DNA of 64,000 nucleotides, from the NCBI GenBank assembly GCA_015661075.1, contig JACVQJ010000001.1:15298-79297 (forward strand), written 5' to 3'. Below, piece by piece: positions 1 to 64,000 of the stretch (positions are counted from its first letter, which is position 1; the number at the start of each line of letters is the position of its first letter). Both the position numbers and the translations under genes were made by a program. Under the pieces are notes generated by a model. That model was not told the DNA's origin and ran no database searches. It was given only the letters and a program-made list of their open reading frames with translations. This DNA comes from Parachlamydiales bacterium. Lineage in GTDB: Bacteria; Chlamydiota; Chlamydiia; Chlamydiales; SM23-39.

Positions 1-1
1 A

Positions 2-385
2 TGCACCGTTGACGATATTCAAAAAATCAGCGAAATCATCTCGAAGATGGGAGAAAAGAGTAAACTGTATCTGTTGGCGCATGAATCCTATTTGCGCAAA
101 ATCGGTGATGAAGTTCGCCATGTGCATCCACTGAAATTTCTCAGCGTGGCTCTGTCCAATCCCTATCTCAAATCATGCATGGTGAAATTTCGCGACGATT
201 ACTTCAAATGGCACAATTTCATTATCGATTTGCAAGACGCCCTCAATGCCCATTCCTCTCAGGGCAACGTATCCAAATATTTAAATGATTTCGCCAAGAC
301 GGTCGGCGTTGCTCCTGAAGCCATCCAAAAACATGTGGATAAGCGCGAATGGGTCGAGATGATCGACTACATTCTCACCCATTGA
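2..385 (+). CDS. hypothetical protein, 5' end outside the window
   Basis: Frame 2 is open from base 2 to the stop at 383-385. The listed ORF 47..385 is only its Met-initiated part. No motif recognised. Confidence 0.35.
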   Translation, partial: CTVDDIQKISEIISKMGEKSKLYLLAHESYLRKIGDEVRHVHPLKFLSVALSNPYLKSCMVKFRDDYFKWHNFIIDLQDALNAHSSQGNVSKYLNDFAKTVGVAPEAIQKHVDKREWVEMIDYILTH

Positions 386-441
386 TGCGATCGCCGTTTA
401 GAACCTGTTCAATATCTAAGGCTTCGTTGATTTTTGGGTCC

Positions 442-1773
442 TTACAGCTGCGATCTGCAAACGGCTTTCTTTGACAACGCTTTACGTCCATGCGGGACAA
501 ACGTATCGGGCGTGACGATTTTCGCATTCCAAAGGCGATGTAGATAGAGCGCGCTGCCCGCTTCCCAACCTGGAATTCCCTTAAGCAGCTGATCCATCGA
601 TAGTTCCTCAGATTGTCCCGCCGGCTTTTTCGCCTCAGAATGAATCCAGATTTCGCCGTTCATGACGCACATCAACTCCATCGACGTTTGACCGCCGGAG
701 CGCGTACAGGTCAAATCACTGCGGTGAAACACCTGCGCAACGGTTTCATCATCTTGAAATCCCAAAGGTACCACCGTCACATTGTCAGGAAAATCTTTCA
801 TCCTGAGAATAAGATCCGCAACGGCTCTGAGGAGCGAATCCTCTCCCATTTTGTGATAAGAGCAAAATACGATCATATGAATGGGCGTACGGATCGAATC
901 CGGTTCCATCGCTACTCGCAAGAGGCGGCGGACATAACCCAATGTAGCTTCATACGATGGCTGCGATCCGAGTGAAATCGTAATGAGCCTATCCTGCGGG
1001 GCAATGAAAAAACGGGCGCTATGTTCCCCCACCTCCGCGCGCATTGTCCCTCTTTGAAGCGTCTTGGTCAGCAGACGTTTCTCTTCGGGATTATCAAAGC
1101 GGGCCGTAAATGAAAATTCCATCTCGTCGCGCTGGCGGCCCTGAATTTTGCAAAAGGCCCGGCGTATCACATATTTCTGATATACAACATCCCGCTCGGA
1201 AATATTGCAATGGCGCCGCCAAAAATCTTCTGCACTCTGTCCCGGACTTAGCAATGGCGGGATAGAGACCATGCGGAGCAATTTTTTATTTTTCTTCGAC
1301 AAACTCTTGATCGGGCGGAAAAAATGGGTATTTTTATCTGTCGGCAAATCGACAATGATTTTCTCCAAAATCACGTTTTTTTTGCGCATGCGATTATAGA
1401 CGCGAAGAGCAAACAGAAACGCCGATGTGCCTTGGGGCTGAGTGTCGATCACATGATCGATGTCTTCTTTCAGCATCAGACGCAAAAAGCGGGAGAAATA
1501 TTGAAGCCAGAATAGCACATCGCCCACCGGCTGGCATTTTTGCAGACACTCCAGGAGAATGACATTTCCCTTGCGCTGCCCTAAATTCCAGGCACTCACG
1601 CCCAATTTGCCGATCAGCTTCAAATACCAGTCTTTCATGATATCGCGGTTGATTACGACGACATGAGGATCCTTGGCCCTTTCCTCTTGTTCTTTAGCAA
1701 CGGCAGCCTGAATGCAACCGCCGCCGCCCGATGAACTGATGATGAGTACTTTCCTCGGTTTTTCTGCCTTCAT
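442..1773 (-). CDS. GT-B fold glycosyltransferase, UgtP/MGDG-synthase/MurG-like
   Basis: N-terminal glycine-rich 'KVLIISSSGGGGCIQAA' plus C-terminal 'TRSGGQTSMELM' and 'IPGWEAGSALYL' follow the layout of UgtP/MGDG-synthase type enzymes. Start moved to Met16 (ATG 1773..1771), which makes an ATGA overlap with the stop of the upstream gene. Confidence 0.5.
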   Translation of the reverse strand: MKAEKPRKVLIISSSGGGGCIQAAVAKEQEERAKDPHVVVINRDIMKDWYLKLIGKLGVSAWNLGQRKGNVILLECLQKCQPVGDVLFWLQYFSRFLRLMLKEDIDHVIDTQPQGTSAFLFALRVYNRMRKKNVILEKIIVDLPTDKNTHFFRPIKSLSKKNKKLLRMVSIPPLLSPGQSAEDFWRRHCNISERDVVYQKYVIRRAFCKIQGRQRDEMEFSFTARFDNPEEKRLLTKTLQRGTMRAEVGEHSARFFIAPQDRLITISLGSQPSYEATLGYVRRLLRVAMEPDSIRTPIHMIVFCSYHKMGEDSLLRAVADLILRMKDFPDNVTVVPLGFQDDETVAQVFHRSDLTCTRSGGQTSMELMCVMNGEIWIHSEAKKPAGQSEELSMDQLLKGIPGWEAGSALYLHRLWNAKIVTPDTFVPHGRKALSKKAVCRSQL

Positions 1774-2147
1774 GCGCCGATAATCCCTCCCATTGCGAGA
1801 AACGTCAGCAGCTCGCATCCGGTATGAACCAAAAACCTCTTGAAAGTCATTTTACCCCAAATCACCGCAGAGATCTGCGTCGTAGCAATAAATCCGATCC
1901 AAACGACGAATCCAACGAACATGCCATCCGTCACGGTCGTAACGCCTAAAAAGACTTCAAAAAATCCTAGTACGTATGCCGTCAGGAAAGCGACAAGGAT
2001 TGTCCAAAGAATCGCAAGACGGCGAGGCGGTGCCGACGGGTCCGAACCGATCCCGAACAAATACCGCGAATACCAGAGAAATCCGATGATGATATTGACA
2101 ATGGCGGCGATCAAGATCGACAAGAGATCAATGTGGGGAGCTGGCAT
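1770..2147 (-). CDS. DUF1761-family small membrane protein
   Basis: 125 aa with four hydrophobic segments. The N-terminus 'LLSILIAAIVNIIIGFLWYSRYLFG' is typical of DUF1761. Confidence 0.55.
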   Translation of the reverse strand: MPAPHIDLLSILIAAIVNIIIGFLWYSRYLFGIGSDPSAPPRRLAILWTILVAFLTAYVLGFFEVFLGVTTVTDGMFVGFVVWIGFIATTQISAVIWGKMTFKRFLVHTGCELLTFLAMGGIIGA

Positions 2148-2192
2148 AAAAATCCTTACTGTAAAAGGTGACTTTACGATACATTTTTCCTC

Positions 2193-2324
2193 AACTCGAC
2201 TTTGTACATTTTTAGGACCGAAGGCCTCGATGGATTTGCCCTCTGAGGCGTTAATTTAATAAGGAAGGGGTTGACTATCCCCTTCCTTATGGCAGGCGGC
2301 CCTAAAAATGTACAAAGTCGAGTT
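2193..2324. repeat. 132-bp nested palindrome (24-bp perfect terminal inverted repeats plus inner 12-bp hairpin)
   Basis: aactcgactttgtacatttttagg (2193-2216) is the exact reverse complement of 2301-2324. The inner stem 2259-2270 pairs with 2279-2290 around an 8-nt loop. Lies between two minus-strand genes. Confidence 0.7.
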
Positions 2325-2331
2325 CAAATGA

Positions 2332-3441
2332 TTATCCTAATGGCAGTGTTAAAATAGGGCCACGAATATTTGCTTCGTTCGCATTCAGGTTATACAGCTG
2401 CAAAAGCAGTGCGAACGTCTTTTTTGAATGCATATCGCAATCGTCGATATAAAACCAGTAGTTGCGATACTGCACGGCGATAAACGCGTTTTTGGGGGCA
2501 AACCGATTCCATCTCACCGCGATGAGTCCGCGGAACACTTCTCCCCATTCTTCTTCTTCATGGTGATTGCTCTCCGATATCCGTACCATGCCGCGATCGA
2601 TATGTTCCTGTGGAACCTGAACGCCACGGCTCAAATAGGCCATACACGAGAAAATTGAGCGAGGCATCACGCCCATGTGGCCTCCATTCGAAAAGCCGAG
2701 CTCCACATTTTTCAGATAGCGGCCGTTAACTAATTGATCGCATTTGATCAGCTCTGCCAGGCGGCTCCCTTCCACTCCATCAACAGGAAATGCAATCTGA
2801 AGGGAGTGCTCATGCAAATCTTGATCTTTTTCTGTCTTCGGATTGATCTGAACGCCGAGCTGCAATTCTCCGCGCTTTTGAAAATGGCGCAGCAAGTGAG
2901 AAACTTCTGAAAAACGCTGATGGGCGGGCTGCGAAGCATCTTCAGAGTCGGGATCATTCCAGATCTCCTGAAAATTCTGAACCATCATCCAGAAGACCCG
3001 ATCGATATCCCAGCCCGAATAGCATAACAGCTGCAGCGTGCGAAGATCGATGGGCCTGAGCAGCCGTGTCGCAAAAGCTTGCCCTTCGAGAGGCGTATAA
3101 GTAATCGTCGGCTGATCCTGCCAGGAAATATCGCCGCCGAGTTTAAAAGGATTATCCTTGGAAAACCCCGGAATGGAAAAGACCGGCGCCAGTTCCGAGC
3201 GAACCGTCGACTGGGTCGTAATGCTGCTGACATCGAGGAATAAAGGGCTGTCCGCATAGCGCAGGCGCACCAGATTGAGGAGCATCTGCTGGGAATTGGT
3301 CATTTGAATGGCGTTATTATAGGACGTGCGGCCCCCTTCGCCCTCCATCGAAATGCGGCTGGGCATGGTGCAGCCGGCAAAACCAAATAAAAAAAATACT
3401 ACGAACTTAGAACAGATTTTTTGACAGCACATGTGCATCAT
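2332..3441 (-). CDS. hypothetical lipoprotein
   Basis: Signal peptide with lipobox-like 'LFGFAGC'. 369 aa, no catalytic motif recognised. Confidence 0.5.
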   Translation of the reverse strand: MMHMCCQKICSKFVVFFLFGFAGCTMPSRISMEGEGGRTSYNNAIQMTNSQQMLLNLVRLRYADSPLFLDVSSITTQSTVRSELAPVFSIPGFSKDNPFKLGGDISWQDQPTITYTPLEGQAFATRLLRPIDLRTLQLLCYSGWDIDRVFWMMVQNFQEIWNDPDSEDASQPAHQRFSEVSHLLRHFQKRGELQLGVQINPKTEKDQDLHEHSLQIAFPVDGVEGSRLAELIKCDQLVNGRYLKNVELGFSNGGHMGVMPRSIFSCMAYLSRGVQVPQEHIDRGMVRISESNHHEEEEWGEVFRGLIAVRWNRFAPKNAFIAVQYRNYWFYIDDCDMHSKKTFALLLQLYNLNANEANIRGPILTLPLG

Positions 3442-3568
3442 GGTCCGTATCGCCCCTTAAAACACACCATTTCATTTACAAATTATTTGGTCAAGCTACA
3501 TACTGTTAATTTGTTGTTTTCTTATCTTTACGATTCCTTTATAATATGACTACATCAGAGAAGAGCCT

Positions 3569-4483
3569 ATGACTATCGCTTTATTAGCACTGGGATCGAT
3601 TGAACTCGGTCGAGTATGGGGAAAAATACAGGACTTTGCCCTCGACCCTGTGAGGAACACGGGCTACTATTTTTTTCCATGCCTTGCATCGATCAGTTCA
3701 AAATTTACCCAGCTCGCATTGGATATACCAGTCAGACATCTGATGTCCGACGAAGTAAAAAAACAAATAATCACTAAAATCCAGGATTTGGGCAAATCAG
3801 CCCTTCTTCCACGTAAATTCAATATTTACACGTGTCTGAACCAGCCATCGATGAGTTATGGTGGATTTCTCTCCATCACCCGTCCCATAGTGGTAATACC
3901 TTACGAACTATTGATAAGCTATGGAAGGCCATTCTATGAGGAAGCAAGGGCGGGTGATAATTTACTTGATGACAATCATCGCTTTACCAACAAAGAAAGT
4001 CTATTTCTTATCGCTCATGAATTATGCCACTTAAAATCCAGTGACGCCGCATTCAAGACAGCAGCCAAGATACTGCTGATCGCTGCCGTTGCTTTCATGT
4101 TCGCCTCTCCATTTGGATGGGCAGTTAACGCTGCAATAATCACTGGTTCCTTTTTGATTTCTCTATGTGCCGATCGTCATTATGAGTCGACGATGGATTT
4201 TAGCTCTGTGTCTACCTTCAACGAGGCTAACGATGATATTCACCTGTCCTTTGAAGCCGCAATCAGCGCTCTCGATAAAATCAAAAACCAGAATCTTGCT
4301 AAACTAAAAGAAGGTAAGTTTTATCAACGAATATTTATCACGAAGAAAGGCAATGACCTGCTCGATCTCAAACATCCATTCATTACTAGCCGAATCGCAG
4401 CCTTAGCAGATCATCTTAAACATTTAAAAGAGGTTAGGTTAAAAGATGTCCGAAATACAGTGCCGATACCTGTTCAATCCTAA
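3569..4483 (+). CDS. membrane protein with M48/HtpX-like HExxH zinc-peptidase motif
   Basis: 'LIAHELCHLKSSD' (HExxH followed by K..D as in HtpX/M48), then two hydrophobic helices and 'ADRHYESTMD'. Confidence 0.45.
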   Translation: MTIALLALGSIELGRVWGKIQDFALDPVRNTGYYFFPCLASISSKFTQLALDIPVRHLMSDEVKKQIITKIQDLGKSALLPRKFNIYTCLNQPSMSYGGFLSITRPIVVIPYELLISYGRPFYEEARAGDNLLDDNHRFTNKESLFLIAHELCHLKSSDAAFKTAAKILLIAAVAFMFASPFGWAVNAAIITGSFLISLCADRHYESTMDFSSVSTFNEANDDIHLSFEAAISALDKIKNQNLAKLKEGKFYQRIFITKKGNDLLDLKHPFITSRIAALADHLKHLKEVRLKDVRNTVPIPVQS

Positions 4484-4503
4484 CTTTTGCAGAAATACTT
4501 CCA

Positions 4504-5061
4504 TCAGGACCGTACGTAAGCCTTGAGGATTTTGATTGGTTCAATCGGGCGGTCGCGCTCTGTCTTGACGTTTTCCATTTTTTGAACAATGTCATAGCCC
4601 TTGACGACTTCGCCAAAAATGGTGTGCTTCATGTTCAACCACGGAGTAGGCACTGTTGTGATAAAGAACTGACTGCCGTTCGTGTTCGGCCCGCGGTTGG
4701 CCATTGCCAACAATCCCGGCCGATCGAACTTCAGCGTTGCCACGCATTCATCGGCAAACGATTTGCCCCAAATCGACTCACCGCCGGCGCCCGTTCCGGT
4801 CGGATCGCCGCCCTGAATCATGAATTGTTTGATGATGCGATGAAAAATCTGTCCGTTGTAATAATTCTTTTGAATCAGGCCAACAAAATTTTCACACGTT
4901 TTCGGAGCCAAGTCCGAAAACAGCTTCACTTCGATGGCTCCGAGATTCGTTTCGATTACGACGATGGGTTGGATTTGCTTCACAGTCTGAGTCTCCTGTG
5001 CTGGTAGGTTAAGGAAAAGCCCGAGAAAAAGGGCCACGATTGGGTAAAACATGCGCTGCAT
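4504..5061 (-). CDS. cyclophilin-type peptidyl-prolyl cis-trans isomerase with signal peptide
   Basis: 'FHRIIKQFMIQGGDPTGTGAGGESIWG' and 'MANRGPNTNGSQFFIT' cyclophilin signatures, with an N-terminal hydrophobic leader. Confidence 0.9.
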   Translation of the reverse strand: MQRMFYPIVALFLGLFLNLPAQETQTVKQIQPIVVIETNLGAIEVKLFSDLAPKTCENFVGLIQKNYYNGQIFHRIIKQFMIQGGDPTGTGAGGESIWGKSFADECVATLKFDRPGLLAMANRGPNTNGSQFFITTVPTPWLNMKHTIFGEVVKGYDIVQKMENVKTERDRPIEPIKILKAYVRS

Positions 5062-5206
5062 TTTTCACTCCTTTACTAAACTTTTGGAGCATCAATTCTA
5101 CTTAAATAATGATTGAAAGCCAAGCCTTCTTCGAAAGAGCTATTCTGCCGAGCGGGAATGGAAAGTCTGGCAATCCTGGCTTCAAAAATGTTATACGTTT
5201 GAGAGT

Positions 5207-6199
5207 ATGCTTGAAGTCGCTCTACTCATCGTCTTTCTAGGATTATTATTCGATTACACAAATGGCTTTCACGATGCGGCCAATGTCGTTTCGACGGTCA
5301 TTGCGACAAGAGTGTTGGCCCCTTTTTCAGCGATCGTGATGGCGGGTATTCTTAACTGCATCGGCGCGACCCATGTCAGCGGGGTCGCTGAAACCATCGC
5401 CACCGGTCTCGTCGACTCGGCCCAGGCAACGCAAGTAGTGGTTCTTTGCGCCGTCATCGGCGCGATCATCTGGAACTTCATCACCTGGTATTTTGGCCTG
5501 CCTAGCAGCTCATCCTATGCTCTCATCGGCGGGCTTCTCGGCGCTGCCTGGATGCATCATGGAACCCAATCCATCCTTTGGAGCGGAGTAATCTTCAAAG
5601 TCATTATCCCGATGATAGTATCTCCAATACTCGGATTCGGAATCGGCTACCTATTGATGAAGGTACTCTATCACTACGTGGGGAAAAGGCCGGATCTCAA
5701 GGAAAAAAAGATCTTTTCGCACCTGCAAATCGGATCTGCCTGTATCATAGCCTTGGCTCACGGACTCAACGATGCCCAAAAAAGCATGGGAATCATTACA
5801 CTGGGATTATTCGTATCGGGATTTCTGACCACGACGCAGATTCCGATTTGGGTTGTTTTGGCCTGCGCTCTAACCATCGGCCTGGGAACCGCCTCGGGCG
5901 GGTTTCGCATCATCCGCACCATGGGCTTTCGCATTACCCGCATCGAACCGTTCCAGGGATTCGCCGCGGAGAGCTCCGCCTCGATCGTTATTTTAGCCGC
6001 CAGCTTCATGGGAATGCCGGTCAGCTCCACACACATGATTGCCGGAAGCATCACCGGAGTCGGATCCGCCCGCAGCATGGACTCCGTGCGCTGGAACGTC
6101 CCCCGCAAGATCGTCTTCGCCCTAATCCTGACCCTTCCCGGCGCCGGCATTGTCGGAGCGTCTGCCTACATTATCGCTCGCATTGCTGGCTTGCAGTAG
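5207..6199 (+). CDS. pitA: PiT-family inorganic phosphate transporter
   Basis: 'FDYTNGFHDAANVVSTVIATR' and the second-half 'GLNDAQKSMGII' PHO4/PiT signature repeats. Polytopic membrane protein. Confidence 0.9.
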   Translation: MLEVALLIVFLGLLFDYTNGFHDAANVVSTVIATRVLAPFSAIVMAGILNCIGATHVSGVAETIATGLVDSAQATQVVVLCAVIGAIIWNFITWYFGLPSSSSYALIGGLLGAAWMHHGTQSILWSGVIFKVIIPMIVSPILGFGIGYLLMKVLYHYVGKRPDLKEKKIFSHLQIGSACIIALAHGLNDAQKSMGIITLGLFVSGFLTTTQIPIWVVLACALTIGLGTASGGFRIIRTMGFRITRIEPFQGFAAESSASIVILAASFMGMPVSSTHMIAGSITGVGSARSMDSVRWNVPRKIVFALILTLPGAGIVGASAYIIARIAGLQ

Positions 6200-6220
6200 A
6201 ACTGTTCGCTCTGTAAATTA

Positions 6221-7111
6221 TTGAGAATGCTCCTACGATTGCGACAAATTCTGATTACACTGGCATTGGTTGTTGCCGCATTGGATTTATTTTTCAGCAA
6301 TTTTCACTATTCTCCCTTTTTCCCTTGTCCGCCCTTCGATCCCCGATACGAAATAACCCATCTTCCTCCGAAAGAAAAGCTGAACAATATTCTGTCTCAA
6401 AAATTTACCTATTTGGGAAGCGGCCATCAATGCTCCGCATACCTGAGCGAAGACGGGCAATATGTCCTAAAATTGGCGCAGCACCTTCATTTTCGCTGGC
6501 CATCGGTTGCAAAGAAGCTTCCTCTGCCCCGATTCCTCAATGAGCGCCGGCAAAAAATAATGGCCAAACAACAGAGACAGCTATCTGTTTTTTTTCTCAG
6601 CGCAAAGCGTGGATTTGAAAATCTGAAAGATGAATGCGGGTTGATCTATGTGCATTTGAATCCCTCGGACGATTTACATATCTCGTTGAGAGTCCGCGAT
6701 TATTTTTTTCGCCCTTTTACCATCGATCTGGACCGCCACGTTTTTATTGTTCAAAAAAAGATGCAGCCGATCACAAACGCGCTCGAAGAATACCAGCGCA
6801 ATCGAGACACAGATCAGATTCGCTCTCTGATCGGCCATCTAGTGCAAAATATAGCTAACACCATGCGAAAAGGATTGATCGATACCGACCGGAGCCACTT
6901 CAAAAACTATGGGGTTTTAGGCAATACCGTGGCCTGTTTTGACATCGGAAATATCATGGAAGATCCTAAATTACTAAACCCAGACTATTTTGCCGCCGCA
7001 CTACAGAAAAGTTTACAAAAAACAAGGCGCTGGATTGCAAAGGACTTTCCCGATGAACTAGTCTTTTTCGAGCAAATACTGAGTGAAGAAACTCTCAACT
7101 GCAACCAATAA
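6221..7111 (+). CDS. hypothetical membrane-anchored protein with protein-kinase-like motifs
   Basis: N-terminal TM segment. 'YLGSGHQCSAY..YVLKL' resembles a G-loop plus beta3 Lys. 'LIDTDRSHFKNYG' resembles a D..N catalytic loop and 'CFDIGN' a DFG-like site. Confidence 0.45.
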   Translation: MRMLLRLRQILITLALVVAALDLFFSNFHYSPFFPCPPFDPRYEITHLPPKEKLNNILSQKFTYLGSGHQCSAYLSEDGQYVLKLAQHLHFRWPSVAKKLPLPRFLNERRQKIMAKQQRQLSVFFLSAKRGFENLKDECGLIYVHLNPSDDLHISLRVRDYFFRPFTIDLDRHVFIVQKKMQPITNALEEYQRNRDTDQIRSLIGHLVQNIANTMRKGLIDTDRSHFKNYGVLGNTVACFDIGNIMEDPKLLNPDYFAAALQKSLQKTRRWIAKDFPDELVFFEQILSEETLNCNQ

Positions 7112-7195
7112 AAATTAATTAACACTTGAAATTTATTCCAAAAACACGCACAATAAAACAAGCCAATAATAAGACCTAACAATAAAAGATAAAAA

Positions 7196-8509
7196 ATGAT
7201 TAACAAATGTACTCAACCACATTGCAGTTCTAATGTCACGCAGACATACAAACCATACGCTGGCCCATCCACAGTTAACACACCAAGTTTTCTAAACATT
7301 TTTGGTATAGTAAAAGATTGTTTTGAATTAATAAGCGCATTAATAAAAGCAAAAAAAAACAACGACACAGAAGGGAAATTTGATGCAAATATCCGCCTTG
7401 CAGGGATACCTGTAAATGCTATTTCTACGACATCGTCCATAGTAAACAATGCTTATCAGTTTTCATTGCTTTTACATGCACATATATTTAGCAATTCTTT
7501 TAAAGTTTTCTCAAAAGTTTCAATTATTCCTGGTATTGTCCTTTGTTTTATAGAAGGGATTTTCGAATCGATCGGGGCCTGGCGTAATGGCTCTTTTCTG
7601 AAATCTCTGAATAGCCAAATTATTAAAGAAATTCCCAATCTGCTCTCTCTCTCTTCCACTAAAGAAAAAGAGAAAGTTCTTTTATCGTGGGCTGTAAAAT
7701 TTGAGAAACAGATGAATAGCTCGAAAAAAAAACCTGGAATAGAACTTACTGCAGTAACTCAAATTTTGCAACTCATTAGGAGTAATCTAAGCACATTTGA
7801 TAAAGGTTATTTCCGATCATTACTAGAAAAGATGACTGAAACAGAGAAAGGAGTTTTTTTTGACATTGTGCAAAGATTTTTGGATCAAATAAAACTACAG
7901 TTAGTCCAAACCGACATCTCCTCGCTTAAAAACAGCTATTTAAGCCTTTCATCTGAACGAAAACATCAGCTCAATATCTTTGTTACACAAAAATATCCAT
8001 ATCTTTCAACGAGAGAAGCTGCGGAGAAAATCAATGAACTCAAGGATCAGGCTCGTTGCGAACAACAAGCTAAATTGGATCGCCGGACGGATCTTGCAAA
8101 AGAGGTAACAAATAATCTCCCCGAGATCGAAGAAGATTTTCTCTCATTCGACAGCACCGTACGCCAAAGCGCTCTGACGCGAGCGGAAGCTCTATTAAAA
8201 GATGTAACAATTCAAGCCGAAAAAAAATTATATCACCATATCGTTGGTATTGTTGCGATCGCGATGAGTCTTATTGGCCTGATTTTCGCCCTAACAGTTT
8301 GTCCTCAAATCATTGCCTTACTGTTCATCACTCTCGGAGCATGCACCGGTTTGGCGCGGTATTTTATGGCGAAAGGCTTATTGGGTCATAAAGGTTGGGC
8401 AATGGATTACAAAAATTGTGTGCCCGGATGGATTGGCAAGCGAATCTTCAAACCATCGCCAGCAAATACAGATTTGTCATCGCATCGTGTTACTTCTAAG
8501 ATGGGCTGA
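7196..8509 (+). CDS. hypothetical membrane protein, Inc-like bilobed hydrophobic domain
   Basis: AT-rich gene. 'IVGIVAIAMSLIGLIFALTVCPQIIALLFITLGACTGLARYF' forms two TM helices joined by a 3-residue turn near the C-terminus. The central region is coiled-coil-like. Confidence 0.5.
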   Translation: MINKCTQPHCSSNVTQTYKPYAGPSTVNTPSFLNIFGIVKDCFELISALIKAKKNNDTEGKFDANIRLAGIPVNAISTTSSIVNNAYQFSLLLHAHIFSNSFKVFSKVSIIPGIVLCFIEGIFESIGAWRNGSFLKSLNSQIIKEIPNLLSLSSTKEKEKVLLSWAVKFEKQMNSSKKKPGIELTAVTQILQLIRSNLSTFDKGYFRSLLEKMTETEKGVFFDIVQRFLDQIKLQLVQTDISSLKNSYLSLSSERKHQLNIFVTQKYPYLSTREAAEKINELKDQARCEQQAKLDRRTDLAKEVTNNLPEIEEDFLSFDSTVRQSALTRAEALLKDVTIQAEKKLYHHIVGIVAIAMSLIGLIFALTVCPQIIALLFITLGACTGLARYFMAKGLLGHKGWAMDYKNCVPGWIGKRIFKPSPANTDLSSHRVTSKMG

Positions 8510-9643
8510 ACATCCAGCCAAACGAGCCGCCAAGTCCTCTAGATCCTGTACCGCATCAGGCGGCACTCTGGTGCCTCCCATGCTCCCCGGGCCAATCCCA
8601 TGATCGTACCCATGATAATCAGAGCCGGGAGTCAGATAAACTTTTCTTCCTGTTTTTTGTTCATAGGCCACAGCTATTTTTTGAATCCGGAAATAGTCAT
8701 CTGGTGAGTTTTCCCAGCCCTGTCGATAGACCTCGAATCCGTCTAGTCCCGCTTCCAATAAATCGTTCGCAAACGATTCGAAGTCGGGATAACCTTTTCC
8801 CGAGTAGGTCAACGGGAATGTTTTGAATTTGAAGATCGTGTAGGGGTGGGCCAAAACGACCACTCCCCCAGCCTGATGAACGATCGCGATCACCGCGCAA
8901 AAAGAAGGGCCGTTGAATGGGATAGCAGCTATTGCTTCGTCGCCGATATATTTGACAAAAGCGTCGCGGTTGTCTTTAGCGTAGCCCTTGGCGACCAGAG
9001 CTTTGGCGATATCCGGGCGAGTGATCTGCCCCTGCAATTGGGCCAGGATCTCTTCCACGGGCGCTTGATCTAGCGAAAGATCTGCCAATCCCAGGCCGTC
9101 CGCCATCCGTTCCGCATTCAATTTAGGGATGAGAATATCCTCCTTGAGTTTGAGCGCCACACCGATCGATGACAACTTGTCCAGGATTTTGCGCATGCGA
9201 TCCAGGCGCTGAACGCTGGAGACTTGGAGAAGCTGGAGAAGGTCTGAATTCGAGGGATCGATGCCGAGGCTTAAAAGGTGGACAGAATCATCCTCGGCGC
9301 TAATCTCCACTCCAGGGATGATGCGCACACCCAGTTCCTGGGCTCTTTTACAGGCCCGAGCCAGGCAAGCGACCGTGTCGTGGTCTGTCAACGCATAATA
9401 ATCAAGCCCTATTTCTTGAGCGATCTCAACCATGGCCTCGGGGGTCTTGATCCCGTCCGAGTAATAGCTATGTGTATGGAAATCCAGGTTGGCTGCCTGG
9501 GAAAAAACCGCTCCAAAAAAAACAATGCAGGCCGCCAGCAAGAGATATCGACCGCCTCTCTGCTCCAGTAACTGACGCTTTTGGATCATAGAGGCTCCTG
9601 CGTTTGTTGACTCAGCTCGACTTAGAATTGGTCCCATGTTCAT
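8477..9643 (-). CDS. PHP-domain phosphoesterase (TrpH/YciV-like) with N-terminal signal/anchor
   Basis: 'LDFHTHSYYSDG...ALTDHDT' and terminal 'GSDYHG' PHP motifs, preceded by hydrophobic 'YLLLAACIVFFGAVFSQA'. Confidence 0.75.
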   Translation of the reverse strand: MNMGPILSRAESTNAGASMIQKRQLLEQRGGRYLLLAACIVFFGAVFSQAANLDFHTHSYYSDGIKTPEAMVEIAQEIGLDYYALTDHDTVACLARACKRAQELGVRIIPGVEISAEDDSVHLLSLGIDPSNSDLLQLLQVSSVQRLDRMRKILDKLSSIGVALKLKEDILIPKLNAERMADGLGLADLSLDQAPVEEILAQLQGQITRPDIAKALVAKGYAKDNRDAFVKYIGDEAIAAIPFNGPSFCAVIAIVHQAGGVVVLAHPYTIFKFKTFPLTYSGKGYPDFESFANDLLEAGLDGFEVYRQGWENSPDDYFRIQKIAVAYEQKTGRKVYLTPGSDYHGYDHGIGPGSMGGTRVPPDAVQDLEDLAARLAGCSAHLRSNTMR

Positions 9644-9773
9644 TTTTCATCAAGGGAATTCGCTTTTCTTTAAATTACTTTTTATGTAGAATGTGGACAT
9701 GTTTCACATGATTGCTCTTGTCTTTGTTTTGTTAATTGGAAATCTTAATCCTGAAGCTCCCACGTATCAATTT

Positions 9774-10151
9774 ATGGGGAAGCATTTTTTGGCGAGCTAC
9801 ATGGATTGCGACACAGACGCCTTATCCGATATCGATGGCACGATTGCTGCAATGGACTCTGCAGTTCGAGCCTCAGGCGCCAATATTCTAGCCAAAACGC
9901 CATACATCTTTCCTCCGAACGGCCTCACCATCGTGTATCTTCTCTCCGAAAGCCATGCCAGTCTCCACACCTATCCTGAACATAACGCCTGCTTTGTCGA
10001 TCTTTTCACTTGTGGAGATCATTGTTCTGCCGAAAAATTCGACAAAATTTTCCGCGCCTATCTCAAACCTAAAAAAGTCAACGCCCACATCTTCCTACGC
10101 CACAATAACATAGAAGAAGAGACTTACTCACAAGATTTTTTGCCTAATTGA
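9774..10151 (+). CDS. speH: S-adenosylmethionine decarboxylase proenzyme (pyruvoyl, class 1)
   Basis: 'LLSESHASLHTYPEHNACFVDLFTCG' self-cleavage/active-site motif. Start placed at Met28 of the listed ORF (ATG 9774), where homologues begin ('MGKHFLASYMDCD'). Confidence 0.8.
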   Translation: MGKHFLASYMDCDTDALSDIDGTIAAMDSAVRASGANILAKTPYIFPPNGLTIVYLLSESHASLHTYPEHNACFVDLFTCGDHCSAEKFDKIFRAYLKPKKVNAHIFLRHNNIEEETYSQDFLPN

Positions 10152-10230
10152 TTAATAAAAGCGGCCCTATGAATTTCAGGAGTATAATAGAGAAAACCCC
10201 AGAATCTTCTCTAAACGTTTTTCTAAAATA

Positions 10231-10911
10231 TCAAGAAGGATAGACGGATCTTGCAATGAAAAAACCAACAATTTTCAAGTTGGGAAAGTTTTTTTGTATT
10301 GTATTGCTAGCGGCTCGGAAGGTTGTCCCCTGTGTTAAAACGTCATCAAAGAGCCATATTTCTTGAATTGCTAAGCTTAGATTATTTGTACTCAGGTAAT
10401 AATTGTCTTCAAGTGCCAGCGGAACGCGGATTTTTGAAACGCGTAAAGAAGGTCTAGACTCTTTTTGCAAGAGGAGTTCAAAAATATTTCCCTGCGGAGA
10501 GAGATGTTGTAGCAATTTCAAATTTCTATCATCGTATTTTGCCGAGCTTCTAACCTCGGATGGTGGGATGGGCACTAATAATGCATTTTTCATGCGTATA
10601 TAAATTTCAGGTGTGTGAAAAATGGAGAGATGGAAAAGATTAGCTGCTTTTTGGATTGCCTCGTCTTTGTAATGCCAATCGGTAAGATCTTTACGACTAA
10701 TTTCTTTTTTGTAATTTCGAATAAGTTGATTTGTGGGGCTATGGCAAGCCAAAGCTCGAGGGGTGAATTCACCTAAATAGTAAAGCTCATCTTCGTGTCG
10801 CAAGTGGGGATAAGATAGTATTAGAAATTCGTCGATCCGTTTAAGGAATGTCGGAGAGATGCTTGCAGATTTCATTGTAGTCTTTTGCTCGAATTGCGCC
10901 TTGTTGTTCAA
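10231..10911 (-). CDS. phosphoribosyltransferase-like protein (ComF-like C-terminus without a zinc finger)
   Basis: C-terminal PRPP-binding loop 'IWLFDDVLTQGTTF'. Only one Cys in the N-terminal half. Overlaps the 3' end of the upstream DprA-like gene by 35-71 nt depending on the start (ATG 10911 or 10875). Confidence 0.6.
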   Translation of the reverse strand: MNNKAQFEQKTTMKSASISPTFLKRIDEFLILSYPHLRHEDELYYLGEFTPRALACHSPTNQLIRNYKKEISRKDLTDWHYKDEAIQKAANLFHLSIFHTPEIYIRMKNALLVPIPPSEVRSSAKYDDRNLKLLQHLSPQGNIFELLLQKESRPSLRVSKIRVPLALEDNYYLSTNNLSLAIQEIWLFDDVLTQGTTFRAASNTIQKNFPNLKIVGFFIARSVYPS

Positions 10912-11758
10912 ATTTTTTCGGCCATGACAGGGATGTGTTGAGGAAGTTGTTTTCTAATATGATCAATTTCCGTCCTTGTTGCAACGCGGCTCTTGCTTGG
11001 ACGAGGGTTCCAGACGTTTCTCCAGCTTCAACTATGATTGTTGCCTGCGTTAAGGCGGACATGGTTACGTTTCTCTCAGGAAAGAAGAAGCGATTTTGGC
11101 GATAGTCCTGTTTTGTATACTTTATGAAGGGCACTTGGCTAATTAAGAGAAAATCTTTTGCAATGATATCCTGTAAGTCCCGGTTTTCTGGTGGATAGTA
11201 CTGATTAAGAGGTGTTCCAATAACTCCAATGGTTACCCCCCCTGCCTCGATCGCGGTTCGGTGTGCTGTAGTGTCTATCCCTCTTGCTAAACCAGAGACA
11301 ATAGCAAATTTATCTGAGATAAGTTTTTTGACCAGATATTGGGTACGTTCAATCCCTTCTGGCGAAGGATTTCGTGTGCCGACTATTGCAATGCAAGGCA
11401 GATAAGCCAATTCCCAGTTCCCTTGATAATAGAGAATCTTTATTGGATAGCGTGCATCTTTTAGATGTTCAGGAAACATACCATCGCCATCGATTCTGGC
11501 GCCAAAATGAGGCAACGCTTTAAGGATTGGTAGTAAGGATTTTTTATATTCAGCAATTAATTTGGGGGCAACAAGAGTTGAAGCGAGACTTTCGGGGTGC
11601 TTAGAAAGCTGAGTTGCAATGGTACGAAATGTAGTGTTGGGGCGACTCCACAATGCTTCATAAGCAGAAATCTCTTCAAGGATGGACAGAACGGAATACT
11701 TGCTCGTGGAATTTCTCATATACTCCATAGTATTCAGATTCGGAACGATTGGTGTCAA
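10841..11758 (-). CDS. DprA/Smf-like (SLOG superfamily) Rossmann-fold protein
   Basis: 'IAIVGTRNPSPEG...VSGLARGIDTTAHRTAIEAGGVTIGVIGTPL...EAGETSGT' DprA core. No C-terminal winged-helix extension. Confidence 0.75.
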   Translation of the reverse strand: MTPIVPNLNTMEYMRNSTSKYSVLSILEEISAYEALWSRPNTTFRTIATQLSKHPESLASTLVAPKLIAEYKKSLLPILKALPHFGARIDGDGMFPEHLKDARYPIKILYYQGNWELAYLPCIAIVGTRNPSPEGIERTQYLVKKLISDKFAIVSGLARGIDTTAHRTAIEAGGVTIGVIGTPLNQYYPPENRDLQDIIAKDFLLISQVPFIKYTKQDYRQNRFFFPERNVTMSALTQATIIVEAGETSGTLVQARAALQQGRKLIILENNFLNTSLSWPKKFEQQGAIRAKDYNEICKHLSDIP

Positions 11759-11845
11759 TGAACTAATAATCGTTTTGATTTTCTGACGGTTCCGCTTTCT
11801 TTAATTGTAGTTGCCGAAAATCGCGGCGAAAGGCTCAAATGCGAG

Positions 11846-12142
11846 ATGCAGGCGATGGAGTTTCAGACGCGGAATGCGTTTAAGGCGCCGCCGAAAGAGT
11901 GGATCGAGCATCGGTTGGGTCAGTTTCGACAGACGCTGGATATGAATACCAAGGCGTCAGCGCTGGCTTTGAAAGATCTTTTAGGGACGATTGAGATGGA
12001 AGCGTTTCCTGGCGAATGTGTAGTCGATAACGGAAATTTAATTCAGAGGAAGCCATATTATCTGGCGAGTTCCAATATCGATACCCTTGCACTCCTTGAG
12101 GAGTGCAAGGGTACGAATTGGTCTCTACTTCGGAAGAGGTAG
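11846..12142 (+). pseudogene. possible remnant of a serine-recombinase C-terminal tail
   Basis: 98 codons. 'EWIEHRLGQFRQTLD..ASALALKDLLGTIEMEAF...YYLASSNIDTLALL' resembles the C-terminal tail of large recombinase-family proteins. The ORF runs 12 nt into the 3' end of tRNA-Ser and has no catalytic domain. Confidence 0.3.
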
Positions 12143-12217
12143 GATTCGAACCCACGAACCCCTCGCGGGGTTTCCTGTTTTCAAGACAGGCGCATTCGGC
12201 CACTCTGCCACTCTTCC
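12131..12217 (-). tRNA. tRNA-Ser (anticodon UGA)
   Basis: Reverse complement folds as a cloverleaf: acceptor GGAAGAG/CTCTTCC, anticodon stem CCTGT/ACAGG with loop CTTGAAA, long variable arm CCCC..GGGG, T-loop GGTTCGAATCC. No encoded CCA. Confidence 0.9.
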
Positions 12218-12220
12218 AAA

Positions 12221-13249
12221 CTATGGAAACTGAGATAAAAATCGTATATCGTTTTGAGTAAACATACGGATATCGGGAATATCATACTGCAAAATGGTTA
12301 ACCGCTCAATACCCATCCCCCACGCGTATCCACTATATTGCTCCGGATCGATGTTCCCCTTCTTCAATACATTCGGATGGACCATTCCCGCCCCGCACAC
12401 CTCCAGCCAGCCGGAATGCTTGCAGAGCCGGCATCCTTTGCCACGGCATGCCGTACAACGCACGTCCACTTCCAAACCAGGCTCGACAAAAGGGAAATAA
12501 CTCGGCCGAAAACGTGTCTGAACCTTCTCACCCAACAGCTTGCTCCAAAACTCGTCCATCGTCGCAAAAAGATCCGCAAACGATACATTGCGATCAATAT
12601 ACAGACCTTCAATCTGATGAAAAAATACGTGCGAGCGAGCAGAAATGTTTTCGTTCCTGAAAGTCCGACCCGGCGCAATGATGCGAATCGGGGGAGCAAA
12701 CTCTTCCATCACGCGGACCTGCACATTGCTCGTGTGGGTGCGGAGCAGCCATTCGGTATTCAGATAAAACGTGTCCTGCATATCGCGAGAAGGATGATCC
12801 GGCGCAAAATTCAAACCCTCGAAATTATAATAGTCTGTATCGACCTCCGGCCCCAGACGCACTGAAAAACCCATACCTGCCAGAATGTCAATCGCGCGGT
12901 CCATCATTTGCATCAGTGGATGCGAACGGCCCAAATACTGACGTCGGCCCGGTAGAGTCGGGTCAATCGCCTCGCTACTGAAACGGGCCAGCATTTCCGC
13001 ATCTTTCAAACGCGATTCAGTGAGATTGCAATGGGAAATGAGCTCCTCTTTCAGATCGTTGATCTGCTTGCCGAGCAACGGACGATCATCCGCTGAGCAA
13101 TTTTTCAATTCGATCATTAGAGCCGGTATAGGGCCCTTCTTGCCAAGGAACTTGACCTTGAGATTTTCTAGATCTTTAGAAGTAGACGCGAGTGTTAGCT
13201 CGTTCAAAAATTCAGAGCGTAACTGCTTAATTTTTTCGGATAGAGACAT
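12221..13249 (-). CDS. pheS: phenylalanine--tRNA ligase alpha subunit
   Basis: Full-length class II PheS alpha ('FRNENISARSHVFFHQIEG', 'GMGIERL'). Sits downstream of rplT as in the classical operon. Confidence 0.95.
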   Translation of the reverse strand: MSLSEKIKQLRSEFLNELTLASTSKDLENLKVKFLGKKGPIPALMIELKNCSADDRPLLGKQINDLKEELISHCNLTESRLKDAEMLARFSSEAIDPTLPGRRQYLGRSHPLMQMMDRAIDILAGMGFSVRLGPEVDTDYYNFEGLNFAPDHPSRDMQDTFYLNTEWLLRTHTSNVQVRVMEEFAPPIRIIAPGRTFRNENISARSHVFFHQIEGLYIDRNVSFADLFATMDEFWSKLLGEKVQTRFRPSYFPFVEPGLEVDVRCTACRGKGCRLCKHSGWLEVCGAGMVHPNVLKKGNIDPEQYSGYAWGMGIERLTILQYDIPDIRMFTQNDIRFLSQFP

Positions 13250-13264
13250 GCCATCGTCCGCCCA

Positions 13265-13410
13265 TTGAAGAACTCCTCCCTGAAAGGAGGAGATTCTTTA
13301 CGTAGCTTTTGGAGGCGGTGCGGCTAAAGCCGCATACCGCATCTCATAAAATAGCTTGCTTAGACCCACCCCTAAAGGGACGGGACTCTAGGCAAGCAGT
13401 GCCGTTCAAA
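13265..13410 (+). repeat. three-hairpin intergenic repeat, copy A
   Basis: TTGAAGAAC-[H1 13273-13292]-[H2 13315-13340]-[H3 13354-13397]-GTTCAAA. Related copies at 43357, 45308 and 57341. Confidence 0.75.
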
Positions 13411-13417
13411 GATCACT

Positions 13418-13444
13418 CCAGATTCGGCGATAAGCCGAATCTGG
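13418..13444 (-). terminator. hairpin immediately downstream of rplT
   Basis: ccagattcggc/gccgaatctgg forms an 11-bp stem with a 5-nt loop, 7 nt after the rplT stop. The U-tract is weak. Confidence 0.35.
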
Positions 13445-13451
13445 TGAGAAT

Positions 13452-13811
13452 TTATGCCGCCAGACCTTGCTTCGCTTTGCCGACAACGGCAGCAAACGCC
13501 TCAGGATCCCTGATAGCTAAATCAGAAAGTATCTTGCGATTAATGGAGCATCCAATCCGCTTCAATCCGTGGATGAACATGCTATAGGAAATTCCATTGA
13601 TCTTCGCCGCAACGCCAATGCGGATCGTCCACAGCCTGCGAAAATCGCGCTTGCGCTGTTTACGGTGTAAATAGTTGAATGCCAGCGCAGACATCAACGC
13701 GTCTTTACTGAGCTTCAGGTGGTTTTTGCGATCGCCATAAAACCCCTTACATCGCTTCAGGAGTTTTTTTGTTCTTCGGCGGGCCGAAACTGCATTTGTA
13801 ATTCTTACCAT
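13452..13811 (-). CDS. rplT: 50S ribosomal protein L20
   Basis: 'MVRITNAVSARRRTKKLLK..GFYG' L20 N-terminus, 119 aa. Confidence 0.95.
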   Translation of the reverse strand: MVRITNAVSARRRTKKLLKRCKGFYGDRKNHLKLSKDALMSALAFNYLHRKQRKRDFRRLWTIRIGVAAKINGISYSMFIHGLKRIGCSINRKILSDLAIRDPEAFAAVVGKAKQGLAA

Positions 13812-13813
13812 GG

Positions 13814-14008
13814 TTATACGCCCATCATGTTCTTGTACATTTTTACTTGGCCTTCATCGACGAGACGTGACTTGCCCAAGCTTCTCTTGCGCTTGGCACT
13901 CTTCTTCGTCAACATATGGCGGCGTCCGGGTCGCATTCTTTTCAGTTTGCCGGTTCCAGTGACGCGAAATCTAGCTATGACTGCCTTTCGGGTTTTCATT
14001 TTCGGCAC
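13814..14008 (-). CDS. rpmI: 50S ribosomal protein L35
   Basis: 'MPKMKTRKAVIARFRVTGTGKLKR', 64 aa. Confidence 0.95.
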   Translation of the reverse strand: MPKMKTRKAVIARFRVTGTGKLKRMRPGRRHMLTKKSAKRKRSLGKSRLVDEGQVKMYKNMMGV

Positions 14009-14549
14009 GGCTGGTCTCTCCTTGCTCAGGTCGTTTAATTGGTTTCGGTCGTTTGCCAGTCGGCGCTAACGTCGTCGACATTGCGCGGCCCAACAACTTG
14101 GGCGTCGCTTCCAGTGCCGCTATATCGGCAAGTTCCAGGCAAAACTGATCCACTACTTTTTGTCCTAAATCCAAATGGAGCATCTCGCGGCCACGGAACA
14201 CACACGTAATGCGAACCTTGTTTCCCTTCAATAGAAACTCGCGTGCATGCTTCACTTTGGTCTGGAAATCGTGCGTGTCGATATTCGGTTTGAATTTGAT
14301 TTCCTTCACCTTAATTTGGACTTGCGCTTTCTTACTGTCTTTTTCCTTTTTCTGCTGATGATAGCGAAACTTGCCATAATCAATGATCTTCGCCACCGGC
14401 GGCTTGGCCGACGGAGAAATTTCAACGAGGTCCAGCCCCGCCTCTTCCGCTTTCGCCAATGCATCGCGCAGCAACAATATTCCTAACTGCTCGCCATCTT
14501 CCGTGATAACGCGCAACCGATCCGCTCGTATTTCTCTATTTATTCTCAA
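13971..14549 (-). CDS. infC: translation initiation factor IF-3
   Basis: 'INREIRADRLRVITEDGEQLGIL...AEEAGLDLVEISPSAKPPVAKIIDYGKFRY'. Non-ATG start (TTG in the ORF track). The basic C-terminal tail overlaps rpmI by 38 nt. Confidence 0.9.
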   Translation of the reverse strand: MRINREIRADRLRVITEDGEQLGILLLRDALAKAEEAGLDLVEISPSAKPPVAKIIDYGKFRYHQQKKEKDSKKAQVQIKVKEIKFKPNIDTHDFQTKVKHAREFLLKGNKVRITCVFRGREMLHLDLGQKVVDQFCLELADIAALEATPKLLGRAMSTTLAPTGKRPKPIKRPEQGETSRAENENPKGSHS

Positions 14550-14583
14550 ACAATTCTCCTGCTAACGCTTGCAGCAACATTTA

Positions 14584-15744
14584 TCATCGCCCGCAATGAT
14601 CTCCAACAAGAGGAAATTCATCCATGCCCAGCGATTCATCGTTTATTTCTAGCAGAAGGGCCAGGTTTCTTTCAACCCACACAGTCGCAGAAACACTCCC
14701 CTTCGGCTTCGGCTCGCGTATGGCCGCTATGACCCATTCGCACTGCAAAGCGTCTCTTACGAGAAACTCTAGCTTCGACTCATCGCCGCCCGTCTCTTCA
14801 TCCACTTCCCAGCCCAAATTCTCAATAGAGCGCTCAATGACACTCTGCTTGCGGCTCTTTCCAGAAAAGCGGATCCGACTGGTAAAGCCCAAAATAGTAA
14901 GAGATTTATGAACGATTTGCAAGAAAGAAATACAATCCCGCTCAAGATCGACAAAAGAAATAATTTGCCATACGAGCGAATGACGATCATCCAGCAGGCC
15001 CCGCATCGCCCTCGATGGCTGTTCAAGCCAGGACAAATGCATCACGGCCATTTTCTGCTTTTTTTCGGAGATCAACGGATACTGGCGCTCATCCCCCTCC
15101 ACCTCGATCGCCATGGAAGAAAAATTTTTCCTCCACATGCCGCATAGCCGGCGCCGCACCTCGAGCCCATCGGGAAGCCAGATCCTCTCCCCATCGATGA
15201 CTTCCCAAAAACCTCGATCAGCCCCCCGCTTCATATGATCCAGATCGGGGAATTGCTGATAGAGCTTGAACCTCGCCTTCAAAGCATCTTTGGAAACATC
15301 TCCGACCCCGATGATTCTATACCGATCCCGGCCCCGGCTGGTTTGCTCGATGAGGCGCACAAACCCCGCCTCTCCCGTGTGCGTGTATGGCAACTCCTCG
15401 CACCAATCGACAAAAGAGCCGATCTGGATCAAAGGGACATACTGATCCTGGCCATGCACCTGGGCGGCCCGCCTGTTTTGGCCATGTTTTTTCAAAAACT
15501 CTGCTGCGCAAAAGGGAATCATTTCCATCACCCGAATCGGCCGTTTCTCCCTGATGATCTGGCGGATACGCTCTTCGAGCAAAACAAGGATTTCTGAAGA
15601 AAACGGCTGGGAAAAGGAAAAATCGCAGTAAAATCCATTACAGACAACTCCTACATCCTCGACGAATAGACCGGGAAGGAATTCGGAGAGGGCTGCCGCA
15701 AGAATGCGCGAGCCTAGGGTTTGGTGCGATGAGTGATTGACCAT
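14584..15744 (-). CDS. truncated, degenerate threonyl-tRNA synthetase-like protein
   Basis: Starts at the ThrRS N2 editing-domain motif region ('HSSHQTLGSRILAAALSEFLPG..NGFYCDF'). Continues into a shortened class II core ('DHMKRG..', 'LDDRH', 'LEFLVRDALQCEW'). Lacks the TGS domain, most of the motif 2 region, the 'HRA' zinc-ligand histidine and the anticodon-binding domain. Confidence 0.6.
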   Translation of the reverse strand: MVNHSSHQTLGSRILAAALSEFLPGLFVEDVGVVCNGFYCDFSFSQPFSSEILVLLEERIRQIIREKRPIRVMEMIPFCAAEFLKKHGQNRRAAQVHGQDQYVPLIQIGSFVDWCEELPYTHTGEAGFVRLIEQTSRGRDRYRIIGVGDVSKDALKARFKLYQQFPDLDHMKRGADRGFWEVIDGERIWLPDGLEVRRRLCGMWRKNFSSMAIEVEGDERQYPLISEKKQKMAVMHLSWLEQPSRAMRGLLDDRHSLVWQIISFVDLERDCISFLQIVHKSLTILGFTSRIRFSGKSRKQSVIERSIENLGWEVDEETGGDESKLEFLVRDALQCEWVIAAIREPKPKGSVSATVWVERNLALLLEINDESLGMDEFPLVGDHCGR

Positions 15745-15748
15745 TTAA

Positions 15749-15822
15749 TGGGATATAGTTGACTCGAACAACCGACCTCCACGATGTCAACGTGGCGCTC
15801 TAACCAACTGAGCTAATACCCC
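15749..15822 (-). tRNA. tRNA-Val (anticodon GAC)
   Basis: Reverse complement GGGGTATTAGCTCAGTTGGTTAGAGCGCCACGTTGACATCGTGGAGGTCGGTTGTTCGAGTCAACTATATCCCA. Anticodon loop is TTGACAT. The 3' end lies 5 nt from the start of the ThrRS-like ORF. Confidence 0.9.
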
Positions 15823-15920
15823 GAAAATCGAAAGAAATGATACGCCATCGTTCATTTGCGAACAACAGTGAAAATTTGATTTTCTGACGCATCAATATTA
15901 TTTTTTAGATTGGGTCGAAA

Positions 15921-16577
15921 GTGCTCAGCCGATATCCTAAACAGATGGAACGATACTCTCCCCACCTTTCGCTGGCCCATGCATATTGGAAAAATCATTT
16001 ACGTCCGGGCGATACCGCAATCGATGCGACCTGCGGCAATGGCCACGACATGCTCGTTCTGGCCCAGATCCTTTTGGAAGATCCCTCCAGCCTCCTGATC
16101 GGCCTGGACATCCAGAGCGCGGCCCTGGCCAACACATCTTCACTATTGGAACGGTCCATCCCTGCCTCCCACATGGCGCGCGTCCTGCTGCAGCGCCATA
16201 GCCATGCCGATCTCGCCCAAATCCCCCTGCCCAATCCCGTACGCCTGATCGTCTATAACCTGGGATATCTGCCTGGAGCGGATAAAAAGATCACAACTCA
16301 GACAGAAACGACCCTCTCTAGCCTGAAAATAGCTGCATCTCTCTTGGCTCAAGACGGAGCTCTATCGATTACTTGCTATCCAGGCCATGAAGAAGGCGCC
16401 CGCGAGGAAACCGCCATACTGGATTGGGCCAAGCAGCTGGCCCCAAATCGATGGCAGATATGCCATCATTGCTGGATCAATCGAAAGGCCTCTCCAACAT
16501 TTTTTTGGATTCGATCAATCGATGAAACTCATGAGTCATCATCAATGAAAGACGGAAAAGAGAGGAAGGTTTTTTAG
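15921..16577 (+). CDS. class I SAM-dependent methyltransferase (YtqB/MnmM-like)
   Basis: 'GDTAIDATCGNGHDMLVLA' SAM-binding motif and 'NLGYLPGADK'. The start could be Met9 (15945). Confidence 0.7.
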   Translation: MLSRYPKQMERYSPHLSLAHAYWKNHLRPGDTAIDATCGNGHDMLVLAQILLEDPSSLLIGLDIQSAALANTSSLLERSIPASHMARVLLQRHSHADLAQIPLPNPVRLIVYNLGYLPGADKKITTQTETTLSSLKIAASLLAQDGALSITCYPGHEEGAREETAILDWAKQLAPNRWQICHHCWINRKASPTFFWIRSIDETHESSSMKDGKERKVF

Positions 16578-16927
16578 ACTTCACCAAATTTTTTGGCTAA
16601 TTCATCTCTAAGGGGCTGTTTAATAAGGTTCGGATTTCGAGCCATAATAATTCTAAACACTGTTTTTTGAGCAAAAGGCACCATCTGTTTGAATGACTCC
16701 GCTTCAAAACAACTCATTGAAACACAGAGTTCACCAATTGATTCAGCACAATCACCCACTAACAAATCATCATTGTTAGGGTCTGACGCGATTTTCAGTA
16801 AAGCTGTTAAAGCCCTTAGATCTTTACTTTCACCAAGATACATAATAGCATCTTCTCGCTCATCTTCTCTGGCTGTTAGATCAAACAAAATATCAATTAA
16901 CAGCTGTACACGATCTTTCATTTTCAT
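16574..16927 (-). CDS. putative RHS-toxin immunity protein (HEAT-repeat-like)
   Basis: 117 aa, AT-rich. Starts 7 nt downstream of the RHS gene stop. 'EDAIMYLGESKDLRALTALLKIASDPNNDDLLVGDCAESIGEL' is HEAT/PBS-lyase-like. Confidence 0.5.
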   Translation of the reverse strand: MKMKDRVQLLIDILFDLTAREDEREDAIMYLGESKDLRALTALLKIASDPNNDDLLVGDCAESIGELCVSMSCFEAESFKQMVPFAQKTVFRIIMARNPNLIKQPLRDELAKKFGEV

Positions 16928-16933
16928 ATTTGT

Positions 16934-19900
16934 TTAATTGTTAAATTCCAATGGCATATGCTTTCCAACGTTAGCATCTCCAACTTCATTCGTAAATGGA
17001 TTAATATAGCTTTTACCTGATGGATTATTCCAAAGGCGAGCATCGAATCTAGAAATATTGCTTCTAGAATCTAATCCATCTCGAAAACTTCCTTCAGGTT
17101 TCATGCGAAGTCGCCATTCAAACTTTCCATCTTGATAGACACCCCATCTTTCCGGCGCGCCTTGGGGATTCGGCAACTTTTCCCATCCCTTGCTTTTCGC
17201 CCATCCTCGCAGAATCCGAATATTATTCTGCCCCGTTTCAGAGAGCCCTTTAGCCGCTTGATGGAAACGATTATTGATTTTTACAGGATTCAAATCACTA
17301 AACGCCTGTTTCGTCGATGATGCCACACGCGTAGCTGCGGAGGTTAGCGAACAGGGGGAAGGAAGCATTCCTTCAGAATACTGTAAACCACAACGATCTA
17401 GAAAATCGTTCCTGAATGCGTTTTGTCGAGTAATATTTGTGCCAAAAAATCGATCGATCCCTAAATGATCCCTCACATCATTATCGGGCCGCCATGTGGC
17501 AAACGACCGATCATTGGCTCTAATAAATCCAAGTCCCGAGTAATCGTAAATCTCATGGGTCAGTTTCGATGCGGTGTAAACCCCAAACATCGAGATTTCC
17601 CGCCCCAATGCTGGATGGGAATCAAACGAGATCGTTTGCTGCAGGCACTTCCAGTCAAACCCCGTCATGATGAGCCCATACTCATCCAAGTGCGTCAGCG
17701 GATCGTTATGGACAAAGGCATAGAGATTCATGCCATCGGTAAAGCCTGCAGGATCGGGCGTCAGCCACCGCCCCAATGACGGCATGTAGTACCTCCGGCC
17801 ATAATAAACAAGGCCAGTGGCGGCATCGCTCCTCTTGGATGAATAGCGCCAGGGGCTGAGAACCGCACCTTCAATCTTCTCTTCTCCGAACGCACTGTAG
17901 CGATAGATGGACGGCGCGCTGCGATCAAGAGGAACCAGAGCAGCGATATTTCCGGCCAGATCATGAATAAGCGCATACGCATTGCTCTGCAATTCGATTG
18001 CAACAGCCGAATTAATTTCCGCATGCGGTGTTGAGCCCAGGATGCGCAGCTCTTGAAGACGCAGCGCCTCATCGAATGAGCCGATCTCATTTTGCCCATC
18101 GTAAAGGAAATACTGCGTTTTCTGGGCGCCGTTTTGTAGGGTCGTCTTTGATAGGCAGCGATGCAGAGAATCATAAATAAAGTCCTCGCGAAGATCCGGC
18201 GAATCGATCCGGATCAGGCGATCCAGCGCATCGTAGGTATAGCGAGTATCGCCCTGCCGCACGGGATTGCCCCTTTTGTCATATTCCAAATGCGAGACGA
18301 TTTCATTGAGATCATTGACCTGATAACGCTCCTCGTCTTTTTGCAGGCGATTATTAAGCGAGTCAAACGCATAGACGTGCGCAAAGAGCCCTGTTTCATT
18401 GGTGAGCTGATAGAGCGGATCATAGGAATAAGCGCTCTCATCGCCCTGCGTTTGCATACGCAGGATATTGCCAACGGCATCCTGCTCCAGCACGTCCTGT
18501 TTGAACATCGATGAATTAATGCGCGTGGGATGGGAACAGAGATCAAACGAGTGCCGTGCAATACTGCCATCAATCAGCGTCTCTTCCAGCACATGGCCGG
18601 AAGTATCATAGGATGAAAAGCGGTGGGTATAGATGCTCTGTCCATCGAGGGTGCTGCGAGAGATGCTTTTGAGATCCAATGCATTGTACCCATACTCAAT
18701 CCGGCAATGGGCTGCGGGGATCAAACAGGCGATCCGGCGGCCCTGCTGATCAAAGGTGTTTTGCAACACATAACCGCACGGAAACGTCTCCTGCAAGATC
18801 CGCCCTTTCGCATCGACCTGCCGATTCAAACCATCGCTTTGCAGCAGGCGGCCCAGTCGATCATACGCCATTTGGTGGCGGACGGTCCCGTCCGACGAGG
18901 TTAATAAGACGAGATGACCCAATCCATCGTAGGCATACAAGATTGCCGTTCCATCCGCTTTGAGCGTTTGCGATCGCTGGCCATCCGCTTGGTAAGTATG
19001 GCGCGTTATTTTGGCATCCAGCGTGCCGTCCGCTTCGGTCAAGGCGGCCAGACGGCCGCGGCTGTCGCATTCCCAACGAGTCCGAATGTCGCGCATGGAG
19101 CCGTCGAAAGCAAAAACCGTATCGATCTGCAGAGTCGGCTGGCCATTAAGATCGAAGAATTTTTCTTCCTTGGACAGCGTTCGCTCTTTTCGCTTTTCGA
19201 TGGCTGCCAGATGATTGTGGGCGTCATACGTTGAAAGGGTCTGCAGGCTCATCGGATCGGTGTGGATCGTTTGCAAAACTCTCTGGCCGCAGGAATCGAT
19301 AAAGTGATCCTGGTATGCTGTTGTCTCGATCGCGCCCTGAGGATCGGTTTTTTGGATGAGGCGGGACATCGAGTCATATTGGAAGGACTCGCGCGCCTCT
19401 TGGCCATTGATATTTTGGATGACGGCCGAGCGATTGCCGGCCGCATCGTACTCATATCGGATGCAACGCAGCAATTCGCCAGAGACCGACTCTTTTCTCT
19501 CCTCAATGACCCGATCCAGAAGATCGTACTCAGTAATGGAGCAAAGATCTCCAGTTTGCTCTTGATGGAGCCGGCCCAGCGAATCGTAGGCATTGGATGT
19601 TTTTTCTCCATTGCACTCTTCGGCAATCTTGCGGCCCCCCGCGTCAAAAAAATACCGCGTTCGATTGCCCTCCGCATCGATATGTTGGATGAGTTTGGTG
19701 CCTCTATATTCAAACTCCTCAACAGACAGAATCGATGAAGACGAAATCGTTTTTTTGACGATCTGCTTCAGTCCATCATAGACATAGGAAGTTGTAATGC
19801 CAAGTGGATCGATATGAGAGCGAAGCGTGCCGTCCAGATTATAGATATATTCATCGCAAGCATTGTCGGGATGAACAACGAGGGTGGGTTTGCCATAGAC

Positions 19901-22297
19901 GTTATAAGAGGTCTTCGTCACATAACCGTGAGCATCCGTTTTTTGGATTTCACGCCCCGCGCCGTCATAGGCGCTCCGGTATACGGGAGAGATGAATTCC
20001 TTGCATTCGGTTGCCAGAGGCGGTAAATGCGTCTCGATGCGGCGATTCAGAGCATCTGAGACAAAAGCCGTCTCATGGCCGCGCAAATCGGTCTCGACAG
20101 TCAAACTATTGCACTTGTCATAGACCGCATGCTTTTCCCATAAAACACCGTCATTCCCCTGTTTTTTGATGTGGATGGGGCGATGAACCGAATCATAAGC
20201 GCATGTCTGTGTAATCCGTCCTGAAAATTCCTGAGCGCTGATCGGGCAGCCGCAGGCATCGTAGGTGAATGTTTCGCTCTGGCCGATAGGGTTCGTCCTT
20301 TTGATCAGGCGGCCTTTGCCGTCATACGCCATCTCGATGCTGTATCGCAGTGCGTTTTGAGCGTCGTAAACATCTTGCCGAGCAATTTTTGCACCTGTCG
20401 TATAGGCGAGAACAGTCTTTTTTAGCCTTTCTTCCTGGCCATTCTTGCAAAACGATTCCTCGATGATGTGCGGCAGACCGATATAGGGCGCCTGTGCGAC
20501 AGGCGTGATGCGCCGGATCGTTTGCGAATCGCCATCGTCGGACACTTCGCGGATCAACACGTGATCGGCGTCATATTCGAACGTCTTTCTAACCTTAAGT
20601 ACATCACCATCATATGTTGCCTGCGAAATCGGAAGATCTGTTCTGGGCAAATAATCGATAAGGATCCGGCGGCCCGAGTCATCGGATTCTTCCAGCAGAA
20701 GGTTGGGCTCGGATGAAGAATAGCGAAAGCGCTTGCAATAGACCTCAGTTCCGTTGTCGATAGGAATCCCATTTGCGCCGAGAACAGGAGATGGTCCCGC
20801 GCCTGAAAGGTTGCCGTAGAGCCTCTTTTCGATGACATTGCCGCGCACATCGTACATGTAGCGAACAGATGAAATTACCGTTCCGTCGCCATCAATCAAA
20901 CTTTTGCAGATCAGATTGGCCTGATCTGCTCCAGAGCCCCAACAATAGCGCTCTTTATTCAATAACGGGCCATCTTTGGAAAATCGATCGATCGTTTGCA
21001 GGCGCAGATCGTCGCCCCATGAATAGACGGTTCGATTGAGATCGGCATCGAAGACTTCAACGAATCCATGCTGATTATCTTTGCGCTTTTCTTCCGTAGG
21101 GTCGATTCGATGCGAGCTGTAGATGAGTGAATAGATGGGACAAAGAGCGCCGTCGGCGCAGACCGGAGCCGATAGAGTTTTAACCTTGCCTCGATTCCCG
21201 TCCCAAACGAGCTTATCCTCATATTTAAGAACCATTCTCATTTGACCCGCCTCGTACACCGGCTCTAAATGGGATACAACCTCATAATGATCGTTCATTT
21301 TTACGGTTCGATTGGCGACCGTATGAACGGTTTTATCATAATAGTCGGCCTGCAATCGGGGATGGCAGGGATCTGTTATGGAAAAAAGACGGGTAAACTT
21401 TGAGCTTGGGATTTTCAGCGGGGCATAGTCGATCGTAAATTCTCGGTAATTCAGGCTCGTATCAGGTGCTTGCGAAGAGCTGACGGCGCTCACCTCGCCC
21501 AATGTGACTCCTTTTTGACCGATCACATAGCCATATCGAACCACTTGGCCATCGCTGCCCTTGACAGTGAATGTTTTGTTTTTCAGCTTTGGATCATCGT
21601 AGACGATGTCGGCCCAGGCAAAGACCTTGCTCATCGATGCATTCATGCTGCGGATCTTCGTCAGCATCATGCGGTTATGCTGCATTTCATGATAATCATA
21701 GCGGATCTGATGGCCATTCGGGAGATTTTCACAGATCAGCCGATACCCATTATCGTCGCTCGGTGTTTTCTTATACTCGCGAACAGTTCCATCGGCCGCA
21801 TGGACGATCAGATGCCTGAATTTCTCTTCTTCGATCAGAATGTAATTATTTTTAAAATTCGTACGGCTCGAGATCGCTCCCATCGCCGTGTTTGAAAAGC
21901 CCTCTTTGAGGTTTTTCGGCGTGCATCGAATGTATTTGACTCCATCGATTTTGATTGTATCCACTTTTTCGTATTTAATCTGACCGCCGTTGGACTCCTG
22001 AACGACCCATGTATGTTTCGATCGCTCGTATGCAAACACAAATGAGCCAAACGACCAAGATCCGTTATGATAGGTTCGGTAAAAATGAATGGGCTCGGCA
22101 CCCTGGATCGTGAGGTCTTCTTCGTGGGCGAGTAATTCGCCGGTGATTGCGTTGACAGCACCACCAATGATGACGGAAGGATCGTTAGCGAGGGTCACTA
22201 CCGATAAATCTTCATTGGCCGATAAAGTGCCGACGGAAAGAAAAAACAGGATCAAATATTTATTCATAAATCGTTTCAGCTTAAGAAAAAACGACAA
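16934..22297 (-). CDS. RHS/YD-repeat polymorphic toxin with signal peptide and variable C-terminal domain
   Basis: Leader 'MNKYLILFFLSVGTLSA', dozens of YD repeats ('YxYDxxGNxI' variants), and the RHS core end 'GRRYYMPSLGRWLTPDPAGFTDGMNLYAFVHNDPLTHLDEYGL'. A 245-aa tail follows (about 16937-17671). Confidence 0.9.
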   Translation of the reverse strand: MSFFLKLKRFMNKYLILFFLSVGTLSANEDLSVVTLANDPSVIIGGAVNAITGELLAHEEDLTIQGAEPIHFYRTYHNGSWSFGSFVFAYERSKHTWVVQESNGGQIKYEKVDTIKIDGVKYIRCTPKNLKEGFSNTAMGAISSRTNFKNNYILIEEEKFRHLIVHAADGTVREYKKTPSDDNGYRLICENLPNGHQIRYDYHEMQHNRMMLTKIRSMNASMSKVFAWADIVYDDPKLKNKTFTVKGSDGQVVRYGYVIGQKGVTLGEVSAVSSSQAPDTSLNYREFTIDYAPLKIPSSKFTRLFSITDPCHPRLQADYYDKTVHTVANRTVKMNDHYEVVSHLEPVYEAGQMRMVLKYEDKLVWDGNRGKVKTLSAPVCADGALCPIYSLIYSSHRIDPTEEKRKDNQHGFVEVFDADLNRTVYSWGDDLRLQTIDRFSKDGPLLNKERYCWGSGADQANLICKSLIDGDGTVISSVRYMYDVRGNVIEKRLYGNLSGAGPSPVLGANGIPIDNGTEVYCKRFRYSSSEPNLLLEESDDSGRRILIDYLPRTDLPISQATYDGDVLKVRKTFEYDADHVLIREVSDDGDSQTIRRITPVAQAPYIGLPHIIEESFCKNGQEERLKKTVLAYTTGAKIARQDVYDAQNALRYSIEMAYDGKGRLIKRTNPIGQSETFTYDACGCPISAQEFSGRITQTCAYDSVHRPIHIKKQGNDGVLWEKHAVYDKCNSLTVETDLRGHETAFVSDALNRRIETHLPPLATECKEFISPVYRSAYDGAGREIQKTDAHGYVTKTSYNVYGKPTLVVHPDNACDEYIYNLDGTLRSHIDPLGITTSYVYDGLKQIVKKTISSSSILSVEEFEYRGTKLIQHIDAEGNRTRYFFDAGGRKIAEECNGEKTSNAYDSLGRLHQEQTGDLCSITEYDLLDRVIEERKESVSGELLRCIRYEYDAAGNRSAVIQNINGQEARESFQYDSMSRLIQKTDPQGAIETTAYQDHFIDSCGQRVLQTIHTDPMSLQTLSTYDAHNHLAAIEKRKERTLSKEEKFFDLNGQPTLQIDTVFAFDGSMRDIRTRWECDSRGRLAALTEADGTLDAKITRHTYQADGQRSQTLKADGTAILYAYDGLGHLVLLTSSDGTVRHQMAYDRLGRLLQSDGLNRQVDAKGRILQETFPCGYVLQNTFDQQGRRIACLIPAAHCRIEYGYNALDLKSISRSTLDGQSIYTHRFSSYDTSGHVLEETLIDGSIARHSFDLCSHPTRINSSMFKQDVLEQDAVGNILRMQTQGDESAYSYDPLYQLTNETGLFAHVYAFDSLNNRLQKDEERYQVNDLNEIVSHLEYDKRGNPVRQGDTRYTYDALDRLIRIDSPDLREDFIYDSLHRCLSKTTLQNGAQKTQYFLYDGQNEIGSFDEALRLQELRILGSTPHAEINSAVAIELQSNAYALIHDLAGNIAALVPLDRSAPSIYRYSAFGEEKIEGAVLSPWRYSSKRSDAATGLVYYGRRYYMPSLGRWLTPDPAGFTDGMNLYAFVHNDPLTHLDEYGLIMTGFDWKCLQQTISFDSHPALGREISMFGVYTASKLTHEIYDYSGLGFIRANDRSFATWRPDNDVRDHLGIDRFFGTNITRQNAFRNDFLDRCGLQYSEGMLPSPCSLTSAATRVASSTKQAFSDLNPVKINNRFHQAAKGLSETGQNNIRILRGWAKSKGWEKLPNPQGAPERWGVYQDGKFEWRLRMKPEGSFRDGLDSRSNISRFDARLWNNPSGKSYINPFTNEVGDANVGKHMPLEFNN

Positions 22298-22352
22298 TTA
22301 TAAGACGCTAAATGGATTGATGCAACACAAGAGAAAATTTGAGTAATCGGTT

Positions 22353-23525
22353 TTATCGCCCCGGCGTAAAGACGCACGGATCCGTCGGAACCTGGATTCC
22401 CAGAGCTCTTCGTACATCATTCAGGATAAAAAAGCTCCCGCATACGACGAGAGGATCAGAAGTTTGCAACACTTCATCGAGTGATTGCGCCAGATAAGCG
22501 TTGGAAAAACCCTTCGTCTGAAGGCGGCCCAGCAGTTCGTCTGCGCCCATGAGGCGCGAGTGGCCATTGGACACACAGCCGATTCGGCTGACCGCGCCAC
22601 TCATGGCTGCCATGAACAGCGCGGGATCTTTGCCCTTTCCCAACGCAAGAGCCATATGGAACCGGACATTGGGATATTTCGCGTCGAGCGCGGCTCGCAA
22701 ATGGGCAAACCCATCCAGATTATGGGCCGCATCCAATATAATCGGCCGCGGATCGACGATCTCAAAACGGCACGGCGGCCGGCATGCAAGACCGACCTGG
22801 ATGGCCGGCTCGGGGATGCCCAGCTTTTCCAGCGCGGTGCGCGCAATGGCGTTGTTTTCATCGTCATAGAAGGCGGATGCGGCCGGCGCTACAATCAGAT
22901 TTCCCTTCGCCGCCTCGAGAATCGGAGCCAGACACGCTCGGGGGCCCAGCACCACGGGAACGCCTTTTTTGATGATGCCGGCCTTGGCCCGGGCGATTGT
23001 CTCTAGAGTCGGACCCAGAATATCCATATGATCGGGAGAAATCGAAGTGATGACGCAAAGCTTAGGATCGATCACGTTCGTCGAATCGTACATACCTCCT
23101 AATCCCACCTCAAGAACGGCGATATCGATATGTTGGCTCGCGAAATATTCAAAGGCGAGAGCGGTCAACAGTTCAAAAAACGAGGGCTGAACTCCCTCTT
23201 TGTCGATAAACGCAAACAATTTGGGTAAATAATGCTCGACGAACTCTTCGGAAATCATCGATCCATTAACCTGGATGCGCTCGCGATATGTCGAGATGTG
23301 AGGCGACGTATAAAGTCCCACATTGCGCCCCGCCGCTTTGAGCGCCGTTGCGATTTTCAATGAGACGGACCCTTTCCCATTCGTCCCTGCGACATGAATC
23401 GAAACAAATCGCCGATGCCGATGTCCTTGCCATTCATCGATGCACCGCATGCGATCCAGGCTGTTGGCTGATTTTCCGCGAACCGCATAAGAAAAGATTC
23501 TATGAACTAAATCCTGACCAATCAT
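22353..23525 (-). CDS. folC: folylpolyglutamate synthase / dihydrofolate synthase
   Basis: 'IHVAGTNGKGS' P-loop, 'SPHISTYRERI', Mur-ligase layout. Confidence 0.9.
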   Translation of the reverse strand: MIGQDLVHRIFSYAVRGKSANSLDRMRCIDEWQGHRHRRFVSIHVAGTNGKGSVSLKIATALKAAGRNVGLYTSPHISTYRERIQVNGSMISEEFVEHYLPKLFAFIDKEGVQPSFFELLTALAFEYFASQHIDIAVLEVGLGGMYDSTNVIDPKLCVITSISPDHMDILGPTLETIARAKAGIIKKGVPVVLGPRACLAPILEAAKGNLIVAPAASAFYDDENNAIARTALEKLGIPEPAIQVGLACRPPCRFEIVDPRPIILDAAHNLDGFAHLRAALDAKYPNVRFHMALALGKGKDPALFMAAMSGAVSRIGCVSNGHSRLMGADELLGRLQTKGFSNAYLAQSLDEVLQTSDPLVVCGSFFILNDVRRALGIQVPTDPCVFTPGR

Positions 23526-24334
23526 CTCTGAGACAGTTTTCTGAACGTTTCTTCATTGACCCACGATGCGCCGAGGGGAATATTCGGGCGATGGCGGCCA
23601 TGGTAGTCCGAGCCCCCTGTTGCCAGCCAATGATGCTTTTCAGCGAGCTTCACCCATGGCGTTTCCTGGTCTTTCGTTAATCGACTATAATAGCATTCCA
23701 ATCCATCGAACGGATGAGCCAGGACATCGCGCAAAAAATGGCCCTTCTTTAAAAAATGGGGATGGGCCAGGATCGCCCGGCCGCGATGCGCATGCACCGC
23801 CTCGATGACTTCGCGCGGTGTAAATTTTCCGCCGGACGCATAACAACAGGCATCGTCTTTCAAATACCCGTCATAGGCCTCCTGAATCGTGCCCACAGCC
23901 TTTTTTTCCAGCATGGCCGTCGCGATGTGCAACCGCCCCACGATCTGAGCCGGACCGCTGGAATGAAGTTCCGCTTCATCGATGCAGATTCCCTTTTTTT
24001 TCAGCTTCTCCAAAATGCGCCGGTTGCGATCAATTCTACGCTGTAAAACCTCATTGAGAAACACATGAATTCCGTCATCAAAAGCGTACGCCAGAACATG
24101 AACGGTCAATCCCTGCCACTCCGACGAGATCTCGACGCCCCGCAACAATTCGATATTCAATGCGCCGGCTTGCGACCATAGCTCGGGCGTATAGGCCTGA
24201 ATGGTGTCATGATCCGTAATCGAAAGGCCCCGTAAGCCAGCACCAACGGCCAGCTCCAAAAGCTTTTGCGGCGAATCGGTCCCATCGGAACAACGACTAT
24301 GGACATGAAGATCCGCGCGAAATTCGTTATTCAT
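23522..24334 (-). CDS. PHP-domain phosphoesterase (TrpH/YciV-like)
   Basis: 'ADLHVHSRCSDGTDSP...SITDHDT' and 'GGSDYHG'. 4-nt overlap with folC and 8-nt overlap with murB. Confidence 0.8.
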   Translation of the reverse strand: MNNEFRADLHVHSRCSDGTDSPQKLLELAVGAGLRGLSITDHDTIQAYTPELWSQAGALNIELLRGVEISSEWQGLTVHVLAYAFDDGIHVFLNEVLQRRIDRNRRILEKLKKKGICIDEAELHSSGPAQIVGRLHIATAMLEKKAVGTIQEAYDGYLKDDACCYASGGKFTPREVIEAVHAHRGRAILAHPHFLKKGHFLRDVLAHPFDGLECYYSRLTKDQETPWVKLAEKHHWLATGGSDYHGRHRPNIPLGASWVNEETFRKLSQR

Positions 24335-25193
24335 AGGGCACCAAACGCACTTCGGGCTCGAGCCGGATTCCGGTTTGCTGAAAAACCCTCTGCTGGATTT
24401 GCTCGATCAGACTCATCACGTCCGCTTGAGTGGCATGTGACGCGTTGATAATAAAATTTGCATGGATCTCAGATACTTTCGCGCCGCCGACGCAAAGCCC
24501 TTTCAAACCGCACTGATCGATCAGGGCGCCGGCAGATTTTTGCGGCGGATTGCGAAAAATGCAGCCCGCGCTCTTTTCCCGATAGGGCTGAGTGGCTCTG
24601 CGGCAATCGATGTGAGAGCTCTGGGTTTGACGCGCATCCGGATTTTCATCGAAGACAAAGCGGGCCGACAAAATCGATCCCCGCATGGTTTGGAATGAGG
24701 AATAGCGATTGGCGAATTGAAAATCGCCGCGCGAATATATTTTTTGCTCGCCCGACTCATGAAGGTACAAGACTTCATCAACGGTCTGGCTTGTCTCGCG
24801 GCCCCCCGCTCCCGCATTCATAAATATCGCCCCGCCCACTGAGCCGGGAATGCCGACAGCAAATTCCAGGCCTGACAATCCTCTTTTGGCCGATAATGCG
24901 CCCAAACGTGCAAAACTACTACCTGCACCGACATGCGCTTCGCGCCCATTAAAAGTGCAAAAGTCGATTTTATTGTGAATAACGACGCCGTTAAACCCAC
25001 GGTCATCAAAGAGGCAATTCGACCCTTTGCCCAAGATAAAATAGGAAATTTGATGACTCACTGACCATTGGATGGCTTGCTCAATCTCAGAAATCTGCGT
25101 TGCGGCCAAATAATAGCGAACCGGGCCTCCGATCCCAAAGGTCGAAAGCTGTTTTAAAGATTGACCGGTTCGGAATCGCTCTTCGATGGACAT
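24327..25193 (-). CDS. murB: UDP-N-acetylenolpyruvoylglucosamine reductase
   Basis: 'FGIGGPVRYY', 'ILGKGSNCLF', 'AGCIFRNP', 'GGAKVSEIHANFIIN'. Confidence 0.9.
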   Translation of the reverse strand: MSIEERFRTGQSLKQLSTFGIGGPVRYYLAATQISEIEQAIQWSVSHQISYFILGKGSNCLFDDRGFNGVVIHNKIDFCTFNGREAHVGAGSSFARLGALSAKRGLSGLEFAVGIPGSVGGAIFMNAGAGGRETSQTVDEVLYLHESGEQKIYSRGDFQFANRYSSFQTMRGSILSARFVFDENPDARQTQSSHIDCRRATQPYREKSAGCIFRNPPQKSAGALIDQCGLKGLCVGGAKVSEIHANFIINASHATQADVMSLIEQIQQRVFQQTGIRLEPEVRLVPYE

Positions 25194-25597
25194 GGAAAAC
25201 CTTTATAAATAACGTCCAGGATCGCATTGACGAATTGAGCGCTTTCCGGCGTTCCAAATTTTCGGCAAAGCCGGATCGCCTCGCTGATCGCCACTTTGGG
25301 CGGCAGTGAATCGTCATAACATAATTCATAAATTCCCAGCCGCAATACATTCTTTTCAACGCGGGAAATGCGCTCGAACTGATACTCGGTCGAAGCGGGA
25401 CGGATCCGATCGTCGATCTCGCTGAGCTTCTCGCGAATCGCCACCACTTTCGCGTGGGCTTCTCGCGCCGCCTTCTTCGTCACTTTCAGTTCATGCATCA
25501 ACAATTCGACGACATCGGCTTCTTCGCCTTGCGAAAAATCGTCGGCGTAGAGCATCTGAAAAACCATCTCGCGAAATTTTTGTGCCGGCAGGGGCAT
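25154..25597 (-). CDS. nusB: transcription antitermination factor NusB
   Basis: 147 aa. 'REMVFQMLY', 'RISRVEKNVLRLGIYEL', 'PPKVAISEAIRL'. Confidence 0.85.
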   Translation of the reverse strand: MPLPAQKFREMVFQMLYADDFSQGEEADVVELLMHELKVTKKAAREAHAKVVAIREKLSEIDDRIRPASTEYQFERISRVEKNVLRLGIYELCYDDSLPPKVAISEAIRLCRKFGTPESAQFVNAILDVIYKGFPCPSKSDSEPVNL

Positions 25598-25724
25598 AGC
25601 TATTCTCCAATCAGGAAAAAATTATAGCACATCGATCAGGAAAAGCTAAAGGATCGAATGATAATAAAGATTTCTTGAATCTGTCGATCGATATTGATAG
25701 GGTAGATTTCATTCTGGTGTAAAA

Positions 25725-26306
25725 ATGCTCGGCGTCTTTCTCGATACGGAAACCAACGGCCTCAATGCGAATCTCCATAAAATTTTGGAAATCGCTATCA
25801 AAATCGTCGATCTAGGCACGGGCGATTGCAAAGCCGACTATCAAACACTTATTTTACAGCCCTTCGAAGCGTGGGAAAAAAGCGATCAGGAAAGCCTGCG
25901 CATCAACGGGTTCACCTGGGATGAGGTGAAGATGGGCCGATCGCCGCGCCACGCTTCCCAGCAGATCATCGACCTCTTTACGCAGTGGAATATCCGGCGC
26001 AAGCAGGCGGTATTCATATGCCAAAATCCGTCATTCGACCGGGTCTTCTTTTCACAGCTGATCGACCCCGACACCCAGGAACTGCTCAGCTGGCCCTACC
26101 ATTGGCTAGACCTCGCCTCGATGTTTTGGGCCATATCAATGGACAAAGCGAAGCATGGCCAAGGTCCGCCGCCATGGGAAATCCACTTTTCCAAAGACGC
26201 GATCGCCCAGCATTATCATCTTCCGCCGGAAGAAAAGCCCCATCGCGCCATGAACGGCGTCAAACACCTTCTCCTTTGCTATCAAGCCGTAGTGGGTTTT
26301 TCCTGA
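25725..26306 (+). CDS. DEDDh-family 3'-5' exonuclease (DnaQ/RNase T-like)
   Basis: 'VFLDTETNGL' ExoI, 'NPSFDRVFF' ExoII, 'HRAMNGVKHL' ExoIII (H-x4-D-like). Confidence 0.75.
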   Translation: MLGVFLDTETNGLNANLHKILEIAIKIVDLGTGDCKADYQTLILQPFEAWEKSDQESLRINGFTWDEVKMGRSPRHASQQIIDLFTQWNIRRKQAVFICQNPSFDRVFFSQLIDPDTQELLSWPYHWLDLASMFWAISMDKAKHGQGPPPWEIHFSKDAIAQHYHLPPEEKPHRAMNGVKHLLLCYQAVVGFS

Positions 26307-26372
26307 TGTGAATTCTTCTTGCAAAAAAATTATCATTCGAAGTAAAAACCCTTAAGCTTTTAAAAGACTTTC

Positions 26373-27170
26373 ATGGAATGGCTCCACATCATCACACCCT
26401 TCCTGGAGGTCATGATCATTGCGATCATGCTCAATTACCTGCTGTCGTTTTTCTGGAAAACAAAATCGATGGATCTTGTATTGGGCTTTTTCGCTTTCTT
26501 TTTTATTCTGGTCTTCTCCAGCTGGCTTAACTTGCCGGTTTTGCACAAACTCATGGTTTTGATCGGCAACGTCGCCGTTATCGCCGTGTTGATCATTTTC
26601 CAGCCTGAATTGCGCATGGCTCTATCCAAGCTGAGCGTAAAAAACCGAAGGTATCGCGATATCAATGAATTCGACAAATTTCTCGACCAGCTATCCAACT
26701 CGATCTACCGGATGTCCGAAAAGCGCGTCGGCGCCCTGATCGCATTGGAAAATGAAGATTCGCTCGATGAATACGCTCAAAAAGCAGTCCTCGTGAACGC
26801 CGATTTTTCTCCCGAGCTACTGGAAACGATCTTTGCCACCAATACCCCGCTGCACGACGGGGCCGTGATTCTGCGCGACCGAACACTACTCGCTTCATCC
26901 GTCATCCTGCCTCTGGCAGAAGACAGCACCCAGCTCACCAAATCCATGGGGACGCGCCACCGCGCCGGCTTGGGACTGAGCCATCTGACGGACGCCCTCG
27001 TCATCGTTGTATCGGAAGAAAGCGGAAAAGTATCGATTGCCCGCGAAGGGATCATGACTCGCGGCGTCAAAATTGACCGGTTTAAAGGCGTCATCCGCAG
27101 CATCTACAATCCTCCTCTGCGAGGCTCGCTACAATCGAGGTTCAATCTTCTGGAGTGGCTGAAGCGATGA
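26373..27170 (+). CDS. cdaA: diadenylate cyclase (c-di-AMP synthase), membrane-anchored
   Basis: Three N-terminal TM helices plus a DAC domain: 'GALIALE', 'TPLHDGAVIL', 'GTRHRAGLGLS', 'VVSEESGKVSIA'. Confidence 0.9.
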   Translation: MEWLHIITPFLEVMIIAIMLNYLLSFFWKTKSMDLVLGFFAFFFILVFSSWLNLPVLHKLMVLIGNVAVIAVLIIFQPELRMALSKLSVKNRRYRDINEFDKFLDQLSNSIYRMSEKRVGALIALENEDSLDEYAQKAVLVNADFSPELLETIFATNTPLHDGAVILRDRTLLASSVILPLAEDSTQLTKSMGTRHRAGLGLSHLTDALVIVVSEESGKVSIAREGIMTRGVKIDRFKGVIRSIYNPPLRGSLQSRFNLLEWLKR

Positions 27171-28405
27171 AAACACTGCTCTTGCGCTTTCTGATCGATA
27201 ACTGGCAGCGCAAATTATTTTCACTGATTTTGGCGATGATCATCTGGATGGCGGTCAATCTGTCGATGACGATGACCAAAATCATCTCAAACATCCCTGT
27301 CCGCGTCATCAATATGCCGCAGGAAAAGACCATTGAGGGCATGCAAGTCAATGGCATCCTCAATAAGCGAATCGTTTTGACCATCACGGGCAATAAAAGC
27401 GTCATGGACGATCTGACCAGCAAAGATCTCGAGGTGGTCATCGACGCGCAAGGCAAATCTGATCAATGGATCGCATCGATTACCAAAAAAAACCTCGCCA
27501 GCCTGAACCCCGATCTCGACATCTCGAAAATGATCAATCGCGTGGCGCCATACGACATGATCATCAAGCAGAGCAAACTCGTCACCGAAAAAATCCCTGT
27601 GCGCGTCACGCACCCCATCGGCGAATCGCCCAAAGGGTACCAGTTTCTCGATGTCTGGCCCTATCAGCTGTTCGTTACGGTCAATGGCCCCGAAGATGCC
27701 GTCAAACGGCTGAAAACACGCGGCTTGCAACTAACATTCAACCTCAGCGACATCTCTCACGCTGAGCTAGACGCATCTTTTGTGGAAAAAAAGAACTCCG
27801 ATGAGGTCAGCTTCAACGTGCCGCTAACGTGGAAAAAGGTCAGTCTGCCAATGCTGTCCGACACTCCCATTGAAATCGACGATCCGCAGGCCAAAAACCT
27901 TCGCATCGATTTTTCACGGCAAGACATGATACCTCTCGACGCACCGATCCCTGTCGTCATCTATTTCCCCCCCAAATTCAGCAGTACTCTGAACCCCGAG
28001 ACCTACACTCTGGCGACAAATGATTTCATCGTTAAAAAAAATGGCGTGAAGATGATCACCTATCCTCTCTACGCCTCCGGCGTCAGCCAACTGTTTGTCG
28101 ATATCGTCAAGGACATGATTCAGGTAGTTGTGATTGCCGGCTCGAAAAGCGAACAGGATACCCTTCTTTGGAATGCCGAGTTTATTTATCCGCACGAACT
28201 GGAGGACCGCTTTGTCGCCCGGATGCTTTCCGACACCGATAACGATGACGACGAAATCCAGCCCCAATTACGGGAAGAATACCTGCGCAATCGCTTCCGC
28301 TCCTACATGTTCCATTTTCGCCTCTATACCGCCAATAATAAAAAGCTCGTCTTGAAAATTGAGCTCCAAGCCAATACCATTAGCGTCACGCCGCAAAATC
28401 TGTGA
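27155..28405 (+). CDS. cdaR: YbbR-domain protein (CdaR-like regulator of CdaA)
   Basis: N-terminal TM segment and repeated YbbR-like beta modules. 16-nt overlap with cdaA. Confidence 0.7.
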   Translation: MAEAMKTLLLRFLIDNWQRKLFSLILAMIIWMAVNLSMTMTKIISNIPVRVINMPQEKTIEGMQVNGILNKRIVLTITGNKSVMDDLTSKDLEVVIDAQGKSDQWIASITKKNLASLNPDLDISKMINRVAPYDMIIKQSKLVTEKIPVRVTHPIGESPKGYQFLDVWPYQLFVTVNGPEDAVKRLKTRGLQLTFNLSDISHAELDASFVEKKNSDEVSFNVPLTWKKVSLPMLSDTPIEIDDPQAKNLRIDFSRQDMIPLDAPIPVVIYFPPKFSSTLNPETYTLATNDFIVKKNGVKMITYPLYASGVSQLFVDIVKDMIQVVVIAGSKSEQDTLLWNAEFIYPHELEDRFVARMLSDTDNDDDEIQPQLREEYLRNRFRSYMFHFRLYTANNKKLVLKIELQANTISVTPQNL

Positions 28406-28412
28406 TTGCCTC

Positions 28413-29567
28413 ATGGTTCAACACATCGTCTTGTTAAAATCGCAAGTAGGTCAACATGGAGGACTTGAAAAATACGCCTCACGCATCGCCCAAGGTTTTT
28501 TGGACCAGGGAATGGACGTCTCGATTCTAACGACCGGTCTATCCCGCGATCCCATTCACCACCGCGATGTCACCGTCCACTCCATCAAAACCTGCCGCTG
28601 GCCCGCCTTCTGGCGCATGGAGCAGTTCGATCGCTTCGCCCAGCGCTTTTTGCATGAACACCCCGCCGATCTGGTCTTCGGTATGGATCGGAACCGCTTC
28701 CAAACCCACTATCGCGCCGGCAACGGGGTTCATGCTGAGTTCCTTCGCTCCCGCTCTTTGATCGAAAGCCTTCCCAAGCAGATGTCATTTTACCTTAACC
28801 CGCTGCATTTAAAGATTTTGCAACTCGAAAAGTGCGCATTTGAGAACCCCGCTCTGATCAGGCTATTCGCCAACTCGCACATGGTGCGCCGCCAGATCCT
28901 CGAGCACTATCGAACGGATCCTTCCAAAATCGAGGTGATCCACAACGGCGTTGAATGGAAAGAGATGGAAAATGACTTCCATGTCTGGGCCAATGTGAGA
29001 AAAAATGCGGCCCTCGATCGCGGACTCGACCCGTCCGTCTTTCATTTTCTGTTCATCGGCAATGGCTATTTGCGCAAAGGACTCAAACAGCTCCTACGCG
29101 CGTTGGCTCTCATTAAAAAAGAAGAGTTTCATCTCTCTGTGATCGGCAAGGACAGCCACTGGGAAGAATATCAGGCGCTGGCGCAGGCGCTGGGCATCCG
29201 CTCCCGCATCACTTTCTTTGGGCCGCAAAAAGAAATCCGCCCTTTTTATCAGATCGCTGATGCCCTGGTCATCCCCTCTTTCTATGATCCATTCGCTAAT
29301 GTGACTGTGGAAGCATTGGCGATGGGGCTTTTCGTCGTCTCTTCGCTCTCGAACGGGGGCCATGAGGTACTTTCATCGGATAACGGAACGGTGATTCCCA
29401 ATCTGCTCGATCTCGATTCGATCGCTGAATCGCTTTTGATTGCTCTTCGCCATCCCAAAACAATCGAGAGCGCACAAAAGATTCGACAAAGCGTGCAGCG
29501 TCTGGACTTTTCCCATCAGCTCCAGCTATTAATCCATTCGTGTCTAGGAAAAAGCCATGGATCGTGA
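28413..29567 (+). CDS. GT4-family (group 1) glycosyltransferase
   Basis: 'GGLEKY' N-terminus and the E-x7-E region 'PSFYDPFANVTVEALAMGLFVV'. Start set to ATG 28413, just after the cdaR stop. Confidence 0.8.
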   Translation: MVQHIVLLKSQVGQHGGLEKYASRIAQGFLDQGMDVSILTTGLSRDPIHHRDVTVHSIKTCRWPAFWRMEQFDRFAQRFLHEHPADLVFGMDRNRFQTHYRAGNGVHAEFLRSRSLIESLPKQMSFYLNPLHLKILQLEKCAFENPALIRLFANSHMVRRQILEHYRTDPSKIEVIHNGVEWKEMENDFHVWANVRKNAALDRGLDPSVFHFLFIGNGYLRKGLKQLLRALALIKKEEFHLSVIGKDSHWEEYQALAQALGIRSRITFFGPQKEIRPFYQIADALVIPSFYDPFANVTVEALAMGLFVVSSLSNGGHEVLSSDNGTVIPNLLDLDSIAESLLIALRHPKTIESAQKIRQSVQRLDFSHQLQLLIHSCLGKSHGS

Positions 29568-30837
29568 ACGAATCTCGTATTTCTTCATTCGAACCTTTGC
29601 TGCGCCGTTCAGCATCCTCCCCTATTCATGGCTCCACTGCATCGGCCGCCTCATCGGCCGCCTCGCCTATTACTGCATGCGCGAGTACCGCAAGCGCGCG
29701 CTCAGCAATCTCGCTCTGGCCAACGATCTGCCCATCCAATCTGAAAAAGAGCTGATCCGGATTGCCAAAAAATCCTTCGAAAATCTGGCCATCAACGTCC
29801 TGGAATATGCCCGATTCGATCGAGAGAAGGATTTTTCTAAAGTCATTCGATGCGAAAATCCGGAAACGGCCAACGCCATCCATCGCCAGGGTCAGGGCGT
29901 CATCTTCTTCTGCGGCCATCTATCGAATTGGGAAGCACTTTTTCTCGATGGCACAAAGCGCATGAAGGGCATCGCAATCGGAAAGGCGATCAAGAACAAG
30001 GTACTCTATCGCTGGATCGTTTCGATCCGCGAGAAACACGGCGGAACCATCATCGCGCCGCGCAATGCCATCAAAGAGGGGCTGCGCGCGCTTAGAAAGG
30101 GCACTTTCCTGGGGATCGTGGGCGACCAGGGCATGCCCGACAGCGGATATTCCTTTCCATTTTTAGGCCGCAGAGCGTGGTCGACAACAGCGCCGGCGCT
30201 GTTAGCCTATAAAACGCACTGCCCCATCATCGTCGCCACGACGAGGCGAATCAAAGGGGGCTATCGCATCCGCTACTCTGACCCGATTTGGCCCAACCTC
30301 GAACAGCCTTTGGAAACTGAGACTGTCCGCCTGATGAATGCCTTGCTCACGATTTTGCAAGAGAGCATCAAATCATCACCCGGCGAATGGCTCTGGCAGC
30401 ACAATCGATGGAAACAGCAAACGCCGCAAATCCTTTACAAGCGCTTCCGCAAGGACTGCATCTGCATCATTTTACCGGAAAATCAGGCTGACTTCGATCG
30501 AATCCGGCCTCATCTTGCCACGCTCAAGCAGATCTATCCGCAGAATTTTTTGTTTCTCCTCGTTCCCGAGCGCTACCAAGATGAATCGCTGATTCCCGTT
30601 GACGAGGTGATCTATTATCGCGATGAGAGAGGAGCGATGCTGCGCGACTACCGCTTCAAGCTGATCTTTAACTTCTCCCCCATTCGCGTCGCCAGGCACT
30701 ACGAAAAACTCAGCGTCTTCGAGGTGCTGAATATCGAGGATCTGCAGGCATTAGCAGCTCCTCATCTTTCCCAGGATCGCATGAGCGATTGGTCGGAGGT
30801 TTTTAAACGCGCCCTCTGCCGGCCAGGGACGATCTAG
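29557..30837 (+). CDS. LpxL/HtrB-family lipid A acyltransferase with C-terminal extension
   Basis: 'GVIFFCGHLSNWE' (H-x4-E/D acyltransferase motif) and 'IVGDQG'. About 130 extra C-terminal residues. Confidence 0.75.
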   Translation: MDRERISYFFIRTFAAPFSILPYSWLHCIGRLIGRLAYYCMREYRKRALSNLALANDLPIQSEKELIRIAKKSFENLAINVLEYARFDREKDFSKVIRCENPETANAIHRQGQGVIFFCGHLSNWEALFLDGTKRMKGIAIGKAIKNKVLYRWIVSIREKHGGTIIAPRNAIKEGLRALRKGTFLGIVGDQGMPDSGYSFPFLGRRAWSTTAPALLAYKTHCPIIVATTRRIKGGYRIRYSDPIWPNLEQPLETETVRLMNALLTILQESIKSSPGEWLWQHNRWKQQTPQILYKRFRKDCICIILPENQADFDRIRPHLATLKQIYPQNFLFLLVPERYQDESLIPVDEVIYYRDERGAMLRDYRFKLIFNFSPIRVARHYEKLSVFEVLNIEDLQALAAPHLSQDRMSDWSEVFKRALCRPGTI

Positions 30838-30850
30838 CGGGAGCCGATTC

Positions 30851-31549
30851 ATGAATGATCGATTCTATTTTGACGGGCTCTTAGATGGGCCTTGCATCAT
30901 CCGGGGCGCCGAATTCCACCACATCGCGCATGTGATGCGAATCAAGATCGGCGAAGAGATCGAGCTGGTCAACGGACGCGGTCAAATCGCCCAAGCCCAA
31001 TTGCAGCGCCTGGAGAAAGAAGCCGCCCATCTCGCGATTCTGAATGTCGAGCAATCGCCTCCGCCCGCATTTTCAATCATTCTCGCCCTGCCTCTATTGC
31101 GAATGGAACGGCTCGAATGGGCCATTGAAAAAGCAACGGAGCTGGGCGCCGACGGTTTTCGGCTTTTTTCTGCAGAAAAAGGAGAAAAAGACAATCTTTC
31201 CGATCATCAGTTCGATCGATTGCGCCATATGGCGATTAGCGCAATGAAGCAATGCGGACGGCTCTATTTGCCATCGCTTGAATTCTTTCCCTCTCTTTGC
31301 GATGCCTGGCTGCCTTCCGCCGCCGCCTTTTTTGGCGATACTGATCCGAACGCCCCGCCGCTGTCCCTCGTTCCCAATCGATCGGATCTGTTGTTTGTCA
31401 GCGGTCCTGAGAAGGGCTTTTCCTCGCAGGAGCTGGAGTTTTTAAAACAGCATGCGCAGGCCATCCGGCTAAGCAGCCATATTCTGCGCGCTGAAACGGC
31501 GCCCATCGCCGCCATCGCTTTGTTGAGTCAACCGAGGCTTTTGCAATGA
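30851..31549 (+). CDS. rsmE: 16S rRNA (uracil1498-N3)-methyltransferase
   Basis: 'RFYFD', 'HHIAHVMRIKIGEEIELVNG', 'IEKATELGA', 'FVSGPEKGFSSQE', 'ILRAETA'. Confidence 0.85.
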   Translation: MNDRFYFDGLLDGPCIIRGAEFHHIAHVMRIKIGEEIELVNGRGQIAQAQLQRLEKEAAHLAILNVEQSPPPAFSIILALPLLRMERLEWAIEKATELGADGFRLFSAEKGEKDNLSDHQFDRLRHMAISAMKQCGRLYLPSLEFFPSLCDAWLPSAAAFFGDTDPNAPPLSLVPNRSDLLFVSGPEKGFSSQELEFLKQHAQAIRLSSHILRAETAPIAAIALLSQPRLLQ

Positions 31550-31588
31550 TCCTCAAATCCAGACACTTAGAATGTAAATAAAAAAATA

Positions 31589-31645
31589 TGTCGAAATATT
31601 GCTGTTTTTTCGACACAATTATCAAACATGTCGATTTCATCGACA
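31589..31645 (+). promoter_or_regulatory. two palindromes sharing a TGTCGA half-site at the Fic gene 5' end
   Basis: TGTCGAAA-N11-TTTCGACA (31589-31615) and TGTCGA-N5-TCGACA (31629-31645). The second includes the ATG at 31628-31630. Confidence 0.3.
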
Positions 31646-32743
31646 AATGAGGCTGCAATGAGCTTTCATCGCGAACTTCCCTATAACGATCTGCCAGATC
31701 TACCACCCAAAGCAGATGTCGAATCGATCGCTATATTAAAATCGGCGATTCGAGCCAACAAGGCGATCGCTGAGCTAAAAATTTCAGGACATCTGATCCC
31801 GAATCAAGCAGTGCTCATTCAGACCTTGGGCCTATCTGAAGCTAAGCTGTCCTCTGAAATTGAAAATATTGTGACCACGAACGATGAATTATACCGGGCA
31901 TTTGCTGAAGGGAACAGAAATATTGAACCTCAAACAAAAGAGGTTCTTTTTTACAAAGATGCGCTCTGGTTCGGATATAATGCTTTGACTCAAAATAAAC
32001 GACTTCTGACCACTCCTTTATTTGTAGAATTGGCTCAAATACTAAGAAATTCGACACAAGGCATTCGTAATTTACCGGGCACCAAATTGGTTAATCCGCT
32101 GGGTGAAATCAAATATACACCTCCATCGGGAGAAGAGATCATTCGAAAAAAACTAGCCAATCTCGAACAATTTATTCATGCCAATGACTCCTTGGATCCA
32201 CTGATTAAAATGGCGATCATGCACTATCAATTCGAAGCCATCCATCCCTTCTCCGATGGAAATGGTCGAACTGGCAGAATTCTAAATATCCTGTTTTTAG
32301 TTGACAAACAACTTCTTGACATTCCGCTTCTCTATCTTTCTCGATACATTATATCAAACAAAACCGCATATTATAACCATTTGCAACAAGTCACAGAAAC
32401 AAATGCATGGGAACCTTGGATTCTGTATATGCTGGAAGGTCTTGAACAAACAGCAAACACAACGCGTAAGCGAATTTTAGCCATCCATCGTCTGATTCAA
32501 GACACTGCTGAAAAAGTACAATCCCAGCTGCCGCGCATTTACTCCAAAGATTTAATCGAAGTCATATTTCGATCTCCCTATTGCAAAATCAAATCCCTGG
32601 AGGATAGTGGTATTGCAAAAAGACAAACAGCATCAACCTATCTCAAAGAATTAGAACAGATTGGCATTTTGCGCGGCATAAAGTTGGGCAGGGATATCTA
32701 TTATGTCAACGATGCGTTTTTGAAAACGATCACTGACAATTAG
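31628..32743 (+). CDS. Fic-family protein (class II, cis inhibitory helix) with C-terminal wHTH
   Basis: Canonical 'HPFSDGNGRTGR' (32243-32278) and inhibitory 'SSEIEN' motif [(S/T)xxxE(G/N)]. Confidence 0.9.
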   Translation: MSISSTNEAAMSFHRELPYNDLPDLPPKADVESIAILKSAIRANKAIAELKISGHLIPNQAVLIQTLGLSEAKLSSEIENIVTTNDELYRAFAEGNRNIEPQTKEVLFYKDALWFGYNALTQNKRLLTTPLFVELAQILRNSTQGIRNLPGTKLVNPLGEIKYTPPSGEEIIRKKLANLEQFIHANDSLDPLIKMAIMHYQFEAIHPFSDGNGRTGRILNILFLVDKQLLDIPLLYLSRYIISNKTAYYNHLQQVTETNAWEPWILYMLEGLEQTANTTRKRILAIHRLIQDTAEKVQSQLPRIYSKDLIEVIFRSPYCKIKSLEDSGIAKRQTASTYLKELEQIGILRGIKLGRDIYYVNDAFLKTITDN

Positions 32744-32945
32744 CCCATGTCAACTACCTGATCGTTACCCACAAGTTCCGTTTCCAGAGGGAGGCGAGGC
32801 AAAGCCAGATGGAAGCGTAAGCGGTCCGAATGGTGAAGCCCATAGCTGAAAGCATCAACTACCCCTCCCTAAAGGGAGGAGCATGAAAGGTAGATTTATA
32901 TCTTCAAGTTAGGTAACTTTTTTCTTTACTTTTAGGTAAATCTCA

Positions 32946-33449
32946 ATGGCGATCGGCTTTGCTGTTAAAGAGTTTACAACAAGTGTTTGCAAGGGATATC
33001 TGGCCAGTGAAATTCTGAAAGACGTCATCAAGGATGAAACAAAGGACACCATCCGCGCCATTTTTAAAAATGCGATCCGTCAAACCCCCGGCAATGTGGG
33101 ACGAGTATTTCACGACCTAAAATGCGATGTGCATATAGCGCACGACAGGTGGATTGATCTTTTCCAATATATCAAAGGGAATAAAACGGAGGGCGCCGCG
33201 CCTTTTCGCTCTAGCCTCATTGCCATTGCGAGAATCTTCTTGCGCACTTTAGGTACGGCTCTGGCCCTCGGCGCGCTAGGAGGGGCCACATTTTGCAGCG
33301 TTTACATCATCACGCTGCTGCCTCCTTTCCATTATCTTGTTGTTCTTTCAGTATCGCCTGAGCGCATCGCAATCCTTGCCATAGAGAGCATCACAGCTCT
33401 ACTTGTGGCTCACGGATGCTTTACGCTCGCAAAAATCGGCTCAGAATAA
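32946..33449 (+). CDS. hypothetical membrane protein
   Basis: 167 aa. The C-terminal half is hydrophobic ('LGTALALGALGGATFCSVYIITLL...', 'IAILAIESITALLVAHGCF'). Confidence 0.4.
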   Translation: MAIGFAVKEFTTSVCKGYLASEILKDVIKDETKDTIRAIFKNAIRQTPGNVGRVFHDLKCDVHIAHDRWIDLFQYIKGNKTEGAAPFRSSLIAIARIFLRTLGTALALGALGGATFCSVYIITLLPPFHYLVVLSVSPERIAILAIESITALLVAHGCFTLAKIGSE

Positions 33450-33461
33450 GACTCTTCATGT

Positions 33462-35258
33462 TTATCGATCCGGTCCCATGCTGCGGATGGCGGGATATTC
33501 TTCCCCGCCGCGATAGATCAGCCCGCGGTGCGGATCGAGCGTCACTGTTTCGTCGACATTCAGAATCTCTACAGCGCCGTCCGCGCGGCCAATCATTGGA
33601 ATGTTGAGGCGTTGGGCAATCTGGGCAGCGCAGCTTTCCGATTCGTTGTCGCCGATAAAATTTTGCAAAATAATGCCCGCGGCATGTTTTAGAGCCGGCA
33701 AAAAAGTATTGTCGCAACGCAAAATCACAACCAATTGACCTCGCAGCGTTTCGGGATCGACTCCCTCGGAAGAGAGCAGGATCGAGACCTTTCCCTGCAC
33801 CCTCATACCCACGCCCTTGTTTCCACGGACGACCACTTCGCCAATGTTCTCGATCAGCATCATGTTCGTCGATCCTTTTTTTCCGAACGGCGTGCCCGCC
33901 AGCACCACAACCACATCGCCAAAAGCAATCAGGCCGTGCTTGAGGGCATACACGGACGTAGCATGGAAAGCCTCGCGCACATTGGTGCAGGTGGGGCAAT
34001 AGATGGGAATGATGCCCCAGTTGAATGACAGCTGCTGATAGACCTTGCGATTCGGCGTCAGAGCAAGGATCGGCATTTCTGGGCGCAGACGCGACAAAAA
34101 CCGGGCCGACCGGCCGCTCGTCGTAAAGGCAAAAATCGCACGGACATTCGCGCCGTAGGCCGTTTGGACCGTGGCGCGGGACAGCGCCGATGCTGCGTCA
34201 TGGTAATCATGCACTGCCTGGAGCTTAAAAAATTCCCGATAGTCGAAATCAGCCTCGGCCTCCTCAATAATCCTCTTCATCTGCTGGACCGTCTCAATGG
34301 GATATTTTCCCGTTGCCGTTTCGCCGGACAGCATCACAGATGACGAGCAGTCATAAATCGCGTTGGCCACATCGGACACTTCAGCGCGAGTCGGCCGGGG
34401 ATTGACGATCATCGATTCGAGCATTTGCGTCGCTGTCACCACCGGCTTGCACGCCTGATAGCATTTGCGGATCATCATTTTCTGCAGCTTGGGAACGAGC
34501 GCCAGATCCAGCTCGACGCCGAGATCGCCCCGCGCCACCATGATGCCGTCGGCGACCTGAACAATGCTGTCAAAATTTTTGACGCCCTCGTGATTTTCAA
34601 TCTTGGCAATGACCAAAATGTCGGGCTTTCCCTCTTTGGCGAGCAGCTCTTTAATGGCCAGTACATGATGGGTGGATCGCACGAACGAGGCCGCAACCAG
34701 ATCAATATCCTGCGCACAGCCAAATCGAAGGTCCTGGATATCCTCCGATGTCAACGCGGGCAGGTTGTTGCAGGCGTCGGGGATATTGACCTTTTTCCCG
34801 CTCTTCAAAACGCCGGGATACTGGATCTCGATCACCACTGCATTTTTTTTCTTTTCCAGCACTTTGGAAACGATGTAGCCATCGTCGAACAAAATCGCCA
34901 TGCCCGCAACGACTGCGCTGAGAGCATCAAAGGGATGGACCGGGATCTCATCGGAATGACCGTTTTCTTTCTCGACGAGCTTCAAGCGCATGCCGGCGTG
35001 AGTCTGCACATGGCCGGAAGGGATCTGGCCAATGCGAATTTCAGGGCCCTTTGTATCGAGCATAATCGCGACCGGTGTATCGGTGATTTCGCGAGCCTTT
35101 TTGATATTGTTGATGTTGGCGAGGTGCTCTTCGTGCGTCCCGTGGCTGAAATTAAGGCGGGCGACATTCATCCCCGCATGGATCATTTCGATCAGCTTTT
35201 CAACAGTTCCGACCGAAGGGCCGATGGTGCACACGATCTTCGTACGAATCAAAGCCAT
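33462..35258 (-). CDS. pyk: pyruvate kinase with C-terminal PEP-utiliser (mobile) domain
   Basis: 'RTKIVCTIGPS', 'MNVARLNFSHG', 'IMVARGDLGVE', 'MLSGETA'. A C-terminal domain of about 110 aa follows. Start set to ATG 35258 (Met19 of the listed ORF). Confidence 0.9.
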   Translation of the reverse strand: MALIRTKIVCTIGPSVGTVEKLIEMIHAGMNVARLNFSHGTHEEHLANINNIKKAREITDTPVAIMLDTKGPEIRIGQIPSGHVQTHAGMRLKLVEKENGHSDEIPVHPFDALSAVVAGMAILFDDGYIVSKVLEKKKNAVVIEIQYPGVLKSGKKVNIPDACNNLPALTSEDIQDLRFGCAQDIDLVAASFVRSTHHVLAIKELLAKEGKPDILVIAKIENHEGVKNFDSIVQVADGIMVARGDLGVELDLALVPKLQKMMIRKCYQACKPVVTATQMLESMIVNPRPTRAEVSDVANAIYDCSSSVMLSGETATGKYPIETVQQMKRIIEEAEADFDYREFFKLQAVHDYHDAASALSRATVQTAYGANVRAIFAFTTSGRSARFLSRLRPEMPILALTPNRKVYQQLSFNWGIIPIYCPTCTNVREAFHATSVYALKHGLIAFGDVVVVLAGTPFGKKGSTNMMLIENIGEVVVRGNKGVGMRVQGKVSILLSSEGVDPETLRGQLVVILRCDNTFLPALKHAAGIILQNFIGDNESESCAAQIAQRLNIPMIGRADGAVEILNVDETVTLDPHRGLIYRGGEEYPAIRSMGPDR

Positions 35259-35731
35259 TTTTGGATCCTTTTGGATCCAGTTTAGCAAATACTGGCATGG
35301 TTGGTAAACCACTGAATACAGGATTTGTAAATATCTTGCTGTCAGCAGGATTTTAAGGATTCGGACTCACTAAAAAATATTTCCGGCAAACAGCCATAAC
35401 TTGACGATATACCATCCTTTTCCTTCCCCACGCCGCCACCGCCACCATTATCATGGCGTTTTAGCACCAAATTCTCCCCTTCGATCGAAGATCGCATCTC
35501 TTGCCAACAAAGAGATTTCACCTGCAAATGCAGCCCAAGAGACAAAGAGCCGCAAAGATGCCGATTATTGCTGATATGAGAGCATGGTTTTAAAAAAGGG
35601 CCATTAGATTCCCTTTGTTTTCCTTCGGGCTAAGAACCTGTTCAATATCTAAGGCTTCGTCGATTTTTGGGATTATTTTGGCCGATTTTTGATTCTTTTT
35701 TGGGGGCCAATATACGATATGTTGATATTTT

Positions 35732-36070
35732 CTAAGGACGAACCTTTGTTTTGGTTTTGGATCGATGCGTCGCTTGTTTTGATGCGTGCTCTCTGCGGGT
35801 GGGTTTCTTGCATATGCTTTTTTTTATTTGGGCTGGCTGTTCCATCGCATATAAAACATCTGGGCAAATATCTGCACCATTTGGCCAGCAAATGCTTAAT
35901 TGACAATCATCTACATCGACTTTCTTGAAATATTCTAAATCTTTCAACGGGAGAAAAACTCCCCTCGCATGTTTTACTTTTTCAGACAAGTCGACAACCC
36001 TAACTTCTTTGTTGCTGAAGGTCAGCTTAAGTTGATAGTCACACAAATATTCGACTTTTGTAATTCTCAT
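35732..36070 (-). CDS. DUF2442-domain protein
   Basis: 'MRITKVEYLCDYQLKLTFSNKEVRVVDL' is typical of DUF2442. Starts 4 nt after the DUF4160 gene stop. Confidence 0.7.
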   Translation of the reverse strand: MRITKVEYLCDYQLKLTFSNKEVRVVDLSEKVKHARGVFLPLKDLEYFKKVDVDDCQLSICWPNGADICPDVLYAMEQPAQIKKSICKKPTRREHASKQATHRSKTKTKVRP

Positions 36071-36074
36071 ATAC

Positions 36075-36335
36075 TTATACCAATGGTTTTATTTTTTTTA
36101 GATCTAAACCTTTTTTACGGCGTTCCCAATTAGCCTGCAGTTCTTTCTGATACAAGGACGCCCATTCGATCACCAAACCTTGGATTCTTGGAGGTAAATG
36201 TCCTTCCAAAAGTTCCAGTGAGTGGATAGCGATCGCCGCCGTATCGGTGCCATATACGGCATGAAAATGGTGTGGGTTATGGTCGTCAAAAAACATTTTG
36301 ATCACAATCCCCAAGAATCTGCTGATTTCCGGCAT
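36075..36335 (-). CDS. DUF4160-domain protein
   Basis: 'MPEISRFLGIVIKMFFDDHNPHHFHAVYG' is typical of DUF4160. Start set to Met8 of the listed ORF. Confidence 0.75.
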   Translation of the reverse strand: MPEISRFLGIVIKMFFDDHNPHHFHAVYGTDTAAIAIHSLELLEGHLPPRIQGLVIEWASLYQKELQANWERRKKGLDLKKIKPLV

Positions 36336-36478
36336 GGCATTCTCTGTTTTTAGCAATTATACCAAATAAAGGATTTCAATGAAAAAATTTGCACAAAAAT
36401 CTTCAAACTCCTTTCCTTTTCGGTCAAGAATGGAAACTTGTACACAGATCGAGCGGTTCTTTGGTAAACTGTTGAAAT

Positions 36479-42130
<5,652 letters not shown>

Positions 42131-42147
42131 AAGTAAGCGAGGTTCTC

Positions 42148-42519
42148 GTGGCCCATCCCCTCACATCGCGCAAGCGCGCCAATGCATATTCAACCGCTCT
42201 TTTGCTCATTGGACTGGCCATACCGGCCATCATTGGAACATGGTGGCCAGGCATCATGCTCGTCATCGGATTACCGCTCGCCCTAAGACAATTTCTGTTA
42301 GGCCGCATTTATGACACGATGATCACCTTGCTGGTTTTCGCCGGAACGTTCATCACGGCCGAGTTCGATATCTCGTGGCGGATTTTCCTTCCCATCGTCT
42401 TTACTCTCGGCGCGATCTACGTGCTTGCGCGCGAATATCTCGAATCGCGCAGTGAGACGGAAGAAGAGGTCGAGGAAGACACCAACCTTGAGATCGAAGA
42501 GCAGAAAAAGAAAAAATAG
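42148..42519 (+). CDS. small membrane protein with acidic C-terminal tail
   Basis: Three to four hydrophobic helices followed by 'ESRSETEEEVEEDTNLEIEEQKKKK'. Confidence 0.45.
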   Translation: MAHPLTSRKRANAYSTALLLIGLAIPAIIGTWWPGIMLVIGLPLALRQFLLGRIYDTMITLLVFAGTFITAEFDISWRIFLPIVFTLGAIYVLAREYLESRSETEEEVEEDTNLEIEEQKKKK

Positions 42520-42719
42520 CTGTGTGAAGTTGCAAAGTCGTGATTATAGTCCCATTCAGGGGTGTCGATAAATAGCTGAGGCAAATCATTATCATCTGCA
42601 AAAGCTTCGAACTCGTCTCGAAACTTTTTTAAAAAACCTGGTATTGGTTTTCTGTAATCCAGAAGTCTTTGTAATGGTCTAAAATAAAACAATGGCATCG
42701 CTTCGCTCGCCATGGCTTT

Positions 42720-43283
42720 TTAAGGACGTACAGTTTTCGTCCCTTCCCCCTTCGATTTCAACCTTTCAATTTCCTTCCGCAATTCTCGGTTTTCAGTTTC
42801 TGCAGCTATCTTGTCACGTTGATTTGTATGCAATAATGCATTAGTCAAACCGTCGATTTTTGCATCCAGTTTTTCCATTCCCCTATCGATTTTTGCATCC
42901 AGTTTTTCCATCGCTTGGTTTAGTTCTTGTTTAGTCACACGTCGATAAAAGGTATCAAAGAGCATACCAGATGCGCCGGCGAGTCCAAGAGTTGCCCCCA
43001 CAACTCTGATGCGGTTATTGACGTCCCAAGGTCCAGCAGTAAAACCGCCCGCAGGAGAATTAACTGTTGTTGCTCGTTGTACTGAAGAAAGAGTAATCCT
43101 TCTAGGATGCCTCCTCACAACGTTATCTTTAGGGGCTGTTTCTGTAAACCCATTGGCTTTTTTTAAAGTTGCAGCATTCATTCGACGGCTGCATTGGAGC
43201 ATTGATTGCAATCTTGAAGATCCCGAAAAGGACCCAAGTCTTGCGAGAGATGAAGAATACGTGGCATTGATTAATCGAATCAT
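42720..43283 (-). CDS. membrane/coiled-coil protein, paralogue 1 (11-residue 'MEKLDAKID' repeats x2)
   Basis: Paralogue of 47194..47787. Shared 'PAGGFTAGPWD', 'FYRRVTKQEL', 'NQRDKIAAET', 'NRELRKEIE'. Start set to the ATG preceded by GGAGG (43283), matching paralogue 2. Confidence 0.6.
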   Translation of the reverse strand: MIRLINATYSSSLARLGSFSGSSRLQSMLQCSRRMNAATLKKANGFTETAPKDNVVRRHPRRITLSSVQRATTVNSPAGGFTAGPWDVNNRIRVVGATLGLAGASGMLFDTFYRRVTKQELNQAMEKLDAKIDRGMEKLDAKIDGLTNALLHTNQRDKIAAETENRELRKEIERLKSKGEGTKTVRP

Positions 43284-43330
43284 AAGAACCTCCATGGAAT
43301 TTCACATTAGTGATATTACCACCTGTCACA
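42731..43330 (-). repeat. about 600-bp direct repeat, copy 1 (gene plus about 50 bp of 5' leader)
   Basis: Long identical runs with 47211-47832, for example cagtttctgcagctatcttgtcacgttgatttgtat. The boundaries are where similarity decays. Confidence 0.7.
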
Positions 43331-43356
43331 AATTATTACTGCTCATAAAACGGAGT

Positions 43357-43499
43357 AAAAAATCTCCTCCTTGAAAGGAGGAGATTTTTTACGCAGCTTT
43401 TGGAGGCGGTGCGGCTAAAGCCGCATACCGCATCTCATAAAATAGCTTACCTAGACCCACCCCTAAAGAGGTGGGATTGCGGCAAGCAGTGCGTTCAAG
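43357..43499 (+). repeat. three-hairpin intergenic repeat, copy B
   Basis: H1 'tctcctcc ttgaaa ggaggaga' is flanked by A- and T-runs. The H2 region is identical to copy A. The H3 inner stem is CCCACC/GGTGGG. Ends in GTTCAAG. Confidence 0.75.
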
Positions 43500-43600
43500 A
43501 AGGAGTTCAATTCCCTATCCTTTAATGTCAGTTTTAAGCGTTATTAAAATAGTTAATGCTTTTTATAAGCAGCGTTGCGATGTGAGAAATTAGAGACCTC

Positions 43601-43666
43601 TTGACAACTATTGAGTAGAAATGATATTTATTAGATAAAGCTCGTTTTGAGCTACGCTATCTCAAA
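43601..43666 (+). promoter_or_regulatory. candidate sigma70-like promoter and palindromic operator upstream of hipB-like gene
   Basis: TTGACA (43601-43606), N16, GATATT. TTTGAG-N9-CTCAAA palindrome at 43646-43666, just before the ATG at 43693. Confidence 0.3.
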
Positions 43667-43692
43667 TAGGGTTGGATAAAGGCAACATTAAA

Positions 43693-44025
43693 ATGATAAA
43701 GAATCCCGTTCAACTTTTGCCGCTGCCGGTGGAGCGAATGTTGAAGAAGTTTGGAGCCGATATTAAAATTGCACGTTTGAAGCGTGGGTTTACTGTTGAA
43801 ATGATGGCCCAAAGAATCGGTATTCATAGGTCGACCTATAGCAAGATAGAAAAAGGGAACCCAATGGTCGGATTGGGTGCTTACGCAGCCACATTATTCT
43901 CTTTGGGTTTTGGTACGCCTTTGGGTGATTTAATTGACCAGAGCAATGATGATACGGGGCTGTTGCTCGATTTAGAGAAACTGCCAAAAAGGGCTCGACC
44001 CAAAAAAAATCCGCAAGGTTTATGA
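43693..44025 (+). CDS. hipB: XRE-family HTH antitoxin (HipB-like)
   Basis: 'IKIARLKRGFTVEMMAQRIGIHRSTYSKIEKGNP' HTH_3 motif. ATGA overlap with hipA. Confidence 0.8.
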   Translation: MIKNPVQLLPLPVERMLKKFGADIKIARLKRGFTVEMMAQRIGIHRSTYSKIEKGNPMVGLGAYAATLFSLGFGTPLGDLIDQSNDDTGLLLDLEKLPKRARPKKNPQGL

Positions 44026-45311
44026 ACAGACAAATCAAAATTTATATTGGCGATGTGAAAAGACTTGTGGGAATTTTATTTTTCAACGCATCTGGCAATC
44101 GCGAGAGTAGTGGCTTGGAGTATAGTCCTGAGTGGATCGAATCTAACATAAGCTTTGAAATCGATCCGGCACTGCCTCTTGGACATGGACGCGCCTTTCG
44201 ATCAAAGAAAGAAGGGAGCTCTGTTTTTCATGGCGCTATTGCCGATTCGGAGCCCGATGGATGGGCCAGACAAGTGATTTTGCGAGCCAATGGCAAACGC
44301 CGAAAGGAGAAGAAAGATGGAATTTCTATTGACGATTCCCCGTTGACTTCTCTTGATTTCCTTTTGGCTGTTGACGATTTTTCTCGAATCGGTGCGCTTA
44401 GATTTCAGGATGAAAGTGGGGTGTTGCAACGCGAAGGGAGAAAGGGGAATCGAACAGCTCCGCCGCTCATTGAACTCGATTCCCTATTGCGAGCAACTCG
44501 AGCGGTTGAAACCGATACAGAAACAACTGCTGATTTAGAATACTTACGTGGTCGAGGGACTTCACTTGGGGGATTAAGACCTAAATGCACTGTGATCGAC
44601 CAAGATGGCTCCTTGTCAATTGGAAAATTTCCAAGTGTTCATGATTCCTATTCTGTAACAAAGGGTGAGGTGTTGGCCCTGCGCATAGCAGCTGCAGCGG
44701 GTATTCAAGCCGCCGAAGCCCGTATTGTAGAGAGCGATGGAACAGCGGTTGCTTTAATTAAACGGTTTGATCGGGGATCGCGTGGCGAGCGCATTCCTTA
44801 TCTTTCAGCTGCAACGCTTCTTGGTATAGAAGATAGTCACCAAGTCCACACTTATACAGAAATTGTCGATGCGCTTAAGCGATACAGCCCAGACTATATA
44901 GCAGATGCGGAAGAGTTATGGCGCAGGATTGCACTGACAATTTTGATCACCAATGTTGATGATCATATGCGCAATCATGGCTTTTTGCATGCGACTAAAA
45001 ATCAATGGCGTCTCTCACCGGCCTTTGATATCAATCCCTTTCCTGATAGACGGAGAGTACTTAAAACCTGGATTGCCGAATCAATGGGCGATGCTTCCAG
45101 CATTCAATCATTGATGGAGGCGGCTCCCTATTTTGGTATTGAATCCAGACGTGCTTGCGCGCTCCTTTCTACTGTCGAAGGAGCGGTTGCTCGTTGGCGA
45201 CAAATTGGAAAAGAGATCGGTATGAAGGCCTCAGAGCTCAATGCATTCGAAACAGCTTTTGAGCATGATGAGCGGCTTTCTGCTCGCCGAATCATCGAGC
45301 GGATAAATTGA
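44022..45311 (+). CDS. hipA: HipA-family serine/threonine kinase toxin
   Basis: HipA N-terminal coupling region, 'LGGLRPKCTV', and catalytic 'ILITNVDDHMRNHGFL'. Confidence 0.9.
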   Translation: MNRQIKIYIGDVKRLVGILFFNASGNRESSGLEYSPEWIESNISFEIDPALPLGHGRAFRSKKEGSSVFHGAIADSEPDGWARQVILRANGKRRKEKKDGISIDDSPLTSLDFLLAVDDFSRIGALRFQDESGVLQREGRKGNRTAPPLIELDSLLRATRAVETDTETTADLEYLRGRGTSLGGLRPKCTVIDQDGSLSIGKFPSVHDSYSVTKGEVLALRIAAAAGIQAAEARIVESDGTAVALIKRFDRGSRGERIPYLSAATLLGIEDSHQVHTYTEIVDALKRYSPDYIADAEELWRRIALTILITNVDDHMRNHGFLHATKNQWRLSPAFDINPFPDRRRVLKTWIAESMGDASSIQSLMEAAPYFGIESRRACALLSTVEGAVARWRQIGKEIGMKASELNAFETAFEHDERLSARRIIERIN

Positions 45312-45446
45312 ACCCCTCCTTCAAAAGGAGGGGATTCTTTCTCCGCTTAAGGATGCGGTGCGGCAAAGCCGCATACCGCAGAATAAAATAGCTTGCCTAG
45401 ACCACCCCTTATGGGGTGGGACTCTAGGCAAGCAGTGCGTTCAAAT
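45308..45446 (+). repeat. three-hairpin intergenic repeat, copy C
   Basis: TTGAAC-[CCCCTCC/GGAGGGG]-[GCGGC aaa GCCGC]-[GCTTGCCTAG..CCACCCC ttat GGGGTGG..CTAGGCAAGC]-GTTCAAAT. The terminal repeats contain the TGA stops of hipA and of the convergent ORF. Confidence 0.75.
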
Positions 45447-45755
45447 AGACTGTTTTCGCTTTGAGCGTCTTTTTCGTAATGGCGAGATTGTCATGAGCTG
45501 TGTTGCTTTGTGAACAACTCGACCGTTTTTTATGCTGATTTCAATACGGTATCGATCAAATTCAAGGATTTGGCGATCAGCATTTGACTGTGCCTCATCA
45601 AAAATCACACAGAGCAAATCTCCTTGATCGGAAAAAAAGCCGACCCCATCTCCTTTTTTAGCTTCTACGGCATCTCCTTTAGGCCCCGAACTCCACGAAA
45701 TCGTCAAAGAAGCTGAGCCCTCAATCGGATGAAAGAATACTTTTCCCTTCTTCAT
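45441..45755 (-). CDS. hypothetical small protein (weak DUF2283-like)
   Basis: 104 aa. 'GDGVGFFSDQGDLLCVIFDEA' faintly resembles DUF2283. Basic C-terminal tail. Divergent from the Fic-like gene. Confidence 0.35.
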   Translation of the reverse strand: MKKGKVFFHPIEGSASLTISWSSGPKGDAVEAKKGDGVGFFSDQGDLLCVIFDEAQSNADRQILEFDRYRIEISIKNGRVVHKATQLMTISPLRKRRSKRKQSI

Positions 45756-45812
45756 AAAGTCGCCTCAAAAAAAAGCGAACATAATGACAGACTTTTTTTC
45801 CTGAGGCAAACG

Positions 45813-45896
45813 AAATGGCCGTATTCCTTGATTTTTGGCCGTATTTATATTAAAATGGCCGTATATGAGCGAAAAACCAAAAAAAATGGCCGTATT
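45813..45896 (+). promoter_or_regulatory. four direct repeats (A/T)(A/T)(A/T)TGGCCGTAT phased 20, 20 and 31 bp apart
   Basis: TGGCCGTAT starts at 45816, 45836, 45856 and 45887. Lies in the divergent region between 45441..45755(-) and the Fic-like gene. Confidence 0.45.
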
Positions 45897-47202
45897 ACAT
45901 CAATTGAGTCTTGAGTCAGACCCAATCTGCCTCAATGAAATTCTTGAAAAATTGGGCCAAGGATACGTCGAACGGAGCGTGCGAAGGTGGCTGGCCGAAA
46001 TGATTCAAGAAGGACTAGTTGAAAAAATCGGAAATAAACGAGGCACGAAATATCGAGTTCTCCAACGAGAGAATAGGTCTATAGCAAGCTGCTTTGGACC
46101 GGAAAGTCTCAAAATTATTGCTGTTGTAAGACGTCCCCTTTACGAAAGAGTGCCCGTTGCTTATGCAGACCACTGGTTCGATGCCTATCATCCCAACAAG
46201 GATTTCTATCTTTCTCCTGCATACCGGGCACAGCTCTTTGAGGCCGGAAAACGGTCCCAAAATGAAGAACCGGCCGGTACGTACGCACATCAAATTTTCA
46301 ATCGATTACTCATCGATCTTTCCTACAATTCCTCTCGACTAGAAGGAAACACCTATTCGTTATTAGATACACAGAAACTGCTTTTGGAAGGAGCGGAAGC
46401 GGAAGGAAAGCTGGATGAAGAAAAAATCATGATTCTCAATCACAAAGAAGCCATACGTTATTTAGTTGATAATGCTTCCAAGCTAGATGTAAGCACACAA
46501 ACAATTAGTACTCTTCATTTTCTCCTTTCTGACGGACTAGTGGAAACACGTTTTGCGGGAAAAGTAAGAGATTTTGGTGTTCGCATTGGAGGATCGACCT
46601 ATGTGCCTTTTGAAGATGGGAAACAATTGCAGAAAAGATTGGATCGAATTGCCGAAAAAGCTGCGATTATTAAGGACCCTTTCGAGCAAAGTATTTTTTT
46701 GTTGATACATATTACTTATTTGCAAGCCTTTTCAGATGTAAATAAACGAACAGCGCGACTCAGCGCAAACATTTCTCTTATTAAATACAATTTAGTGCCC
46801 TTATCATTTAGCGATGTGGATCGGGACGATTATATTTCAGCGGTGATCGCAATCTATGAATTGCAAAAAGTTCGTCCAATGATTGACTTATTTATATTTT
46901 CCTACATGCGCACCTGTGCAATGTATGATTCTACTGTAAAATCGATCGGTTTTGACGCAATACGCGTTCGATATCGGCAGCAAAGACGCGCTATCATTCG
47001 TGACATTATTCTTAAGAAATTAAAAGGATCCGCCATGCAGAAATTCATACTCACTTCTGCTAAATTGATCCAGGGAAACGATCGAAAATCTTTTATAGAA
47101 GATGTCACAGAAGATCTCCATGAACTCGATCAAAACCGCATTGCAGGACTTGGCATCACGCCAGAAGAGCTGGCTGCCTGGAAACATTCATTTTTAAAAT
47201 GA
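45865..47202 (+). CDS. wHTH-Fic family protein with degenerate active-site motif
   Basis: N-terminal wHTH ('ERSVRRWLAEMIQEGLVEKIGNKRGTKYRV') and inhibitory 'SSRLEGN'. The Fic motif reads 'QAFSDVNKRTAR' (46723-46758) instead of HxFx(D/E)GNGRxxR. Start set to ATG 45865; ATG 45887 is also possible. Confidence 0.75.
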   Translation: MSEKPKKMAVLHQLSLESDPICLNEILEKLGQGYVERSVRRWLAEMIQEGLVEKIGNKRGTKYRVLQRENRSIASCFGPESLKIIAVVRRPLYERVPVAYADHWFDAYHPNKDFYLSPAYRAQLFEAGKRSQNEEPAGTYAHQIFNRLLIDLSYNSSRLEGNTYSLLDTQKLLLEGAEAEGKLDEEKIMILNHKEAIRYLVDNASKLDVSTQTISTLHFLLSDGLVETRFAGKVRDFGVRIGGSTYVPFEDGKQLQKRLDRIAEKAAIIKDPFEQSIFLLIHITYLQAFSDVNKRTARLSANISLIKYNLVPLSFSDVDRDDYISAVIAIYELQKVRPMIDLFIFSYMRTCAMYDSTVKSIGFDAIRVRYRQQRRAIIRDIILKKLKGSAMQKFILTSAKLIQGNDRKSFIEDVTEDLHELDQNRIAGLGITPEELAAWKHSFLK

Positions 47203-47787
47203 TGAACGCACTGTTTTCGTCTCTTCCCCCTTCGATTTCAAGCTTTCAATTTCCTTACGCAATTCTCGGTTGTCAGTTTCTGCAGCTATCTTGTCACGTT
47301 GATTTGTATACAATAATGCATTAGTCAAACCGTCGATTTTTGCACCCAGTTTTTCCATTCCCTTATCGATTTTTGCATCCAATTTTCCAATTTCCTTATC
47401 GATTTTTGCATCCAGTTTTTCCATCGCTTGCTGTAGTTCTTGTTTAGTCACACGTCGATAAAAGATATCAAAGAGCATACCAGCGGCGACGACGACGCCA
47501 AGGGTTGCCCCCACATCCCCGATACAGTTATTGGCATCCCAAGGTCCGGCAGTAAAACCGCCTGCAGGAGGATTAACAGTTTTTTCTGATCTTACTGGAG
47601 ATAAAGTAACCCTGCGAGGAAGAGTGTTTGGAAGGTTTTTCATAACGTCATCTTTATAGGCCTTTTCTGAAATTTTAGTACTCATTCGACGACTGAACAG
47701 GAGCATTGATTGCAATCTTGAAGATCCCAAAAGGGACCCAGGTCTTGCGAAAGATGGAAAATGCGCGGCATTGATTAACCGAATCAT
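47194..47787 (-). CDS. membrane/coiled-coil protein, paralogue 2 (11-residue repeats x3)
   Basis: Paralogue of 42720..43283 with GGAGG 5 nt before the ATG. Carries one extra 33-bp repeat unit. The 3' end overlaps the Fic-like gene by 9 nt. Confidence 0.6.
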   Translation of the reverse strand: MIRLINAAHFPSFARPGSLLGSSRLQSMLLFSRRMSTKISEKAYKDDVMKNLPNTLPRRVTLSPVRSEKTVNPPAGGFTAGPWDANNCIGDVGATLGVVVAAGMLFDIFYRRVTKQELQQAMEKLDAKIDKEIGKLDAKIDKGMEKLGAKIDGLTNALLYTNQRDKIAAETDNRELRKEIESLKSKGEETKTVRSSF

Positions 47788-47832
47788 AAGAACCTCCTGG
47801 AATTAAACAATAGTGATATTACCAACTTGTCT
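47211..47832 (-). repeat. about 600-bp direct repeat, copy 2
   Basis: See copy 1 at 42731-43330. Same orientation, about 4.5 kb apart. Confidence 0.7.
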
Positions 47833-47949
47833 CAATGAATGCATTCCTGTTTTTTTTGACCGAAAAGGAAGAATTATCAAACTTACATGCGACTATGGAG
47901 AGCGCAACGAGGGCGATTTGATCGATGGCCTGCCCAAGAACGGGAACCC

Positions 47950-47987
47950 ATTTATTTCATTAAAGGGACGTGTACGCATGAAATAAA

Positions 47988-47988
<1 letters not shown>
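47950..47988 (-). terminator. AT-rich hairpin abutting the trpS stop codon
   Basis: tttatttcat (47951-47960) pairs with atgaaataaa (47978-47987), leaving a 17-nt loop. Confidence 0.3.
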
Positions 47989-49001
<1,013 letters not shown>

Positions 49002-49070
49002 TCATAATACAATTTCTTATTGAAAAACAAGACTTGCGGCAAACGCGGGAATATGGGATGAGATAGAGCG

Positions 49071-51815
49071 ATGAACCAAAAAACAATCAAAAAGTCCATT
49101 CCGGAGCCCCCGGCCCCGCCCGCCTCGATTGGCCCTTATGCCATATTGCGCAGCATCGGCCGCGGCGGCATGGGCGAGGTATTTCTCGCGCACGACCCCT
49201 ATTGCGGCCGCCAGCTGGCCCTCAAGCGGATCCGCACGGATTTGGCCAATAATCAGACCATCCTCCAGCGATTTTTGCGAGAAGCGAAGGTCGCCAGCCA
49301 ACTCACCCACCCATCGATCATTCCCATCCTGTCCATCCAAAACGCCCCTCCCGACGTCTACTATACCATGCCGTATGTCGAAGGAGAGACGCTCAAACAA
49401 ATATTGCGCAATGCTCTCGAATCGCAAAACCCGGGAAAATCGATCCCCACCCTCGCCCGCATTTTTTTACAGATCTGCGAGGCCATCGCCTACACTCATT
49501 CCAAGGGAATTTTACATCGCGACTTGAAACCCGAAAACATCATCGTCGGCAAGTACGGCGAAGTGATGATCCTCGATTGGGGCATCGCCGACTTCATCAC
49601 GGAACTGGTGCGTGAAAAACAATCGCCAGCCTCAGACAGGGAACCACACGACGATGAAAATCTGACGCGGCCCGGGAAAATCACCGGCACGATCGCCTAT
49701 ATGGCGCCGGAAAGACTTTTGGGCGAATCCTCATCGCCGGCAGCCGACATCTATTCTCTCGGGGTGATGCTTTACTACATGCTGACGCTGCAGCTCCCGT
49801 TTCAGCGCAAATCGATCGCCGCGTTTCGCAAATCGGCCCAAAACGAACGGCTGATCGATCCCATCGAGGCCGCTCCCTACCGCGACATCCCCCATCAACT
49901 CTGTGCCGTCTGCCGCAAGTGCCTGGCCTATTCACCGAAAGAGCGATTCAAGAATGTCGAAGAGCTCATCGCTGAAATCAAGAGCTACGCTGAAGGCCAC
50001 GCCCAATGGATTCCGATGGCGACTCTCCATCCCAACCAGTCCGATGACTGGCAGTTCCAGGAAAACGTTCTTCCCGCCAAACACATCGCCATCACCCGCG
50101 ATCTCGACGAGACGGAATGGGCCGTCTTCATGATCTCCAAAAAAAGCTTCGCGAGCAGCGTCAAGATCGAAGCCAACATCAAAATATTTCCCGCCAGCCG
50201 CGGTATCGGCTTTTTATTGAACATCCCCCCGGTAGAAGATCGGCGCATGCTCGAAGAGGGGTACTGCCTTTGGCTGACGAATAAACATTGCCGGCTGTAT
50301 CGCAACAACGTGCAAATATTTAGCGTCGCCCACAACCTGAATATGATGGAGCGGCGTTTGCTCTGTTTTGAAAAAGTCGAAGACGTCTTGAAGCTCTTTC
50401 TCGACGGTTCCCCCATTTTCACCTACACCAGCCACCTGCCGCTGGCCGGAGCGCACGTGGGACTGTTGCATAAGGACAGTTCATTCGAGCTCGGACCCGT
50501 CGAGGTATTCGACGCCAGCAATAACGCCTATGTGCGCTGTCTGTCGGTTCCCAACGCCTTCCTCAGCCACAAGCTCTACGATCTGGCCCTGCAGGAATAC
50601 CGACGCATTGGCCAATCATTCCCCGGCCGCCAGGAAGGGCGCGACGCCCTCTTTCGCGCCGGTATCGCCCTATTGGAAAAAGGCAAGGCCCAGCGCACCA
50701 AACAGCTCAAGGAACAGAGTTTTCATCGCGCGCTCAAGGAATTTGGCAATCTGTACCGAACCAGCGGCGCCCCACTGGAGTATCTCGGTAAATCGCTCGT
50801 CTACGACGCTCTCGGCGATCCGGAAGAAGAGGCGAAATGCCTGGAGCTCGCCCTGCGCAAATTTCCCAAGCATCCCCTGCTATCCATCCTCAAGGATCAT
50901 ATCGCCTACCGCATGCACGAAAGCTCGCAGACCATGCGGGATACCGCCTACCGCATCATTCTTCTCGCCATCCGCCATATTCCCGAGCTCCTGGAAAATC
51001 CCGCCACGCACGAACTGATCGATACACTGCAGCGCAATCTGGAGCCTTTGGCCTTCCTGGAAAAATCCGACGACTTCCTATCCCAGATCTCGATTCAGCT
51101 CGCTTTCTGGCTCGCCAAGCCGATGATGCTGGGCGAAATCGCCGCCAATCTGGCCAAGCAGGAAAAGATGGCAGCACCTCTCATTGAAAATGCCCTCTTT
51201 TGCCTGTTGGAGCTGGAAGCACTGCCTCAATTGGAAAAACAGATCTCCACATTACCCTCTAACGCAATCTCGCTGCAGGGCCGAGCTTATTTTGCCGCTG
51301 CGCTGGCCAGCCAGCTTCCTCCTCTGCCCGCCACCGTCTCATGTAAAGAAGCCCGGCTCGTCATTTATCTTTTGCGAAAAGCCCTCGTCCAGCGCCGTTT
51401 TGCCGCCGCCGCCGAGATCATTCGGCAGGTCGAAAAACGCAAATGGAAAAGCCCCGAAAACGTCTCCGTCCATGCCATGGTCGCCTGGTATTATCTTTTG
51501 CGCCGCGACTTCAAAATTGCCGGACAAATATTTAAATCCTACCCCGCATCAGAACTGGATCTGGAATCATCGCCCCTCCATTTTGCCTATGGCTGCTATC
51601 TGTACATGACGGAAGGTCCCGAGATCGCCCAGGCCCACTTCTCCAAAATCCTCGACGCTCCTTATCCTTGCACGGCCGCTCTGCCCAGCCATTTCCTGTT
51701 AGGGCGCATCGACAGCAAAAAGGGATGGATCCAGCGCGCATTCTGGTGGGAAAAAAAGGAACTGCACCGCCAGCTCGATTTCTTCTACGACGTCATAGGA
51801 AAAAACAAAAAATGA
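49071..51815 (+). CDS. pknD: Hanks-type Ser/Thr protein kinase with long helical (TPR-like) C-terminal region, PknD-like
   Basis: 'IGRGGMGEVFLA', 'LALKRI', 'ILHRDLKPENII', 'ILDWGIA', 'GTIAYMAPE'. 914 aa. Sits upstream of valS as in Chlamydia. Confidence 0.8.
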   Translation: MNQKTIKKSIPEPPAPPASIGPYAILRSIGRGGMGEVFLAHDPYCGRQLALKRIRTDLANNQTILQRFLREAKVASQLTHPSIIPILSIQNAPPDVYYTMPYVEGETLKQILRNALESQNPGKSIPTLARIFLQICEAIAYTHSKGILHRDLKPENIIVGKYGEVMILDWGIADFITELVREKQSPASDREPHDDENLTRPGKITGTIAYMAPERLLGESSSPAADIYSLGVMLYYMLTLQLPFQRKSIAAFRKSAQNERLIDPIEAAPYRDIPHQLCAVCRKCLAYSPKERFKNVEELIAEIKSYAEGHAQWIPMATLHPNQSDDWQFQENVLPAKHIAITRDLDETEWAVFMISKKSFASSVKIEANIKIFPASRGIGFLLNIPPVEDRRMLEEGYCLWLTNKHCRLYRNNVQIFSVAHNLNMMERRLLCFEKVEDVLKLFLDGSPIFTYTSHLPLAGAHVGLLHKDSSFELGPVEVFDASNNAYVRCLSVPNAFLSHKLYDLALQEYRRIGQSFPGRQEGRDALFRAGIALLEKGKAQRTKQLKEQSFHRALKEFGNLYRTSGAPLEYLGKSLVYDALGDPEEEAKCLELALRKFPKHPLLSILKDHIAYRMHESSQTMRDTAYRIILLAIRHIPELLENPATHELIDTLQRNLEPLAFLEKSDDFLSQISIQLAFWLAKPMMLGEIAANLAKQEKMAAPLIENALFCLLELEALPQLEKQISTLPSNAISLQGRAYFAAALASQLPPLPATVSCKEARLVIYLLRKALVQRRFAAAAEIIRQVEKRKWKSPENVSVHAMVAWYYLLRRDFKIAGQIFKSYPASELDLESSPLHFAYGCYLYMTEGPEIAQAHFSKILDAPYPCTAALPSHFLLGRIDSKKGWIQRAFWWEKKELHRQLDFFYDVIGKNKK

Positions 51816-52345
51816 AAAAACCCGATATCCGCTCATCCAGAACCGTGTACCGCGGTTATTACAATGTTCGCATGGACTCTTTGATGCGCTCCGACGGCGC
51901 GCTCTTTGACTATACCGTGTTGGACATGTCGGTCGATGCCGCCATCGTCATCGCTGAAACCGTCGATGGCCTCATTGTCGTCAATCGCGAATACCGCCAC
52001 CCGACCGGGGAATGGGTGCTTGGATTTCCCGGCGGACGTCTCGAAACAGGGGAAGATCCTCTCATCGGCGGACAACGAGAGCTTTTTGAAGAAACAGGCT
52101 ATTGGTCAGACGATATTACCCTCATCGGAACCTGCTACCCGCTGCCCAGCATCCTCAATCAAAAAATTTATTTCTTTCACGCGAAAAATGCCGTTTTAAA
52201 AAGCCGCCAGCATCTCGATCCCTTCGAATTCATCGAAATCGAGCTCAAAACGGAGCCGGATTTAAAAAAAGAGATCCGGGAAGGCATGCACATCGACAGC
52301 ATGATGTGTTCTGCTCTCTGGTATAAATCCCTCGTACCATGCTAA
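51812..52345 (+). CDS. NUDIX hydrolase (ADP-ribose pyrophosphatase-like)
   Basis: NUDIX box 'GGRLETGEDPLIGGQRELFEETGY'. ATG 51812 forms an ATGA overlap with the pknD stop. The listed longer ORF (from 51668) lies inside pknD. Confidence 0.8.
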   Translation: MKKPDIRSSRTVYRGYYNVRMDSLMRSDGALFDYTVLDMSVDAAIVIAETVDGLIVVNREYRHPTGEWVLGFPGGRLETGEDPLIGGQRELFEETGYWSDDITLIGTCYPLPSILNQKIYFFHAKNAVLKSRQHLDPFEFIEIELKTEPDLKKEIREGMHIDSMMCSALWYKSLVPC

Positions 52346-52357
52346 ACTTTACCCATT

Positions 52358-55186
52358 ATGTCCTCATTGCCCAAAGCCTACGATCCAAAACTCGTTGAAG
52401 ACAAATGGTACTCCTTTTGGGAATCCAAAGGGTTTTTCCGGGCAGACCCCCATTCGAAAAAAAAACCGTTTTGCATCGTCATCCCCCCGCCCAATGTCAC
52501 CGGTGTTCTTCATATGGGCCATGCGCTGGGCAATACGCTGGACGATATCCTGATCCGCACCAAGCGCATGCAGGGCTTCGAGGCATTGTGGGTTCCCGGA
52601 ACCGATCACGCCGGCATCGCGACTCAAACCGTCGTCGAGAGGCATCTTTATTCCAAAACAGGCCGCCGCCGCAAAGATTTTACCCGCGAAGAGTTCTTAA
52701 CCCATGTGTGGGAGTGGAAGGAGCTGAGCGAAAAGAAGATCATCCAGCAGATCAAAAAACTCGGCTGTTCCTGCGACTGGTCTCGCCTGTGCTTCACGAT
52801 GGACGAACAGCGCTCGCGCGCGGTGCGCACGGCATTCAAGAAACTTTTCGATCAGGGCCTGATCTACCGCGGCCACTACCTCGTCAACTGGGATCCCGTG
52901 GCGCAGACGGCTCTGTCCGACGACGAAGTGGAGCACGAGGAAAGAGCGTCGTCGCTGTGGTATATCCGCTATCCGCTGAAACACTCCGACAAATTTCTCA
53001 CGATTGCCACGACGCGCCCCGAGACGCTACTCGGAGATGTGGCTGTGGCCGTCCATCCGGATGACGAGCGGTATCGATCCTTCATCGGCGAGCATGTCCG
53101 CCTTCCCCTGACGGATCGGCTCATTCCTGTTATCGCCGACGCATTAGTCGATCCGAAGTTCGGCACCGGCGCTTTGAAAATTACCCCTGCGCATGATTTC
53201 AACGACTATGAGATCGCCCAGCGCCACCATTTGCCGATGATCAACATCATGACGATGGACGGCAAAATCAATGAGCAAGGCGGCCAATTTCAGGGCCTGA
53301 CAATGGATCAGGCGCGCGAACAAGTCATCGATGCGCTGATCGAAATGGGGCTGCTCGACAAAATCGAGCCACACACCCTGCGCGTCGGCGTATCGTACCG
53401 CTCGAAGGCCGTTATCCAGCCCTATCTGTCGCGCCAGTGGTTTGTTCGAATGAGCCAATTCAAGGACGAGCTACTATCGGCCGTGCGCGAAAAACGGGTC
53501 GATCTCCTCCCGCCGCATTTTCAGCCGACCTACGAGCACTGGATCGAAAACCTGAGAGACTGGTGCATCTCGCGCCAACTCTGGTGGGGGCATCGCATAC
53601 CGATCTGGTACGAAAAGGAAAACCCCGAAAACATCATTTGTTACGATGGCGAAGACCTTCCCCCTCAAGTTCAAAAAAATCCGGATCAATGGGAACAGGA
53701 TGCCGATGTATTGGACACCTGGTTTTCTTCAGCTCTGTGGCCCTTCAGCGTTTTCGGCTGGCCGGAGCACACCTTTGATCTGAAAAAATTCTATCCCACA
53801 TCCATTCTCATCACCGGCCACGACATTCTCTTTTTCTGGGTCGCGCGCATGATTCTCATGGGCGAAATTCTGATGAAAGACGTCCCGTTTCGCGAAACAT
53901 TTTTGCACGGGCTGATTTACGGCAAGTCCTACTGGCGAAGATCGGCCGACGGCTCCATCGCCTATGTCAAACCCGAAGAAAAAAAGAGCTTCGATCTCGG
54001 CGCTCCCTTGCCCTCGGATGTCGATTCCAAATGGGAAAAGATGTCCAAATCGAAGGGCAACGTGATCGATCCGATCGAGATCATCGACGAATACGGCACC
54101 GATGCCTTGCGCATGGCCCTTTGCTCCAGCGCCACATCCGCGCGCCAGATTGATCTCGACCGCCGGCGCTTTGAGGAATTCAAAAATTTCGCCAATAAAA
54201 TCTGGAATGGCGCGCGCTTTGTGTTCCTCAATCTCGAGGCGAATCAGGACCTTCCCGCCCTCAGCGGCGAGTCTCTCGGCGCAGGGCTGGAACTCCATCT
54301 GCTGACTCTGGAAGATCGTTGGATCCTGTCCGTCCTGAACCGCACGATCGCCGATTTGAACAAGAGCCTGTCTGACTACGCATTCGATCGAGCCGCTACC
54401 CGCGGATATGAATTTTTCTGGAACGATTTTTGCGCGCAATACGTTGAATTAACCAAACCCGTTCTCTTCGGCAAGAGCGGCACGCCGGCCATGCGGGAAA
54501 ATAAACAAAAGATTCTGGCCATCATTTTGTGCGCCGCCATCCGCCTGCTTCATCCAATCGCACCGTTCATCACTGAAGAGATTTTCTCACTGCTGCGCGA
54601 GCGATTTGCCCAAATTAAACCGTCTGCAAAAGTCGATCCCTACACCCGCGATTTTGCGACAGCTCTCCATTCCGACGCCTGCATCGTGGCCCCCTATCCT
54701 ACCGTACTCGATGAATCTCATATCTCGAGCGACATCGAATCGACATTCGAGGCGATGATCAAGCTCGTCTATGCAGTGCGCAATATCCGCGCCGAGATGC
54801 AGCTGCCGCCCTCGGAAAAAACCGAGCTGTATCTGTTCGGGCCCGTCATTCGCGAGCATCAGGATATGCTGCTGGCTCTGACGCCGACCATAGCCATTCA
54901 CTATGTGCGCAATGAATCCGATCTGCCGGCATTTGGCGCTAGCGCGATCATTGGATCGATCAAACTGATGGTGCCGATCCCCGATTCATTCAAGGGAAAA
55001 GAGAAAGCTCGCCTGGAAAAGGAAAAAGATAAACTGGAAAAACAGCGCGCGGCCACCATGCAAAAGCTCTCCAATGAAGACTTTCGCGCCAAAGCTCCTG
55101 CTGAGATCGTCCAAAATCTCGTACAAGCATTGAACGCCGCAGAAAAACAGCTCGCCGAAATCCAGGCGCGGCTGCAATCGCTCTGA
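52358..55186 (+). CDS. valS: valine--tRNA ligase
   Basis: 'PPPNVTGVLHMGHA' (HIGH), 'KMSKSKGN', C-terminal coiled coil. Confidence 0.95.
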   Translation: MSSLPKAYDPKLVEDKWYSFWESKGFFRADPHSKKKPFCIVIPPPNVTGVLHMGHALGNTLDDILIRTKRMQGFEALWVPGTDHAGIATQTVVERHLYSKTGRRRKDFTREEFLTHVWEWKELSEKKIIQQIKKLGCSCDWSRLCFTMDEQRSRAVRTAFKKLFDQGLIYRGHYLVNWDPVAQTALSDDEVEHEERASSLWYIRYPLKHSDKFLTIATTRPETLLGDVAVAVHPDDERYRSFIGEHVRLPLTDRLIPVIADALVDPKFGTGALKITPAHDFNDYEIAQRHHLPMINIMTMDGKINEQGGQFQGLTMDQAREQVIDALIEMGLLDKIEPHTLRVGVSYRSKAVIQPYLSRQWFVRMSQFKDELLSAVREKRVDLLPPHFQPTYEHWIENLRDWCISRQLWWGHRIPIWYEKENPENIICYDGEDLPPQVQKNPDQWEQDADVLDTWFSSALWPFSVFGWPEHTFDLKKFYPTSILITGHDILFFWVARMILMGEILMKDVPFRETFLHGLIYGKSYWRRSADGSIAYVKPEEKKSFDLGAPLPSDVDSKWEKMSKSKGNVIDPIEIIDEYGTDALRMALCSSATSARQIDLDRRRFEEFKNFANKIWNGARFVFLNLEANQDLPALSGESLGAGLELHLLTLEDRWILSVLNRTIADLNKSLSDYAFDRAATRGYEFFWNDFCAQYVELTKPVLFGKSGTPAMRENKQKILAIILCAAIRLLHPIAPFITEEIFSLLRERFAQIKPSAKVDPYTRDFATALHSDACIVAPYPTVLDESHISSDIESTFEAMIKLVYAVRNIRAEMQLPPSEKTELYLFGPVIREHQDMLLALTPTIAIHYVRNESDLPAFGASAIIGSIKLMVPIPDSFKGKEKARLEKEKDKLEKQRAATMQKLSNEDFRAKAPAEIVQNLVQALNAAEKQLAEIQARLQSL

Positions 55187-55193
55187 GATAACT

Positions 55194-56225
55194 ATGAGCT
55201 TCATTTACCCCGCCCTCCTCAAAAAAGAGCTGCCTCTTTCCGCACGCGCTCGCGATTTTATCTCATCAGCCCGCGCCCAAGCCGCTGCGATCATGGAGCA
55301 TCGCGATCACCGGCTGGTCTGCATTGTCGGTCCCTGCTCGATCCATGATCCGGCGTCCGCAATTGAATATGCCGAACGACTCCAGCGCCTGAAGCGCGCA
55401 ATCGATCACTCCATTTTCCTGGTCATGCGCTGTTATTGCGAAAAATCGCGCACGAATGGCGGCTGGAAAGGGCTGATCTCCGATCCCGGCCTCGACGGCT
55501 CGTGCGATATCGCCCGCGGGCTATATATCACCCGCCGGCTTCTTCTCGATCTGGCCGAGCGGCAAATCCCTGCTGCCGCTGAATTCCTCGACCCCCTGGC
55601 CGCTCCCTATTACGACGATCTCATCACCTGGGGCTTCATCGGCGCCCGCACCGCCTCATCGCATCCCCACCGCCAACTGGCCTCGTCATTCGATTTTCCC
55701 GTGGGATTTAAAAATAACATCTATGGCGAGCTCGACGCCTCCATTTACGGCGCCGCTAGCGCGCAAAAGCCGCAAACATTCTTATCGATCAATGATGCAG
55801 GTCATATCGCCACACTCACCAGCCGGGGGAATCCCTGGACCCATATCGTCCTGCGCGGATCTGTCTTGGAGCCAAATTTCAACGAGGGCTCAGTTAAGCA
55901 GGCCATTGGCCATCTCCAAAAGAATCATCTCGAATCGCATCTCATGATCGACTGCTCCCATGGCAACAGCGGCAAAGACCATCGCCGCCAGGAGCAGGTA
56001 TTCCAATCGATCCTGAATCAAATCCAGAGCCATGCGCCCATCATCGGCATCATGCTGGAGAGCCATCTCAATGAGGGGCGGCAAGCCCTATTAGACGATC
56101 CAGTCCAGCTTGGCTACGGCATATCGATTACGGATTCCTGCGTCGGATGGGAAGAGACTGAGGAGATGCTGCTCTCAGCCGCTTCGCTGCTCTCCCCCAC
56201 CTCGATCAGCTGGGTCCAGAAATGA
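55194..56225 (+). CDS. aroG: 3-deoxy-7-phosphoheptulonate (DAHP) synthase, class I
   Basis: 'LVCIVGPCSIHD', 'EKSRTNGGWKGLISDP', 'IGARTASSHPHRQLAS', 'IDCSHGNS'. The isozyme (aroF/G/H) cannot be told from sequence alone. Confidence 0.85.
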   Translation: MSFIYPALLKKELPLSARARDFISSARAQAAAIMEHRDHRLVCIVGPCSIHDPASAIEYAERLQRLKRAIDHSIFLVMRCYCEKSRTNGGWKGLISDPGLDGSCDIARGLYITRRLLLDLAERQIPAAAEFLDPLAAPYYDDLITWGFIGARTASSHPHRQLASSFDFPVGFKNNIYGELDASIYGAASAQKPQTFLSINDAGHIATLTSRGNPWTHIVLRGSVLEPNFNEGSVKQAIGHLQKNHLESHLMIDCSHGNSGKDHRRQEQVFQSILNQIQSHAPIIGIMLESHLNEGRQALLDDPVQLGYGISITDSCVGWEETEEMLLSAASLLSPTSISWVQK

Positions 56226-56623
56226 TGGTTCCAGGATTCAATGACTTCCTGGTCCCGCGTCAAGACGCGGACGCGGTAAGTCAGGATCTTTTCATTGGGA
56301 AAGAAATAGGCGCGATAACCTCTTTTCTTGGCGAGGGGATAGGTGATTTCCTTTTGCGTATCGCCCCAAAAGCGAACGGAAATGGCCAGCGTGAGTTCCT
56401 TTTGAAAGACGCTGCGGGGAAAGTCCCAGGCAATCAGCAACCGCTGGCCCTCCGGAGGATCGTCCTGTCTTGGATCGGGAGTATTGACATGGGAACTAGC
56501 TAAAAAGTTTTTATCCACCCATTCCTGCTGCACATAGAGATGATGGCGGTAGCAGCCCGTAAAGAGCAAAAGCGCCGCTAGAATCTTGTACTTGGAACAG
56601 AATTTACATATACTTATACCCAT
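56114..56623 (-). CDS. hypothetical lipoprotein
   Basis: Start set to Met46 of the listed ORF: 'MGISICKFCSKYKILAALLLFTGC' (signal peptide plus lipobox). The 3' end overlaps aroG by 112 nt. Confidence 0.4.
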   Translation of the reverse strand: MGISICKFCSKYKILAALLLFTGCYRHHLYVQQEWVDKNFLASSHVNTPDPRQDDPPEGQRLLIAWDFPRSVFQKELTLAISVRFWGDTQKEITYPLAKKRGYRAYFFPNEKILTYRVRVLTRDQEVIESWNHHFWTQLIEVGESSEAAESSISSVSSHPTQESVIDMP

Positions 56624-57128
56624 GATACCTAAAAGTGTTTCCGGCGCTGTTTTTTCCGACGATCGCCAACAAGTCTTGTTAATCTTACGGCGGGACGTGC
56701 CTGTCTGGGTGTTGCCCGGCGGCGGCATCGACCCCAATGAGACCCCGGAAAATGCCATTGTCCGTGAGATTTTGGAAGAAACCGGTTTTCATGTCAAAAT
56801 ATGTCGCCTCGCAGGTGTTTATATGCCCATCAACCGCCTCGCCCACACAACCCATCTCTACGAATGCAAGATCAACGCAGGAAAGCCAACATTGTCCAAC
56901 GAGACGAAAGGCGTCCGTTTTTTCCCGCTCAATGCTTTACCACCGATGCCCGTTCCTTATGGGGAATGGATCCTGGATGCGCTCGCGATCCAGCCGACTA
57001 TCCACAAGCGCCTGTCCAGCGTCAACTATTGGAACCTATTCAAGAATTTACTCCTTCATCCCCTGCTAGTTGGCCGCTTTTTGCTCAGCCGCCTTGGGCT
57101 ACCAATCAATTCCAAGAGAAACACATGA
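56622..57128 (+). CDS. NUDIX hydrolase
   Basis: NUDIX box 'GGGIDPNETPENAIVREILEETGF'. ATG 56622; the alternative is the TTG at 56586. Confidence 0.75.
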   Translation: MIPKSVSGAVFSDDRQQVLLILRRDVPVWVLPGGGIDPNETPENAIVREILEETGFHVKICRLAGVYMPINRLAHTTHLYECKINAGKPTLSNETKGVRFFPLNALPPMPVPYGEWILDALAIQPTIHKRLSSVNYWNLFKNLLLHPLLVGRFLLSRLGLPINSKRNT

Positions 57129-57340
57129 CGGTGGCCGGAGGTAATATGTCTCCTGCCTTTTTCGAGGAGATTAACCAATTAAGCGTATTTTTTAATCCGA
57201 GTGGTTCCATTTACTACCCTCTGGGCTTTCTAAAAATAAAAGTCAGCTTTTTTTTCCTTCAGCAATCGAAAAAATTTTGCATCTATTGCTGCTTTAACTC
57301 TTCAGGAAAAGAGCGCGATCTCGAAATCATGGAAATAAAA

Positions 57341-57475
57341 TTGAAGAACTCCTTCCTAAAGGAAGGAGATTCTTCGACAGTTAATGGCGGGCGCTTAAAA
57401 GCGCCCGATCAAATAAATAGCCCGGCTTACCCGCCCCTGAAGGAGTGGGATTGCGCTTCGAGCCAGCTGTTCAAC
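57341..57475 (+). repeat. three-hairpin intergenic repeat, copy D (most diverged)
   Basis: TTGAAGAAC-[CTCCTTCC taaa GGAAGGAG]-[CGGGCGC ttaaaa GCGCCCG]-[H3-like]-GTTCAAC. Same architecture as copies A-C with different stem sequences. Confidence 0.6.
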
Positions 57476-57758
57476 GATCATCGCATTGAAAGCATCCAAA
57501 GACAGAAAATATTCACGTGCGAGCGAGCGGTCATGGTTCCATTTGATGAGAGCAAAACAATCGATCATTTAGCAGATCTCGTTTCAGAATGTAAACGAGT
57601 TAATTTTTATTTTATTATGCAAATCAATGATAAATTATATGCCGCAAGGCGAAAGATCGAAGAGATTACACATCGTATCCCTAACAACTATCACGAAGAT
57701 CAGGAATACTGGTCTGATTCTGAAGATCTAAATCTAATTGATTTGGGATATCCATGTT

Positions 57759-59159
57759 CTAATGAATATTTGGACTAATCATCTTTTTCGGATTGACGAT
57801 CTCATCGAATTGCTTTTCCGTCAAAAATCCCAATTGGGTGGCGGCCGATTTTAAAGTGATGTCCTCCGTATATGCCTTTTTCACGATGGCCGACGCCTTT
57901 TCATAACCAATTTTAGTGTTGAGAGCCGTGGCAAGCATCAGAGACTGTTCCAGGTTCTCCTGAATCTTTTTGACGTTCGGGCGAATACCCTTCAGGCACT
58001 TCTCGTTAAAATTTTCAACGGCATCCGCAATCAGATGAATGGACCCCAGAAGATTATGAATCATCACCGGCTTGAATACATTGAGCTCAAAATTTCCCAT
58101 CGATCCGGCAATCGCAATCGCGGCATCATTGCCCATCACCTGGGCAGCGACCATCATCACAGCCTCGCACTGGGTCGGATTGACTTTGCCGGGCATGATC
58201 GATGATCCCGGTTCATTGACAGGCAACAGCAATTCGCCAATCCCACACCGTGGGCCGGAAGCGCTCCAACGAATGTCGTTCGCAATCTTCATAAGTCCAA
58301 CCACCGTCTGGCGAAGGGCGGCACTCATTGCAACAATGGAATCGCGCGCGGCCAGCGCTTCAAATTTATTCGGCGCCGTGACGAAATGGAGCCCCGTCAA
58401 ATGGCTGATCACTTCGGCGGAGCGCTTGGCATAGGGCTCTTTAGTATTCATGCCTGTTCCCACGGCTGTCCCGCCTAAGGCAAGCTCTGATAGATGAATC
58501 ATTGCAAACTCAATCGCCTGCAGAGAGTGCTTCATCTGCGACGCGTAGCCTGAAAATTCCTGGCCGAGGGTGATGGGCGTCGCGTCCATGAGATGCGTGC
58601 GCCCTACTTTAATGATCTTGGCCCATTCTTTCGTTTTCTTTTCGAGCTCATCGTAAAAAAGCGTCAGCTTGGGAGTAAGCTTTTCGCGGATCAGCTTCAC
58701 GGCAGCGATATTCATGGCCGTCGGAAAAACGTCGTTGGATGATTGCGAAAGGTTGACATCGTCATTCGGATGGATGGGTTTTTTGCACCCCATCTCGCCA
58801 TTAGACAGCTCGATGGCGCGATTGCTGATGACCTCGTTGACGTTCATATTGGTCTGGGTCCCCGAACCCGTTTGCCAGACCACTAGAGGGAAATGATCGT
58901 CGAGCTGACCAGCGATGATCTCGTCGCAAACACGGGCAATCAAATCCTTTTTTTCAACAGACAGCAGCTTGAGCTCGCAATTGACAATGGCCGATGCTTT
59001 TTTAACAACCGCTAAAGCCCGAATAATTTCGATCGGCATCTTGTGGCCGCCGATCTTGAAATTCAGACGCGATCGCTCCGTCTGCGCGCCCCAATAGCGA
59101 TCAGCAGCCACATGAACCTCGCCGATCGTATCTTTTTCCGTCCGAAATTTCTCTTTCAC
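57759..59159 (-). CDS. fumC: class II fumarate hydratase
   Basis: '[16 protein letters not shown]' signature, 466 aa. Confidence 0.95.
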
Positions 59160-59168
59160 GGGCGACTC

Positions 59169-59594
59169 CTATCGAATAATCAATAGCGCAAAAACAAATG
59201 CGAACAGCGCAAAACCCTCAATTAGTCCTAAAGCCGTCCAGCACAAGCCAAAAAGTGCAGGATTCTTGGCCGTTGCCTGGATGGCAGTGGCGGCGCACTT
59301 CCCCTGGAAAATGGCCGATAGCATGATCGCAGAGCCGACAAAGATAGCGATGCCGATCCCGTTCTCTGGCGACAGCGTGTGGGCGTTGATGCTTTGTTGA
59401 ATGAAAATCATCAGCAAAAACCCCAAGACCGATTGAGTCGACGGAGCTGCGGCCAAAGCCACGTATTTGGCGTGACCTTCCTCGACGCGCGACATCACTC
59501 CATGCGACGCCATGCCTGCGATACCGCAACCGATTATGCTTCCCAAGCAACCAAGCCCGAGAACGATGGCCGGTCCGATCATGCTAATATCCAT
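59169..59594 (-). CDS. atpK: V-type ATP synthase subunit K (proteolipid)
   Basis: 141 aa with four hydrophobic helices and a conserved Glu in 'LGLIEGFALFAF'. Position in the V-ATPase cluster. Confidence 0.85.
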   Translation of the reverse strand: MDISMIGPAIVLGLGCLGSIIGCGIAGMASHGVMSRVEEGHAKYVALAAAPSTQSVLGFLLMIFIQQSINAHTLSPENGIGIAIFVGSAIMLSAIFQGKCAATAIQATAKNPALFGLCWTALGLIEGFALFAFVFALLIIR

Positions 59595-59608
59595 AACGAT
59601 TCTCCCAT

Positions 59609-61540
59609 TTAAATTTTAGGTCTTTTCATCTGCAGGGGATTGAACAGCCTGCCTCCGCCCTCAAAACAGAAATGATACCATTCAAGAAAATTGAGACGCA
59701 GACCATGAATCATTCCTCCCATTGTGCAAAGGCAGAGGTTCGCCAAATGGCCAATGAAAATAATAAAACAACCAATGAATAGGCCAAAATGCCCCCCCAG
59801 CTCATTGAACGTCGACGCCATCAGTACCCCCGCGAGTCCCAAGGCATAGAGGCGCAAATAAGACAGGATATCCCCAAAAATCTTTGTTACATGCATCACT
59901 TCGCCCAATGCGCTTTTCAGCCCATGTTGAATCATTGCTGCGATGATAACGATCACAAATCCTAAGGCTAGAAGCCACAGCCCCCATCGCTCAGCCATTA
60001 ATGGAGAAACCCAACCCATAAAATTGGCAATCGTCACGGTTTTTAATATAGTCACAGGTAAAAAGAGATAGCCACCAATCATCACAGCGATCCAACCGAT
60101 GCCGGACCAGCTGCGCTTGAGCGAGCGAGCAAAGGATAGAGAAAGATGGATGATACCCATCAGGAGTGCAACCTCCATCATAATATTATCAGTGAACGAG
60201 TCGAGCACCACATATTTTCTTACGCCATTTTGCATCGTGCTGGCTTTTTCGAAAAAGTCCTCAGCATCTTGGGCCGATGAGATTTGAGGAAACCGGTGCA
60301 AAATTTCCTGATAATTGCTGTCTTTGGTCTGCATGACATACTCAGCCTTATGCCGGACGAGATAATCCATCACCGAAAATTTGCGAAAAAAACTGTCCGG
60401 CGGAATTTCCAATCCGAAAACATTCGATGTCGCAATCCCCCAAATGATGGAGGCACTAGCCAAAATCAGGGACAGCTTAATCAGGCGTTTGCCTTTTCCA
60501 CTGATGCGGGGAAATTTCCATTTTAAAAAGAGCCCCAACGCCAGAAAAATGAGCCCATAGCCCGCATCGGAAACGATCATGGCGAAAAAGATCGAAAAAA
60601 AGACGAGCACCCACGCTGACGGATCCTTATCGTGGATGGATGGCGCGTCGTAGATATGGACCAAATCTTCTCCGATTTTCGCCGGACCCGTATTTTCCAT
60701 ACAGGTCGGAATTATATCCTTCGGCTCGATAGCGATCGGCTCGCAGTACACCGGCAGGCCGCTGAGAAGGCCCATAAGCCCTTTCACACGAGTTGCAGGC
60801 ACCCATGCCTCAATGGCGAACACAGCGTTGCCCATCGGATAGCAGGCGTCGTGCTTGGCCGAATCCAGATGATGATCGTTGAGACAGTCGATGAGGCCCT
60901 CTTGCAAGAAAGACAAATTGATAGCCAGGCATTTCAGCTCGGCTTCCATGCCTGCGATGCGGCTTTGCACTTCATGGAGATGCACGCGCAGCTCGCCGAG
61001 AGGCCTACTGATCTGAATTTCGATCATGTGAGGATACTGTTTTTTCTCCTCATTGATTGCGACGTAATAATCCAGATCGTATTCAGTGGCCACCCAAAGC
61101 AATTCCGGCGGGGTAGCCAGATCATTGGCGAGATCGCTCTTGAGACAAAAAAACTGAAGAATTCTACGGCCCTCTTTTTCTAGTTGGACCGCATCCTGTT
61201 TCGAAAAATCGCCGAAAGGAGCGATCCGGGCGATTTCAGTCGTCAAAACTCGCTGATCTTCCAGATGGCGCTCCAGCGCCATATTCAACTGAACCACTCT
61301 TTCGGCCAAAGCCACCGGATTGGACGCGACAGCCAACTCGATCCCATGCTCCGCACCCTCCCACATCCGCAAAATCTTGATCGCAGACAAGATGTTTTTG
61401 ACACTCTGGGGCACTTCAAGAGCCTTTTTATGCCAGATGCCGATGAACTCAAGAAAGCCGGCCCTCTGCGCCAGAGAGAAAAAACGATCCATCTGATCTT
61501 TGGCGCCGTAGATCAAATATTTATGCATATCGACGATCAT
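59609..61540 (-). CDS. atpI: V-type ATP synthase subunit I
   Basis: 643 aa. Soluble N-terminal half plus a polytopic C-terminal half ('YLRLYALGLAG', 'GLRLNFLEW'). Confidence 0.85.
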   Translation of the reverse strand: MIVDMHKYLIYGAKDQMDRFFSLAQRAGFLEFIGIWHKKALEVPQSVKNILSAIKILRMWEGAEHGIELAVASNPVALAERVVQLNMALERHLEDQRVLTTEIARIAPFGDFSKQDAVQLEKEGRRILQFFCLKSDLANDLATPPELLWVATEYDLDYYVAINEEKKQYPHMIEIQISRPLGELRVHLHEVQSRIAGMEAELKCLAINLSFLQEGLIDCLNDHHLDSAKHDACYPMGNAVFAIEAWVPATRVKGLMGLLSGLPVYCEPIAIEPKDIIPTCMENTGPAKIGEDLVHIYDAPSIHDKDPSAWVLVFFSIFFAMIVSDAGYGLIFLALGLFLKWKFPRISGKGKRLIKLSLILASASIIWGIATSNVFGLEIPPDSFFRKFSVMDYLVRHKAEYVMQTKDSNYQEILHRFPQISSAQDAEDFFEKASTMQNGVRKYVVLDSFTDNIMMEVALLMGIIHLSLSFARSLKRSWSGIGWIAVMIGGYLFLPVTILKTVTIANFMGWVSPLMAERWGLWLLALGFVIVIIAAMIQHGLKSALGEVMHVTKIFGDILSYLRLYALGLAGVLMASTFNELGGHFGLFIGCFIIFIGHLANLCLCTMGGMIHGLRLNFLEWYHFCFEGGGRLFNPLQMKRPKI

Positions 61541-62148
61541 TGTTGCCCCCGACGAGCGATAATCTTCGACTTGGCCACTTTTGCCTGGGCGACCGCCGCG
61601 AGCTGCTGATCGCCGAGAAAAATGCGGATTTTTTTTATGTTTTGCATGGAGCGGGGGATCAGGATTTTTTCAAAGAGATTGACCCGGATCGATACTTCCC
61701 TGAGCTCCTTTTCCAACGCGCGCTTTTTCTCTAGCGCCACGTTAATCTTTTCCCGCGCGACGATCATGCTCCGCAGCAGCTCCACAGCTGATTCCGTCCA
61801 GACGGGAGTGTCGCACATAAAATAGACGATCTCTTGGAATTGCACTGTTTCCAATATCGGAATCTCGATCCCCGCGATGTTCTCATAACGCTTTTTTACG
61901 TGCTGGATTACAGCGAAATTGTTCAGGTTGACGCTGACTTTTTCCACAAAAAACGCACTGAAAGACTCGACTTTCCATTTGATCTGGATAAAATCCTGTT
62001 TCAAAGAAATAATTTCGGACAATACGTTACTGACCTCATACTGCAAAAGGGATTTTTTCAGCTGCAGCGTCGGCAAATATCGTCTCAGCTGAGTTAAGCG
62101 CATCTGCTGGTTGCGCAATTCATTTTTGGTCAGTTTCAATGCGCTCAT
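61537..62148 (-). CDS. atpD: V-type ATP synthase subunit D
   Basis: 203 aa coiled-coil protein ('[29 protein letters not shown]'). 4-nt overlaps with both neighbours. Confidence 0.85.
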
Positions 62149-63461
62149 CGATCCGGCGACACCTCTTTAGGCCAGAATTTATCGGCGATCTGCTTTTTGA
62201 TGCCGACCTCTTCCAGTTTAAATATTTCAGCCATGGTCATCCATCCGAGATCGAGGGCCGCTTCGAGTGCCAAATTCACATTCAGATTCATCATGCGCTC
62301 TTCGAAGAGAATCGAATAGCGGAGCAGTTTTTCGTCCCAGCGGGATAATTTGAAGCCCATCGCCTGGCGCTCGCGCGCCTTTTTCGATTCGGCATACAGG
62401 CGGATCATCGTATTGGCGAGCTCGTTGTGATCCTCGCGCGTCACTTTTCCAATCACCTGCTGCTTGAGACGGGAGAGCGATCCGAAGGGATCGATCATTC
62501 CATTATGCAGGTAAAATTGGCCTTCCGTGATGTAGCCGGTATTGTCAGGGATGGGGTGTGTGACGTCGCCGCCCGGCATGGTGGTGACCGAAATAATCGT
62601 GATCGATCCGCCGCCATCGATGTCAACCGCTTTTTCATAGCGGGCCGCCAGATCGGAATAGAGAGAGCCTGGATAGCCGCGGTTCGAGGGAATCTGGTCC
62701 ATCGTAATCGCGATCTCCTTGATCGCATCGGCAAACGCCGTCATGTCGGTCATCAAAACCAGGACGTCTTTGCCCTCCAAAGCAAATTTTTCAGCGACGG
62801 CCAGAGACATGTCAGGAACGAGCAGGCATTCGACGGACGGATCTGTCGCCTGATGGATAAACATGACGCTTTTTTCCATCGACCCTTCTTTCTCGGCGTT
62901 TTCAATGAATGCCTGGTAATCGTCGAACCTCAAACCCATTCCTGCGATAACGACAACGTCGGCATTGGTCTGATTCGCAATGCGCATCAGCAGAGCATTG
63001 TAGGGCTCGCCCGCCACGGAAAAGATGGGAATTTTTTGGGATTTAACCAAACAATTGAAGACATCGATCATCGGAATATTGGTACGCACCAATTGCCGCG
63101 GAATAATCCGGCGCAAGGGATTGAACGAAGGCTGTCCGATATCAATCGGCTCTCCGAAAATAACGGGGCCGTTATCGATCGGCACCCCGGCTCCATTGAG
63201 ACGGCGCCCGAGAAGCGCCGGAGAAAATGTGGCCTGGACGAGACGGCCAAGGAACGTCACGTGGTCGCCTGTCGAAATACCTCGTGTATTTTCAAACACC
63301 TGCAACGTAACGAGGTCCCCATCGAAATTCAAAACGGATGCGTATGTCGCGGTTCCGTTGCTCTTCTGGACGAGCGCAATTTCGCCCAGGCCAACGTTTT
63401 CAGCGACAACAGTGATTAAATTACCCCGCATATCGACAATTTTTTCGTAGACCTTTCTCAT
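62145..63461 (-). CDS. atpB: V-type ATP synthase subunit B
   Basis: 438 aa. '[15 protein letters not shown]', '[12 protein letters not shown]', '[22 protein letters not shown]'. Confidence 0.95.
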
Positions 63462-64000
63462 GCGTGTACAGCCTTTTTCGTCTCGATCATTTTTTTAATC
63501 TGATGAACCGTCTCGTTGTAGCGGTCGGAGCGGAAGGGCAAATAGTTGAGATTGCGCACTTCGTTTTGCAAACCCAAAAAGTAACCCCGCGCCTCATCAT
63601 GCGTATCGAAGTGGAAATGGGCATCGAAAATGGATTGGATCAGGCGGAACGATTCAATTTGCCGCTCCATGGGGCAGTAGCAATCCTCTTTATCAAAGGC
63701 GTTTTGCTGAAGATAGCAGATTTCATAGAGTTCCGCCTTGAGATAGATAACCATGTCCTCCAGAGCCACCCCTTCTTCGCCAACGACCTCCATCCGCTTG
63801 CCGATCTCATCGCCTTTTCGCAAATAATTCGCCGCGTTTTGAACGCGATCGACCCATCCCGAGAGCTGCTCTTCGAACTCGACTCCAATCCCTTTCAAAT
63901 ATTTCGACCAGGAGATCAATGGATCAACAGCCGGATAGCGGCGGGCATCGGATCTGGCCCGCGACAGGCCATGGAAAGCGCCGACGATGGCCAGGGAGGC
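63458..64000 (-). CDS. atpA: V-type ATP synthase subunit A, C-terminal part (5' end outside the window)
   Basis: The frame stays open to base 64000. '...[15 protein letters not shown]' and the following helical C-terminal domain match V/A-type catalytic subunits. Confidence 0.9.

Follow-up and report, generated by a model that had tools for sequence, protein, structure and literature searches.

A probable short-form ShosTA toxin-antitoxin module at a tRNA-Ser hotspot of a Parachlamydiales bacterium

Organization of the locus

In the window, i.e., the whole stretch of 64,000 nucleotides of Parachlamydiales DNA analysed here, which derives from an uncultured environmental chlamydia, the tRNA-Ser(UGA) gene that adjoins pheS is followed by a recombinase remnant and by two overlapping genes, designated shosA and shosT (Table 1). 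Both genes lie next to each other on the minus strand, in the gene arrangement of the PADLOC ShosTA system, and converge with a speH gene.

Table 1. Features of the tRNA-Ser(UGA) locus and positions in the window.
Feature	Position	Strand	Remarks
variable region	6200..12129		~5.9 kb between PHO4 (5207..6199, plus) and tRNA-Ser
speH (S-adenosylmethionine decarboxylase)	9693..10151	plus	Pfam AdoMet_dc, E=2e-27; convergent with shosT
shosT	10231..10875	minus	predicted 214-aa PRTase-only toxin; 35-nt overlap with shosA
shosA	10841..11728	minus	predicted 295-aa DprA-like antitoxin; alternative start ATG 11719; maximal ORF from TTG 11758
promoter-like element	11729..11758	minus	TTGACA, 18 nt, AATACT; best sigma-70-type match of the region, 10/12 positions
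large serine recombinase 3′ remnant	11777..12142	plus	residues 434-555 of ~555
palindrome	12082..12113		perfect 15+2+15, within the recombinase tail, 17 nt from the tRNA 3′ end
tRNA-Ser(UGA)	12130..12218	minus	ARAGORN; 2 nt after the pheS stop codon; integration hotspot

The limits of both genes were revised relative to the original prediction. The 305-aa DprA-like ORF (10841..11758, minus) is present, but its TTG start is made of the first three bases of the TTGACA –35 hexamer, and the real start is ATG 11728 or ATG 11719. An exact-sequence look-up revealed that public assemblies call the 295-aa product from ATG 11728; the same look-up with the 305-aa form gave no match because the public gene calls begin at that ATG. 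Similarly, the overlap of this gene with a 226-aa ORF is real, and the start of the latter is most likely ATG 10875, yielding 214 aa, as in public assemblies; the overlap is therefore 35 nt instead of 71. An overlap of 35-38 nt is conserved across homologous loci. Moreover, the motif TTGACAcCAAT...GAATcAGAATAcT was also found upstream of shosA at six unrelated loci (L002, L003, L086, L088, L133, and L135). In the search for cassette ends shared across the chlamydial loci, this promoter was the only conserved element upstream, and nothing was conserved downstream.

The pair had been described as more AT-rich than its flanking genes, which holds in relation to core genes (GC3 of 0.35 for shosT and 0.40 for shosA versus 0.54-0.66), while the difference from speH (GC3 of 0.47) is small. 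A GC3 deficit of about 10-25 points persists for the chlamydial cassettes across loci. A speH gene of 58% identity adjoins the cassette at L002 too, in the opposite relative orientation; however, synteny between that neighbourhood and the window was rejected, as speH is the sole gene that they share, and a link between speH and the cassette is uncertain.

A probable decayed integrative element at the tRNA-Ser hotspot

The 98-codon ORF (11846..12142, plus) that had been recognized as a recombinase C-terminus is indeed one, with in-frame similarity reaching back to position 11777, and it shares 13 nt, stop codon included, with tRNA-Ser(UGA), not 12. This stump presented 62% identity to the intact recombinase of L070 (tblastn) and 94% identity over 98 aa to L006, whose contig (CAISYW010000120.1) breaks off within this gene. 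The intact L070 homolog carries the Resolvase, Recombinase, and Zn_ribbon_recom domains, whereas the window has lost the catalytic, recombinase, and zinc-ribbon domains and holds a gene fragment, not a large serine recombinase. Recombinase homologs are antisense to tRNA-Ser in L006, L041, and L070, and in L006 and L070 the 3′ ends of the recombinase gene and the tRNA overlap, the same configuration that the window shows. The pheS-tRNA-Ser arrangement is the same in the relatives scanned. L006 and L082 conserve the palindrome of the recombinase tail, and L010 does so in part; this palindrome could be a recombination site or a tRNA terminator.

The recombinase stump in the window, together with intact recombinases at the same tRNA-Ser in relatives, supports the original view that a now-decayed integrative element at the 3′ end of a tRNA carries the pair as cargo. 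No direct repeat of this 3′ end, as the boundary of a tRNA-targeted element, was found in positions 5000-14000, nor window-wide when up to 3 mismatches were allowed. L041, L018, L061, and L067 do contain partial second copies. No recombinase traces were found beside the cassette at L002, L003, L086, and L088, so the recombinase association is specific to the tRNA-Ser hotspot.

The extent of the variable DNA had been underestimated: instead of an islet of 2 kb, it covers the whole interval up to PHO4, whose homolog directly follows tRNA-Ser in L013 and L020, and other relatives carry 2-6 kb of unrelated DNA between tRNA-Ser and the PHO4 position. In the window, this region comprises a 294-aa ORF, a 437-aa AT-rich ORF, a PHP-domain gene, speH, shosT, shosA, and the recombinase stump. 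Downstream of pheS in 80 relatives, none of these genes recurs except for recombinase fragments and a lone shosA (L067). The comparison of this locus revealed that ShosTA is missing from it in 79 of the 80 related genomes. The PADLOC search of the 437-aa ORF, the PHP gene, and speH gave no matches. Other defence cargo, namely AbiEi and PDC-M02, occupies the same tRNA-Ser hotspot in related species.

ShosA, a DprA-like protein

The DprA Rossmann core noticed in the original prediction was recovered by Pfam (DNA_processg_A, E=2.9e-55, residues 91-289), and the absence of a C-terminal winged helix was verified by the Pfam search and the structure model. The protein matched the PADLOC ShosA model PDLC03961 along its entire length (E=8.5e-91, 302 bits; residues 11-302 of the 305-aa ORF on profile positions 5-294 of 303), while its match to PDLC02997 reached only E=1.9e-22. 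The canonical DprA models scored below their cut-offs (TIGR00732, 154.5 bits versus 191.15; PRK10736, 124 versus 495), and no second dprA was found in the 64-kb window. The best fold matches of the AF2 model (pLDDT 92.6) were S. pneumoniae DprA (3uqz, 2.9e-21) and E. coli ShosA (8zva, 3.5e-18, TMq 0.71). In E. coli ShosA, single-stranded DNA (ssDNA) is bound by the arginines R139, R234, and R261 (PMC12961424). The HMMER alignment to 8zva, allowing for a 5-residue tag offset, showed that their equivalents are conserved in the window ShosA as the arginines of the motifs GTR, (F)PERN, and VQAR. In addition, R119 and R219 of ShosA are invariant in A2.

ShosT, a PRTase-only protein

The second protein matched the PADLOC ShosT model PDLC03962 (E=7.8e-29, 99 bits; residues 26-224 of the 226-aa ORF on profile positions 6-213 of 237). 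The PRPP loop 'LFDDVLTQGTTF' lies near its C-terminus, as predicted, and its D177 and D178, in 'LFDDVLTQGTT', are invariant in 55/55 family members. All six family-invariant ShosT residues, including D177, D178, K70, and R117, are present in the window. On the other hand, the substitutions H145R and H185T replace near-invariant histidines (His in 51/55 family members), so that the activity of the window toxin is not assured. The closest homolog, P0122, carries the same two substitutions. A coupled H145R/H185T change as a mark of altered chemistry was considered and rejected, since both are not strictly linked across sequences.

The predicted lack of a four-Cys zinc finger was confirmed by sequence inspection, which found a single Cys, and the comF model TIGR00201 scored 20.4 bits against a cut-off of 233.55, setting the protein apart from ComFC. 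The AF2 model (pLDDT 93.7) presented a single PRTase-fold domain, without the two-domain organization of pyrophosphatase-like plus PRTase, and the short ShosT subfamily measures 200-230 aa throughout. The top PDB matches of this model were H. pylori ComF (7p0h, 6.9e-7), followed by E. coli ShosT (8zvc/8zvd/8zvb, 9e-6 to 7.5e-5), and metabolic PRTases gave 6e-3 or worse. No sequence link to E. coli ShosT was found by phmmer with the window protein or by the 55-sequence family profile. The putative link to the characterized E. coli toxin rests on the fold (TMq ~0.5) and the PADLOC label, which counts against the assignment to ShosTA.

Distribution and history of the cassette

In Chlamydiota, the cassette was observed at nine different loci among ten genomes, and about 70 protein clusters contain a ShosA at least 61% identical to that of the window. 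Members of this chlamydial ShosA clade are chromosomal, flanked by core genes or located at a tRNA hotspot. At the other chlamydial loci, ShosA is intact in 9/9, while ShosT is intact in only three of the eight assessable ones and is lost or broken in up to 5/8; for example, L004, L135, and L136 preserve an intact ShosA with ShosT lost or fragmented. Decay of a toxin-antitoxin pair is expected to proceed in this way, with the toxin lost and the antitoxin retained.

ShosA and PheS present similar divergence in two genomes (65-68% versus 65-66%). Given how widespread the pair is among environmental chlamydiae, and that the divergence of its ShosA is close to that of PheS, ShosTA may have long been resident in the phylum, changing its locus from time to time, and may not be a recent import. 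The parallel divergence could also be that of a gene long established in the genome for a cellular function, a point against the ShosTA reading.

Beyond this phylum, the short ShosT subtype comprises 954 cluster representatives at E<=1e-30, with phages and plasmids among the carriers, and shosA precedes shosT on 41 of the 43 viral contigs (IMG/VR) with a short ShosT. No experimental test of this subtype was found in the literature covered, to which the original 2012 ShosTA paper does not belong.

Relationship to known systems

The overlapping pair is, with a probability of about 0.8, a short-form (PRTase-only ShosT) ShosTA-family type IV toxin-antitoxin or abortive-infection module. The match of both proteins to the PADLOC ShosA and ShosT models agrees with the original recognition of a DprA plus PRTase anti-phage system, there called DprA-PPRT, an older name of the system now known as ShosTA, and the comparison of defence with competence profiles came out in favour of the former, with the competence models under their curated cut-offs. 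The pair is thus a further member of an already known system, and the point of note is its host phylum, Chlamydiota.

The closest known system is the ShosTA of E. coli APEC O1 and KTE181 (structures 8zva, 8zvb, 8zvc, 8zvd, and 9vzo). Both have two genes, coding for a DprA-like antitoxin (SAM-like N-domain plus Rossmann domain) and a PRTase-fold toxin, and share the ssDNA-binding arginines, the Asp-Asp PRPP loop, the location on mobile elements, and the PADLOC system name. The residues D331 and D332 are essential for the toxicity of E. coli ShosT and, by motif and fold, would be equivalent to D177 and D178 of the window protein. However, E. coli ShosT (424 aa) has an N-terminal pyrophosphatase-like domain (residues 1-164) that is absent from the 214-aa window ShosT; the window ShosA matches E. 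coli ShosA with only 78 bits and is about 33 aa shorter; and the disordered, destabilizing C-terminal tail implicated in triggering in E. coli ShosA is not known for the window ShosA. Therefore, the trigger logic may differ from that of E. coli. The window pair is also recognized by a different PADLOC model pair, with strong matches to PDLC03961/03962.

Cassettes of the same subtype, with a ShosT of about 210-225 aa directly downstream of ShosA, adjacent or overlapping, are found in temperate phages and plasmids, such as Burkholderia phage Mana, E. coli and Legionella plasmids, and the IMG/VR contigs. Their identity to the window proteins is 24-41% for ShosT and 41-57% for ShosA, and they reside mainly in Proteobacteria on recognizable prophages or plasmids, whereas the window copy is chromosomal and belongs to the chlamydial clade. 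PsyrTA (RqlHI) has a DprA-like antitoxin in common with the window pair, and its toxin was published as having a PRTase domain; however, the window ShosA matches PADLOC PsyrA (8.4e-26) far more weakly than ShosA, and the window toxin gave no PsyrT model match.

Proposed mechanism

The original prediction regarded the system as having no known mechanism, which is outdated because the mechanism of E. coli ShosTA came into print in 2025-26 (PMC11961720, PMC12961424). By homology to that system, the window pair would be expected to have enzymatic activity, toxicity, a trigger, and an anti-phage role in this organism. Its own promoter would transcribe shosA and then shosT across their overlap. ShosT would bind PRPP via the PRPP loop (D177, D178) as a substrate for a reaction upsetting nucleotide metabolism, leading to replication stress and DNA damage. 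ShosA, a DprA-like protein expected to dimerize, to bind ssDNA, and to act together with RecA, would neutralize this damage without binding the toxin. When a phage shuts off host expression, or ssDNA floods the cell, ShosA protection would fail and the pre-made toxin would stop the infected cell. The cassette lies at the tRNA-Ser(UGA) gene, a hotspot for serine-recombinase integrative elements. Here, a deletion took the first ~433 codons of the recombinase, so that its stump now begins only about 20 nt away from the shosA promoter, and by that loss immobilized the element.

Alternative explanations

The chlamydial phages described in the literature covered are Chlamydiamicrovirus and none is known for this host, which counts against a defence role of ShosTA. 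The pair might be a purely selfish addiction module that stabilizes itself or the islet, with no anti-phage role in this intracellular host, which is unlikely. ShosTA is by nature a type IV toxin-antitoxin (PMC11961720), the frequent loss of the toxin with the antitoxin kept and the location inside a decayed mobile element point in the same direction, as does the intracellular lifestyle, and surveys report almost no defence systems in Chlamydiae. Nevertheless, both E. coli ShosTA systems tested protect against phages, prophages commonly carry the short subtype, as they do defence systems in general, and the AbiEi and PDC-M02 cargo at the same hotspot argues for defence.

It is doubtful, although conceivable, that environmental chlamydiae have co-opted ShosA to serve the cell as a DprA-type mediator of RecA in recombination or in the uptake of DNA. 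This proposal arises from the integrity of ShosA at all other loci while ShosT is often broken, from the similar conservation of ShosA and PheS, and from the lack of a recognizable DprA in C. trachomatis, the only chlamydia examined for DprA in the literature covered (PMC6686042). If it were true, the toxin would be a dispensable passenger and the cassette would represent a route from defence gene to housekeeping gene.

That the pair is a decaying relic, with the antitoxin kept, the toxin already inactivated by point substitutions, and no system function left, is quite improbable. The two replaced histidines would agree with it, as would the degradation or loss of the toxin in several sister lineages, the recombinase stump, and the lack of a surviving distal att copy. 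However, the shosT ORF is full length with its six invariant residues, neither the promoter nor the translational overlap is damaged, and the presence of H145R/H185T in P0122 indicates inherited variants, not fresh damage. Furthermore, H185T brings back the Thr that the 'TGxT' loop of canonical PRTases contains.

Finally, a divergent ComFC-DprA competence pair processing incoming ssDNA for RecA, which was the alternative in the original prediction, is very unlikely: the pair shares the two folds and the ssDNA and RecA transactions of natural competence, its PRTase-like protein is structurally closest to H. pylori ComF and its DprA-like protein nearest to S. pneumoniae DprA in sequence and fold, and C. 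trachomatis takes up DNA (PMC6686042), but both competence HMMs fall below cut-off, the ComF zinc finger is absent, the pair is patchily distributed at a different locus in almost every carrier genome, the PRTase partner is repeatedly lost in accordance with a toxin/antitoxin logic, and phages and plasmids carry the same subtype.

Implications for Chlamydiota

A short-form ShosTA module as the preferred reading leaves the understanding of ShosTA itself unchanged, and the finding is of moderate weight only. Its main meaning concerns the host phylum, as large surveys reported no, or almost no, known anti-phage systems in Chlamydiae (bioRxiv 10.1101/2022.05.11.491447; PMC9090908). At least one catalogued defence system is common in uncultured environmental chlamydiae, moving between loci. 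Since ShosTA is common in these bacteria and the tRNA-Ser site gathers other defence cargo, the textbook picture of defence-poor Chlamydiae may reflect a sampling dominated by the pathogenic family. Moreover, the window ShosT is a natural minimal PRTase-only version of the toxin, which could help to find its acceptor substrate.

Gene organization of the cassette

Between speH and pheS, the region comprises two overlapping ORFs on the minus strand, a plus-strand ORF of 98 codons and a tRNA-Ser(UGA) gene. The public gene calls start shosA at ATG 11728 (295 aa) and shosT at ATG 10875 (214 aa), so that both genes overlap by 35 nt, and an overlap of 35–38 nt is retained in chlamydial cassettes. The TTG start of the 305-aa maximal ORF corresponds to the first bases of a TTGACA –35 hexamer, which is part of the best promoter-like site of the region (TTGACA, 18 nt, AATACT). 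A promoter-like motif, TTGACAcCAAT...GAATcAGAATAcT, accompanies the cassette across chlamydial loci, and the cassette GC3 was about 10–25 points lower than that of its neighbours in all five hosts examined.

ShosA matched Pfam DNA_processg_A (E=2.9e-55) and, over its full length, the PADLOC ShosA model PDLC03961 (E=8.5e-91), while ShosT matched the PADLOC ShosT model PDLC03962 (E=7.8e-29) and had no match in Pfam. The original prediction had pointed to a DprA-PPRT defence pair; this corresponds to ShosTA, a system shown to be phage-defensive in another study, and the match of both proteins to these models supports the assignment.

Features of the window and of the chlamydial loci compared with it
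Locus	Position	Strand	Feature
Window	5207..6199		PHO4
Window	6200 to 12129		Variable stretch
Window	7196-8509	plus	437-aa AT-rich ORF, GC3 0.33
Window	8477-9643		PHP-domain gene
Window	9693-10151		speH
Window	10231..10875	minus	shosT
Window	10841..11728	minus	shosA
Window	11758..11729		Promoter-like site
Window	11777..12142	plus	Recombinase stump (98-codon ORF, 11846..12142)
Window	12082-12113		Palindrome, perfect 15+2+15
Window	12130..12218		tRNA-Ser(UGA)
Window	12219-12220		Gap between pheS stop codon and tRNA-Ser
Window	16934-22297	minus	1787-aa ORF
L002	7505-7954		speH; cassette follows, before tRNA-Thr
L003			Cassette between SpoU and rhodanese gene
L004	6272-7859		PADLOC candidate system PDC-M02, between tRNA-Ser and orphan shosA; cassette at tRNA-Ser hotspot, as in window; same genome as L067
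L018	11875-15615		1246-aa protein with five DUF4379 zinc fingers, a helicase and a methyltransferase
L041	11437-16954		Intact serine-recombinase element at tRNA-Ser; XRE-type regulator, 833-aa HSP70-like protein
L070	11139-14061		Intact serine-recombinase element at tRNA-Ser; XRE-type regulator
L082	12276-14363		DUF3800 and AbiEi antitoxin (1.8e-82)
L086			Cassette between dapF and sctQ
L088			Cassette after malQ
L133	5811-6967		HTH_3 + Fic gene pair, immediately upstream of intact cassette
L134			Cassette after amino-acid permease gene
L135			Cassette after yqeY
L136			Cassette after Bro-N gene

Relation to E. coli ShosTA and the short ShosT subtype

The structures and mechanism of E. coli ShosTA are now described in two papers, according to which ShosT (424 aa) carries an N-terminal pyrophosphatase-like and a C-terminal PRTase domain, requires PRPP binding via D331/D332 for toxicity and, upon expression, leads to perturbed purine metabolism and DNA damage. 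The dimeric ShosA, of SAM and DprA fold, binds ssDNA via R139, R234 and R261 and also interacts with RecA, and its neutralisation of the toxin involves no binding to ShosT; the system is triggered by T7 Gp0.7, and the unstable ShosA C-terminus is implicated in triggering (PMC11961720; PMC12961424). The window proteins are distant relatives of this pair, which differs by its extra toxin domain and unstable antitoxin tail.

By sequence, ShosA was closer to S. pneumoniae DprA (108 bits) than to E. coli ShosA (78 bits), and a PDB sequence search with ShosT gave no match, even via a 55-member profile. High-confidence AF2 models (pLDDT 93.7 for ShosT and 92.6 for ShosA) settle the predicted fold of both proteins. 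At E<=1e-3, the ShosT model matched only H. pylori ComF (6.9e-7) and three E. coli ShosT entries (9e-6 to 7.5e-5), with metabolic PRTases at 6e-3 or worse. The ShosA model matched S. pneumoniae DprA (2.9e-21) and E. coli ShosA (3.5e-18, TMq 0.71), its structure comparison revealed no extra C-terminal domain, and the three ssDNA-binding arginines of E. coli ShosA aligned with arginines of window ShosA.

A short-ShosT profile search against 1.84 billion representatives recovered 954 clusters at E<=1e-30; among the 150 best-scoring ones, almost all had a length of 200–230 aa. Short ShosT was found in phages of Burkholderia, Ralstonia and Pseudomonas, in plasmids of E. coli, Legionella and Rhizobium, and on 43 IMG/VR viral contigs, 41 of them with ShosA immediately upstream. 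PRTase-only ShosT is thus an established subtype, not a truncation.

The tRNA-Ser hotspot and its recombinase

The source is an uncultured bacterium of the phylum Chlamydiota (best PheS match 82% among 185,579 species representatives), and the order IF3-L35-L20-pheS-tRNA-Ser is kept in related loci. Since only 2 nt separate the pheS stop codon from tRNA-Ser, co-transcription of the two is probable; L010 has another gene between them. Among related loci, ShosTA follows pheS-tRNA-Ser in the window only, L067 having a lone ShosA there. The PHO4 homolog lies directly 3′ of the tRNA in two relatives (L013 and L020), which delimits a variable stretch of ~5.9 kb in the window; other species carry 2–6 kb of unrelated DNA at the same point.

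The 98-codon ORF extends in frame to 11777 and aligns with the C-terminal part (residues 434-555) of a 555-aa recombinase bearing Resolvase, Recombinase and Zn_ribbon_recom domains. In L041 and L070 the gene for this recombinase is complete, and in L006 its reading frame stays open up to the end of the contig. It runs antisense to tRNA-Ser in each of these loci, and in L006 and L070 its 3′ end overlaps that of the tRNA, as in the window; fragments occur in several other relatives. The stump is more similar to L006 (94% protein, 82.7% DNA identity) than pheS is (82% and 73%), which argues for a shared mobile element.

The direct repeat of the tRNA-Ser 3′ end envisaged in the original prediction was not recovered, no second copy being found in the window. 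In L041, L018, L061 and L067, a partial second tRNA-Ser 3′ end (GGTAGGATTCGAA-like) lies 40-60 nt past tRNA-Ser, after a short hairpin; these look like scars of earlier integrations. The palindrome lies within the sequence coding for the recombinase C-terminus, at a distance of 17 nt from the 3′ end of tRNA-Ser. L006 and L082 share it, L010 does so in part, and it may be either a site for the recombinase or a terminator for the tRNA.

Other cargo at the hotspot is listed in the table. The HSP70-like protein of L041 matched no PADLOC model; the PDC-M02 components of L004 scored 2.4e-81 (B) and 4.4e-40 (A, DUF4365).

Additional observations concern neighbouring genes. The 437-aa ORF had no significant Pfam match and no PADLOC match, was absent from relatives, shows, towards its C-terminus, a double hydrophobic stretch (Inc-like by eye) and overlaps the convergent PHP-domain gene by 33 nt at its 3′ end. 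The 1787-aa ORF had no homolog in 80 related pheS loci, its neighbours on both sides being syntenic with L006. The speH gene adjoins the cassette in the window and L002, in inverted relative orientation (speH-> <-shosT <-shosA and speH-> shosA-> shosT->, respectively); none of the 80 related loci had a speH gene within about 10 kb of pheS.

Distribution and toxin decay in Chlamydiota

About 70 ShosA clusters (61-82% identity) ranked before the first non-chlamydial names, all named ones being chlamydial. Nine further cassette loci were read, revealing eight new contexts. ShosA was intact at all nine, its identity to the window protein (65-68%) being close to that of PheS (65-66%) in the two genomes with both known. 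ShosT could be assessed at eight. It was complete in L003, L086 and L133 and frameshifted in L002 and L134, both of them long-read assemblies, so that sequencing errors may account for the frameshifts. In L004, L135 and L136 it was deleted or fragmented, with only the last 16 codons left in L004.

Interpretation

The best-supported reading is that the pair constitutes a ShosTA toxin-antitoxin/abortive-infection module of the PRTase-only subtype in a serine-recombinase hotspot, where it would have been immobilised by a deletion truncating the recombinase gene ~20 nt away from the shosA promoter. Its activity and triggering, and a possible anti-phage role in the host, are presumed by analogy with the E. 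coli system, and a purely selfish toxin-antitoxin role is unlikely. Silent inactivation of the toxin is less probable still. ShosT keeps all six family-invariant residues, with D177 and D178 of the PRPP loop among them; the substitutions H145R and H185T, which affect two near-invariant histidines, are shared with its closest homolog. A divergent ComFC-DprA competence pair, the alternative first put forward, was rejected because ShosA and ShosT scored below the curated cut-offs of NCBIfam dprA TIGR00732 (154.5; cut-off 191.15) and comF TIGR00201 (20.4; cut-off 233.55), the zinc finger is lacking, the PRTase partner was repeatedly lost, and the pair is patchily distributed and mobile. The ComF-like fold, together with the lack of a DprA in C. 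trachomatis (PMC6686042; PMC8936141), leaves a small chance that ShosA acquired a cellular role.

The ShosTA module of the window is a further member of an already known system. Its interest lies in a natural minimal ShosT, in the asymmetric decay of the toxin (ShosT, not ShosA), in the varied defence cargo at the tRNA-Ser/serine-recombinase hotspot, and in the presence and spread of ShosTA in a phylum that surveys have described as lacking defence systems (bioRxiv 10.1101/2022.05.11.491447; PMC9090908).

Follow-up and report, generated by a model that had tools for sequence, protein, structure and literature searches.

Short three-hairpin repeats in an uncultured chlamydial genome are very probably gene-less elements of the IS200/IS605 family

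Elements of the IS200/IS605 family differ in their targets, which are TTAC for IS608 and TTGAT for ISDra2, and in Salmonella IS200 a terminal perfect palindrome acts as a terminator and is followed by a second, internal stem-loop. This picture of a left-end hairpin and terminator is partly echoed in a published account, according to which the terminal hairpins of the family were once thought to be terminators but serve transposition (PMC7290912). PATEs and other ends-only elements mobilised in trans have been documented for the family (PMC10055086, PMC7290912, PMC3119063); PATEs have been described in Haloquadratum walsbyi, Halanaerobium hydrogeniformans and Geobacillus stearothermophilus (PMC3119063, PMC7290912, PMC10055086). 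The 64-kb stretch of DNA analysed here (hereafter the window) belongs to an uncultured member of the Chlamydiota whose DNA occurs in metagenomes from the subsurface and from freshwater. Identity of its PheS to that of species representatives does not exceed 82%, and the best matches are all chlamydial MAGs. The window carries four copies (A–D) of a repeat of 133–145 nt (~140 nt), which are very probably gene-less, non-autonomous IS200/IS605-family elements, that is, PATEs that arose as deletion derivatives of the IS605 group. The ends are homologous to those of the family, a target motif adjoins them and is not duplicated, copies are numerous and in part nested, and relatives lack the element at the same site; these observations support the assignment directly.

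Like the described PATEs, the element has no ORF, lies 3′ of a fixed pentanucleotide without duplicating it, occurs in many copies per genome and presumably relies on a Y1 TnpA acting in trans. It differs from them in size (~140 nt, against ~271 nt in Halanaerobium and 461 bp for the class in a Parachlamydiaceae MAG), in a copy number that is very high for a chlamydial genome, in its at least three subfamilies and in having no cognate transposase in the 271 kb sampled. With the IS605 group (IS605, IS608, ISDra2 and an element on an Aeromonas plasmid) it shares the sequence and structure of the left end (LE), a right-end (RE) hairpin followed by 3 nt and TTCA(A/C)^ (the caret marks cleavage) and the single-strand logic; unlike that group, it has lost tnpA and tnpB and targets TTGAA. 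Its LE and RE hairpins are also not identical in sequence, as in the Aeromonas element and unlike IS608, in which they are nearly so. A terminator-like terminal palindrome followed by a stem-loop recalls IS200, although in our element this palindrome belongs to the RE, next to tnpB, and not upstream of tnpA. BOX, RUP, Correia and ERIC-type repeats are likewise modular hairpins of ~100–150 nt that lie between genes and affect their neighbours via terminators or stop codons; those repeats, however, have terminal inverted repeats, some of them (e.g., Correia) with target duplications, and have no demonstrated link to Y1 ends. The repeat therefore matches an already described one at the level of the element class, and it is a known kind of selfish DNA rather than a new RNA family or a new class of mobile element.

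The first-pass annotation of the window had reported four copies in the same orientation, and this was borne out (Table 1): a degenerate pattern made from the blocks common to copies A–D matches those four sites only, with 0.00 matches expected from 100 shuffles. The three-hairpin architecture (H1, H2 and H3) ascribed to them also holds, in that all four copies fold into three hairpins on both strands, with folding z-scores of -4.2 to -9.2 and none of 200 shuffles folding as well, but copy B departs from it at one end, where AAAAAAT stands in place of the TTGAAGAAC tip and the right cleavage site is consequently lost. This TTGAAGAAC, given earlier as the left-hand terminus, is the right-end tip. 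A closure of the three hairpins into a cloverleaf by GAAC...GTTC finds no counterpart in the folds: a TTGAA/TTCAA stem appears in no minimum-energy structure and competes with the outer H1 stem, and these termini are better read as two transposon signals, the cleavage motif of the right end and the TTGAA target. The element has no coding capacity; ORFs that cross it are spurious read-through only. In copy C, the TGA stops of both convergent ORFs come from the termini of the element. The right flank of copy B, GAAGGAGTTCAA, suggests a nested insertion.

Table 1. Coordinates of the repeat copies, their parts and one neighbouring hairpin in the 64-kb window (^, cleavage position)
Feature	Position	Strand	Remarks
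Copy A, refined limits	13265..13409		
Copy A, element proper	13265..13404	-	Type I, very probably a PATE; between pheS and rplT; covariance-model score 148 bits
Copy A, TTCAA (+ strand)	13405..13409	-	TTGAA target/cleavage pentanucleotide, which on the top strand lies 5′ to the left end; IS605-like relatives all start TTGAA^C
Copy A, H1 inner hairpin CTCCTCC-CTGAAA-GGAGGAG	13273..13292	-	Predicted right-end (RE) hairpin, then TTCTTCAA^ on the top strand; terminator-like on the + strand
Copy A, H2 hairpin GCGG-T-GCGGC-TAAA-GCCGC-ATA-CCGC	13315..13340	-	Judged by position and Ala-rich top-strand reading, probably left over from the hairpin at the tnpB 3′ end
Copy A, H3 nested hairpin	13354..13397	-	Predicted left-end (LE) module; basal stem GCTTGC/GCAAGC; apical TnpA-type hairpin CCCACCCC/GGGACGGG
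Hairpin CCAGATTCGGC-TTATC-GCCGAATCTGG	13418..13444	-	Just after rplT, separate from and outside the element
Copy B, refined limits	43357..43498		
Copy B, element proper	43357..43493	-	Type I; 158 bits; upstream of a hipB-like gene, in a divergent intergenic region
Copy B, TTCAA target motif	43494..43498	-	Followed by GAAGGAGTTCAA, an arm of a reverse H1-like hairpin
Copy C, refined limits	45308..45444		
Copy C, element proper	45308..45439	-	Type I; H1 CCCCTCC; short tip TTGAAC; 136 bits; tip gives the TGA stop (45309-45311) of a hipA-like gene
Copy C, TTCAA target motif	45440..45444	-	Holds the TGA stop (45441-45443, - strand) of a convergent 104-aa ORF
Copy D, refined limits	57341..57474		
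Copy D, element proper	57341..57469	-	Type II; 114 bits; H2 CGGGCGC-TTAAAA-GCGCCCG; H3 basal stem GCxCG/CGAGC; between convergent NUDIX and fumarase genes
Copy D, TTCAA target motif	57470..57474	-	

The stems, but not their sequences, are maintained among the copies. H1 occurs as CTCCTCC/GGAGGAG, CCCCTCC/GGAGGGG or CTCCTTCC/GGAAGGAG, H2 as GCGGC/GCCGC or CGGGCGC/GCGCCCG, and the apex of H3 varies in pairs as well. Over 29 copies, 95.6% of the stem cells are paired, against 45–52% when the partners are slid, both-sided changes occur at 10 stem pairs and none of 500 shuffles reaches the observed covariation score. The paired substitutions noted earlier in H1, H2 and the H3 apex are present. The variants 'ctctag' and 'ttgcg' of the H3 3′ arm, by contrast, are not compensatory, as they alter an internal loop. 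At least three subfamilies (types I, II and III) can be distinguished, in which the sequences of H2 and of the basal stem are swapped, and chimeras between them are present. The hairpins are under selection, and the element is a high-copy, dispersed, non-coding derivative of a mobile element. Strong folds and compensatory changes are also what speaks for a structured RNA module selected at the RNA level, be it a cis-regulator, a terminator/attenuator or a small RNA in many copies, with copy A as a pheM-like leader of pheS. Against this reading, the copies match nothing relevant in Rfam, neither at gathering thresholds nor at E values up to 10: the only gathering-score matches in the window are two tRNAs, and the best sub-threshold match on the copies reaches 24 bits against a threshold of 55. 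The first-pass annotation had not recognised the repeat as a known RNA family; an unrecognised structured RNA module it hardly is, given that its ends are those of IS200/IS605 insertion sequences (see below).

The genomic context of copy A bears on the same question. It does lie in the rplT–pheS spacer, as had been noted, with both neighbours identified by their Pfam domains (Ribosomal_L20 and PheS), and contigs recovered by an exact look-up of the PheS protein show the same arrangement. This position inside an operon favours a regulatory RNA, as does the match of H1 and its T-run to the intrinsic-terminator consensus, which makes H1 a predicted terminator on the + strand for copy A and on either strand for copy C. 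Both rplT and pheS, however, are encoded on the - strand, so that H1 and its T-run in copy A are antisense to the operon, whereas the top strand of the element, i.e., the - strand of the window, is co-directional with it. The spacer measures 202 nt in the window (~56 nt plus the element), compared with -3 to 104 nt (median ~35) in 78 relatives, and the element is absent from this spacer in 78 of the 78 related genomes. With the same element at no fewer than 35 unrelated loci, the suggested analogy to the pheM attenuator fails. Copies moreover are found in all orientations and in all kinds of intergenic site, divergent promoter regions among them, and nested and decayed copies exist. Combined with the homology of the ends to transposon ends, this makes the structured-RNA explanation very unlikely, and the IS605-derived, gene-less element is preferred; side effects of H1 as a predicted terminator on neighbouring genes are plausible all the same. 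The separate hairpin that follows rplT is probably a native rplT-proximal, terminator-like hairpin. The closest relative carries a hairpin similar to it.

The repeat extends far beyond the window. A strict pattern picked out 27 more stretches of metagenome contigs, and a covariance model built on 29 copies, of the kind that the first-pass annotation had suggested, recovered 35 clear copies in 272 kb (window and metagenome contigs) as well as copies in at least eight further chlamydial MAGs, among them the one most closely related to the organism of the window. Closed or near-closed chlamydial carriers of the family include CAVPVU010000002.1 (2.03 Mb) and the contigs of MFD09286.bin.2.11. Matches of the model were also seen in two MAGs labelled Deltaproteobacteria and Nitrospiria, which may be binning errors or transfers. 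In GTDB genomes, where the source genome does not figure as a species representative, a first exact H2 pattern and a first strict full-length pattern gave 0 matches; the latter demanded AAATAGC, which is missing from some MAG copies. Contigs of the source metagenome break at the element or end inside it, and the summed assembler depth of the source-run contigs on copy A rises from 11–12 in the flanks to 2119 at H1, 1333 and 705 in the H2 region and 410 at H3, making H1 the most widely shared module. This suggests ~35–185 copies (at least 85% identity) in the uncultured chlamydial genome, an estimate to be read with the proviso that part of the depth may stem from other organisms in the metagenome.

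These copies behave as inserted DNA. They lie mostly between genes, in convergent, tandem and divergent intergenic regions and in every orientation relative to the flanking genes, and several overlap stop codons. Truncated, nested and chimeric copies are present, and other copies are interrupted by unrelated MITEs with CTAG or TA duplications. No target-site duplication was found in ~33 copies, whose flanks are unrelated. TTGAA adjoins the LE in 27 of these ~33 copies; the remainder differ mostly in the outermost base, which varies in five copies, as is expected of a target (the right-hand GTTCAA being TTGAA plus the first base of the LE). Two sites considered for an empty-site comparison were unsuitable: the duplicate of the copy B region at 47.8 kb is too diverged, and the split gene at another sampled copy (L088) is not a simple insertion. 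In a further locus (L092), the element does not lie in an rRNA operon.

The nested copies are particularly regular. All of them, in five loci (L096, L103, L101, L100 and L090), lie in opposite orientation, consistent with insertion after the TTGAA in the H1 loop of a resident copy. The canonical H1 loop on the + strand is TTGAAA and contains the family's own target, which accounts for the opposite orientation of the nested insertions. The right flank of copy B is probably a further case. On a larger scale, the IS200/IS605 family prefers the lagging-strand template. The window has a negative GC skew throughout, which places all four of its top strands on the G-rich strand and hence on the lagging-strand template; for all copies together the bias is weak, at 30 of 46 (p = 0.054), with local skew serving as a noisy proxy.

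A classical MITE moved by a DDE transposase, or a REP/BIME moved by a RAYT, would likewise be small, present in many copies and intergenic and would have short inverted termini, here TTGAA...TTCAA, and the earlier label 'REP/MITE-like' was right in kind, the repeat being a mobile-element derivative. In its particulars it does not apply. With no more than 5 nt, the inverted termini fall short of the ~10 bp or more of a classical MITE, and they are accompanied by no long terminal inverted repeats and by no target duplication in the ~33 copies. A palindrome of 20–40 nt with a GTAG/CGTC head is absent, and there are instead three different hairpins in a fixed order. The true MITEs with CTAG or TA duplications that occur in the same loci look quite different. 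Since the ends are, in addition, homologous to those of IS605 elements, where they border genes for Y1 TnpA and TnpB, an origin as a MITE or REP is scarcely credible.

The affiliation of the preferred IS605-derived element is clearest at H3. An LE search pattern covering the H3 module alone (ACCCNCCCCTNAAGGNGNGGGATTGCG...GTTC) matches chlamydial MAGs and a complete Aeromonas plasmid (L241). On this plasmid the module directly follows a 154-aa Y1 TnpA ORF (Pfam Y1_Tnp, E = 1.7e-43); RefSeq annotates the pair of divergent genes as 'IS200/IS605 family transposase' (WP_202155017.1) and 'RNA-guided endonuclease TnpB' (WP_101617946.1). The module likewise follows tnpA (Y1_Tnp, E = 7e-41) in two loci of a Parachlamydiaceae MAG (L224 and L226), whose TnpA is 65% identical to that of Aeromonas, and other TnpA homologues from metagenomes come with a divergent tnpB–tnpA pair and the same end. 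LE homology thus extends to the tnpA/tnpB elements at L224, L226, L241/L263, L259 and L262, with a common form across relatives of TTGAA^C...GCAAT-hairpin-TCAAG. In an alignment of 12 LEs the nested hairpin is conserved (91.6% of cells paired, against 34–50% with partners slid), and its basal stems are compensatory: GCTTGC/GCAAGC, GCTCG/CGAGC, GCTCAC/GTGAGC and CCCGC/GCGGG. Homology to these LEs, together with their linkage to Y1 TnpA, identifies H3, on sequence grounds, as the left end of an IS605-group element. An IS91-type rolling-circle element with a GTTC target had also been considered and was dropped because of the linkage to Y1 TnpA.

The Parachlamydiaceae MAG contains a graded series of such elements. 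Among the 19 LE matches listed for it, 16 could be paired with an RE, and they fall into size classes of ~2013 bp (tnpA and tnpB), 1549 bp (tnpB only) and 452–471 bp (ends and a tnpB 3′-end remnant). Read on the tnpB strand, all LEs start with TTGAA^C except two that are cut by the locus end. The 16 paired copies end with TAGTTCAC^, have unrelated flanks and show no duplication.

The orientation of the ends follows from the full element at L224, whose end hairpins are identical (CCCTCTCC-TTTA-GGGGAGGG); one lies 16 nt from the TTGAA cleavage site that precedes it, the other 8 nt from the terminus that follows it. This spacing makes the strand on which tnpB is read the active one, corresponding to the - strand of the window. 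Overall, the cleavage site lies 16–18 nt before the LE hairpin and the RE hairpin ~8 nt before its own cleavage site; this is close to IS608, in which the corresponding hairpin-to-cleavage spacings are ~19 and ~10 nt. The LE apical hairpin also pairs better on the - strand than on the + strand (97.8% vs 93.5% in 35 copies; 98.1% vs 91.6% across families), A.C mismatches on the + strand becoming G.T pairs on the - strand; over all stems together the corresponding G.U versus A.C test gave 31 vs 25, the LE apical hairpin alone being informative. The opposite assignment, with the + strand as top strand and an IS200-like LE at position ~785 of L241, was rejected because of the divergent tnpB of Aeromonas, the hairpins and spacing of L224 and the arrangement at L213.

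On the - strand, the right terminus of the element reads AAGAAT-CTCCTCC-TTTCAA-GGAGGAG-TTCTTCAA^. An H1-type hairpin of the form AAGAAT-CTCCTyC-loop-GGAGGAG, followed by 3 nt and (G/T)TCAA^, occurs at the 3′ end of tnpB homology or immediately beyond it in three IS605 relatives, from Methanolobus (L213, with tnpA and then tnpB in tandem), a Desulfobacterium MAG and a Streptomyces genome (L207 and L220 being the other two loci). This shared layout at tnpB 3′ ends identifies H1 as the right-end hairpin. A pattern for H1 by itself matched mostly unrelated terminator-like hairpins of many phyla in GTDB genomes; it also recovered the right ends of three IS605 elements and four loci of chlamydial MAGs. 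In L224 and L262 a hairpin extends across the tnpB stop codon; H2 is found at the corresponding place, and its top-strand reading gives an Ala-rich tail ('...AALAAPPPKAA*') like the TnpB ends of those two; it is probably, by this putative homology, a leftover of the tnpB 3′ end. The homologies of the LE and of the RE come from different IS605 relatives, and one autonomous element with both this exact LE and this exact RE was not found.

The likeness of H2 and H1 to tnpB 3′ ends raises a further possibility, which would add to the preferred reading rather than replace it: on the - strand the two hairpins might be the remnant of a working TnpB omega-RNA scaffold, with a guide read from the 3′ flank and TnpB supplied in trans. 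Characterised omega-RNA scaffolds, however, are longer than the ~85 nt kept upstream of the right end here. The H1-type hairpins at the tnpB 3′ end of IS605 relatives, the resemblance of H2 to the hairpin across the tnpB stop codon and the tnpB 3′ end retained in the 461-bp PATEs of the Parachlamydiaceae MAG are all consistent with a guide function, and PATEs often encode omega-RNAs (PMC10055086). Against it, the copies match no omega-RNA in Rfam, no tnpB was found in 271 kb of the organism, and the regions scanned around copies A and C hold no promoter-like site. On balance such a guide-RNA function is unlikely. An equally improbable extension would have the copies act as minimal omega-RNA genes, with 16–20 nt of flank as guides and TnpB encoded elsewhere or by a co-infecting element, or would have H1 co-opted genome-wide as a bidirectional terminator; if true, guides could be used for homing or gene regulation in an obligate intracellular bacterium.

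For the gene-less IS605 derivative itself, a transposition route can be proposed by analogy with IS608 and ISDra2. On the top strand, the TTGAA target would be followed by an LE of 16–18 nt and then H3, by H2 as the tnpB leftover and by the RE, with H1 and then the TTCTTCAA cleavage site. A Y1 (HUH) TnpA supplied in trans would bind both subterminal hairpins on single-stranded DNA and cut 3′ of TTGAA and 3′ of TTCAA, and the excised strand would then re-insert 3′ of another TTGAA without target duplication. The hairpins are best explained, on this analogy, as single-stranded-DNA recognition sites for Y1 TnpA; recognition of this kind would conserve the stems and not the stem sequences. The parent element would be bounded by TTGAA^CGCACTGCTTGCC...(H3) on one side and ...GGAGGAGTTCTTCAA^ on the other. 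Neither tnpA nor tnpB was found in 271 kb, made up of the 64-kb window and 207 kb from this organism or one nearly identical to it, a search of the sampled loci for multi-copy ORFs gave no transposase, and metagenome contigs of the source runs aligned to the chlamydial tnpA of L224 gave nothing at or above 80% nucleotide identity. Present-day movement of the family is accordingly no more than a candidate activity.

For genome annotation, the repeat matters in that it fragments chlamydial metagenome assemblies, creates spurious ORFs and shifts gene ends, e.g., the stop codon of the hipA-like gene. Its LE module is common to IS605 elements on Aeromonas plasmids, one of them named pK520-KPC. It also adds a mechanistic detail, an RE hairpin whose loop bears the family's own target. 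More broadly, single-strand transposons of the IS200/IS605 family and their ends-only derivatives are strongly expanded in environmental Chlamydiota.

In the Parachlamydiaceae metagenome-assembled genome (MAG) MFD09286.bin.2.11, loci L221-L254 contained a single IS605-type family with size classes of ~2013, 1549 and 452-471 bp, in which the target pentanucleotide TTGAA followed by C was found at the start of every listed left end, except for two cut by the locus end. The tnpB gene of one copy (L224) carried a frameshift. Relatives were also found on plasmids: the left-end module of the chlamydial elements differs little from that of an IS605-type element carried by large plasmids of Aeromonas and Shewanella (L241 and L263 are Aeromonas plasmids, pK520-KPC among them), the Y1 transposases (TnpA) of the two groups sharing 65% identity, and a 72%-identical relative adjoins tetR(C) on many small plasmids. 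Good matches to the ~140-nt three-hairpin element (89 and 61 bits) were obtained in L231 and L232, from MAGs labelled Deltaproteobacteria and Nitrospiria, which represent either mis-binned chlamydial contigs or inter-phylum transfer.

Some copies of the element have themselves been interrupted. A different MITE of ~160 bp, with terminal inverted repeats of ~22 bp (CGGGAGTTTACAAGTTATTTTG...) and a CTAG duplication, lies inside the 3' arm of the left-end hairpin H3 of a truncated copy, and a remnant of this type was seen elsewhere; in a different chlamydial MAG, a copy is split by another MITE, with inverted repeats ACCGAAAATGAYTCAAAAGTTGG and a TA duplication. Other chlamydial MAGs also contained a second three-hairpin repeat type unrelated to the element, in which the hairpins run in the order CCCCGCCC-TAAAG-GACGGGG, GGGAGGAG-TTTCGA-ACTCCTCCC and CCCGGCCC-TAAAG-GACCGGG.

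Coordinates of the features discussed (L-numbers denote loci outside the window)
Feature	Position	Strand	Remark
Right-end tips compared	window 13265-13273 vs 45308-45313; also L094, L102, L098		
386-aa ORF	window 14584-15744	-	directly upstream of infC-rpmI-rplT
Repeat families D3, D6, D9, D11	window 36500-41900		spacings ~1.0 and 1.8 kb
Paralogous segment pair	window 42726-43324 and 47206-47827		identity 85-94%
hipB/hipA-like toxin-antitoxin pair	window 43672-45311		flanked by the paralogous segments
Fic-domain gene	window 45835-47202		flanked by the paralogous segments
MITE in truncated copy	L094:4968-5128		
Remnant of the same MITE type	L082:8215-8235		
MITE splitting a copy	L152:1690-1826		
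Second three-hairpin repeat	L028:712-841, L152:3063-3205		

Among the other genes of the window, the paralogous segments encode one ORF apiece, of 191 or 197 aa, and the 191-aa ORF had no Pfam match. The 386-aa ORF, at a position usually occupied by thrS, was assigned to no Pfam family in either the present scan or the public gene call. The recurring D-family repeats resemble motifs for nucleotide binding, as would be encoded by two double-ABC ATPase genes in tandem that may be uvrA-like.

At the right end of the element, four copies of different subfamilies have in common a short tip, TTGAAC, in place of TTGAAGAAC, and each of these short tips is preceded by an A. Alternative cleavage at the GAA repeat, instead of independent deletions, may account for them.
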